A stretch of 64,000 nucleotides of DNA from Anaeramoeba ignava BMAN (Eukaryota; Protista; Anaeramoebae), in NCBI GenBank assembly GCA_028826165.1, contig JAPDFW010000070.1:620001-684000 (forward strand), in the 5' to 3' direction. Below, one piece after another: positions 1 to 64,000 of the stretch. The position numbers and the translations under genes are program-made. The notes beneath the pieces were generated by a model, which ran no database searches, was not told the DNA's origin, and saw only the letters and a list, made by a program, of their open reading frames with translations. Each line of letters starts with the position of its first letter. Within the stretch, counting starts at the first letter, position 1.

Positions 1-3000
1 TCCAATTTCTGATACAATTTCAGGTGCAAGCGATCCATATTGTCAATTCAAACATGGTGGAAAAGAATTCAAAACCAAAACAATTAAATCATCTCTTTAT
101 CCAAGTTGGAAAGAAACATTTGTTTTACATTTAAGTTCTGAAGAACTCAAAAATTCAATTAAACTTGAAGTTTGGGATTGGGATAGAGTTGGTAAAAACG
201 ATTTCCTTGGAAGAGCCAAAGTTAGAATTCATCAATTAATCAAGAATATGATTGAAGATGGAAAATTAATTTACAAAGCCACATACGAATCACCAATAAG
301 AGAACCAATAAATCCCAAAACAGGGCAACAACTAAATCATGGAACAATACTTGGAAGGATAAGAGTTGAATTCCCTGAAAATACAAATTTAAATGAATTG
401 AAAATGGCTTGTGGAATTATTCCTGAAAGATTAAAATACATTTTGCCTCATCAGGAAAACAAAATCGCAATTGCATTCAAAGTTAGTAAAGGGAAAAACA
501 TTCCAATTTCTGATACACTTTCAGGTGCAAGTGATCCATATTGTCAATTCAAACATGGAGGAAAAGAATTTAAAACCAAAACAATCAAATCATCTCTTTA
601 TCCAAGTTGGAAAGAAACATTTGTTTTACATTTAAGTTCTGAAGAATTCAAAAATTCAGTTAAACTTGAAGTTTGGGATTGGGATAGAGTTGGTAAAAAC
701 GATTTTATTGGAAGAGCCAAAGTTAGAATTCATCAATTAATCAAGAATATGATTGAAGATGGAAAATTAATTTACAAAGCAGCATATGAATCACCAATAA
801 GACTTCCAATAAATCCCAAAACAGGAGAACAACCAAATCATGGAACAATACTTGGAAGGATAAGAATTGAATTCCCTGAAAATACAGATTTAAATGGATT
901 ACAAATGGCTTGTGGAATTATTCCTGAAGTATTGAAATATCAATTACCAACTCAAAAAAACAAAATCGCAATTGCATTTAAAGTTAGTAAAGGAAAAACA
1001 TTCCAATTTCTGATACACTTTCAGGATCAAGTGATCCATATTGTCAATTCAAACATGGTGGAAAAGAATTCAAAACCAAAACCATTAAATCATCTCTTTA
1101 TCCAAGTTGGAAAGAAACATTTGTTTTGCATTCAAATTTTGAAGAATTCAAAAAATCAGTTAAACTTGAAGTTTGGGATTGGGATAGAGTTGGTAAAAAT
1201 GATTTTATTGGAATTGCCAAAGTTAGAATTCATCAATTAATCAAGAATATGATTGAAGATGGAAAATACATTTACAAAGCAGCATATGAATCACCAATAA
1301 GACTTCCAATAAATCCCAAAACAGGAGAACAACCAAATCATGGAACAATACTTGGAAGAATAAGAATTGAGTTTCCTGAGAATACAAATTTCAAAGATTT
1401 GCAAATGGCTTGTGGAATTATTCCTGAAAGATTGAAATACGAATTATCTCATCAAAAAGATAAAATTGCAATTTCATTGAAAATTAGTAAAGGGAAAAAC
1501 ATTCCAATTTCTGATACACTTTCAGGATCAAGTGATCCATATTGTCAATTTAAACAAGGAGAAAAAGAATTTAAAACCAAAACCATTAAATCATCTCTTT
1601 ATCCAATTTGGAAAGAATATTTCACTTTTCATTTAAGTTTGGAAGAATTGAAACATTCAATTAAATTACAAGTTTGGGATTGGGATAGAGTTGGTAAAAA
1701 TGATTTTATTGGAATTGCAAAAGTTAGAATTCATCAATTAATTAAGAATATGATTGAAGATCAAAAGTTAATTTACAAAGCAACATACGAATCACCAATA
1801 AGACAACCAATTAACCAAAAAACAGGAGAACAACCAAATCATGGAACAATATTTGGAAGATTAAGAGTTGAATTACCAGAAACAACTGATTTTAATGAAC
1901 TGAAGATTGCTTGTGGAGTAATTCCTGAAGTATTGAAATATCAATTACCAGTTGAAAAAAACAAAATTGCAATTTCATTGAAAATTAGTAAAGGAAGAAA
2001 TATTCCAATAGCAGATATTTCAGGAGCAAGTGATCCTTATTGCCAATTCAAACAAGGAGAACAAGAATTTAAAACCAAAACCATTAAATCATCTCTTTTC
2101 CCAGTTTGGAAAGAATATTTCACTTTTCATTTAAGTTTTGAAGAATTCAAAAAATCAGTTAAACTTGAAGTTTGGGATTGGGATAGAGTTGGTAAAAATG
2201 ATTTCCTTGGACTTGCAAAAGTTAGAATTAATCAATTAATAAAGAATATGATTGAAGATCAAAAGTTTATTTATCAAACAACATACGAATCACCAATAAG
2301 ACAACCAATAAATCCCAAAACAGGAGAACAACTATATCATGGAACACTATTTGGAAGATTAAGAATTGAATTACCAGATAATACAAATTTCACTGAATTG
2401 AAAATGGCTTGTGGAATAATTACTCAAAGATTGAAATACGAATTACCATCTCAAGAAAATAAAATTGCAATTTCATTGAAAATTAGTAAAGGAAGAAATA
2501 TTCCAATAGCAGATATTTCAGGAGCAAGTGATCCCTTTTGCGAATTTAAACAAGGAGAAAAAGAATTTAAAACCAAAACAGTTAAATCTTCACTTTATCC
2601 AATTTGGAAAGAATATTTCACTTTTCATTTAAGTTTTGAAGAATTAAAACATTCAATTAAATTACAAGTTTGGGATTGGGATCGACTTAAAAAAAATGAT
2701 TTCCTTGGAATTGCGAAAGTTAGAATCAATCAATTAATGAAAAATATAATTGAAGATGGAAGATTAATTTATCAAACAACATATGAATCACCAATAAGAC
2801 AACCAATTAATCCCAAAACAGGAGAACAACCAAATCATGGAACAATATTTGGAAGATTAAGAATTGAATTACCAGAAACAACTGATTTTAATGAATTACA
2901 AATGGCTTGTGGAATTATTCCTGAAGTATTGAAATATAAATTACCATCTCAAGAAAACAAAATTGCAATTTCATTGAAAATTAGTAAAGGAAGAAATGTT

Positions 3001-6000
3001 CCAATAGCAGATATTTCAGGAGCAAGTGATCCTTATTGTCAATTTAAACAAGGAGAAAAAGAATTCAAAACCAAAACAATTAAATCATCTCTTTTCCCAA
3101 TTTGGAAAGAATATTTCACTTTAAATTTAAGTTTTGAAGAATTAAAACATTCAATTAAATTACAAGTTTGGGATTGGGATCGACTTAAAAAAAATGATTT
3201 CCTTGGAATTGCCAAAGTTAGAATTAATCAATTAATTAAGAATATGATTGAAGAAGGGAAATTAATTTACAAAACAACATATGAATCACCAATAAGAGAA
3301 CCAATAAATCAAAAAACAGGAGAACAACCAAATCATGGAACAATATTTGGAAGATTAAGAGTTGAATTACCAGAAACAACTGATTTTAATGAATTACAGA
3401 TGATTTGTGGAATTATTCCTGAAGTATTAAGATATCAATTACCAGCTCAAGAAAACAAAATTGCAATTTCATTCAAAATTAGTAAAGGAAGAAATATTCC
3501 AATAGCAGATATCACAGGAGCAAGTGATCCATATTGTCAATTTAAACAAGGAGAAAAAGAATTCAAAACCAAAACAATTAAAACATCTCTTTTCCCAAGT
3601 TGGAAAGAATATTTTACTTTATATTTCAGTTTTGAAGAACTTATGCATTCAATTAAATTACAAGTTTGGGATTGGGATAGAGTCACAAAAAATGATTTCC
3701 TTGGAATTGCCAAAGTTAGAATCAATCAATTAATCAAAAATATGATTGAAGAAGGGAAATTAATTTACAAAACAACATATGAATCACCAATAAGACAACC
3801 AATTAATCCCAAAACAGGATCACAAACGAATCATGGAACAATATTTGGAAGATTAAGAGTTGAATTGCCAGAAACAACTGATTTTAATGAATTAAAAATG
3901 GTTTGTGGAATAATTCCTGAAGTATTGAAATATAAATTACCAGCTCAAGAAAACAAAATTGCAATTTCATTGAAAATTAGTAAAGGAAGAAATGTTCCAA
4001 TAGCAGATACTTTCTCACATTTAAGTGATCCATATTGTCAATTCAAACAAGGAGAAAAAGAATTTAAAACCAAAACAATCAAATCTTCACTTTATCCAAT
4101 TTGGAAAGAATATTTTACTTTATATTTAAGTTTTGAAGAATTAAAACATTCAATTAAATTACAAGTTTGGGATTGGGATCGAGCTAAAAAAGATGATTTC
4201 CTTGGAATTGCGAAAGTTAGAATTAATCAAATAATAAAGAATATGTTTGAAGAAGGGAAATTAATTTACAAAACAACATATGAATCACCAATAAGAGAAC
4301 CAATAAATCCCAAAACAGGAGAAGAGCCATATCATGGAACAATATTTGGAAGATTAAGAGTTGAATTGCCAGAAACAACTGATTTCAGAGAATTGAAAAT
4401 GGTTTGTGGAATTATTCCTGAAAGATTAAAATATGAGTTGCCACCTCAAGAAAACAAAATTGCAATTTCATTAAAAATTAGTAAAGGAAGAAATGTTCCA
4501 ATAGCAGATACTTTCTCACATTTAAGTGATCCATATTGTCAATTCAAACAAGGAGAAAAAGAATACAAAACCAAAACAATTAAATCTTCACTTTATCCAA
4601 TTTGGAAAGAATATTTTACTTTATATTTAAGTTTTGAAGAATTAAAACATTCAATTAAATTACAAGTTTGGGATTGGGATAGAGCTAAAAAAGATGATTT
4701 CCTTGGAATTGCGAAAGTTAGAATCAATCAAATAATAAAGAATATGTTTGAAGAAGGGAAATTAATTTACAAAACAACATATGAATCACCAATGAGAGAA
4801 CCAATTAATCCCAAAACAGGAGAAGAGCCATATCATGGAACAATATTTGGAAGATTAAGAGTTGAATTGCCAGAAACAACTGATTTTGACGAATTGAAAA
4901 TGGTTTGTGGGATGATTCCTGAAGTATTACAATATGAGTTGCCAGCCGAAGAAAACAAAATTGCAGTTTCAATGAAAATATCAAGAGGAAGACAAGTTCC
5001 TGTGGGAGATATCTCAGGAACAAGCGATCCATACTGCAAATTTAGTTATGGAGGAAAGGAATACAAGACAAAAATGGTTAAAACAACACTTTTCCCAATT
5101 TGGAAGGAAACATATCTTCTGCATTTCAGTTTTGAAGAACTTAAACACGCTCTTCGTATCAGCGTATACGATTGGGATCGAGTATCACGAAACGATTTCC
5201 TTGGGATTATCAAGATGCGCGTTCATCGAGCAATTAAAGATATTGTTGAAGAAGGGAAGTATATTTACAAAACAACATATGAATTTCCGATTATCTCTCC
5301 AGTCGACTACAGATCAGGACCACGAACTGGCACTGGAAGAATACTCGGAAGACTAAGAGTGGAATTGCCGCAAAACACAGACTTTACAGAGCTGAAGACA
5401 ATATGCGGGCTTATTCCAGAAGTATTGAAATACGAATTGCCAAGTGAAGAAAACAAAGTCGCAATATGGATGAAAGTCAGCAGAGGAATAAGCATTCCAG
5501 CCGGAGATAAATTGCATCACCGCAGCGATGCATACTGCAAATTTACATATGGCGATAAAGAATATAAGACCCAAACAAGATACAGCACACTTTGTCCGAT
5601 TTGGAAGGAGCAATTTATTCTTCATTGCGATATTCTTGAGCTGAAGAAGTCGTTGAAACTCCATATCTGGGATTACGACAGAGCAAAGAAAGACGACTAT
5701 CTTGGCGTGGCGAAATTCCGCATCAATAACCTGATCAAAGATCAATTAAGTCCTGATAAAGCAATTTATAAAATTGAGTATGATTCGCCACTAAGAAAAG
5801 TGATCGATCCAAGAACAGGTCAAGAGCCGAAGAACGGGATTGTCTTCTGTCGGCTGCGCATCGAGTTCCCGCAGAACACTGATTTCAATACTCTGAGGAT
5901 GGTGTGCGGATTAGCACCTGAGAGAATGAAATACGAGCTGCCTTGCGAAGAAAACAAAATTTCGGTTTCATTGAAAATCTCAAGAGCAAAAAATTTGCCA

Positions 6001-8455
6001 ATTGGAGACACTATTAGTCAATTTAGCGATCCATATTGCGAGTTTAAACACGCAGGAAAAGAGTACAAAACAGAGACTCTCAAATCAACACTTTATCCGA
6101 TCTGGAAACAGAAGTTTATGATGCATCTGTCGATGGAGGAGTTTATGCAGAAAATCAGGATCGGTGTTTGGGACTGGGACTTTGCAAAGAAAAACGATCT
6201 TTTAGGAATTGCAAAGTTGCGATTGATGAGTGTTTTAAGAGAAGCAGCAAAAAAACAATACCCACAAATCGAGGGTATTTCATTTCAAAATGTTGCGTTT
6301 GAGGCACAAAAAATGGAAGAATTCCGATTGTGGAATGGTGGGGTTGTTTCCGTTCCGGTAAGATTGCCTGACGATCCAAAAAAGGGACCACAAGATCATC
6401 ACGGGGAAATTATATGCAGAATTCGGATTGAGTTTCCAGAGAACAGCGAGCTTGGAGATGTTCTTATTTGCTCAGGAATTCTCCCTGCACCGCGAGTGTA
6501 CAAACTCGTCGACAGCCAGAACACAAACAACTGGGGCATCAGCGTTCGAATTAACAAGGCACTCGGGATTGTCGGTGCAGACAACAACGGAATGAGCGAG
6601 GCATATTGCAAAATTGTAGTTGGAAAAGAAGAGCTTTCAACAGAACGTTTTAAGTCCAGTTTATATCCCAAATGGAAACAGACCTTGACTCATATTTTCC
6701 CTCCATTCTCGATCCCCAAAGTTCGTCTCGAGTTATTTGCCCGCAAGAAATTAAAAACAGATGTCTCCATCGGCTATCTCAATTACTCCATAACTGATCT
6801 TATTAAAGAACGCTATCAAACGGACGGTTCTTTGATTGATGTCAAGAAACATCTCCCGATTAAATACACCCCCAAATACGGTATTGAGCTCCCATCTCCT
6901 CACGGCACTCTCTCCGTCACAACACGCATCGAAATCCCTGCACAAGCCTTCCAAAACACTGTCGATCGTGTTAATAACCCGGATGCTTATAGAGAACCCC
7001 TTTTCTCCTTCGATTCCCTCACACACACAACTTGGCGTCCAAATTATCGCCAACAAAGCCCGCCATCTCAAGCGTCCGTCTTCAAAGAAAACCGTCAACT
7101 CATACTGCGTGCTCAAGGTGGGACATCAAGTCTTCAAAACAAAAACAATCGCCAAACATCTTCATCCTAAATGGCAAGATGAGTTTAAAATGCTTGGCAC
7201 AGCTTTCGGTCTCCGGAAGATTTATATATCACTTTTCCACGAGAGAAAGAAGATTCTTTCCGACAAGCCCAAAAAACCGTTGCTTATCGGAGTTGCCAAG
7301 TTTGATATCCTGAAGGAATTGCGTCACCAACTAGAGGCCCCAAAACCGTTTTATTTCATCGACAAATGGTTTGCTGTCGAGATCCAAGAGAATCCCAAAA
7401 CAGGTGCAAACAAACAAGTCGGCGAGATCAATCTCAAGCTCCGCATTGAGTGGAACCCTATGCTCAACCATCAGATCGTGCAAGCCATCTGCGGATTCAA
7501 CGGAGCAAATTACATCCCAACAGAAATTTTCGATCCAAAAGAGCTTAATGGCAACCAATGCGGCGTTGATTTACTGATAAAGAAAGGTCTTGATCTTCCC
7601 CCAAGCGATCTTTCTGGACTTTCCGATCCTTACTGCATCTTCAATTTCGGGAAATCAAAGACAGAATATCGCACACAAACATGCCCAAACACACTCTATC
7701 CACTTTGGCGAGAAAGATTCAAGCTTATCGGCTCAATCGAGGAATTCAAGAAGCTTGAGCTTGTGTTCATGGACTATGATACAGTCACAAAAGACGATGT
7801 TTTGGGCTCAATCAAGCTTAAATTCTGGAAACTTCTCGGAGAAAATCTCAGACAGAATCAATCCGTTTATATTTTCAAGAAAGATTTTGATCACATCAAA
7901 AAAACCGATACTCGCAAAGTTGTCGGTCAAATTCACGGAAAAGTCTCCATGATTATTGCGATCCAAATTCCACTCAATTTCGACTATAACGAATGGGCGC
8001 AGATTGTTGGCATTCAACCACGTTTCTATGAACCTTCTCTCGAAGTTCCGCAAGGCAAATGGGGACTTATCTTCAATGTTCGTCGAGCCATTGGTATTCC
8101 CAGTACCGATCTTAATGGCTTTTCTGATGCTTATTGCGTCATTCATATTGGAACTGAGAATCTCAAAACAAAAATCCAGTTCAAAACTTTGAACCCTATT
8201 TGGAAAGAGTCGTTTACGTTTATTGATGACCCTAAAGAGCTCAAGAAGATCTATATTGATATTTATGATCGTGATAAGTTCTCAAAGGATGACCGTGTTG
8301 GTGATGTTAAAATTCCTTTTGCTGATTTGGTTTCTGCTCATCCTCCAAGAAATGGTTGTTCTGTTACTTTTTTCAAAGAATGGTTCCAGATATTTGATAA
8401 AGAGAAAAAGGAACATGGAAAGATTCTAATTTGGTTCCGTCTTGAGATGAATTAA
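1..8455 (+). CDS. Giant tandem C2-domain protein (at least 17 C2 units, 5'-partial, two apparent frameshifts)
   Basis: Frame 2 is open from position 2 (PISDTISGASDPYC). About 166-167 aa units recur with C2 motifs D-x2-3-G-x-SDPYC, KTKTIKSSLYPxWKE and VWDWDRxxKNDFxG. ORFs 248-1240, 1126-7170 and 6836-8455 join via a 1-nt loss at ~991-995 and a frame change in a CA run at ~7019-7030. Stop TAA at 8453-8455. No introns are needed. Confidence 0.92.
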
Positions 8456-8554
8456 CTTTCTTTTTTTTAATTCATTTTCTTTAATTTCGTTTTTTTAATT
8501 CTTTTTTTAATTCTTTTTTTAATTCTTTTTTTAATTCTTTTTTTATTAAATTTT

Positions 8555-9850
8555 TAATTCAAATTCTTTTCCACTTTTTAATTTTAATTTGGATTTTGAT
8601 TTAATTTTGATTTAATTTTAATTTTGATTTAGATTTTGATTTAATTTTAATTTTGATTTAATTTAATTTTGATTTAATTTTGATTTTAATTTTGATTTGG
8701 TTTTAATTTAATTTTGATTTTAATTTTGATTTAATTTTAATTTAATTTTAATTTAATTTTAATTTTGATTTAGATTTTGATTTAATTTTAATTTTGATTT
8801 TGATTTTGATTTAATTTTGATTTAATTTTGATTTAATTTTGGTTTAATTTTGATTTAATTTTGATTTAATTTTGGTTTAATTTTAATTTAATTTTGGTTT
8901 TAATTTTGATTTAATTTTGATTTAATTTTAATTTAATTTTAATTTAATTTTGATTTAATTTTAATTTAATTTTGATTTAATTTTGATTTAATTTTGATTT
9001 AATTTTGATTTAATTTTGATTTAATTTTGATTTAATTTTGATTTAATTTTGATTTAATTTTGATTTAATTTTGATTTAATTTTGATTTAATTTTGATTTA
9101 ATTTTGATTTAGATTTTGATTTAGATTTTGATTTTGATTTAATTTTAATTTAATTTTGATTTAATTTTAATTTTAATTTAATTTTGATTTAGATTTTGAT
9201 TTAATTTTGATTTAATTTTGATTTAATTTTAATTTAATTTTGATTTAATTTTGATTTAATTTTAATTCAAATTCTTTTCCACTTTTTAATTTTAATTTAT
9301 TTTTGATTTAATTTTAATTTAATTTTGATTTAATTTTGATTTAATTTTGATTTAATTTTGATTTAATTTTGATTTAATTTTGATTTAATTTTGATTTAAT
9401 TTTAATTTAATTTTGATTTAATTTTGATTTAATTTTGATTTAATTTTGATTTAATTTTGATTTAATTTTGATTTAGATTTTGATTTAATTTTGATTTAAT
9501 TTTAATTTAATTTTGATTTAATTTTAATTTAATTTTGATTTAATTTTGATTTAATTTTGATTTAATTTTGATTTAATTTTGATTTAATTTTGATTTAATT
9601 TTAATTTAATTTTGATTTAATTTTAATTTAATTTTGATTTAATTTTGATTTAATTTTGATTTAATTTTGATTTAATTTTGATTTAATTTTGATTTAATTT
9701 TATTTTGATTTTGATTTAATTTTGATTTAATTTTAATTTAATTTTGATTTAATTTTGATTTAATTTTAATTTAATTTTAATTTAATTTTAATTTAATTTT
9801 GATTTAATTTTAATTTAATTTTGATTTTGATTTAGATTTAATTTTAATTT
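8555..9850. repeat. Intergenic minisatellite (TTTTGATTTAA)n with a duplicated unique seed
   Basis: 11-bp unit repeated for about 1.3 kb. The block TTTAATTCAAATTCTTTTCCACTTTTTAATTTTAATTT occurs at ~8553 and ~9261. Confidence 0.9.
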
Positions 9851-9979
9851 GGATTTCTTTTTTAAAAAAATTTTTTCATTTCTGAAGAAATCATTTTTTT
9901 ATTTTCTTTATTCTTTATTCTTTATTCTTTACTTTTTAATTTGAATTTAATAAAAATAAAAATAAAAATAAAAATAAAA

Positions 9980-10228
9980 ATGTCAGCATTATTTCATTTT
10001 AATTCTATGTTAATTGTTATTCTATTAACAATTTGTAGTTGTGCATATCTTCATCAAAAATTCCCTAATGCTTTTCAATATAAAGAAGGATTCCTTGGTT
10101 TATTATGGAAATTTGCAAGAATTGGAGAAAGATTAAGTCCTTGGGTTTCTTTATCTTGTCTTTTTATGGGTTCTGCATTCTTATTTTCTTATTTAATTCA
10201 ATTATTTTCTTTTAAACAAAAACAATAA
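9980..10228 (+). CDS. TMEM167: Protein kish (TMEM167), small Golgi membrane protein
   Basis: MSALFHFNSMLIVILLTICSCAYL...GLLWKFARIGERLSPWVSLSCLFMG matches the kish family signature. ATG at 9980, intronless. Confidence 0.92.
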   Translation: MSALFHFNSMLIVILLTICSCAYLHQKFPNAFQYKEGFLGLLWKFARIGERLSPWVSLSCLFMGSAFLFSYLIQLFSFKQKQ

Positions 10229-10364
10229 AATTCTTTTTCATTTTTCTTAAAACAATTTTGAAATAAAAATCTTTATATTTTTATTTAATTTTTCATTTTT
10301 TTTAATTTTTAAAAAATCATTTTTTCTTTTTTCTCTTTTTTTATTATTAATCAATTAATTATAA

Positions 10365-13129
10365 ATGTCAGTTAGATTAAAGTCTCTTGATGAAAGACAC
10401 ACAGAAATTCTTCGTGAACTTGTTCGTCGTCCTGAAAATAAGTTTTGTGCTATGTGTAATGAAAGAGTAATTATAATTTAAATTTTTTAAAATAAAAATA
10501 AAAATAAAAAAGAAAAACTGAATAAAATTTTTTTAAATATAATAAAAAAAAAAGGGTCCAAATTATGCATGTTTAGATTTCAATACATTTGTTTGTACAA
10601 TTTGCAGTGGAATTCAGTAAAAATTATAAATAAAATTATTATTAAAATTATTATAAAATTATAAAAATATAAAAATTAATAAAATTAATAAAATTAAAAT
10701 TAATAAGTCGATCATTTGGACATCGAGTTAAAAGTATTGCAATGGCTTCTTTTTCATCTTCAGAAATAAAAAACCTTCAAAATGGAGGAAATGCAGTTGA
10801 TCGTAAAACATATTTATCAAAATGGAGTGAAAGCAAATTTAAAAAACCTCAACCAGGTGAAATTGATAAAATTAAAGAATTTATTAAACTTAAATATCAA
10901 GAAAAAAGGTTTGTTTTCTAATTTACCATTTAATAATAATTTATAAATAATTTTAATAATAAATTTAATAATAATTTTAATAATAAATTTAATAATAATT
11001 TTAATAATAATTTTAATAATAATTTTAATAATAAATTTAATAATAAATTTAATAATAAATTTAATAATAATTTTAATAATAATTTTAATAATAATTTTAA
11101 TAATAATTTTAATAATAATTTTAATAATAATTTTAATAATAATTTTAATAATAATTTTAATAATAATTTTAATAATAAATTTAATAATAAATTTAATAAT
11201 AAATTTAATAATAATTTTAATAATAAATTTATAATAATTTTAATAATAAATTTAATAATAAATTTTAATAATAATTTTAATAATAATTTTAATAATAAAT
11301 TTAATAATAATTTTAATAATAATTTTAATAATAATTTTAATAATAATTTTAATAATAATTTTAATAATAAATTTAATAATAAATTTAATAATAATTTTAA
11401 TAATAATTTTAATAATAATTTTAATAATTTTAATAATAAATTTAATAATAAATTTAATAATAATTTTAATAATAAATTTAATAATAATTTTAATAATAAA
11501 TTTAATAATAAATTTAATAATAATTTTAATAATAAATTTAATAATAAATTTTAATAATAAATTTAATAATAATTTTAATAATAATTATAATAATAATTTT
11601 AATAAATTTAATAATAATTTTAATAATAATTTTAATAATAAATTTAATAATAATTTTAATAATAATTTTAATAATAATTTTAATAATAATTTTAATAATA
11701 AATTTATAAATAATTTTAATAATAATTTTAATAATAAATTTAATAATAAATATAATAATAAATTTAATAATAAATTTAATAATAAATTTAATAATAATTT
11801 ATTAATAAATTTAATAATAAATATAATAATAAATTTAATAATAAATATGAGAACAGATGGTTTGCTAAAAAGAAATCACATAAACATCATGAAGAAGATG
11901 ATGAAAATGAAGTAAAAGATGAAGTTCCTCGTAAAAAAACAAGTTTAAAACTTTCTACAAAACCAAGAAGTCCGAAAAGATTTAATTTAAAAAAACCAAC
12001 ATCAAAACCAAGAGTTGTAGTTGGAGATGATAGTGATGATGATGATAAGGATAGTGATGATGATAATAGTGATAATGATAGTGATAGTGATAGTGATAAT
12101 TATGTTAAAAAATCACATAAATCAAAACACAACAAAAAACCAATAAAAAAACCAATAAAAAAACCAATAAAAAAACAACACAAACAAGAAGAAACAAAAG
12201 TAGAATCATTAATTCAAACAGAACAACCACAAGTTGAAGTTAAAAAACCAAATTCTGGTAATAAATTTATTTATTTAATTTATTTAATTTATTAATTTAT
12301 TTAATTTATTTAATTTATTTAAAAACAAAATAAAAATTATTAAATTAAAAAAGGAGGACTTTTAATTGATGAAATGCTTTCATTAGGATTAGATACATCA
12401 TTTACACAAAAACAACAACAAGAACAACAACTACAACAACAACAACTACAATTCCAACAACAACAAAATCAACAACAAAATCAACAACAAAATCAACAAC
12501 AAGATTTTATACAACAAAGTGGATTAGGAAATAATAAGATCAATGCACTTAAAGATTTAGTAACAGAATTTGGAGGAGAAAGTACAACAACTGGATTTGG
12601 ATGGAATAGAGTTAGAAATGCACTTACAGGTGGTGGAGGATTTAATACAGGAGGTGGTTTTAATACAGGAGGATTTAATACAGGTGGTGGTTTTAATACT
12701 GGTGGTGGTTTTAATACTGGTGGTGGTTTTAATACTGGTGGTGGATTTAATACTGGTGGTGGTTTTAATACTGGTGGTGGTTTTAATACTGGTGGAGGTT
12801 TTAATACTGGTGGATTTGGAAATCAACAATTTTCAAATCTTTCACCTCAACAATTACAACAACTTCAACAAATGCAACAAATGCAACAAATGCAACAAAT
12901 GCAACAATTACAACAAATGCAAAGAATGCAACAAATGCAACAAATGCAAAATCAAAATCAAAATCAAAATCAAAATCAAAATCAAAATCAAAATCAATTT
13001 TGGAATCAAACTCAAAATACTCAACAACAAAATACTCAACAAAATACTCAACAAAATCAATTTTGGAATCAAACTCAATCAAATACACAACAACCAAAAA
13101 CAACTCCTAAATCAAATTCTTTCATTTAA
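10365..13129 (+). CDS. ArfGAP-domain protein, AGFG/HRB-like, with GGGFNT repeats and Q-rich tail
   Basis: Exons 10365-10466, 10555-10616, 10708-10908, 11857-12257, 12354-13129 (all GT-AG). The spliced protein has CAMC-x16-CTIC-SGIHR, HRVKSIAMASF, GGN and KYQEKRW. Confidence 0.9.
10925..11845. repeat. Intronic 12-bp minisatellite (AATAATAATTTT/AATAATAAATTT)n
   Basis: Fills ArfGAP intron 10909-11856. Confidence 0.9.
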
Positions 13130-13439
13130 ATTCTTTTCTTTCTTTCATTTAAATTCTTTTCTTTCTTTCTTTCTTTCTTTTTTTCATTTCCAATTTTCTC
13201 TTTTCATTTTTTTTGAAACAAAATGAAAAACCAAAAAAAAATTCAAATTCAAAATCAAATTCAAAATCAAAATTAATTAAAGTTTTCTTTTTGAGTTAGT
13301 TAAAAAGCACAAAAGAAAAAAAAAAGTAAAAAAAGAAAAGAATTCTTTGTTAAAAAGAAAAAGAAAAGAAAAAGTGGAACAGAAACAGAAACAGAAACAG
13401 AAACAAAAAGAAAAGGAAAAAGGAAAAATGAAAAATGAT

Positions 13440-16400
13440 TTATTTTTGATCAAATTTTTTTTTGATTCCTAATTCTGCTAATGTTTTAATTTGTTCCCTA
13501 ATAGCTTCTATCCAACTTTCCATTTCAATTTGAGATTGGCAAACCAAAGTTAAATCAGAAAGAGATCCAAAAGGAATAATTTGGAAAGAATTTTCTATTT
13601 TTGTTTTAAAAAAGAAATTTGAAATAAATTAATTTTCATTATAAAAATTCTTATAAATTTCATTATAAATTTCATTTTAAATTTCATTTCAAATTTCATT
13701 ATAATTTTCATTTTAAATTTTCATTATAAAAATTCTTATAAATTTCATTATAATTTTAATTATAAATTTCATTATAAATTTCATTATAAATTTATTTATA
13801 AATTTCATTTTAAATTTCATTATAAATTTCATTATAAATTTCTTTATAAATTTAATTATAAATTTCATTATAAATTTCATTATAAATTTAATTATAAATT
13901 TCATTATAAATTTAATTATAAATTTCATTATAAATTTCATTATAAATTTCATTTTAAATTTCATTATAAATTTAATTATAAATTTATTTATAAATTTAAT
14001 TTCATTTTAAATTTAATTATAAATTTCATTATAAATTTATTTTAAATTTCATTATAAATTTCATTTTAAATTTCATTATAAATTTAATTATAAATTTCAT
14101 TTTAAATTTCATTATAAATTTCATTATAATTTTCATTTTGAATTTAATTATAAATTTCATTATAAATTTCATTATAATTTTAATTATAAATTTAATTATA
14201 AATTTCATTATAAATTTCGTTATAAATTTCATTATAAATTTCATTATAAATTTCATTATAAAATTAATTATAATTTTCATTTTAAATTTAATTATAAATT
14301 TCATTATAAATTTCATTATAAATTTCATTTTAAATTTCATTTTAAATTTCATTATAAATTTCATTTTAAATTTAATTATAAATTTCATTTTAAATTTAAT
14401 TATAAATTTCATTATAAATTTCATTTTAAATTTCATTTTAAATTTCATTTTGAATTTCATTATAAATTTCATTTTAAATTTAATTATAAAATTCATTATA
14501 ATTTTCATTTTAAATTTCATTATAAAATTCTTTTGAAAATTCTTTTGAAAATTCTTTTGAAAATTCTTTTGAAAATTCTTATAAAAATTCTTATAAAAAT
14601 TACCTAAATCATCTATCTTCCTAACAAAAGCTTGAGCAAGTTCAAGATAAGTCTTAAAAAAATATTTATCCTTTTTTTGAGGTTTGGCAACAACAAGAAC
14701 ATCATTAAATAACCAAACTTGACTTTTATAATGAGATTTATCAAAACGAACAAGAGAACCTTCTTTCTTCCACTCACGAGCACCATCAAGAAGAGAAAAA
14801 TTTTTGGCAATAGAAGTTAAACTAGCAAAGATCTCATAAACTTTATTAGCACCATCATTAGATTTCTTTTTCTTATCAACAAAATCAGCAACCTCAACAA
14901 CACTAAGATAGGCCTCAGAAAGACGAGAATAATCAAGAGATCTGGAGGATGTGGCCTTCAGAATCTGCTCGAAAAGAAGAGGATATTTGCAGATACGCTG
15001 AACAGGTTTGATCAAGAAATCAACAAGATCCAAACCTTTTGCTTCGGGTACATTTTCGCGAACAATTCGGATATGCTCAATAAACGGAAGATCTTTTTTG
15101 GCATATTTTTCCTTTATTATTTCAAGCGCTTTCTCATGAGAAAGACAATATCCTGCATACAACTTGAGGTTTTCGGTGTGCTCCAAAAAAACGGCACCAA
15201 CATCCACATTTAAAGCGCGTCCTTTGAGCTTCTTCATCTGCGATTGCATTTTTTCAAGAATTGCGTAATTGATGTTCTGAATCTTCTTGATTGACGAGAA
15301 AATAATACTTGCTTCAGAGGAGTTAATTATGGTCTTCTCGATCATTGGCTCCATAAAATGCTTGAGGATGGTATCAAGATCTCTGACATATTCCTCCTCC
15401 GTTTTTATCAGTTCCGTGATCACATTTTCACGCCGATCCGCATTTGTCTTTTCTGCCTTAGGAAGATTTTGTGCATATTTGCTTCTTATTTGGCTAATTG
15501 GGTTTGTGTTTCCCGATTTTCTCTGTTCGATTTGTTCTTCGGAAAAGACAAACTCAGTTTCGGGAACAATTGGAACAAAAAATGATTTATTCAACTCATC
15601 GAGAAATTCTTGCCTCAATTCTGTGCTTGGAAATGATAGTATAACCCGTCCAGGTCCAGATTTGAGCAAGATATCCACCGCATTTGTCATCCCTTCATCA
15701 GGAAAGTCCGAAAGCTTGCGAAGAATAAAAGAGTCGTAATCGAGATTTTGGTCCATTGTGTATTTGTCTTTTTTTCCTCTTCTTTTCGCTAAAATTAGCA
15801 TATCGTTAAAAAGAAAGTAATATTCTTCAACTTTCGCTGATTTCCCCACTCTGATTGTTGCTCCGCTTCTTGCGAAATATCTCCCCGGATGAGGAATGGA
15901 TAGATCTCCTAATCCTTTAATTTTTTTTTGGAGATCATAAAGTTCAAATTGATGATCGTATTTGTAAATTTTAGGTTGAATTTTTTCATATAAGTTTTTC
16001 ATTTCCTCATAGAGTTTCAATATTTTGTGGTGATCTTCTGTGTCTTTTTCTGTGTGAGAAAGAAGATTTTCGATATTCTGGAAAAAATTAGAGAAATGTT
16101 TAAGCGGAATAATTAAGAAATCAATAAATTCCATTCCTTCTAATCTTTGGCTCAGTACCTTTTCAACAAGATCGTTGAATGCTGGATTTTCGCTTCGGAA
16201 TGCGTACATTTTGTACAATGCTTTGTCGAAGTTTGCGTACCAATCGATGTAAAGTTGAACGTGGAAATGTTCAAGTGCTTTGCTTACTACAATTTCGGAG
16301 ATTGGAAGATTGTCTTGTTTTAGTAATTCTCCGTATATTTCTGAGTGTCTCATGATTATTTGCTCGATGTTCCCAAATATGATTTCGAGTTGTGAGGTTG

Positions 16401-18010
16401 TGAGGAGATTAGACATTGTTATTGGAATAATGAGACCCTATTATATAAATAAAAATATAAATATAAATATAAATACAAATACAAATATAAATATTTGATT
16501 TTAAATTTACAGAAAGAAAACGATCCATATCAGTAAGAAAATTTCTCTGTGTTTTTTTTATATTATACATATCAACTCCTCGTTTATTAATATTAGACAT
16601 TTCCATAGTCTTTGCTTCTGTGGTTTTTTGTACCTTCAATACTTGAACATATTGATCTTCTTCTCTACCTTTTTGAATTTCAATTTTAGGAGTAACAGGA
16701 ATATCACCATTAACTGGAGTAGATTCATCCAAAGAGGTTTTTTTCTGAATTTGTTGTTCAGAATCCTTGGGTTTCTTTGGATCATTAACAATATTATCAG
16801 AAACTTTTTTCGGTTTATTTTTGCGAAGTTTTTGGAGAATATTTGAAATATTTCCAAGCCGACTTCTGATTTTTTTTGAGCTTTTAGTTTTATCTTTTTG
16901 ATTATCTTTTTGGCTATTATCCTTTTGATTATTTTGTTTGTCATTTGTTGGCGAATTTAAAGGTGGTTTATTAGGATTTGTTATTGTTGTTGTTGATGTA
17001 ATTTTCTTTTTTATTTCCTCAAAATGAATTGATGGTTCGTGTGTTTTTTGTTTAGGTGATTCAACTTTTGATAGAATATTAGCTTTGGGACTTGATTGAA
17101 ATTGGTTTGGTGTGGTTTTGTTTGGTTGATTTGTGAATTTTTTTGGAGAAAAATTAGTATCTCGAAAAGAAGTAAATTTTTTATCTCCAAAAGTATTTAG
17201 AGGTTTTGGAAAATATATTCCTGTTTGTTGTTTTGTTTGTTGAGAAAGAGTTCGATTTTGAGGCGAAATTTTTGAGGGTGAAAAATTTGGATGGGAATTT
17301 TTTTTAGGTTGTTTTTCTGTAGTATTTGATAATAAATCATGATAACTACTGCGTGAATTAGATTCTCTATTACGGGGTGGAGTTCCGTATTTAATTTGGG
17401 TTTTAGTTGTATTTGCATTTGCGTTTGTATTTGCATTTGCATTTGCATTTGTATTTTTTGGATTGCTCTGTAATTTGTCAAAAAATCCTGGGTTCTGTTC
17501 AGCCCATCCTGTTTTATTTCCTCTTTCATTTACTTGAAATGATCTTCCTTGGCTTATAATGTTATCTTGTCTTTGATTTGTGATTTTATTTTGTGGTTTT
17601 GGGAAATCAATTGGAGCTGATGTTTTTCGAGTAATTTTTTCACTCCCAAAACTTTTTTGAATTTTAATATTTTTTTGATTTTGAATATTTTTTTGATTTT
17701 GAATATTTTTTTGATTTGAAACTGTTTTTTGATTTTCGATATTGTTTTGATTTCCAATTTGTTTTGGTTTTGGAAATGGAATTTTACTCAGATGAACTGG
17801 AGTTTGTGTTTTTTCTTCTTCTTTTACAATTATTGGCTCTCTTTTTTTTGGTTGTGGAAATTTCATTGGAAATTTTTTAGTTGTTTCCTGTTTTAATAAT
17901 TGTGAGTTTTCTGTTTCTTTTTTTTTGTGAAATTGTGTTGGTGAAATTTTTTTTGCATTTTTTATTGAAGTTGTTGAATTTGTTGGTTTTGGCCAAACTA
18001 TTTGACTCAT
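13440..18010 (-). CDS. Dbl-family RhoGEF with tandem DH-PH-DH-PH and a disordered N-terminus
   Basis: Exons 18010-16511, 16437-14604, 13594-13440. DH motifs ELIKTEEEYVRDL and FLIKPVQRICKYPLL. PH motifs YFLFNDMLILAK, WLFNDVLVVAK and ESWIEAI. Stop TAA at 13442-13440. Confidence 0.9.
13630..14600. repeat. Intronic 12-bp minisatellite (AAATTTCATTAT)n
   Basis: Fills RhoGEF intron 14603-13595 and creates the spurious FIMK/INFI ORFs. Confidence 0.9.
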
Positions 18011-18527
18011 TTTAGATGGTTTTGTTTGTTTTTTTTGTTTGTTTTTGTTTTTTTGTATTGTTTGTTTTTAAAAGTGGTAAAGAAAAAAGAGAAAAAAAAA
18101 ATGATCAAAAAAATGAATAAAAGAAAAAGAAAAAAATAAAAAAAATTTAAATAAAAAAATTAAAATAAAAAAATAATTCTTTTTTCTTTATCTTTTTGTT
18201 TTTCTTTTTGTTTTTGTTTTTGTTTTTGTTTTTGTTTTTGTTTTTGTTTTTGTTTTTAAAAAAAAAACAAATTTGTCATCAACAAAAAAAAATTTTTCAT
18301 TAATTAATTTTCTATTTATGTTTTGAAATTGTTTTTTCAGTTTGATCTTTATTTTAAAAATAAATAAAAAGATAATAAAGGAATTATTTTTTTTTTTTCT
18401 ATTCATTTTCTGAATTGAATTATTTATTTTTTTAAATAAAAAAAAAAACAAATAAAAAAAACAAATCAAAAACAAAATTTGAAAAAAGGAAGGAAGAAAA
18501 AATATTAGTGTGTTTTTTTTATACACT

Positions 18528-19220
18528 TTTTAAATATTAAATTCATTTAAAGGAAATTTTAAATATTAGATTCATTTAAGGAAATTTTAAATATTAGATT
18601 CATTTAAAGAAATTTTAAATATTAAATTCATTTAAGGAAATTTTAAATATTAAATTCATTTAAAGGAAATTTTAAATATTAAATTCATTTAAAGAAATTT
18701 TAAATATTAAATTCATTTAAAGAAATTTTAAATATTAGATTCATTTAAGGAAATTTTAAATATTAGATTCATTTAAAGGAAATTTTAAATATTAAATTCA
18801 TTTAAGGAAATTTTAAATATTAGATTCATTTAAAGGAAATTTTAAATATTAAATTCATTTAAGGAAATTTTAAATATTAAATTCATTTAAAAAGAAATTT
18901 TAAAAATATTAAATTCATTTAAAGAAATTTTAAAATTATTTAAATTTTTCATTTTAAATATTAAATTTTTAAAAATATTAAATTCATTAAAAGAAATTTT
19001 AAATATTAAATTCATTTAAAAGAAAATATTAAAGATTCATTAAAAGGAAATTTTAAATATTAAATTCATTTAAAGAAATTTTAAATATTAAATTCATTTA
19101 AGGAAATTTTAAATATTAAATTCATTTAAAGAAATTTTAAATATTAATTTCATTTAAGGAAATTTTAGATATTAATTTCATTTAAGGAAATTTTAGATAT
19201 TAATTTCATTTAAAGAAATT

Positions 19221-19238
<18 letters not shown>
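18528..19238. repeat. 28-29-bp minisatellite (TTTTAAATATTARATTCATTTAAAGGAAA)n overlapping the F-box gene stop
   Basis: ATTCATTTA recurs about every 28-29 nt. The last unit is continuous with the CDS end (ttaaatattagattcatc). Confidence 0.88.
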
Positions 19239-23740
<4,502 letters not shown>

Positions 23741-24365
23741 TTAACAAAAAAAATAATATGTCTTATTTTATGTTTTGTTTGTTCAATAAATAAATGGGGT
23801 TATGATCGTTTCCAGTTAATAAAAAATAATAAAAAGAAAATAATAAAAAAAAAAATAAGAAGAAAATAATTAAAAAAAATGAAATTAAAAAAAATAATAA
23901 AAATAATTAAAAAATCACAAGTGTCAATTTAACAATAAAAAAAAATAAAAAAAAAACAAAAAAGGAGAAAAATTAAATAAATTTGAAAAGAAGAAAAATT
24001 AAAAAAAAAAAAGGAGAATAAATTATTTTTTTTTTTCCACTTTCTTCCTTTCTCTTTTCTTCTTTTGATCAATCTTATCTAAATTAAAATTAAAATTTAA
24101 AATTAAAATTAAAATTTAAAATTAAAATTTAAGAAAGTAGAATAAATAATTTTGCTTTGTCGACATTTCTATTTTTACAATCAAATTAATGAATTTGCAT
24201 TTTATGTAAATTTAATAAAACCAAACAAAAGCAAACAAATTTAAAAAATTTTATTTGATCTTCAAAAAATTTTTCTTCTTCATTTTTTTATTTTGTTTTT
24301 AATTTTTCTCAACCAACAACTTTATTATTATTATTTTTTATTTTTTATTTTTACAATTTTTCCAA

Positions 24366-27300
24366 ATGGGGAATTCAAATCCAGAAAAAAGTCAGATAGA
24401 AAAAAATAAGAAAATTGAAGAGCAACTTCAAAAAGAAGCAGAAAATTATCAAAAAGAAGTGAAGTTATTAATTCTTGGTAATTTAATTAATTCAATTAAA
24501 ATTCAATTAAATCAATATTCAATTCAAATCAATATTCAATTAAATCAATATTCAATTCAATCAATATTCAATCAAACAGGAAGTGGTGAATCAGGAAAAA
24601 GTACTTTTGTTAAACAAATTAAAATTCTATTTCAAAATGGATTTTCTAAACAAGAAAAAATAATTTTTCGAAGAGTTATTCAAAGAAATCTTATCGATCA
24701 TACAAAAGTATTAATTAAAGCTTGTAAAAAATTGCAAATTAAATTTAAACCTGAAAATGAGGTAATTCCAACTAAAAAAAACAATTCAATATTTAATATT
24801 TAATTCAATTTTTAATATTCAATTCAATATTTAATTCAATATTCAATTCAATATTCAATATTCAATTCAATATTTAATATTCAATATTCAATTCAATATT
24901 CAATTCAATTCAATTCAATTTAATTCAATTTTTAATTCAATTTTTAATTCAATTTAATATTCAATATTCAATTCAATATTCAATTCAATTCAATTCAATT
25001 TAATTCAATTTTTAATTCAATTTTTAATTCAATTCAATATTCAATATTTAATTCAATTTTTAATTCAATATTCAATTCAATTCAATATTCAATTCAATAT
25101 TCAATTCAATATTCAATTCAATTCAATTTTCAATTCAATTCAATTTTCAATTCAATATTCAATTCAATATTCAATTCAATATTCAATTCAATATTCAATT
25201 TAATATTTAATTCAATTTTCAATTCGATATTCAATTCAATATTCAATTTAATATTTAATTTAATATTCAATTCAATATTTAATATTCAATATTTAATATT
25301 CAATTCAATTTAATTCAATATTCAATTTCAATATTCAATTCCAATATTTAATATTCAAATATTTTAATATTCATTCAATTTATTCAATATTCAATTCAAT
25401 ATTCAATTCAATATTCATTCAATATTCAATATTCAATTCAATATTTTAATCAATATTTATTCAATATTTAATTCAATTCAATTTTAATATTTAATTCAAT
25501 ATTCAATTCAATATTTAATTCAATTCAATTTAATTCAATATTCAATATTTATTCAATATTCATTCAATATTTAATTCAATATTATTCAATATTCGATTCA
25601 ATATTTAATTTGATTCAATATTTAATTCAATTCAATATTTATTCAATATTCATTCAATATTCAATTCAATATTCATTCAATATTATTCAATATTCAATTT
25701 CACCAATTTTTCAATTAATTTAATATTCAATATTCAATTTAATATTCATTCAATATTCAATTTCATATATTCAATTCAATTCAATTCAATATTCAACCCA
25801 ATATTCAATTCAATATTCAAATTCAATTCAATATTCAATATTCAATATTCAATTATTCAATATTTAATATTTAATATTTAATTCAATATTCAATATTCAA
25901 TATTCAATTTCAATATTCATTCAATATTCAATTCAATTCAATATTCATTCAATATTCATTCCAATTTTCAATTTTCAATTCAATATTTAATATTCAATTC
26001 AATATTTATTCAATATTCAATATTCAATTCAATATTCATTCAATATTCAATTTCAATATTCAATATTCAATATTCAATATTTTTAATTCAATATTTAATT
26101 CAATATTTACCAATTTAATTCAATTCAATTTATATTTTATTCAATATTCAAATTCAATATTTAATTCAATTCAAATTCAATATTTAATATTTAATTCAAT
26201 TCAATTTAATTCAATATTCAATATTAATTCAATATTCATTCAATATTTTAATTCAATATTCGATGTCAATATTCAATATTCAATATTTATTTTAATTCAA
26301 TATTTAATTATTCAATATTGATTAAATATTCAATTTCAATATTCAATTCAATATTCGATTCAATATTCGATTCAATATTCAATTCAATATTTGATTCAAT
26401 ATTCAATATTTAATATTCATATAATATTCAATTCATTCAATATTCAAATTCAATATTCGATTCAATATTCATTCCAATATTTCATTTCAATATTTAATTT
26501 AATTCAATATTTAATTTCAATATTTCGATTCAATATTCAATTCAATATTCAATTCAATATTATTCAATATTCATTTCAATATTCATTCAATATTCGATTC
26601 AATATTCATTCAATTTTCAATTTCAATTTATTATTAATATTTAATATTCAATATTCAATATTAATATTCAATATTCAATTCAAAAATATTCAATTCAATA
26701 TTCAATATTCAATATTCAAAACCCAATAAATATCAATATTCAATTCAATATTCAATATTCGATTCAATTTCAAATTTTATTCAATATTTAATATTTAATA
26801 TTCAATATTTCAATATTTAATTCAATATTCAATATTCATTTATTCAATATTCAATTCAATATCAATTTATTCAATATTCATTCAATAATTCAATATTCAT
26901 TCAATTCAATATTCATTCAATTCAATATTCAATTTACCAATATTCATTCAATATTTAATATTATTCGAATATTTATTCAATATTCATTTCAATATTTCAA
27001 TATTCAAATATTTAATATTTTATTTCAATATTTATTTATTTCAATTTATTTAATTCAATATTCAATATTTAATATTTAATATTAAATATTCAATATTTAT
27101 TATTTAATTCAATATTTACCCAATTCATTATTCAATATTTATTCCAATATTCAATATTCAATATTTAATTCAATATTCAATATTTAATATTTAATTCAAT
27201 ATTTAATTTTTTATTCGATTCAATATTTGATTCAATATTTAATTTAATATTCATATTCAATATTCAATTTCAATTCAAATTCAATATTTAACATTTAATT

Positions 27301-30026
27301 CAATATTTAATATTTAATTCAATATTCAATATTTCATTATTTATTTAATAAATATTTAATATTCAAATTCAATATTTAATTCAATATTTAATTCAATTTT
27401 CAATTTTAATTTAATATTCAATTCAATATTTAATTCAATAAATCAATATCAATATTCAAAATTCAATTCAATAATTCAATATTCATTCAATAATATTCAA
27501 TATTCAATTCAATATTAATATATTCAAAATTTCAATTCCAATATTCATTCAATATTAATTTTATTCAAATATTATTCAAAATATTTATTCAATATTAAAT
27601 ATTTCAAATATTTAATTCCAAATTTAAATTATTCAATTTTATTTAATATTCGATTCGATATTCGATTCAATATTTTCAATATTCAATATTCCAATATTCA
27701 ATATTCAATTCAATATTCAATATTCAATATTTATTTCAATATTCAAATTCAATATTTAATTCAATATTTAATTCAATTCAATTCAATATTTTAAAATATT
27801 CAATTCAATATTATTATTTCAATATTCAATATTCAATATTCATTCAATATTCAATATTTAATTCCAATATTTAAATTTAATTCAATATTCAATATTCAAT
27901 ATTTAATTCAATATTCAATATATTTAATATTTAATTCAATATTTAATTCAATACTTAATTCAATTTAATTTTAATATTCAATTCAATATTTAATTCAATA
28001 CTTAAATCAATATTCAATATTCAATTCAATATTTAATATTCAATATTCAATTCAATATTCAATTCAATATTTAATTCAATATTCAATTCAATATTTAATA
28101 TTCAATTCAATATTTAATTCAATATTCAATATTCAATATTTAATATTCAATTCAATATTCAATATTCAAATTTATTTTATTCAATATTCAATTTAATTTA
28201 ATTTAATTCAATATTTAATTCAATTTAATATTCAATTTAATATTTAATTTAATAGAAACTAGCCAAAGATTTCGTTTATTCAGCTCATTATACAAATGAT
28301 TCATTTGAACAAAATATAGCAAATGATATCCAAAATTTATGGAAAGATCCAGCAATAAAAAATGCTTATAGACAAAGAGAAAAATTTCATCTTCCAGAAT
28401 CTGCAGGATAGTAATTAATTAAATTCCTTTAAAATTAACAAAATTATTTACTAAATATTCGAAAAAAAAAATTCTACTTTCCAAAATGTGGAATAAATTT
28501 TTCTTCTTTTTCTTTTTTCTTAGTTTTTTTAGAAATATGGAAAAAATAATTTCTTCAAATTATCAACCAACAGATTCTGATATTCTTCTTTGTAGAATCC
28601 CAACTACTGGAGTTCAAACTTTAAGCTTTGTTCATTCAAATTATCCATGGAGGTAAATTTCATTCTCTATCTGAATTAAATCTATAAAATAATTCCAAAA
28701 TAAAATAATCCAAAAATAAAATAATCCAAATTAATTAATCCAAAATAAATTAATTCAAAAATAATTAATCCAAAATTAATTAATCCAAAATAAATTAATC
28801 CAAAATAAATTAATTCAAAATAATCCAAAATAAATTAATTCCAAAATAAATTAAATCCAAATAAATTAATTCCAAAATAAATTAAATTCAAAATAAATTA
28901 ATTCCAAATAAATTAATCCAAAATAAATTAATCCAAAATAAAATAATTAAATCCAAAATAAATTAATTCCAAAATAAATTAAATTCAAAATAATCCAAAA
29001 TTAATTAATCCAAAATAAATTAATTCCAAAATAATTAATCCAAAATAAATTAATCCAAAATTAATTAATCCAAAATAAAATAATTCCAAAATAAATTAAT
29101 CCAAAATAAATTAATCCAAAATAAATTAATTCCAAAATAAATTAATTCCAAAATAAATTAATCCAAAATAATCCAAAATAAATTAATCCAAAAATAATTA
29201 AATCCAAAATAAATTAATCCAAAATTAATTAAATCCAAAATAAATTAAATTCAAAATAATTTAATTCCAAATAAATTAATTCCAAAATAAATTAATCCAA
29301 AATAATTAAATCCAAAATAATCCAAAATAATCCAAAATAAATTAATTAATCCAAAATAATTAATTCCAAAATAAATAATTCAAAATAATCCAAAATTAAT
29401 TAATCCAAATTAATCCAAAATTAATTAAATCAAAATAAATTAATTCAAAATAATTTATTCCAAAATTAATTAAATAAGGGTTATTGATGTTGGCGGACAA
29501 AGATCCGAAAGAAGAAAATGGATTCATCATTTTGATAATGTTACTGTTTTAATATTTATAATTGCAATAAGTGAATTTGACCAAAAATTAATGGAAGATG
29601 AAACAACAAATCGATTAGAAGAAGCATTAGAATTATTTAAAAAAACAATTAATAACCAATATTTTTCAGGAACAAACTGCATATTGATTTTCAATAAAAT
29701 TGATATGTTTAAATTAAAATTGAAAAAACGGAAATTAGCTGATTGGTTTCCTGATTATACTGGTGGTAATGATTTTGAAAGTGCTTGCGAATTTATACAA
29801 GGAATGTTTATGAAAGTCCCAATAACAAAGAAATCTCATCCTCGTAAAATTATCTCTCATTTTGCCTGTGCAACAAATACTCAAAGCGTTAAACAAATTT
29901 TTGTAACTTTTTTTTTGTTGTGTTTTTATTAAAAAAAAAATTAAATTTTCTTTTCTTTGATTTTCTTTATTATTTTAGAATGTAATCGAGAAACAAATAG
30001 TTACGGATCATATGAAAAGAGTTTGA
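24366..30026 (+). CDS. Heterotrimeric G-protein alpha subunit
   Basis: Exons 24366-24477, 24580-24761, 28256-28410, 28524-28652, 29479-29902, 29979-30026. Motifs MGN (myristoylation), GSGESGKST, RIPTTG, DVGGQRSERRKW, NKID and CAT. Confidence 0.95.
24785..28250. repeat. 3.5-kb intronic satellite (TTCAATATTCAA)n
   Basis: TTCAA and TATTCAA modules fill G-alpha intron 24762-28255. Confidence 0.92.
28690..29470. repeat. Intronic minisatellite (ATCCAAAATAAATTA)n
   Basis: Fills G-alpha intron 28653-29478. Confidence 0.9.
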
Positions 30027-30781
30027 TATTCTTCTTTTAAAAAGAAAATTAAACCAAGTTTACTTTTTCTTCTATTATTTCTAAATTAAAAATTCTAAAA
30101 GAAATTTTTTGCTTTTTTTGTTCCACTTTTTACTTTTTTTTACTTTTTTTTACTTTGTTTTTGTTTTTGTTTTTGTTTTTTTGATAATGAATTTAAAATT
30201 AAAAATTTATTATTAAATTAATTTGTTGTTTTTGTTTTGTTTTGTTTTTTATTTTTAAAATCCACTTTTTTTTTTTTAATTAATTTTATTGCCACGTTTC
30301 AAAAAAAATAAATAAAGAAAAGAAATGATTGAAATTTTAATCAAAATTTTTAATTATTTGTATTTTAAAATCAATTAGATTTAAAATTTATTTCTTGATT
30401 AAAATTTTTTTTGGATTTTGGTTTAATTAAATTAATAAAAAAATTTAAATAGAAAAGGGAATAGTGATCAAAATTTAAAATAAAATTAAATTAAAATAAA
30501 AAATAAAAATAAATTAAAATAAAAAAAGAAAAGATCATAATTGAAAATAATTGAAAATAATTGAAAAACTTTTTTTTCTTTTTATTTAAATTTTTTTTTG
30601 ATTTGGTTTGTTTAGAATTGTTTAGATTTTTATTAATATTTTACAAAAGAATTGATTTTTCGAAATATTAATAAAAAAAGCAAACAATTCTAAACAAAAG
30701 AAAATAATAAAAAAGGGCAAAAAAAGAAACAAAAAAAAGGAAAAAAAAAAAACAAAAAAGAAATGGAATAGAATAAGCAAA

Positions 30782-31510
30782 CTAATCTTCTCTCATAAAA
30801 CAAACGGATTTGCGGCAATATTTAGTACAATTCTTTAAGCCTCTTTTCTTAAAAAACTCACTAATTCCTCTTTTAATATTTTTGGGCTTTTTATCAAGAA
30901 TAAGTGAAAGAACAACAAAAAGATCATTTTTGATAACAACTTTTAAAGGTAAATCACCAGATTGTGTTGTTTGTGGATTCCATCCTTCAAAAAAATGAGG
31001 GAATAAAAAGGAATAGAAATCAAGACGAGCTGAAACTCCAGGTTTGGGTGTTTGATTTAGAAAATTAATCACTTTTTCTTTATTATTTTCTGAAGCAGAT
31101 CGAATTGCTTTTGAAATGTACTGATTAGTATTTTCATTTCTTCGTGATGTCAACTTTTCTTCTTCAGAGAGATTAGTTTGATTGATTCTACTTGACTTTT
31201 TTTTTGTTCGATCGGAAGTTCTTGTTCTTTTAATTAACAATTCTTCTTTCTCTTCTTGTATTTCTATTTCTATTTCTTCTTCACTTTTTTTTTTCTTTCG
31301 ACTTTCTGCTTTTTGTTTTTTTTCTTTGTTTTCGATATTGATTTTTTGTTCTAGATTTAAACCGTTAGTAATTTGTAAAACTTTTGGAATTTCTTCGTAA
31401 GTTTTTTCTTTTTTCTCATCCAAATATTGATTTTTAGGAAAAAGAAGTTGAACTGATGGGCTTTTATGCAGTTCAGAAAGAATTTGAGCAGCTTCTAATT
31501 TTGTTAGCAT
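30782..31510 (-). CDS. Hypothetical protein with a basic/charged middle and a compact C-terminal domain
   Basis: 242-aa intronless ORF in an AT-rich background, with TCACTCTCACTTTT just upstream of the ATG. No family recognised. Confidence 0.65.
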   Translation of the reverse strand: MLTKLEAAQILSELHKSPSVQLLFPKNQYLDEKKEKTYEEIPKVLQITNGLNLEQKINIENKEKKQKAESRKKKKSEEEIEIEIQEEKEELLIKRTRTSDRTKKKSSRINQTNLSEEEKLTSRRNENTNQYISKAIRSASENNKEKVINFLNQTPKPGVSARLDFYSFLFPHFFEGWNPQTTQSGDLPLKVVIKNDLFVVLSLILDKKPKNIKRGISEFFKKRGLKNCTKYCRKSVCFMRED

Positions 31511-32107
31511 TAGAAAAGTGAGAGTGACAATTCCATTTTTTTCTTTTGTTCCATTTTCAAATTTTTTTTTTTTTTTATTATAATAATATTTTTATTACAC
31601 TTATAATTTATATATAAACTATTGATAAAGTTTCCAAAATTTTTTTTAATTAAATTTTTTTTGTTTGAAATTACAAAACAAAAAAATTTTTTTTCTTTTA
31701 TTTTCTTTTATGGATCTTCAGTTTTGTTTCTTGATTTCTTTTTAAATTAAATGAAAAGAATAATTTTATATTAGTAAAATTTAATAATAAAGTCTAAATA
31801 AAGGAAATGGTTTGACTTAGTGAATCTTTAATAAAAAAAATAAATTAAAATTTTTCTTTAAAAATCAAAAAAGGAAAAAAAAAAATTTTGTTTTTAATTA
31901 AAAATAAAAATAAAATAATAAATAAAAAGAACAAATTGTCCAATTTGTAATTAATTTTTTTGCTCACAATTTTAATTAGATTTAATTTATAAAACATAAT
32001 CCAAAAAATAGGAAAAAAAATTAAGAAGATAAAAAAAAAAAGAAATTAAATGCTAAAAAATAATATAGATGTGAATTTTGTTGAAGAGATTTCTCTAAAT
32101 TTTAACT

Positions 32108-35049
32108 TCATTTCTGTGTTTTTTTTTTTGATTTTTGTTTGCTATTTCGTGAAAAGTGGTTATCAATTGGATCTTCTTGCTGGTTATTCCAAAAAAAAGA
32201 ATCATCATCAAATCCATCTTGATGTAAAATTTCATCTGGATTTTCTGTTTCATTTCCAATTTTAAAGTTTTGTAAATTTGTGATTGGAAAATCCATAGAA
32301 TTCCTAAAAATATATGGAGAAGTTAAATTCGAAGGCATATTTGTATGCAAATTATTTAGAGAAACTTCTGTTGAAAATGCGTTTGAAAGGGGATCACTTC
32401 GAAGAAGAGAAAAAGGAGATGCGGAAAAAGGGCTTTCAATGTGTCTTAAATGTGGGTTTGGTGATGAAGAAAAAGTAAAAGGAAGGTTATTGGGGAAATT
32501 TATCCAACGTGACTGATCGTTTGTTTGCCGTTCAAAAGGGGTTGGTTTGTGTGAGCGGTTTTGATGGAAAACCGATCCAATGTCTAGATCTAATGGATCT
32601 TCACATAATCCAAGAATTTCTTTATTTATTGGAATATTTTTTGTTGGGTTTATTGGTTTTGTTCGAGTAATTTTTTCTTCATCTAAAATATAATTTTTGA
32701 AATTTAGGTTTTGATTTGCTTTTTCTTCATCTAAAAAGAAATTTGTTAAATTTGAATTTTGATCTGTTTTTTCTTCATCTAAAATATAATTTTTGAAATT
32801 TGGATTTTGATTTGTTTTTTCTTCATCTAAAAAGAGATTTGTTAAATTTGAATTTTGATCTGTTTTTTCTTCATCTAAAAAGAAATTTGCTAAGTTTGGA
32901 TTTTGATTTGTTTTCTTTGTATCTAAAATATTTTTGAAATTTGGATTGTTATTATTTTCTTCTTCGATCTCCATTTTGGTTGAATTCTGGAATTGTTTTC
33001 CATTTGATTTTTCAGGTTTAAATGAATTAGTAGCTATATTTTTGCTATTTTTTGTGTGTATTAAGGATATCCCACTTTTGTTTTGATTTTTATTTTTATT
33101 TTTACTTTTATTTTGATTTTGTATTGATTTTTTTGATTTTTCGATTTTGGAATTTTTAGGTGATTCATTATTTTTTGGAATTTGAATTATTTTTTTTCTT
33201 TTGCTTTTCTTTTCGATATTTTTTTCTTCGTTTATTTTCTTTTTTGTTTTTGTTTTTGTTTTTGTTTTCTTTTTGCTTTTTCTTTTTCTTTCATTTTCAT
33301 TTTCATTTCCGTTTTGGATAACGATATTTTCATTTAAAGAAAAAGATTTAATAATTGATAAAACTGAAATTCCACTTTCTGATTCATTTTTATAAGAAAT
33401 ATCTTGTGTATAATCAGGCTTATCAGGAAAAATAGGATTTGATGTTACAAAAGATCTAATCCAATTGTTGAAAATTTTCAAAAATAAATTTTCGAATAAA
33501 AGGTTTAATTCAAAAACATTTGGTAATGTTTTTATTTTTCTCCCAGTATAACTGAAACTTTTTGATTTATTTTCAAGATTCCATAATTTTTTATATTTGA
33601 GTCTCATTTTTTGAATATTTAGAATTGCTTGAATACATAAATTTCTTCTTTTTTTGCGAACTTGGATTAAGTGATTTGTGTAAACTTCAATATCTGGAAG
33701 AATAATTGATTGTGGATTATTCCATTTAACAAATCCTTTTGAACCTTCGTCTTCAGATACTAATCCAATACTTTTATAAACTGAAAGAACAGAACAAACT
33801 CTTTGACGTGAAAATCCTGTTTCATTAGCAAGGCTCTCTCTTTTTTGGGTTTCTATTTTTTTAAAAAAAATCAATTTTAAATCAATTTTATATCAATTTT
33901 AAATTATTTTTAAATTAATTTTAAATCAATTTTATATCAATTTTAAATTAATTTTAAATTAATTTTAAATCAATTTTAAATCAATTTTATATCAATTTTA
34001 TATCAATTTTAAATCAATTTTAAATCAATTTTATATCAATTTTATATCAATTTTAAATCAATTTTATATCAATTTTAAATTAATTTTATATTAATTTTAA
34101 ATCAATTTTAAATTAATTTTAAATCAATTTTATATCAATTTTAAATCAATTTTTAAATAAAATATTTTAAATCAATTTTTATATTAAATTTATATCAATT
34201 TTAAATCAATTTTAAAAATCAATTTTTTATATTTTAAATTAATTTTAAATCAATTTTAAATCAATTTTAAATCAATTTTAAATCAATTTTATATCAATTT
34301 TAAATCAATTTTAAATCAATTTTAAATCAATTTTAAATCAATTTTAAATCAATTTTATATCAATTTTAAATCAATTTTATATCAATTTTAAATCAATTTT
34401 ATATCAATTTTTATATCAATTTTAAATTATTATTTTCCAAAAAATTTTAATTAAATTTTCATCAAATTTTTTTAATCATTTTAATCCAATTTGTTGGAAT
34501 ATACATTTTTTTTTTATTTATGGGTTTTTTTTAAATTATTTTAAGTTTCAAAAATTTTTTTTTCAATAACAAATAACCACCTTTTTTAGAAAATTGATCA
34601 ACGATTAAAAAACCAAGCATTGCAATAGTGCGATCTGAACGAGTTTTTTTTTGTTGGGATTGGATTTTCTGATTAGGAAAAGAATCAGAATAATTAGTTG
34701 ATTGACAAGCTAATTTTCGAGAAGCGAAAACTGGTTTCCAATATTGATTCAAACGGAAATTAGTTTTTGTTCTTCGAGTTGCTTGAACAAAAACACCACA
34801 TTGCTTAAAAAGTTTCCCAATCATCTCAATATATTTTATAATACGTGGGGTTTTTGTGGGTAAATCTTCAATAAAATCATTGATTACTTGGGAAACTAAA
34901 AAAGTGTTTTTTTTGTTTAGTTTCTTTTTTGGTTCATATTCACAAAGAAACATCCCAAATTTCCATATTAATGAATAGAAACTATATTCGTTATCTTCTG
35001 TTTGAATTTTATTGAGTTGTTTTTCTATTTTCCAATTATTGTTTTCCAT
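32108..35049 (-). CDS. Divergent E2F/DP-like winged-helix protein
   Basis: Exons 35049 to ~34578 and 33852-32108 (phase-1 GT-AG intron). The spliced RSDRTIAMLGFLIVDQFSKKGETQKRESLANETGFSRQRVCSVLSVYKSIGLVSEDEGSKGFVKWN aligns by eye with the E2F DNA-binding pattern R-x-D-x-SLGLL...RRIYDITNVLEGIGLIEK...IQW. Confidence 0.6.
33865..34430. repeat. Intronic 11-bp minisatellite (TTTTAAATCAA)n
   Basis: Fills intron 34577-33853. Confidence 0.9.
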
Positions 35050-35319
35050 TAAAAATAATAAAGAAAAAATAAAAAATAAAGAAAAAAGAAAAGTGTTTTT
35101 TGAAAAATTTTTTTTATTTTTTATTTTTAATTTTTTTTTTCATTTTGCGGACTTTCAAATTTAAAAAAAAAAAACTTAATAAAAAAATAATTCATTTTAA
35201 TTTTAATTTTAATTTTAATGTAATTTCCTATTTTAACACTTACTTAATTTCGTTTATTTTTTTATTTAATTTTTTCGCCTTTTTATTATTTTTATTAAAT
35301 TAAATTAAATTAAATTAAA

Positions 35320-37821
35320 TTAAACAAAATAAATTTCAAGACCTTCAATCACCCAATTTTGACTTCCAGTAAAATAATTATAAGCTTCTCTTTGATTAAT
35401 TCCTTGAGGGATTTGATAAGAATCACCAAAAAGATCTGAATTTCCTTCCTTTTCATTTCCATAAGCACAAATATCATGGAAATCGGGACCAGATTTATGA
35501 TAATCATATTTGACTGCAAATTTACTTGCATTTTTAATAGGGAATTTTTGGGGAGGATGACCCCAATAGTTATTTAAAGAGAAAAGAAAAGCTTTTGGAT
35601 CACAAATCAACCCATATGATCCAAAAGGTGAACAAAAATCCCATTTCTCACTATCCGAAATCCAACCCTTTTCTGTGAACCCTCCAAAAATATATCCTTC
35701 CGCTGATTTAATCAGAACAAATGTTTTGCCCTTATTGTCGCAAATTGAATGAAATTCACTTTTTGCCCATCCAAATTTCGCCATTGATAAACCTATTTTC
35801 ATATGTTTAAAAAAATTATCATCATTAATCCATCTTTTAATGTAATTGATGAAATTTGAATTTTTGTTTTTGATGATGTTTGATTTGTGAAATGGTCCGC
35901 TTCGTGAGTGAAAAATTTGATATTTTTTTGAATCGTATTGATGGATAAGTTCTTTTCTTTTTTTCCGAGATTTTTTGAATTTCCAAATATTCGCATAAAG
36001 ATCTTTTGGAATAATATTTAATTTTTTAATTTCCTGTAAGTCTTTTTTGGAAATGTTACAAAATCTAATTTCGGGAATAAATATTTTCATTTTATCATAA
36101 ATTTGTCGAGATTTTGCTAATTGATTTTCATTTTGATTTTGATTTTGATTTTGATTTTGATTTTGATTTTGATTTTCATTTTCAATTTCATTTTTTTGAA
36201 CCCTCCAAAATATATTTTGATTTTTTGATTTTTGATTTTGATTTTTGATTTTTTATTTTGATTTGATATTTTTGATTGATGGATTTTTTTTTTCGATTTT
36301 TGATTTTGATTTTTTTGATTTTGATGAAATTTTGATTTTTGATTTTGATTTTGATTTTTGATTTTGATTTTGATTTTGATTTTGATTTTGATTTTGATTT
36401 TGATTTTGATTTTGATTTTGATTTTGATTTTGATTTTGATTTTGATTTTGATTTTGATTTTGATTTTGATTTTGATTTTGATTTTGATTTTGATTTTGAT
36501 TTTGATTTTGATTTTGATTTTGATTTTGATTTTGATTTTGATTTTGATTTTGATTTTGATTTTGATTTTGATTTTGATTTTGATTTTGATTTTGATTTTG
36601 ATTTTTGATTTTGATTTTTGATTTTGATTTTTGATTTTGATTTTGATTTTGATTTTGATTTTGATTTTGATTTTGATTTTGATTTTGATTTTGATTTTGA
36701 TTTTGATTTTGATTTTGATTTTGATTTTGATTTTGATTTTGATTTTGATTTTGATTTTGATTTTGATTTTGATTTTCATTTTGATTTTGATTTTGATTTG
36801 ATTTTGATTTTGATTTTGATTTTGATTTTGATTTTGATTTTGATTTTGATTTTGATTTTGATTTTGATTTTGATTTTGATTTTGATTTTGATTTTGATTT
36901 TGATTTTGATTTTGATTTTGCATTTTGATTTTGATTTTTTTCATTTGATTTTCATTTTGATTTTGATTTTCATTTTCATTTTGATTTGATTTGATTTTGA
37001 TTTTGATTTTGATTTAGATTTTGATTTGGTTTTTGATTTTGATTTTGATTTTGATTTTGATTTTGATTTTGATTTTGATTTTGATTTAGATTTAGATTTT
37101 GATTTAGATTTTGATTTTGAATTTCATTTTGATTTTGATTTAGATTTTGATTTAGATTTTGATTTAGATTTTCATTTTCATTTTCCAAATTCAATTCACT
37201 CCATTTTAGAATTAAATTAAAAACATCAATTTCTGATGCATTTGGAGAAAAATCTTGATTTTGCATAATTTGAAGAAGATCATCTGCAGGTAAATTCATT
37301 TTGATAATCATATCTTTCAATATCTCAAAATGATCACCCATAAACTCAATTGATTGAGTAACCAAGTTAGTAAAATTAAACTGATTTGCAAACAAGAATA
37401 TTTCAATCATATTTTCAACTTCTAAGTTTTTTGCAATATAAGAAATAAGTTTATCATCTAGTTTCTGATCTGATAACAACAATTTCTTTGAAGCAACAAG
37501 AACATTAATAGCATTTTCATGATTTATTTTGATTTTTCCAGTGTAAATATATTCTAGAATAGATCTCATTGTTGATGATTTGATATCATTGATAAAGACT
37601 TTGGATTCTTGAAACTCCTTCATCTTGCTTTGGAATAACGCTTGGAAATATAGACTTCGACAACCAATTATTGTTTTATGACAATTAAATATTACTTCCT
37701 TTCCATTAAGTTCATCTGAAAAGACATGAATTTGGAAATCAGAAAATTCATCTCCATTTTGGAAAAGTTGTTGGAAATCTTTAAAGAATTTTGATCTGTT
37801 TGAAAATTGAAATTCATCCAT
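35320..37821 (-). CDS. BTB/POZ-BACK-TLDc protein interrupted by a ~1.1-kb (CAAAAT)n poly-QN tract with frameshifts
   Basis: BTB: FSDFQI...CHKTIIGCRSLYFQALF...ILEYIYTG. BACK: SEIDVFNLILKW...IRF. TLDc: FHSICDNKGKTFVLIKS...IFGGFT...AFLFSL...LEIY. The QN tract runs in frame out of the 5' ORF and into ENQLAKSRQIYDKM of the 3' ORF. Confidence 0.85.
36121..37190. repeat. (TTTTGA)n hexamer tract (coding QN on the minus strand)
   Basis: Direct inspection. Confidence 0.95.
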
Positions 37822-37920
37822 TATTTCTTTTTTTCAAAATAAAAGAAAAAAAATGAAAAAATGAAGAAATTTTTGTTTTTGGAATTCTTGAAAATTTCTA
37901 TTTTAAAAAAAAATTCTAAT

Positions 37921-37951
<31 letters not shown>

Positions 37952-37958
37952 GAATTCT

Positions 37959-38642
37959 TCATTTTTCTCTTTCAGGAAGATTTAAGCTTTTGACAAAATT
38001 TCTTTGCAAATCCATCATATAATGAAAAGGTTTGAGTAATTGATTTGAAATATCAGGATTTTCCTCAAGAATACCCAAAGCAAAAGCAACAGCCTCAACG
38101 GTTGACAAATTTCCTTTTTGTGTTTGCTTTCTAAGATAAGTACTATTCGGGACACTTGATATTTTGACATGAGAAATAGTTCCCAATTTTGGATTCCAAT
38201 TAAAAAGCTTTTTGGCATGAATCCAAGTTCCATCCAGAACAACCAAACGTTTCACTTGAGTCTCTGTTTCTTTATTTTTGATAATGAATTCTGCATTTTT
38301 GGCTTCTTTTGTTGGATAAAGTAAAAAAGTTGAAGGATCTTGAAGTTGTTTGTGAAGCAAAGGATATAAATCCTCCTCAAATTTCCGACCTCTATAAACA
38401 GTGCATTTGCTTCCAAGACATCTTTCAATAATAGGAACTGTTCGAAAAACTCGTGTTTCTTTTGGATGTTGAAGAATTATCACTTCCGTTTGGATTTCAA
38501 TTGGGTTTTCTGGAAAAGAACTACAAATACAATGATCTGGAAATGGTCTTTCACATTTTTCACAAATTATTCTTTGAATCGATGAATCTTTTTTTTTTTT
38601 TTCTTCTTCATCGAATATTTCATTACTAAATCCAAGTTCCAT
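37959..38642 (-). CDS. DTWD2: DTW-domain tRNA-uridine aminocarboxypropyltransferase (DTWD2/TapT-like)
   Basis: CEKC...CIC, IILQHPKE, FLLYP, VLDGTWIHAKK, LSTVEAV. Intronless. Confidence 0.9.
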   Translation of the reverse strand: MELGFSNEIFDEEEKKKKDSSIQRIICEKCERPFPDHCICSSFPENPIEIQTEVIILQHPKETRVFRTVPIIERCLGSKCTVYRGRKFEEDLYPLLHKQLQDPSTFLLYPTKEAKNAEFIIKNKETETQVKRLVVLDGTWIHAKKLFNWNPKLGTISHVKISSVPNSTYLRKQTQKGNLSTVEAVAFALGILEENPDISNQLLKPFHYMMDLQRNFVKSLNLPEREK

Positions 38643-38704
38643 TTCAATTCAAAAATGAAAAAAATGAAAAAAATGAAAAAATGATATTTTTTTTTTGGAA
38701 AGTT

Positions 38705-41700
38705 TTATTTCTTTTGTTTTAATGAAAAATATGCTAATTGAGCTGAAGATTCCAAATTGTTTAATCTACGAATTGAATCTTTAAGTTCTTTTGTGTGACT
38801 TTGGAATCGAAGTTGATTTTCTTTTCTTCTTTTTTCTCCATAAATAATATTTTCTTTTAAAACAGTTGAAAAATTTGTTTCTTTTTCAAGTTTTGGGATT
38901 TTAAAATTCAATAATTTTTCAATTTTCTAAAATGAGGACAAAATAAAGAACAAAAATTAAGAACAAAATTAAGAAATTTAAATGATAAGATAAAAAACCT
39001 CTAAATAAAGTGGTTCATTCCACCATAAACAACTTCCACCATCACTAACAAGTTTTGTAGACCAATATTGAGCACTATTTTTAGTACCTACATGATACCA
39101 AACTTTTTCTTTTTCAGTTGCAACCAAAGAGATGGCGAGACCCATTCTATCCATTCTTCCAACTCTTCCAACTCTATTAAAGAATATTTACAAAAAATAT
39201 TATTAAAATATTATTAAATATTATTAAATATTATTAAATATTATTGAAATATTATTGAATATTATTAAATATTTTTAAATATTATTATTGAATATTATTA
39301 AATATTATTATTGAATATTATTAAATATTTTTAAATATTATTATTGAATATTATTATTGAATATTATTATTGTTATTGTTATTATTGAAATATTATTATT
39401 GAATATTATTAAATATTATTTTTGAAATATTATTAAATATTTTTGAATATTTTTAAATATTTTACCGATGAATGTAAATCTTCTCATCATCTGGAAGTGT
39501 GAAATTAATCAAATAAGGTAATCCTCTATTTAAATTTATCAAAAAAAAAAGTAAATTTGTTTTATTCTAAAAATTAATTATTTGCTCATTAAATTCATCC
39601 ATTTTCCTAATAATTAAAACAAAAATATATTCTTCTTTGTATTTATTCTTGAAATGACTGACTTTATATCTAATCCACGAGCAGCAGCATCTGTACAAAT
39701 TAAAAATCTAACTTCTCCATTTTTAAATAATTCCAAATTTTGAGCTCTTTCTTGGACTGATTTATCTGAATGCAAGGAAACACAACTAAATTCATTAACA
39801 GTATCTTTTCAAAAACAAAATAAAACTAATTAATAAAACTTGCAAAAATTGGTACAAATGATTGATAAAATATATACTTCGTGATCCACCTGAATATTCA
39901 AAAAGAAATTTTTCAAGATTTGCACATTCAACTTTTGTTCTCATAAAAATCAATGCTTGATCAATTTTCAATTTTGAAATAGTTTCAATTAAAATGATTG
40001 GTTTGAGTAACTTAATAGCTTCTGAATTTTCTTCTACAGAAAAAATTTAAGTTTCCATTACGAAATTGGATGCTATCTTTTGCATGAACATCGTCTGTTT
40101 GATAAAAAACTTTAGATCCCGTTGGTGATTTTAAAGGATAATTTTGCCAGTTCAGATTTTTTGATGGTGAAACTGGAACTATAATATGATGAACTGTTTC
40201 TGGAATTGATATTTTTCCTTTTAAATCTATCCATACAGGAAACTTAGTTATTGTTTCTGTTAATTTTTTAATTTCAGGTGAATGAAGCGTTGCTGAAAAT
40301 AATATAACTTGTAATCTTTGTGTTGCTTTTGGTATTAAATCGTATATTCTTGTGATAATGTCAGATGATTGTTGAATAAGTTCATCTGCTTCATCAAGTA
40401 CAAAAAATCTTACTGAAGATAAATTTAGATTTCCTTTTTCTATTAAATCTATAATTCGACCCTAAAAAAATTTTTTTCCGAAATTTTAATTTTTATTTTG
40501 ATTTTAATTTTAATTTTGATTTTGATTTTGATTTTGATTTTCATTTTGATTTTAATTTTGATTTTAATTTTAATTTTAATTTTGATTTTGATTTTGATTT
40601 TGATTTTGATTTATTTTGATTTTGATTTTGATTTTGATTTTGATTTTAATTTGATTTTGATTTTGATTTTGATTTTGATTTTGATTTTGATTTTGATTTT
40701 GATTTTGATTTATTTTGATTTTAATTTTGATTTTTATTTTGATTTTAATTTTGATTTTGATTTTGATTTTGATTTTGATTTATTTTGATTTTAATTTTGA
40801 TTTTTATTTTGATTTTAATTTTGAATTTGATTTTGATTTTGATTTTGATTTTGATTTTGATTTTGATTTTGATTTTAATTTTAATTTTAATTTTGATTTT
40901 GATTTTGATTTTGATTTTGATTTTGATTTTGATTTTGATTTTGATTTTAATTTTAATTTTGATTTTTATTTTCATTTTGATTTTAATTTTGATTTTGATT
41001 TTGATTTTGATTTTGATTTATTTTGATTTTGGATTAGATTTTGATTTTGATTTTGATTTTGATTTTGATTTTGATTTTGATTCTAAATTTTGATAAATTA
41101 CTGCAGTTCCTGTTACAATTTCAACTCCTTTTTTTAATGATTTTTGTTGTTCCCAAATTGGAACTCCACCTAAAATAAGTTCAGTTCTAATATATGGTCT
41201 TGAAACTTTTTTAATAAAAAGACTTAAACATTCATGAGTTTGTTTTGCTAAATCTTTTGTAGGTTCAAGTATAACTGCAATTGGTTTCCCACTTTGAAAT
41301 TCAGATATTTCTTTTTGTATTCCACTAATACTTGTTTCAGAAAGTTTTGCTTGATTAATTGGAAGATGATCTCGATTTGAAAAAACAAATTGATTTTGTC
41401 CAAAATTAACTTCAATTTCTGCATTTTTCAATGCAAAAGCTGGATAAAATGCTGCTCCTTTAAAATTCTATATTTGTTTAGTTTTTTTTTTTAAATAATT
41501 TTTTTTGTTCCACTTTTTTTTTTAAATAATTTTTTTTTATTTCTAAAATTTAATACATTTGGAATTTTGAATGCTGGTCCAAGATAATTACTATTTTTTG
41601 AGAATGAAATTTCACCTCTATTAAGATTTATCCAAGCACCAATTGTATCACCTTTCCCAAAGCTTTCGCCATAATTAATAAATTGACCACTATTAGAAAT

Positions 41701-42587
41701 TTTGCCTGTTCCACTTTTTTTATTTTATTATTTTTTTTTTTTTGATAAATCCAAAAAATAACGGAAAAAAAAAGTGTCAAAAATCAAATTAAAAAAAAAA
41801 TTTTTCTTTAATAAAAAAATTTACCCAAAACCAAAACCAAGCCGATCTGTACCCAAATTGTAAGTTGAACCGAATATTGACCAACCAATACGAGCAATTC
41901 CTTCATCTCGAATCAAACATTCAAAACCAAAATTTCCAGAAATAACGCCATAAGTAGCACGACAACCGAACCAAGCGTTTTCGTCTCTACTTTGGCAAAT
42001 AAACCCAGTTGGGTCGATAGCAATTAAAGGGTCTCTATCGTCTGCAGATAGTTTTATTGGGGGAGCAGAGGTGTTTTTATCATCAGAATTGATTTTATTC
42101 AATAAAGATTCGCGAACTGTTTCTACAACAATTTGAAGAATTGGTAAAGCAAAAGCCTTTTTTATGAAAATTTGTATTTCGTTATTTATGTTGTAATTAG
42201 TATTGCCTTCAATTTCCGTTTTTTTATCATTCAGCCTAACTCAACCTTCTCTTGTTTTTTATTTTATTTGTTTTTTCTTACCCCTGTCTTGCCACTTCCT
42301 GTTGGTGCTGCTGCACAAACATCTCGTCCACCGAGAATCAATGGAATGGCTTCTGTTTGGATTGCTGTAGGTAATCTATTTCAAAATTGTGCATCAATCC
42401 AAGGTTTGTTGAAGAAATGGAGTTATTGTTTAATTGATTTTAAAATTAAATTCCAATTTAAATATCTAAACCAATTATTTTTTTTGAATGAATAAATGAA
42501 TAAATGAATAAATAAATACTCCCAACCAAGATCCTCTAATGAAGATATAATTTCAGGCATAATTCCAAGCTCTTCAAATGCTGCCAT
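38705..42587 (-). CDS. DDX1: DEAD-box RNA helicase DDX1 (with SPRY insertion)
   Basis: About 10 exons: [50 protein letters not shown] (GCRATYGV...GIARIGWS...GTGKISN), [47 protein letters not shown]. One apparent +1 indel or 28-nt intron at ~40034-40061. Confidence 0.93.
40490..41085. repeat. Intronic (TTTTGA/TTTTAA)n tract in DDX1
   Basis: Fills the intron at ~41101-40462. Confidence 0.9.
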
Positions 42588-42699
42588 TTTTTTTTTAATT
42601 TTAGAAAAGAAAAGAAAAAAGAAGAGAAGAGGAAGAAAGAGAAGAGGAAAAAAGGAAAAAAATGATTTTTATTTTTTTGAAAATTTAATTTTTCGATTC

Positions 42700-43145
42700 A
42701 ATTTCTATTTTCATTTTTAATTTATTTTCATTTTGATTTTGAATTTGAATTTGATTTTGATTTTGATTTTTGAATTTAATTTTGATTTTGATTTTGATTT
42801 TGAATTTGAATTTGATTTTGATTTTGAATTTGATTTTGATTTTGATTTTGATTTTTAATTTATTTTGATTTTGAATTTGATTTTGATTTTGATTTTGATT
42901 TTGATTTTGATTTTGATTTTTAATTTATTTTGATTTTGATTTTGATTTTGATTTTGATTTTGATTTTGAATTTCATTTTCATTTTGATTTTGATTTTGAT
43001 TTTGAATTTGATTTTGATTTTGATTTTGATTTTGATTTTGATTTTGATTTTGATTTTGATTTTGATTTTGAATTTGATTTTGATTTTGATTTTGATTTTG
43101 ATTTTGATTTTAATTTTAATTTTAATTTTGAATTTGATTTTGATT
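42700..43145. repeat. Intergenic (TTTTGA)n tract
   Basis: Direct inspection. Confidence 0.88.
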
Positions 43146-43146
43146 T

Positions 43147-44906
43147 TCAATTTTTATTTTTTGAATATGCTCCAGTTTGTTTCATAAATTTTTCATAATT
43201 TCCAAATCTATCTTTCATAATACATCTCTAATTTTTAATTAATTTTATATTTAAATTGAAAAAAAAATAGAATTTAAATTAAAAATTTAACTTCTTTACT
43301 TTTTTTAATTTTTTTTTTACTTTTTTAGGAATTGGAATTTTGGAAGATTTTAATTTTCTTAATACTTTATTAGCTTCTTCAATTTGTTCAATATTAGGTT
43401 TATCTTTTCCTGTTCTTTGAAGTCCTAATTCAATTTGTTCAATACACCAAGTAAGTTCAATTTGAAATTTTTCTCCAACTTTAAATTTTTGATTTTGGTT
43501 TTCATTTTGATTTTGATTTTGATTTTGAATTTATTTTTATTTTGATTTTGATTTTTATTTTGATTTTGATTTTGATTTTGATTTTGATTTTGATTTTGAT
43601 TTTGATTTTTATTTTCATTTTGATTTTGATTTTGATTTTGATTTTTATGAATTTCATTTTGGCTCGATTTGATTTTGAATTTTGATTTTGAAATTGATTT
43701 TTGATTTTGATTTTCATTTTGATTTTCATTTTGATTTTCAACGATTTTGATTTTGATTTTGATTTTCATTTTGATTTTCATTTTGATTTTGATTTTGATT
43801 TTTATTTTGATTTTGATTTTCATTTTGATTTTGATTTTGATTTTGATTTTGATTTTGATTTTGATTTTGATTTTCATTTTCTTTTGATTTTGATTTTGAT
43901 TTTGATTTTGATTTTGATTTTGATATTGATTTTGATTTTTATTTTGATTTTGATTTTGGTTTTCATTTTGATTTTTATTTTGATTTTGGTTTTCATTTTC
44001 ATTTTCATTTTGATTTTGGTTTTCATTTTGGTTTTGAATTTGAATTTGATTTTGATTTTGATTTTGATTTTGATTTTGATTTTGATTTTGATTTTGATTT
44101 TCATTTGAGTTTTGAATTTGATTTTGAATTTTGATTTTGATTTTGATTTTGATTTTGATTTTGATTTTGAATTTCATTTTGATTTTGGTTTTGATTTTGA
44201 TTTTTTGAATATGCTCCAGTTTGTTTCATAAATTTTTCATAATTTCCAAATCTATCTTTCATAATACATCTCTGATTTTTAATTAATTTTATATTTAAAT
44301 TGAAAAAAAAATAGAATTTAAATTAAAAATTTAACTTCTTCCTTTTTTTAATTTTTTTTTTACTTTTTTAGGAATTGGAATTTTGGAAGATTTTAATTTT
44401 CTTAATACTTTATTAGCTTCTTCAATTTGTTCAATATTAGGTTTATCTTTTCCTGTTCTTTGAAGTCCTAATTCAATTTGTTCAATACACCAAACAAGTT
44501 CAATTTGAAATTTTTCTCCAACTTTAAATTTTTGATTTTGATTTTCATTTTGATTTTGATTTTGATTTTCATTTTATTTTGATTTTTATTTTGATTTTGA
44601 TTTTCATTTTCATTTTTATTTTGATTTTGATTTTGATTTTGATTTTCATTTTGATTTTGATTTTGGTTTTGATTTTGATTTTGATTTTGGTTTTGATTTT
44701 CATTTTGATTTTGGTTTTTATTTTGGTTTTGATTTTTGTTGATTTTGATTTTGATTTTGAATTTGATTTTTATTTTTATTTTGATTTTGATTTTGATTTT
44801 GATTTTGATTTTGATTTTTGTTTCTATTTTTGTTTCTATTTCTATTTTTATTTTTGTTTCTATTTTTGTTTTTGTTTTTGTTTTTGTTGTTTCTATTTTT
44901 GTTCAT
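43147..44906 (-). CDS. UPF0488/C8orf33-like (DUF4615) protein with two tandem domain copies separated by QN tracts
   Basis: Each copy reads EKFQIEL(V/T)WCIEQIELGLQR...EEANKVLRKLKSSKIPIPKK|RCIMKDRFGNYEKFMKQ, resembling C8orf33 ELAWCVEQLELGL...RKRQLMHSLFGDYRAQM. Introns are 44363-44272 and 43320-43228. Only the second copy has a stop (TGA 43149-43147). The QN tracts contain indels. Confidence 0.75.
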
Positions 44907-45124
44907 TTTTAGTAAAATTTAAAACAAATTTAAAATGAAAAAATGAAAAAATGAAAAAATGAAAAAATGAAAAATGAAAAAATGTAAAAAATTTTTTTTT
45001 GGTTTATTTATTATTTCTGGATGAAATGTATGATTTAGTTGAATTCAAATTAATTTTTGGTGAACTTTTGTTTTTTTTGAAATTAGAAAAAAAATTATTA
45101 ATTGATTGTCTAAGTAATATTTAA

Positions 45125-46242
45125 TTAGACTTTGTTAGTTGTTGTAGTTGGTGTTGTGGTTGGTGCTGTTTGTTGAGGTGTTGCATTAGTAGTTGTTGGT
45201 TTTTGAGGTTGTTTTTGATTGCCTGTTGGTTTTGTGGGTCTTCTATCTCTCATTCCAGGCTATTTTTAAATTTTCAAAAGAAATAATTTTTTAATTAATT
45301 ATTTTTTTTGATTAAAAAATTTTAAATTTGAATCAAATAAATTACTCTTCTCCATCTTTTAACTGTTCTATCTCTTCTATCTGTTACACTTCGAACTCTA
45401 ACAATATGAAGATGAATTGCGCAACTTACACAATATTCAATTTTAATAAAAAGTTTTGGAACTTGATAACCTTTTTCATTTAATTTAAATAATTTAATTT
45501 AAATAATTTAATTTAATTTAAATAATTTAATTTAATATAATATAATTTAAAATAATATAATTTAAGATAATAATTTTATATAATTTAGATAATTTAAAAT
45601 AATATAATTTAAAATAAGATAATTTAATAATTTAATAATTTAATTTAATTTAATAATTTAGATAATTTAATAATTTATATAATTTAGATAATTTATATAA
45701 TTTAATATAATTTAATATAATTTAATATAATTTAATTTAGATAATTTAGATAATTTAATAATTTATATAATTTATATAATTTAATATAATTTAATATAAT
45801 TTAATATAATTTAATATAATTTAATATAATTTAAAATAATATAATTTAGATAATTTAAGATAATTTATATAATTTAGATAATTTATATAATTTAATATAA
45901 TTTAGATAATTTAGATAATTTATATAATTTAATATAATTTACCTTTATAAACGCATTGATCACTAACATCTCGAATAGATGCATTATCAAGCATATTTCT
46001 TACTTGAAATCTTTTAATAGCTTTATCCTGTAAACACGAAAAAAAAATAGATTGATTGATTGATTAATTAATTATTTAAAAAAATTTATTTTCCAAACTA
46101 AATTAATTATAATGAATTTAAAATCAATTTATATTTTAAAACACACTTTTGGAACACATCTTCGACAATTCATGCATCTGACATTGCGTACATGTCCTCT
46201 TCCTTTTCTATTTTTTCCATGATTTCTTCGTTTTCTAGTCAT
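45125..46242 (-). CDS. RPS26: 40S ribosomal protein eS26
   Basis: [32 protein letters not shown]|[12 protein letters not shown]...|[28 protein letters not shown], with three GT-AG introns and a T/P/Q-rich tail. Stop at 45127-45125. Confidence 0.96.
45480..45940. repeat. Intronic (ATAATTTAAT/ATAATTTAG)n repeat in RPS26
   Basis: Fills the second intron. Confidence 0.85.
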
Positions 46243-46479
46243 TTTTTATTATATTTTTTTTTCTTTATAAAAAATTTTTTTTTTTTAAATTGAAAAAAAT
46301 GAAGAAAAAAATGAAAACTTTAAAAAGAAAATAAAAAGAAAAAAAAAGAAAAAAAATTTTTTTTTTAATTTTATTTTATTTATGTGGGCATAATTAAATT
46401 AAATTAAATTAAATTAAAAGGAGAAAAAAAAATTAAAAAAACAAAATTTCCCCTTTTTTATTTATTAATTTAATTAAAT

Positions 46480-48350
46480 AAATAAATAAAGTGGAATTAT
46501 TTATAAATTTAATCAATTAATAAATAAAATGGAATTATTTATAAATTTAATAAATAAATAAAATGGAATTATTTATAAATTTAATAAATAAATAAATAAA
46601 ATGGAATTATTTATAAATTCAATAAATAAATAAAGTGGAATTATTAATTAATAAATAAATAAATAAAATGGAATTATTTATAAATTTAATAAATAAATAA
46701 AATGGAACTATTTATAAATTTAATAAATAAATAAATAAAAATGGAATTATTAATAAATAAATAAATAAATAAATAAAATGGAATTATTTATAAATTTAAT
46801 TAATAAATAAAGTGGAATTATTTATAAATTTAATTAAAAATAAAATGGAATTATTTATAAATTTAATCAATTAATAAATAAAATGGAATTATTTATAAAT
46901 TTAATTAATAAATAAATTAGAATGGAATTAATAAATAAAATAAAGTGGAATTATTTAATAAATTTAAATAAATAAATAAATAAAAATGGAATTATTTATA
47001 AATTCAATAAATAAATAAAATGGAATTATTTATAAATAAATAAATAAATAAATAAAATGGAATTATTTATAAATTTAATAAAAAAATAAAATGGAATTAT
47101 TTATAAATTTAAATAAATAAATAAAATGGAATTATTTATAAATAAATAAATAAAAAAAATAAAATGGAATTATTTATAAATTTAATTAATAAATAAAAAT
47201 GGAATTATTTATAAATTCAATAAATAAATAAAAATGGAATTATTTATAAATTTAATTTAATAAATAAAATGGAATTATTTATAAATTAAAAATAAATAAA
47301 TAAAGTGGAATTATTTATAAATTTTAATAAATAAATAAAAATGGAATTATTTATAAATTTAATCAATTAAATAAATAAAGTGGAATTATTTATAAATTTA
47401 ATCAATAAATAAATAAAATGGAATTATTTATAAATTTAATTAAAAATAAATAAAATGGAATTATTTATAAATTTAATTAATAAATAAATAAAATGGAATT
47501 ATTTATAAATTTAATTAAATAAATAAAGTGGAATTATTTATAAATTTAATTTAATAATAAATAAAAATGGAATTATTTATAAATCTAATAAATAAATAAA
47601 GTGGAATTATTTATAAATCTAATAAAAATGGAATTATTTATAAATTTAATAAATAAATAAAATGGAATTATTTATAAATTTAATCAATAAATAAATAAAA
47701 TAGAATTATTTATAAATTCAATAAATAAATAAAATGGAATTATTTATAAATTTAATAAATAAATAAATAAAATGGAATTATTTATAAATTTAATAAATAA
47801 ATAAAATGGAATTATTTATAAATTTAATCAATCAATAAATAAAATGGAATTATTTATAAATTTAATTAAAAAATAAAATGGAATTATTTATAAATTTAAT
47901 TAATAAATAAAATGGAATTATTTTATAAATTTAATCTAATAAATAAATAAAATGGAATTATTTATAAATTTAATAAATAAATAAATAAAATGGAATTATT
48001 TATAAATTTAATTAATAAATAAATAAAATGGAATTATTTATAAATTTAAAAATAAATAAAATGGAATTGTTTATAAATTTAATCAATTAATAAATAAAAT
48101 GGAATTATTTATAAATTTAATTAATAAATAAAATGGAATTATTTATAAATTTAATAAATAAATAAATAAAGTGGAATTATTTATAAATTTAATTAAATAA
48201 ATAAATAAAATGGAATTATTTATAAATTTAATAAATAAATAAAATGGAATTATTTATAAATTTAATTAATAAATAAAATGGAATTATTTATAAATTTAAT
48301 CAATAATAGGTTTATAAATTTAATTAATAATAGGTTTATAAATTTAGTTA
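46480..48350. repeat. Intergenic minisatellite, 35-45-bp unit with core AAATGGAATTATTTATAAATTTAAT
   Basis: Constant core plus a variable (AAAT)n spacer, dozens of copies, between the divergent RPS26 and USP genes. Confidence 0.93.
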
Positions 48351-48466
48351 ATAAATTTTTGATGAAATGATTCTTTAAAATTTTTTTTTTCGAATTCAAA
48401 AATTCATTTTTTTATTTTTTTATTTTTTATTTTTTTATTTTATTATTTTTATTTTTATTTTTAATT

Positions 48467-51400
48467 ATGAATAAATTTTCGAATAATTGGATTGATATTT
48501 CACCAAATTTAACAATTTTTGATTCAACAATTAATGGTCTTGCAGGTTCTTTTAGAGATCTAATTACTTATAATCGTAATTATTTAAATAAATAAAAAAT
48601 AAAAAATAAAAAATATGAAATAATAAAATTATCAATTTAGTTTCACGAAGTTATCAAATAAATCAACCAAATTTCGTTAAAAAAGCAACTCAAACAATAA
48701 AAAGTTTTGCTTTGGAACTTTCTTCATTAACAGATCCATCAAAACCAAGACATAAATCCTTTTTTGAAAATGTTATCCCATTATTTATTGAATTCGCAAA
48801 TACAAAGTAATTAATAAAAAACCAACACAACATTTTTATTTATTTAAAACTCCAAAAAAAAAATATATATATAAAAATAAATATTTTAGACACATTTCTT
48901 CTTTGCAAACCAAAAAAAATGTGACTCAATTTTACCAGCAAATTATATCTCAATGCTGCGAAAATCTTGAAATAGATCCAAAACTTTATTTATCGATCTT
49001 ATCCAAAATTCTTAATAAAAATTCCTATTTATTTGATAACATTCAACAATCATTGCAAAACGAAAAATACAAACAATTTAGAAATAGTTTGACAAATAAT
49101 AAAGATTCTAATCCAAATCACTTCCAAAATTTTCTTAAATCAAATAATCTTGAAATGGAACAAGACGCAGAACAAGACCCAGCACAAAAATACTTTATGA
49201 AAATGAGCTTTTCGTTTTCAAATCCGATTGAAGATGAAAAAAGAATATTTATTGCAAATTTAGTAATTTTTTTTTTTAATTTTATTTTAAAAAACAAACA
49301 AAAATATTGAATTTTCTTTTCTTTATCAGGAAAACGATCAACAAATATCATTGTTTTTCTTTTTAAATATCCAATTTTTTGGAGTTGTTGGGGGATTTGA
49401 AAAAATGGTTTTGGTTACTCAAAATAGTTCTGATTTAGAATTAGCGCAAATGATAGTTTCTTTTTCAGAGCAAGTAAATAATTCAAAAAAATTTAAAAAA
49501 TTTCAATTTATAAAAAAAATTGAATTCCTAAAAAATTTTGTTTTAGATATTCCCTTATGTATCTGAGCAAGTAAAGAAGCAAATCCTGGAGATATTCAAC
49601 AAATTTATCATTTCAATTAAGAAAGATCAAACAATTTCAACTGTTTCTTCAGAAAAAATGAAAATGGAAATATTATTTTCAATTGCTTGTTCTCCAGTTG
49701 AAACAGATGACGAATTTCTGTCCAATTTTTTAGTCAACATTTCAAAATTGCTCAATAAAGGAGAAAGTGAATATCAAGAAATCTGCTTCGAAATGATAAC
49801 GAATTTGGTTGAAAGAAACCCCAAAAATATGAAAAATAATCTTTTGAGTTTCATTAAAACAAATGATCTCATTGACAAAGCAATTTCCAAAACAACTTCA
49901 TTCACGCCCAAATTCGTCTCTTCGTTGAAAAAATTGATCATGATTGGGATCCAAAACGAACTGATAAAGTCGATCCATGTGAAAAAATTATGGGCTCTTT
50001 TCACGGATCAGGAATTTTTCGATAATCTTTCAATCGAAAACAAAAAAACGTTAAGAACTTGCATAAATATTATTGCCAAAGCAGGGCCTCAAGGCATTAT
50101 CCCCGAAATTAGCAATGTTGTCGAGCAATTCGATGTGAAACATATCACTTCGAACATCTTGAAAACTATGCACTTGATCACGAAAAATGCGCTTCAAAAC
50201 AAAAATCCCATTGCATCACGTCAAGTTGAAAGCAAGATTAAAAAATTTCTCCAAAAAATCACAAAATCGGGAGGGAAACACAAGCCAAAAGACGCAAATA
50301 ACCCTGATCCTGGCGTGTTGTTGATTCAGGACAAAATGAATGATTTGCAAATCCCTCTTTTCTCAATGAACATCATGTGGAAAATTATCCACAACGAGGT
50401 TTTCATCACAAAAAATATCGAGAACAAATCAAAAGAATATTTCAAAAAAAACCTTTTTTTCGAACATGCCAAAATATATCAAGAATACTTCAAGTTGAGA
50501 TGCTTGTTTAATCTAATTGAAAACAAGTACATTCCATCAACACTTGATCTGTTCAATATTCTACTTTTGGAAACATCAAACTCGTTCGGAGAAGAAATTT
50601 CTCAAGAAATTTACAAAGCAGAAAAGAAGTTGAAGCTGATCGATCTCGTGATTAATGATCTGAGGATATATCTTTTGAATTCGATTGAAGTGACAAATTC
50701 TTTGAAAAAAACAAGAACAGAAAGTATTTATTTATATTTTTATATTTTTATTTATAAAATTAATTTCCAAAAAAAAAATTTTAAAAAAAAAAAATAAAAA
50801 GATAAACTTTTACAAGACAAGCAGGATTTTGTGCCTAATCCATCAGGATTACTCGCTGGAAATCTATCTCATCTCGAAGAAATCAAAATCAGACTCTCTT
50901 TTATTGAAACAATTCTCTCCAAATCAAAAATAACAATAGCATACGAACAAATTGAAAGGATCTGGGAATTAATTGTTGACAACCCAATAACGGAAAAGGA
51001 AGTTGATGTATTTTTTGATTGGCTTCGAAAAATCAGAGTTGTTTTGAAGGAAGATGAAGTCAAGCTGGAAACATACACAAAATTAATGAACAACCACACA
51101 AACTCAGAAATTAGCGAATTGGAAAGCATACAAAAAGATGACAACTTCATTTCGATGGCGCCGCAAGCATTGAAGAAAGTTTTCAAGGAAAAAATTTGCA
51201 AAATTGAACCGCTAACAATTCGTTCATCGCAATTCAAGCTTTTCGTGAAATATTTCATCTATTGCAATATCAAATCCAAGAAGATCGAGTACGAATATGT
51301 GGACAAGGCGTTTAAGACAGTAGACCCTATTGCCGAGAAGGAGCTTGTTGAGATTCGGCAGGTGAAATCAGGCGATTGGAAGGTTGTCAGTCCAAATCTT

Positions 51401-54400
51401 GACGGATTGGATTATTTGGTTTCTGTCATCATATCAGCAATCGATAACAATCTTTCCGAATCCGCTATTGCTTTTTACTGCCAAATTTTTACTCTATTGA
51501 AAATGCGCAATCCGAACAAGATTCGTGTTCAAATGATTTCGAATATTATGGATGGACTGCAGAATTCTTTTGAAAAATACGATTTCCACAAAAAAAGCAT
51601 GCCAAAACTTCCTCAAAAACGCAGGAAAAATAAGTTCCACCAAAAATTCAAGAACAAGAACAAGAACAAGAACATCCAGAAAACCTGGCAGGCCGTTTTG
51701 GAAAGGAGAATTTCGCGCTTTGTTATGCTTCTTGGTTCTGTTGTAACGGCCTATGATAAAATGTTCCGAAATTCGTTTATTCTTCCTCAGCTCACTCCGC
51801 AAAAGGATCTAATCGGGATTTCTCCCAAAACACTTGTTTTAAGCCTCCCAAAAACAAGCGCCAAGCAAGTTTCGTTCCGTACTTTCAGTTCTATTCCTTT
51901 GAAAATAATCAACCAAATATTTGCCAAAAAAATTGGTGAATCTCTCGAAAATTTCGTTTTGCTTTATAACCAGAAGGAACTCAATATCAAAGAAGATGAT
52001 ACATTAAATCTATTAGGAGATGATGATATTTTTACTTTCACTTATCAATTGAAGAAAATCAATCAAAATTATATTTTATCAAATCAAACATCCAATGAAG
52101 AAAAAGGAAAATGTCAATTTAATCCACAAGTTAGAACAGCATGTTCTTTGGTTTTTAATGTACAATTCAAAAAAAAAAACAAATATTTCAAAAATTTCAA
52201 TTCATTTCATTTTATTTTAAAAATTTTAATTCAATTCATTTCAATTCATTTCATTTCAAAAATTTTATTTCAATTTAATTTAATTCATTTCATTTTAATT
52301 CATTCCATTTTAAAAATTTTAATTCAATTTATTTCATTTTATTTTAAAAATTTTAATTTAATTCATTTTAAAAATTTTAATTCAATTCATTTCAATTCAA
52401 TTCAATTCATTTTAATTCATTTTAAAAATTTTATTTCAAAAATTTTATTTCAATTCATTTTAAAAATTTTAATTCAATTCATTTTATTTTATTTCAATTT
52501 AATTTAATTCATTTTAAAAAATTTTAGAATCCAAAAAGTTGGTATTATGGAACTTCAAAAAGTGATCGACTTCCTGCACGCTTTCTTCTTCTTAATAAAA
52601 ACTTCAGAATACTTTCATCATTATTTAAAACACCTTCTTATATTGCAGACGAGGTTTATCATCTTTTATCGATGCTGCCAATCCATAAAGACGAGACAAT
52701 CCCATTTTTTGAACTTGAAACAAACAAGATAATATTTGGGCAAAATGAGGAAAATTTCGAAATGTTGGTTCCACAACCAAATCAAGAAAACGAAAACACA
52801 ACAGATTCAGGGAAATCAACACCGTTTCCGTTGAAAAGCAGAAAATTGGATTGGGCTGCTTGTTTCAACGCAACGGAAAGTTGTTTCACACTGCTTTATC
52901 GATTGGAAATGATGAAAATTTTCCTCATTTCGATTCCAAATGAAATTCCGCGAGACGAGAATTTCTACAGCTTTCGCAACAAAAACCTAATCAAGTATTT
53001 CACCAATACAAGCGGATTCAATCAGATGATTCTGCTTTTCTGCGAACTTTTTGAAGTGCTGAAGAAGGAGATACATTCTCTTGAAGACGAAGAAGTCAAT
53101 CAGCGAGATCTTGAGTTTGGATTGGATCAAGAAATGAACATCTCGAACAAATTCAGATCCTCAAACAGCCTCTCGCGATTCACAAGCACAAACAGTTTTG
53201 GCGAATTATGCCAAACATACAAAAACGCGGAGAATGATTTCAAACAATATTCGCTATTCCGCTATGCACTCCAACTGCATCCCGGGATTTTGCGTGTTTT
53301 GGATCTGATATTGCGCTTGTTTATCTTCGTTATTTCCGAAGAACCCTTTGAGCCGTTGGATTTTCTATATCGATCCAAAACGTACACGCCGTTCATCAAG
53401 CTCTCAAACGAAAAAATCATTTCTCCGTTTATTCACTCGCTTTTTGAGATCATTTCCGAGCTCTCACGGTTTAGTTTCCACAATGATGTTTTTCTCCTGT
53501 TCCGCAGCATAGAAATACAGAAACAGGTCGAAGAAATTATTAGCGTGGTTGTCGACTCTCTGCTTCTCATATCCTTCCAAAAACCAAGCCTGATCGGCTC
53601 TTTTATTCTCCAGTCTGACCCAAGAAGCATCGATTCTCAGGACAAAACCCACTTTCTTTCTTTGCTTGAATCTTCTCTTATCAAAAGCTCCTCTTCCAAA
53701 ATACGCAACTCCATACTCAAGCTCATTCTTAATCTTTCACAGTTGAAAAGTTTATCCGAAACCATCTCAATTGATCCAAATGATTTCTTCTTTTCTCATC
53801 TTGTTTCTTTCTTCGATATTATTTCCCTTTATCCGCAAAATGCAGAGCAATTCTTCAAAATTCTCCGCAAAATCATCTCGTTCCAATCACTCAAGATCCC
53901 AACAAAGAAACAGAATGCCAACGAAACCCAGAAAATCAACAGTTTCACTCTTTGGGATAATTCTGGTTCTTTTTTCGACTTCGTTTGGGCAAGAATAGAG
54001 CATCTTTCTGAGAAAGAAAGAACAACCTCAATTAAGGACACTGAACTCATTGCTGGTGAGTTTATTCGGTTATTTGTTGACGCAATGAAGCTTGAAAAGC
54101 TTCGAAACAAAGAGAATTTTATTCGTCTGCAAATATATTTTGCTAAAGAAAAACGTATGATTGAAAAATTACTCAATTTTTTGGTTTGGATTTTTTGCAC
54201 ACAAGCAGCACAAAAAAGTGCCAAAAAATTACTTCTTCTTCTTTTGGATTCAAATGAGGAAAATTTGGATCGTTTAGTCAATTCTTCTCGGCATATTTTT
54301 GCTAAATTGAGAGAGAGTTTCCAAGAAATCCGAGTTTTTGATTCTCATTCGCATCCAAATTCCCATTCACAACGATCGTCTCCCAATACTTATGGTTATG

Positions 54401-57400
54401 TTGGACTTAAAAACCAAGGAGCAACTTGTTATATGAATTCTATTCTTCAGCAGTTATTTTGGGTTGAGAAATTTCGCACAGGAATATTAAATTTAGACGA
54501 AGGAATTTTTAACGAAAGTAAATTTTAATTTTGAAATGAATTTTAATTTTGAAATGAATTTTAATTTTAATTTTAATTTTAATTTTAATTTTGAAATGAA
54601 TTTTAATTTTTAATTTTAATATTAATTTTAATTTTGAAATGAATTTTAATTTTATTTTAATATTAATTTTGAAATGAATTTTAATTTTAATATGAATTTT
54701 AATATTAATTTTAATTTTAATATGAATTTTAATATGAATTTTAATTTTGAAATGAATTTTAATTTTGAAATGAATTTTAATTTTAATTTTAATTTTAATA
54801 TTAATTTTGAAATGAATTTTAATTTTAATTTTAATTTTAATATTAATTTTAATATTAATTTTAATTTTGAAATGAATTTTAATTTTGAAATGAATTTTAA
54901 TTTTGAAATGAATTTTAATTTTAGTATTAATAATAATTTTGAAATGAATTTTAATATTAATTTTGAAATGAATTTTAATTTTAATTTTGAAATGAATTTA
55001 AATTTTGAAATGAATTTAAATTTTGAAATGAATTTTAATTTTGAAATGAATTTTAATTTTGAAATGAATTTTAATTTTAATATTAATTTTGAAATGAATT
55101 TTAATTTTAATTTTAATTTTAATATTAATTTTAATATTAATTTTAATTTTGAAATGAATTTTAATTTTGAAATGAATTTTAATTTTGAAATGAATTTTAA
55201 TTTTATTCATTAGAAAATCCAAACCCTTCTTTAAAGGTTCTTCAGGAACTCCGAACAGTTTTCCAGAATTTACTCAACCATCGACTCGTCTACTACGATA
55301 CAAAACCTTTTTGTAAAGCACTTCAAAACGCAAATCTGCTGATAAATCTCTCAGAACAACAAGACGCAAACGAGTTTCTTCTAGCATTATTTGATCAAGT
55401 CAAAGAAGCTCTATCAAAAACAAAAGAAAAGGACATTCTCAACCGAATATTTGGGCTTGAATTGTACAGTCAAGTAACATGTTTAGAAAAAAGCCATTTA
55501 AAAGAGAAATCGGAAAATTTCCTGTCAGTATCGATTGACGTAAAAAACAACACAGGATTAGTTCAATCTCTTCAAAACTACGTTCAATGCGAAATACTGA
55601 AGGGAGAAAATAAGTTTTCTTGTCCTGTTTGCGAAACCCCAGTTGAGGCGTCGAAGCAGTACAGCTTCAAAACACTGCCAAACACATTAATCATCCATTT
55701 GAAACGGTTTGAATACAATAGCTCTATTAGTCAAAGTTCCCGAATAAACTCGTATTTCGAGTTTCCGTTCAAATTGGACATGGCGCCTTACACAATCAAA
55801 AAACAGCCCGAAAACGGACAAAATTATCCTAACGAATATTTCGAATACAATCTTGTTGGCGTTGTTATCCATTCGGGAAGGGTTGATTCAGGCCACTACT
55901 ACTCGTTTATCCAGGACAGAATCCAAAAAACAGGCGACAAAGCACACAACCCAGAAAACTGGCTCGAATTCAACGACACCAAAGTCAGTCTGTTTGATAT
56001 CAACACCCTCGAGGAAAACAGTTTCGGCGAAATTGAGATTGATGGATCAGTTATCAAAAAAAAACCTTATTCTGCTTATATTCTTTTCTATGAACGTACA
56101 TTCATTGAAAACATCCCACTTTCAGATTTGGACCAAACAAACTCGCACAAACAATCAAAAGAGGACCGAATTTCTATTTTAAGTAATAACGAGGATGACG
56201 AAAACAACGAAAACTCGAAAAGCGACAAAATTTCGGTTCAAAATACAACAAATAACGTTGTCAAAAAGGATCAAAAACTTAAAACAGCAAAAGACTTGAT
56301 TTCCACTTATAAATTCGAAAACATCGAGAATATTTATCCTGGATTGCGGTTACGACACTACCAAAAATCCACTAATATCAAAAAAATACTCAATAACGAA
56401 ACACAACAAGATCTCGATAAAGAATTCGAACGCTTCAACTCGAGCATCCAGCAACAGCAAAACCCATCAGGACCCATGCAAATACGAGATGATGCAGATA
56501 CTGTTTCGTCTTTCATCAGTTTCTTTTTGGCTGTTTTTTCTGCGCAGGATGTTTCCAAAATCAAACCCGATTTTCTCTTGCTTGCTACGCAGATATGCTT
56601 TGGTTTTGTTCCGTCTTTCTGCAAAATTCAAACATTCGATGAATGGAATAAAAATCTTTTGGCCATTTATTCTTCGAGTACAAATTTTTGCGAAATGTTT
56701 TTACTTGATTTGATCCAGCAAGATAGCCATTTGATTCGCGAGTATTTGGCCAGTTACTTAATTCCCAAAGCAATTAGCGACCATTTTATTCGTCTTATTA
56801 GCACTTCATTTCAGAAAATTGATGAAAAGGAAAGACTAAAATCAATACCAAAATCAGAAACCAGTGAATTTGTGACAATAATTGGAAGGAATAAATCGGA
56901 AAAATTTAGTGTGAAGATTGACACAAACTCTTCATATATTAAGTTTATAAATTATTTACTTGAAAATGTATTTTTCTAATTTAATTTAAATTTAAATTTT
57001 AAATTTTAAATTAATTTTAATTATTTTATCTTTTTTTGAATAGACTGAAAATATTCTTCGTATCGGTTCAAATACAAATAATTATTACTCAAGTCTTAAT
57101 AAACTTCTGTTTGCTAGGCAGCGAGCAAATAGACTTTCTAATTGAACAAAATATCATCGAAAAACAACTCTATTTTTACTCGAAAAAAGTTATTCCAAAT
57201 CTTAAAATTATGGAATCTAAATCTCATCAAGAAATTGAATTTGATTCACCAAAAACAATCTTTGATTTTGTTTCATTGCCAAGTTTCCTGGATTTATCTC
57301 CAAAAACACCGCAAACAACAACACCTTTATCTTGGGATTCCTCGCAGTTTTCCTTCTTGATCGAATTTCTGCGGCTTTTGATATGCTCAGTCGAGTATAA

Positions 57401-57812
57401 AAACACAAACCAAGAAATGCCGAAAAAAGCAAAAGGAATTTTGTCGAGTATTCAAAGTTATCCAAATTGTTTTTATTCCTTTATTTCTTTTCAAATCAAC
57501 AAGCGCGAATTGAAAAAAATTATTTTCCATGTTTGTTTGGAAAATGACGAGATGTTCCGCTTTTTTAAAGATATTGGATTCGATATTTTTGTTCAGGGTA
57601 ATTTGGACCAAAAGAAACTCGCTGCAAGTTTTTTGGGTCAACTTACTTTAATGAATGATTCTTTTCAAATAGCACATTTCAAAGAAATTTATAATCAATT
57701 TTACAGTTATGAAAGAGATTTGTCAAATAATTGGTTTGTATTGGATAAAATGTTTGAATCTGCACTTAATCCTCATCTTGTTGCAAGAAAAGAGAAAATT
57801 TTTCAATTTTGA
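48467..57812 (+). CDS. Large ubiquitin-specific protease, USP9X/USP24/USP34-like
   Basis: Exons 48467-48575, 48641-~48806, 48890-49262, 49330-49473, 49547-50723, 50802-52159, 52528-54517, 55214-56967, 57044-57812. Cys box GLKNQGATCYMNSILQQLF, QQDANEF, HLKRFEY, His box HSGRVDSGHYYSF, WLEFND. The family-like HLEEIKIRLSFI motif is upstream. Apparent +1 indel near 57085. Confidence 0.9.
54520..55205. repeat. Intronic (AATTTT/GAAATG)n repeat in the USP gene
   Basis: Fills intron 54518-55213 and creates the spurious NFEM ORF. Confidence 0.9.
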
Positions 57813-57869
57813 AAGAGAATTTTTTTTTATAAAAATTAAATAAAAAGATTAAAAAAATTAAATATTATT

Positions 57870-60035
57870 TTTAAAATATAATAAATAAAAAGAATCCAAA
57901 CAAAATAATAAATAATTATTATTAAAATTAATTAAATAATTAAATTAAAAATAATTTAAAAAAAAAGTGGAATAAAATATTTTAAATAAAAATATAAATA
58001 TTTATTATTAATTTAATTCCATTTTTAAAATATAATAAATAAAAAGAATCCAAATAAAATAATAAATATTTATAATTAAAATTAATTAAATAATTAAATT
58101 AAAAATAATTTGAAAAAAAGTGGAATAAAATATTTTAAATAAAAATATTAATATTTATTATTAAATTAATTTATTATTAAATTTAATTTTATTTTTAAAA
58201 TATTATAAATAAAAAGAATCCAAATAAAATAATAAATAATTATAATTAAAATTAATTAAAATAATTAAATTTAAAAATAATTTAAAAAAAAGTGGAATAA
58301 AATATTTTAAATAAAAATATTAATATTTATTATTAAATTAATTTATTATTAAATTTAATTTCATTTTTAAAATATTATAAATAAAAAGAATCCAAATAAA
58401 ATAATAAATAATAAATAATTAAAATTAATTAAATAATTAAATTAAAAATAATTTTAAAAAGTGGAATAAAATATTTTAAATAAAAATATAAATATTTATT
58501 ATTAAATTTAATTTATTATTAAATTTAATTTTATTTTTAAAATATAATAATAAATAAAAAGAATCAAAATAAAAATAATAAATAATAAATAATTAAAAAT
58601 TAATTAAATAATTAAATTAAAAATAATTTGAAAAAAGTGGAATAAAATATTTTAAATAAAAATATAAATAATTATAATTAAATTAATTTATTATTAAATT
58701 TAATTTCATTTTTAAAATATTATAAATAAAAAGAATCCAAATAAAATAATAAATAATTATAATTAAAATTAATTAAATAATTAAATTAAAAATATTTTAA
58801 AAAGTGGAATAAAATATTTAAAAATTAAATAAAAATTAAATAAAAATAAAAAAAGAATCAAAAATAAATGGTCATAATTAAAATTAATTAAATAATTAAA
58901 TTAAAAATAATTTAAAAAGTAGAATAAAAATATTTTAAATATAATTATTTAATTTAATTTTTAAATTTCTTATTTTTAAAAAAATTTCAAATAGGGGTTT
59001 ATAATTAATTAAATTTTTATCTTTTTATTAGTTTTGATTTATTAAATTTAATTTCATTTTTAAAATATAATAAATAAAAAGAATCCAAATAAAATAATAA
59101 ATAATAAATAATTAAAATTAATTAAATAATTAAATTAAAAATAATTTAAAAAGTGGAATAAAATATTTTAAATAAAAATATAAATATTTATAATTAAATT
59201 AATTTATTATTAAATTTAATTTCATTTTTAAAATATAATAAATAAAAAGAATCCAAAGAATAAAAATATTTATAATTAAAATTAATTAAATAATTAATTT
59301 AAAAATAATTTAAAAAGTGGAATAAAATATTTTAAATAAAAATATAAATATTTATAATTAAATTAATTTATTTTTTAATTAAATTTTTATCTTTTTTATT
59401 TTAAAAAATTTTAAAAAATAAAAAAAAAATCCAAATAAAAAATAATAAATATTTATTATTAAAATTAATTAAATAATTAATTTAAAAATAATTTAAAAAG
59501 TGGAATAAAATATTTTAAATAAAAATATAAATATTTATTATTAAATTAATTTATTATTAAATTTAATTTTATTTTTAAAATATTATAAATAAAAAGAATC
59601 CAAATAAAATAATAAATAATTAATAATTAAAATTAATTAAATAATTAAATTAAAAATAATTTAAAAAAAAAGTGGAATAAAATATTTTAAATAAAAATAT
59701 AAATATTTATAATTAAATTAATTTATTATTAAATTTAATTTTATTTTTAAAATATAATAAATAAAAAGAATCCAAATAAAATAATAATAAATAATTAAAA
59801 TTAATTAAATAATTAATTTAAAAATAATTTAAAAAAAGTGGAATAAAATATTTTAAATAAAAATATTAATATTTATGATTAAATTAATTTATTATTAAAT
59901 TTAATTTCATTTTTAAAATATAATAAATAAAAAGAATCCAAATAAAATAATAAATAATAAATAATTAAAAATTAATTAAATAATTAAATTAAAAATATTT
60001 TAAAAAAAGTGGAATAAAATATTTTAAATAAAAAG
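57870..60035. repeat. Tandem repeat, ~165-190-bp unit with AAAAGTGGAATAAAATATTTT and AAAAGAATCCAAAT landmarks
   Basis: GTGGAATAAA recurs at ~57968, 58100, 58292, 58461, 58637, 58804, 59153, 59317, 59500, 59672, 59838 and 60009. Confidence 0.9.
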
Positions 60036-60074
60036 AATTAAAATAAAAAACAAAAAAGAATAAAAAAAAACAAA

Positions 60075-60147
60075 TGGTCGATACTGGGTTCGAACCAGTG
60101 ACATCTGCGTTATTAGCACAGCGCTCTACCGACTGAGCTAAACGACC
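60075..60147 (-). tRNA. tRNA-Ile (anticodon AAT)
   Basis: GGTCGTTTAGCTCAGTCGGTAGAGCGCTGTGCT-AAT-AACGCAGATGTCACTGGTTCGAACCCAGTATCGACCA, 73 nt, with A box, GGTTCGAAC B box, paired acceptor stem and a downstream T-run. Confidence 0.97.
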
Positions 60148-60224
60148 TTTTTTTAATTTAAATTTTTCTTTTTTCTTATTTTTTCTTTTCAAAAAATTAT
60201 ATTATTTATACTAAATTTTTTTCT

Positions 60225-60910
60225 CCTTTTTATTATTTTTTTAATTAAAATTTAATATAAGTATTATTTCCTTATTTTTAAATATAATTATTAAATAATT
60301 TATTTATATTTTATTTATAAAATGTATTTATAAATAATTCTAAATTGATTAATAAATAATTTATTATTTACTTTATTTTTATTTTTTTAATTAAAATTTA
60401 ATATAAGTATTATTTCTATATTTTTAAATATAATTATTAAATAATTTATTTATATTTTATTTATAAAATGTATTTATAAATAATTTAAAATTGATTAATT
60501 AATAATTTATTATTTATTTTATTTTTATTTTTAATTAAAATTTAATATAAGTATTATTTCTTTATTTTTAAATATAATTATTAAATAATTTATTTATATT
60601 TTATTTATAAAATGTATTTATAAATAATTCTAAATTGATTAATAAATAATTTATTATTTATTTTATTTCTATTTTTTTAATTAAAATTTAATATAAGTAT
60701 TATTTCTTTATTTTTAAATATAATTATTAAATAATTTATTTATATTTTATTTATAAAATGTATTTATAGATAATTTCAAATTGATTAATAAATAATTTAT
60801 TATTTATTTTATTTTTATTTTTTTAATTAAAATTTAATATAAGTATTATTTCTATATTTTTAAATATAATTATTAAATAATTTACTTATATTTTATTTAT
60901 AAAATGTATA
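60225..60910. repeat. Tandem repeat, ~146-bp unit, about 4.5-5 copies
   Basis: GTATTATTTC recurs at ~60261, 60407, 60551, 60697 and 60843. Confidence 0.9.
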
Positions 60911-60932
60911 TACTCTCATATTTTGAATTTTT

Positions 60933-61862
60933 TTAATTTTTTGTATTTTTTATTAAATTTTCCAATTTCTCAATTTCTTTTTTTTCTTTTAGAACTTCTT
61001 TATCATATTCATTCTCTTTTTCAAACATTCTCATTTCATTTAATAATTGATTATTTTCAATTTCAATCTTTTTAATTTCATATTCAATTTTTTCTTTTTC
61101 TAAAATTAATTCATTTTCTTTTTTCGAATTATTTCTGATTTGATTTGAAAAATTATGGATTAGTTCTTCATTTTTTATTACATGAATTTGTAAAAAATTC
61201 CAAATTGAATTTAATTTTTTTTCTTCTTCAATTAAATTGGAAGATCTAAGAACAATTTCATTTAGTAAATCCATTAAAATTTCAACTTTTTTATTATTTC
61301 CTTCAATAAGAATGTTTTGATTTTGTAAAATTTCATTCATTTCTTTTGTTTTTTTTTGAAAATGATTTCTTTTCATTTTTTCTTCAATAAATTCCAAATT
61401 TTGAGTTAAAATTTTGGAATTAATTTGTTTGATTTGTTGATATTTTTGTTCCACATTTTTTTGCTCAATTTCCATTTCTTCTTTATAATTTTTGTTTAAT
61501 TGATCAAATTTTGAGATCATTTTATTTTCTTCACTTTTTATTGTTGGTTCAATTGTTTTTATTTTTTGTGTTTCAAGTTCTTTTTCATAAATTAATTGAT
61601 TGTTTTTTCTCTTCAATATTTGATTTATTTTCAATTCTTTTTCATATAAAATTTGTAAAATTTTTGCTTTTTCAATAATTTCTTGAATATTTATTTTTAA
61701 ATTTTGAAAAGAACTTTTTTCAATTTCCATTTTTTTTGATTTGATTTGATTTGAAAAAAAAAGTGGATCTTCTCTTTCTTCAAAAAAAATATTATTTTGA
61801 ATTTTTCTTTTTTTAAATGATCTCATGTTTTCTGGCGATTTTTCTTTTCTTTTCATTTTCAT
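60933..61862 (-). CDS. Hypothetical coiled-coil protein
   Basis: 309-aa E/K/N/I/Q-rich open frame with an NLS-like KRKEK/KKRK N-terminus. The start is ambiguous because it sits in an (ATGAAAA)n tract. Confidence 0.6.
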   Translation of the reverse strand: MKMKRKEKSPENMRSFKKRKIQNNIFFEEREDPLFFSNQIKSKKMEIEKSSFQNLKINIQEIIEKAKILQILYEKELKINQILKRKNNQLIYEKELETQKIKTIEPTIKSEENKMISKFDQLNKNYKEEMEIEQKNVEQKYQQIKQINSKILTQNLEFIEEKMKRNHFQKKTKEMNEILQNQNILIEGNNKKVEILMDLLNEIVLRSSNLIEEEKKLNSIWNFLQIHVIKNEELIHNFSNQIRNNSKKENELILEKEKIEYEIKKIEIENNQLLNEMRMFEKENEYDKEVLKEKKEIEKLENLIKNTKN

Positions 61863-61928
61863 TTTTCATTTTTCATTTTTCATTTTTCATTTTTCATTTT
61901 TCATTTTTCATTTTTCATTTTTCATTTC
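61855..61928 (+). promoter_or_regulatory. Multimerised TCATTTT initiator-like tract immediately upstream of Pelota
   Basis: About ten (TTTTTCA) units end a few nt before ATG 61932. The same motif appears on the sense strand upstream of most genes in the window. Confidence 0.5.
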
Positions 61929-61931
61929 AAA

Positions 61932-63788
61932 ATGAAAATTATATCAAAATCAATTTCAAAAGATAAATCAGGAGCATTTACATTAGTAGCTCAAGACTCA
62001 GAAGATATTTGGCATATTTATAATTTAATTGCCATTGGAGATATTATTTCTTCTAAAACTATGAGGAGAATAAAACGAGAAACATCAGGTGGAACAGTTA
62101 CATCTCGAAAAACAATGGTTTTGTCAATCTCTGTCACTGACGTTTCTGTTGATTTAGAAACTTCCACAATAAGATTAAATGGGAAAACTACAAGTGATTC
62201 GCAATATGTGAAAGTGAGTAAAATATCTCACTATTAAATCTTGTTTCTTCTTACAAACAACAAATATTAATTTTAATTTTAATTTTATAAATGAATTTTA
62301 ATATTAATTTTAATTTTAATTTTAATTTTAATTTTATAAATGAATTTTAATTTTGATTTTAATTTTAATTTTAATTTTAATTTTAATTTTAATATTGATT
62401 TTGATATTAATTTTAATTTTAATTTTATAAATGAATTTTGATTTTGATTTTAATTTTAATTTTAAATTTTAATTTTAATATTATAAATGAATTTTGATTT
62501 TGATTTTAATTTTAATTTTAATTTTAATTTTGATTTTGATTTTAATTTTATAAATAATTTTAATCTTAATTTTATTATATTAAATAGATGGGACAATTCC
62601 ATACAATTGTGCTTGAATTAAACAGAAAATTCACAATTCATAAAGATATTTGGGATAGTGTTTCTCTCAACAGAGTCAAGGAATCATCAGAATTAACAGA
62701 AACGGCAAAAAATGCTGTTGTTGTAATGCACGAGGGATTATCCCACATTTGTTTAGTTACACAAAATTTAACATTAGTCAAACAGAAGTTTGTTAAACCA
62801 AATTCTGAATAATTGCTCATTTAAATTTTTTCTTCCTAAATTGTTTCTTTTATTTTCTTTGTTCAATTTACAGAATCGAGCGCAACATCCCAAAAAAACG
62901 GAATTTAGGCATTTCGAAAAGGGAAGATGCATTAAAAGATTTTTTCGAAATGATTTTTGATGGGATCAAGAAGAATATTAGCATCGAAAATGTGAATTGG
63001 ATTATAATTGCTAGTCCCGGATTTCTTAAGAACGATTTTTTCGAATACATAAAAGGAGAATTAACAAAACCTGAAAACAAATTGATTTCAGATAATATGG
63101 GGAAAATTATACTTGCTCATTGTTCTTCAGGATACAAGTAAGGAAACCAATTTCCAAAACACAGATTTCTTTTTGATTAAAAATTTTTTTGCTTTTTTTT
63201 TTAAGGCAAGCAATCAATGAAGTAATTTCGGATCCAGAAGTTTCATCAAAATTATCCAACACAAAAGCTGTTTCTGATACTTCTGTTCTTGATGAATTTC
63301 TTCGTTTACTTGAAACAGACACAGATAAAGCTGTTTATGGATTTAAAATGGTTGAAAAAGCTATTGAACTTCAAGCACTCGAAAAATTACTTATTACAGA
63401 CAGTAAATTCCGTTCTTTAAAATTGAAAGAAAGACAAGATTATGTTCGATTAGTTGATGAAGCAAAAAAAAGAGGAATTCAAATTTTCCATTTTTCTTCA
63501 AAACATTTAAGTGGTGAAAGATTGGATAGTTTGACTGGAATTGCTGGAGTTCTTCGTTATCCAATTCCTGATTTAGAAGAGATGTGTGAAGAAGATGAAA
63601 ATGAAAATGAAAATGAAAATGAAAAACAAAATGAAAATCAAAATGAAAATCAAAATGAAAATGAAAATCAAAATCAAAATCAAAATCAAAATCAAAATCA
63701 AAATCAAATTTATAATGATAATGATAATCAAAATGATATTCAAATTGATAATGATGAAAGTTATAGTGATAATGATAATTATTTTTAA
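61932..63788 (+). CDS. PELO: Pelota/Dom34 ribosome-rescue factor
   Basis: Exons 61932-62213, 62588-62787, 62874-63137, 63206-63788. Motifs SEDIWHIYNLIAIGD, YVKMGQFHTIVLELNR, IIASPGFLK, HCSSGYK, KAVYG and HLSGERLDSLTGIAGVLRYPIPDL. Confidence 0.96.
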
Positions 63789-64000
63789 TAATTTCTTTTT
63801 AAAATTTTAATAAATAAATAAATAAATTTTCTTTCTTTTTAAAAAATAAAAATTAGTTTTGTTTTGTTTTGTTTCGTTTCATTGATTTTCCAAAATTTCA
63901 AAAAAATTGTTGTTTTTTTTTTGATTTGAGTCAATCTTCCAAAAAAAAAAAAGTAACAAAAAAAAAAGTAGAATGAAAAAAAAAAGTAAAGTAAAGTAAA

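What the first reader, a model, noticed from the sequence alone, without database searches (positions are those of the whole stretch)
1..8455. Giant protein built almost entirely of at least 17 tandem C2 domains
Seen: one 498-501-nt unit (a C2 domain with an unusually long loop, YKTTYESPIRQPINPKTGEQPNHG, plus a helical linker, TDFNELKMACGIIP) repeats at least 17 times and the array continues beyond the window start. Most units keep the Ca2+-ligand aspartates (D...SDPY, WDWD...ND). There is no C-terminal TM segment. Known: ferlins carry about 6-7 C2 domains, extended synaptotagmins up to 5 and MCTPs 3-4, and all of these are membrane-anchored. Inference: a long, multivalent Ca2+/phospholipid-binding filament or tether (membrane repair, organelle or symbiont contact) of an architecture I do not recognise.
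Basis: partly seen in the sequence, partly recalled or inferred. Interest (0 to 1): 0.8.

Follow-up and report, generated by a model that had tools for sequence, protein, structure and literature searches.

The report
Giant anchor-less 25-C2-domain protein gene
This is a real gene of the anaerobic amoeba Anaeramoeba ignava that encodes a protein of about 4,240 residues built only of 25 calcium/lipid-binding C2 domains with no membrane anchor; it is probably a calcium-triggered multivalent membrane binder, and the public annotation splits it in two because of assembly errors.

Summary
The window carries 17 C2 units, and 8 more lie upstream. The gene runs from an ATG 4,264 nt before the window start (contig C60) to TAA at 8453-8455. 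That gives about 4,239 aa and 25 C2 domains, with no other Pfam domain, signal peptide or TM segment.

The genome is Anaeramoeba ignava (Metamonada). In the assembly the ORF is broken twice. All four public read sets drop one base at 7016-7019, so that break is an assembly error. The break at 992-994 (GG where both neighbouring units have GGG) was not tested.

NCBI models this gene as two proteins of 3,784 and 421 aa. A transcriptome ORF covers residues 1-740, so the 5' part is transcribed.

Nineteen units keep all five synaptotagmin-type Ca2+-ligand aspartates. AlphaFold gives a confident C2 fold with a long beta7-beta8 hairpin and a short helical linker.

Two paralogues exist on contigs C104 (3,901 aa, intact) and C83. 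This scan had already noted both on other DNA of this genome. End units match by position across the paralogues; the central arrays group by gene.

C2-only giants with 11-28 matched C2 stretches also occur in Luapelamoeba, Histomonas, Trichomonas, Cyanophora and Diphylleia. I found none characterised.

The function as a Ca2+-dependent membrane tether or coat is inferred, not shown.

The parts
1..8455 (+). In-window part of one gene: the last 17 of 25 C2 units plus the stop codon. The gene begins outside the window at contig C60:615737 (L003:5736).
   Evidence: Open frames: frame 2 to 1237, frame 1 from 991 to 7167, frame 2 from 6836 to 8452. Pfam C2.
1..990 (+). Units U09 (starts 16 nt before the window) and U10. 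Both are Ca2+-competent C2 units with linker.
   Evidence: Unit HMM hits. DDDDD ligand pattern.
992..994 (+). Frame change 1: AGTAAAGGAAAAAC here, against AGTAAAGGGAAAAAC in both neighbouring units. One G is apparently missing from a homopolymer.
   Evidence: Not tested by reads. The NCBI model bridges it with a false intron that removes about 26 residues of U11.
991..5979 (+). Units U11-U20. With U08-U10 they form the central array of 13 similar 166/167-aa units. All ten keep the five Asp ligands.
   Evidence: Nucleotide identity between the central units U12-U18 is 85-95%; identity to the edge units U19 and U20 is 59-70%. dN/dS is 0.23-0.45 for the pairs where dS could be estimated.
5980..6549 (+). 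Unit U21: a Ca2+-competent C2 with an insertion of about 25 aa.
   Evidence: It pairs with C104 unit 19 in the tree.
6577..6948 (+). Unit U22: a degenerate C2 with ligand pattern DEAKV.
7016..7019 (+). Frame change 2: CCCT in the assembly carries one base too many.
   Evidence: Contigs of all four runs leave out one letter, at 7016 in X2 and X3 and at 7019 in X1 and X4. Either deletion joins frame 1 to frame 2 as ...FSFDS(S/P)HTQLGVQ.... This fits the paralogue alignment.
7091..7498 (+). Unit U23: a degenerate C2 with no Asp pentad.
7583..8452 (+). Units U24 and U25: Ca2+-competent C2 domains. The protein ends with the last C2 strand (...ILIWFRLEMN).
   Evidence: The C-terminus is conserved in both paralogues.
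8453..8455 (+). TAA stop codon, followed by T-rich simple repeats.

Best explanation
This is one intron-less gene of Anaeramoeba ignava, at contig C60 about 615,737-628,455 on the + strand. It encodes a soluble cytosolic protein of about 4,239 residues made only of 25 C2 domains. Each domain is joined to the next by a conserved linker of about 25-30 residues that holds a 7-residue helix. In the N-cap, units 1-3 lack Ca2+ ligands and unit 4 carries a lysine-rich insertion of about 95 aa. In the C-cap, two units lack ligands. Nineteen units keep the complete synaptotagmin/PKC-type Asp pentad. Inferred mechanism: at resting Ca2+ the protein is soluble. When Ca2+ rises, many C2 units bind Ca2+ and insert their loops into acidic cytosolic leaflets. 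Multivalency then gives switch-like, very high-avidity binding that coats, bundles or cross-links membranes. Shown here: gene structure, domain content, ligand conservation, predicted fold, purifying selection, paralogy, and transcription of the 5' end. Inferred only: Ca2+ and lipid binding, tethering, and the cellular site of action. The two frame breaks are assembly errors, one shown by reads and one presumed. The public split into 3,784 + 421 aa models is therefore wrong.
For: Organism: the closest named database hits are A. ignava proteins on contigs whose lengths equal C83, C104 and C60. AT-richness matches PMC11550330. Gene limits: the ATG and the first residues (MW.(V/I)D...CEPYC.FK) and the C-terminal strand are conserved in all three paralogues. 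Domains: Pfam finds only C2, as 9 + 2 + 12 + 3 stretches, which is 25 units by the unit HMM. Ligands: 19 of 25 units read DDDDD, and the units align column for column with Syt1 C2A/C2B. Fold: AlphaFold2 on two units gives pLDDT 90.9 and pTM 0.77, with two 8-stranded sandwiches, long beta7-beta8 hairpins and linker helices. The best structural matches are E-Syt2 C2A-C2B, otoferlin, myoferlin, dysferlin and synaptotagmins. No TM: maximum KD19 is 1.33. Frame break 2 is an assembly error in all four read sets. The assembly came from R9.4 Nanopore reads with Racon, Nanopolish and Pilon, which makes homopolymer indels plausible. Selection: dN/dS between units is 0.23-0.45 where it could be estimated, and no two compared units are more than 95.4% identical. 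There are 2,059 open codons after break 1 in DNA of 28% GC. Transcription: a EukProt A. ignava Trinity ORF (P0093) matches residues 1-740. The intact paralogue C104 is a 3,901-aa open frame. Tandem C2 fragments of synaptotagmins cross-link membranes with Ca2+, whereas single C2 domains do not (abstract of PMC2726287).
Against: No biochemical or localisation data exist. Frame break 1 (992-994) was not checked with reads, so a very recent real frameshift is not excluded. The only transcript ORF found stops at residue 740 because of a 1-nt difference in an A8 run. No transcript evidence was obtained for the array or the 3' part. A word search for array-derived fragments of 182-577 aa found nothing. 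Six units lack a full ligand set, so part of the protein must act without Ca2+. No orthologue was seen in A. flamelloides, so the family is not tied to a trait shared by the genus.
Confidence: 0.6

Rival explanations
1. The gene is a recently inactivated or decaying copy. The frame change at 992-994 is real, so only the first roughly 1,750 residues (10 C2 units) are made. The intact paralogue on C104 carries the function.
For: Break 1 was not tested with reads. The one transcript ORF in the databases carries another 1-nt indel in an A8 run and ends at residue 740 + 26. Run-specific differences suggest two haplotypes, one of which could be defective.
Against: Break 2 looked just as real in the assembly and is an error in all four read sets. 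Break 1 is a one-base homopolymer difference inside near-identical repeats of a Nanopore assembly, which is the worst place for short-read polishing. Downstream, 2,059 codons stay open in 28% GC DNA, and the units show dN/dS of 0.23-0.45.
Confidence: 0.1
2. The protein is real, but its main role is not membrane tethering. It could be a high-capacity cytosolic Ca2+ buffer or sensor, at 19 sites with 2-3 Ca2+ each. Or it could be a protein-protein or cytoskeletal scaffold that uses C2 domains as interaction modules.
For: There is no anchor at either end. Six C2 units lack Ca2+ ligands. A family-specific beta7-beta8 hairpin (P-K/R-T/S-G..P..G) and the linker are conserved across all three paralogues, and they have no known lipid role. 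Many C2 domains are known to bind proteins (general knowledge).
Against: The Asp pentad is kept in 19 units. So are hydrophobic residues at both loop tips (I or T after the first Asp, V or L after DWDR) and the lysine-rich KxKTKTIK strand. These are the features of lipid-inserting Syt/PKC-type C2 domains. The identification of the specific lipid-contact residues rests on my memory of those families.
Confidence: 0.15
3. The number of central units is an assembly artefact. The array was expanded or collapsed during long-read assembly, so '25 C2 domains' is off by some units even though the gene is real.
For: The array is a 498-nt repeat at 85-95% identity in a Nanopore assembly that shows residual errors. 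Short-read contigs end at the edge of the most similar units, about 290 nt upstream of 5150.
Against: The compared units are all distinct (maximum 95.4% identity) and each keeps its frame. The tree shows ordered sub-groups of neighbouring units, as expected for real stepwise duplication. The paralogues have arrays of similar size, 11 and about 8 units.
Confidence: 0.1

Closest known systems
Synaptotagmin-1 C2A/C2B and PKC alpha/beta/gamma C2 domains (Ca2+-dependent C2 domains)
   Same: Single units align over the C2 core at E 1e-16 to 1e-22. The loop-1 (D...SDPY) and loop-3 (DxDxxxxxD) aspartates lie in the same columns. Hydrophobic loop tips and a lysine-rich strand are present.
   Different: Those proteins carry one or two C2 domains plus a TM anchor or a kinase. 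Here there are 25 domains and nothing else. The units also have a longer beta7-beta8 hairpin with a conserved P-K-T-G..P..H-G turn and a conserved helical linker.
Ferlins (otoferlin, myoferlin, dysferlin)
   Same: They are large multi-C2 Ca2+-dependent membrane proteins and rank among the best sequence and fold matches.
   Different: Ferlins have 5-7 C2 domains, FerI/FerA/FerB/DysF modules and a C-terminal TM helix. None of these extra parts is present here.
Extended synaptotagmins / tricalbins and MCTPs
   Same: They carry tandem C2 arrays used for Ca2+-regulated membrane tethering. E-Syt2 C2A-C2B is the top Foldseek hit.
   Different: They have 2-5 C2 domains together with an SMP domain and a TM hairpin (E-Syt), or C-terminal TM regions (MCTP). 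No such domain is found here. The two-domain TM-score is only about 0.3, so the inter-domain arrangement differs.
Unnamed C2-only giant proteins of other protists: Luapelamoeba hula 3,416 aa, Histomonas meleagridis 3,283 aa, an ENA metagenome protein of 3,909 aa, Cyanophora paradoxa 2,147 aa, Diphylleia rotans 2,497 aa, Trichomonas vaginalis 1,682 aa
   Same: Each has 11-28 matched C2 stretches and no other Pfam domain (B9-C2 and WW matches below Pfam's cut-offs aside). All are annotated only as 'C2 domain-containing protein' or 'Ca2+-dependent lipid-binding protein'.
   Different: Their units repeat every 135-145 aa or so. They match the Anaeramoeba unit profile only over the first 95 or so positions, the generic C2 core. 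They lack the hairpin and linker signature and the N- and C-terminal caps. Overall identity is 22-24%.
The two A. ignava paralogues, on contig C104 (3,901 aa, 23 C2) and contig C83 (about 20 C2)
   Same: They share the same start and end, the same cap units position by position, the same 166-aa unit, and the same lysine-rich insertion in unit 4.
   Different: The central arrays have 13, 11 and about 8 units, and they group by gene rather than by position. Identity to C104 is 58-67% within array units. The C60 gene has GC-richer caps.

Membership tests
C2 domain superfamily (Pfam PF00168) | Significant match to the C2 profile and an 8-stranded beta-sandwich fold | tested here: met
   Pfam E-values run from 1e-42 to 1e-232, with 26 stretches that correspond to 25 units. 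The AlphaFold model has 8 strands per unit at pLDDT 90.9. Foldseek matches solved C2 structures.
Ca2+-dependent (synaptotagmin/PKC-type) C2 domains | Five acidic Ca2+ ligands in loops 1 and 3 (Syt1 D172, D178, D230, D232, D238) | tested here: met
   All five Asp are present in 19 of 25 units and four of five in U06. They are absent in U01-U03, U22 and U23. Column equivalence to Syt1 comes from the HMMER alignment. Residue numbering is from established knowledge.
Ca2+-dependent (synaptotagmin/PKC-type) C2 domains | Measured Ca2+-dependent binding to acidic phospholipids | not testable with these tools
   This needs liposome co-sedimentation or ITC on recombinant units.
Ferlins | FerI/FerA/FerB (and DysF) modules between the C2 domains | tested here: not met
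   Pfam scans of all three pieces return only C2 above the cut-offs. A true ferlin of A. flamelloides with PF08151 and PF16165 was seen separately.
Ferlins | C-terminal transmembrane helix | tested here: not met
   The protein ends in the last C2 strand. The maximum KD19 of 1.33 is below TM level.
Extended synaptotagmins / tricalbins | SMP lipid-transfer domain and N-terminal TM hairpin | tested here: not met
   There is no SMP match and no hydrophobic segment. The protein starts directly with a C2 domain.
MCTP | C-terminal phosphoribosyltransferase-C/TM region (PF08372) | tested here: not met
   PF08372 is absent from the Pfam results. No TM segment is present.
Copines | Two C2 domains followed by a vWA-like domain | tested here: not met
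   Only C2 was found.
   Position-wise clades of cap units across C60, C104 and C83 have 95-100% support. Starts and ends are shared. Invariant columns are listed.

The most novel reading that the evidence does not exclude
Anchor-less poly-C2 giants form an unrecognised, recurrent class of Ca2+-triggered membrane 'Velcro' or molecular rulers in protists. The evolvable central array (13, 11 or about 8 units here) would set the reach or spacing between membranes. In A. ignava the three paralogues would organise or repair the elaborate plasma-membrane-connected symbiosome network.
Probability: 0.15. Interest if true: 0.7.

Novelty: new variant of a known kind. Interest (0 to 1): 0.45.

Why it matters
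C2 domains are the classic Ca2+-dependent membrane-binding module. All well-studied multi-C2 proteins (synaptotagmins, ferlins, E-Syts, MCTPs) have at most about 7 of them and are anchored in a membrane. A soluble protein with 25 C2 domains, 19 of them apparently Ca2+-competent, extends that design principle a long way. It offers a natural test case for avidity, cooperativity and membrane cross-linking by C2 arrays. Similar C2-only giants in several eukaryotic supergroups suggest an overlooked protein class. On the practical side, the public gene models for this locus (3,784 + 421 aa) are wrong because of assembly indels and should be merged.

Tried and rejected
- A third word search, with units U11-U12 (window:997-1986), looked for transcript-derived fragments across break 1. 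Nothing scored at E <= 1e-30, so break 1 stays untested.
- Read laying was limited to one call and 6,000 letters. I laid only 5150-8520, outside the TRF-detected array, to avoid sending a long repeat. Unit count and break 1 were therefore not checked with reads.
- Run X3 comes from another study, its library kind is unknown, and its contig depth is uneven (205 against 71). It might be RNA, but this cannot be shown from contigs.
- The Pfam matches to RLMM_N, OGG_N and DUF2790 have no single stretch passing the cut-off. They are summed noise over repeated units and were rejected.
- Introns as the cause of the two frame changes were rejected. Break 1 is a one-base homopolymer difference from the neighbouring units, and break 2 is removed by reads. 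The NCBI 'intron' at break 1 deletes part of a C2 domain.
- Three literature searches for a characterised poly-C2 family found none. The A. ignava genome paper and the A. pumila preprint do not mention C2 domains.
- No orthologue was found in A. flamelloides.
- The joined 4,239-aa reading, with X at both breaks, was used only inside scripts for domain counting. All database tools were given the open pieces separately.
Full report
**What is in the sequence.** Window 1-8455 is coding-like DNA at 28-43% GC in a genome whose intergenic DNA is 4-20% GC.
- Tandem Repeats Finder reports a 498-nt unit, 10.3 copies at 89% match, at 11-5145.
- Translation shows a repeated 166/167-aa unit. Pfam finds only C2 (PF00168): 2 stretches in window 2-997, 12 in 991-7167 and 3 in 7001-8452.
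- In the assembly the reading frame changes twice. Frame 2 is open to 1237, frame 1 runs from 991 to 7167, and frame 2 runs from 6836 to the TAA at 8453-8455.

**Extension and gene limits.** The window is contig C60:620001-684000 of a 42.8-Mb, 147-contig assembly.
- The upstream 10 kb (L003) shows the frame open back to an ATG 4,264 nt before the window start (L003:5736). A stop lies two codons further up, and AT-rich intergenic DNA precedes it.
- That piece holds 9 Pfam C2 stretches, which are 8 units, because unit 4 is split by a lysine-rich insertion of about 95 aa.
- With X at the two breaks (used in scripts only) the product is 4,239 aa with 25 C2 units. It has no other domain and no TM-like segment; the maximum 19-residue Kyte-Doolittle mean is 1.33.
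- No intron is needed anywhere.

**Organism and public records.** Word and exhaustive protein searches identify the genome as Anaeramoeba ignava. The named hits sit on contigs of 371,713, 1,030,941 and 1,651,858 bases, which are the lengths of C83, C104 and C60. The extreme AT content matches the published genome, 80.65% A+T, GCA_028826165.1.
- This locus is in NCBI as two models.
  - P0232 (3,784 aa) starts at the same Met. It bridges break 1 with a false intron that deletes about 26 residues of unit 11. After break 2 it runs out of frame into a junk tail.
  - P0104 (421 aa) is the C-terminal remainder, starting from an internal Met.
- A EukProt Trinity ORF from the A. ignava transcriptome (P0093, 766 aa) is identical to residues 1-740, so at least the 5' 2.2 kb is transcribed. 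It then departs from the genome through a 1-nt length difference in an A8 run.

**The two frame breaks.**
- Break 2. The assembly reads CCCT at 7016-7019. Logan contigs of all four public runs that hold this DNA leave out one letter there, at 7016 in X2 and X3 and at 7019 in X1 and X4. Either deletion joins frame 1 to frame 2 as ...EPLFSFDS(S/P)HTQLGVQIIANK.... That is where the alignments to the paralogues switch frame. Break 2 is therefore an assembly error.
- Break 1. The sequence reads AGTAAAGGAAAAAC, where both flanking units read AGTAAAGGGAAAAAC. This is a one-base homopolymer difference inside near-identical repeats.
  - The assembly was built from R9.4 Nanopore reads with ABruijn, Racon, Nanopolish and Pilon, so such a residual error is plausible.
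  - In support, 2,059 codons remain open after it in 28% GC DNA.

**Anatomy of the units.** An alignment of the 25 units shows all five Asp ligands in U04, U05, U07-U21, U24 and U25, which is 19 units. U06 has four of five. U01-U03, U22 and U23 have no full set.
- HMMER aligns a central unit to Syt1 C2A and C2B with ADISGASDPY against ALDMGGTSDPY and WDWDRVGKND against YDFDRFSKHD. Hits to ferlins, PKC alpha/beta/gamma and E-Syt2 follow.
- AlphaFold2 on two consecutive units, using a 30-row alignment of two-unit windows from the three paralogues, gives pLDDT 90.9 and pTM 0.77.
- Each unit is an 8-stranded sandwich with long beta7 and beta8 strands joined by an 11-residue turn.
  - A linker of about 30 residues follows, with a 7-residue helix.
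- Foldseek's best matches are E-Syt2 C2A-C2B, otoferlin, myoferlin, dysferlin and synaptotagmins. The two-domain TM-scores are only about 0.3, so single domains match but the tandem arrangement does not.
- G158, G164, R171 and E173 of the hairpin and beta8 are invariant across all 30 rows. This is a family-specific signature.

**Paralogues and evolution.** A six-frame search of the genome finds two more genes of this kind. One is on C104 (one open frame, 3,901 aa from Met, 23 C2). The other is on C83 (1,402 + 1,906-aa frames, about 20 C2). Earlier notes of this scan describe both.
- A maximum-likelihood tree of 67 units groups the seven N-terminal and five C-terminal units by position across the three genes, with 95-100% support. 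C60 is sister to C104.
- The central units group by gene: 13 in C60, 11 in C104 and about 8 in C83.
- The ancestor therefore already had both caps. The central arrays then expanded independently or were homogenised by unequal exchange.
- Within C60, compared units differ at 5-15% of nucleotides across the central units U12-U18, with a maximum identity of 95.4%. dN/dS is 0.23-0.45 where dS could be estimated.
- Individual units are thus under purifying selection, and the array is not a stack of identical copies.

**Relatives elsewhere.** The exhaustive search used the N-terminal 745 residues. Besides the three A. ignava genes, it finds only generic C2 matches. No protein shares the N-cap, and no A. 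flamelloides orthologue appeared in any search.
- Among the generic matches are C2-only giants:
  - Luapelamoeba hula, 3,416 aa, 24 matched stretches
  - an ENA metagenome protein, 3,909 aa, 28 stretches
  - Histomonas meleagridis, 3,283 aa, 21 stretches
  - Trichomonas vaginalis, 1,682 aa, 13 stretches
  - Cyanophora paradoxa, 2,147 aa, 12 stretches
  - Diphylleia rotans, 2,497 aa, 12 stretches
- Pfam counts 11-16 C2 stretches and nothing else above its cut-offs in six such proteins.
- Their units repeat every 135-145 aa or so and match the Anaeramoeba unit profile only to about position 95 of 178. They share the C2 core but not the hairpin and linker.
- The general architecture is therefore recurrent in protists, but this family is distinct.
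- I found no paper that characterises any such protein. The Anaeramoeba genome papers do not mention C2 domains.

**How it most likely works.** The following are shown.
- A soluble protein with 19-20 apparently Ca2+-competent Syt/PKC-type C2 domains in series.
- Degenerate C2 domains at both ends.
- A conserved polybasic insert in unit 4.
- Conserved short linkers.

The following is inferred from established C2 biology.
- Each competent unit binds 2-3 Ca2+ and then acidic phospholipids through loops 1 and 3.
- Twenty such sites in one chain give steep cooperativity and very high avidity. A Ca2+ rise would switch the protein from soluble to membrane-bound, where it coats or cross-links membranes.
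- Cross-linking by tandem but not single C2 domains is documented for synaptotagmins (abstract of PMC2726287).
- The identification of loop-tip hydrophobic residues and of the KxKTKTIK strand as lipid contacts rests on my memory of Syt1 and PKC alpha and is a lead only.
- Where the protein acts is unknown. Candidates include plasma-membrane repair, phagosomes and the symbiosome network.

**Rivals.**
- A recently broken gene (0.1). Break 1 is untested and one transcript ORF is frameshifted. Against this stand the break 2 precedent, the long open frame downstream and purifying selection.
- A Ca2+ buffer or a protein scaffold rather than a membrane tether (0.15).
- A mis-estimated unit count (0.1).

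**Verdict.** The functional reading is reasonable but untested. The architecture is an extreme, anchor-less variant of known multi-C2 Ca2+ sensors. It belongs to a three-gene family that was found only in A. ignava in these searches, and similar unstudied giants exist in other protists. Interest is moderate.

Noticed in passing
contig C60:615737-628455 (L003:5736 to window 8455): The gene is compositionally uneven. The cap-coding parts are 40-46% GC, but the central array is 27-29% GC. The C104 paralogue shows the same trend more weakly (30-36% against 24%). C83 is nearly flat.
   Followed up: partly
L008:8100-8480 (contig C83 about 166,100-166,480): The C83 paralogue is broken by several frame changes and a partial duplication (NDLIGRSKVK occurs twice) within about 300 nt. 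It looks like a poorly polished repeat region. The NCBI model P0001 starts just there with odd small exons.
   Followed up: partly
L003:7933-7940 (A8 run, residue about 740 of the protein): The A. ignava Trinity transcript ORF P0093 differs from the genome by a 1-nt length change in this A8 run and terminates 26 codons later. It could be an allele, transcriptional slippage or a Trinity error.
   Followed up: partly
window 6081, 6342, 6351, and run-specific sites 6822-7897: All four read sets differ from the window at 6081 (C>T), 6342 (G>A) and 6351 (C>T), which are probably assembly base errors. Other differences are specific to single runs and suggest two haplotypes, including Ser or Pro at break 2.
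   Followed up: no
window 8577-9850 and 10929-11844: There are very long simple-sequence arrays just downstream of the gene: an 11-nt unit TTTAATTTTGA x116 and a 12-nt unit TTTAATAATAAT x77.
   Followed up: no
window 24001-30000: A stretch of 13-18% GC has extreme negative GC skew, -0.34 to -0.87, meaning almost no G on the + strand.
   Followed up: no
window 1-8455 (public models P0232 + P0104): The NCBI annotation splits this single gene into a 3,784-aa and a 421-aa protein. It includes a false intron at break 1 and an out-of-frame tail after break 2.
   Followed up: yes
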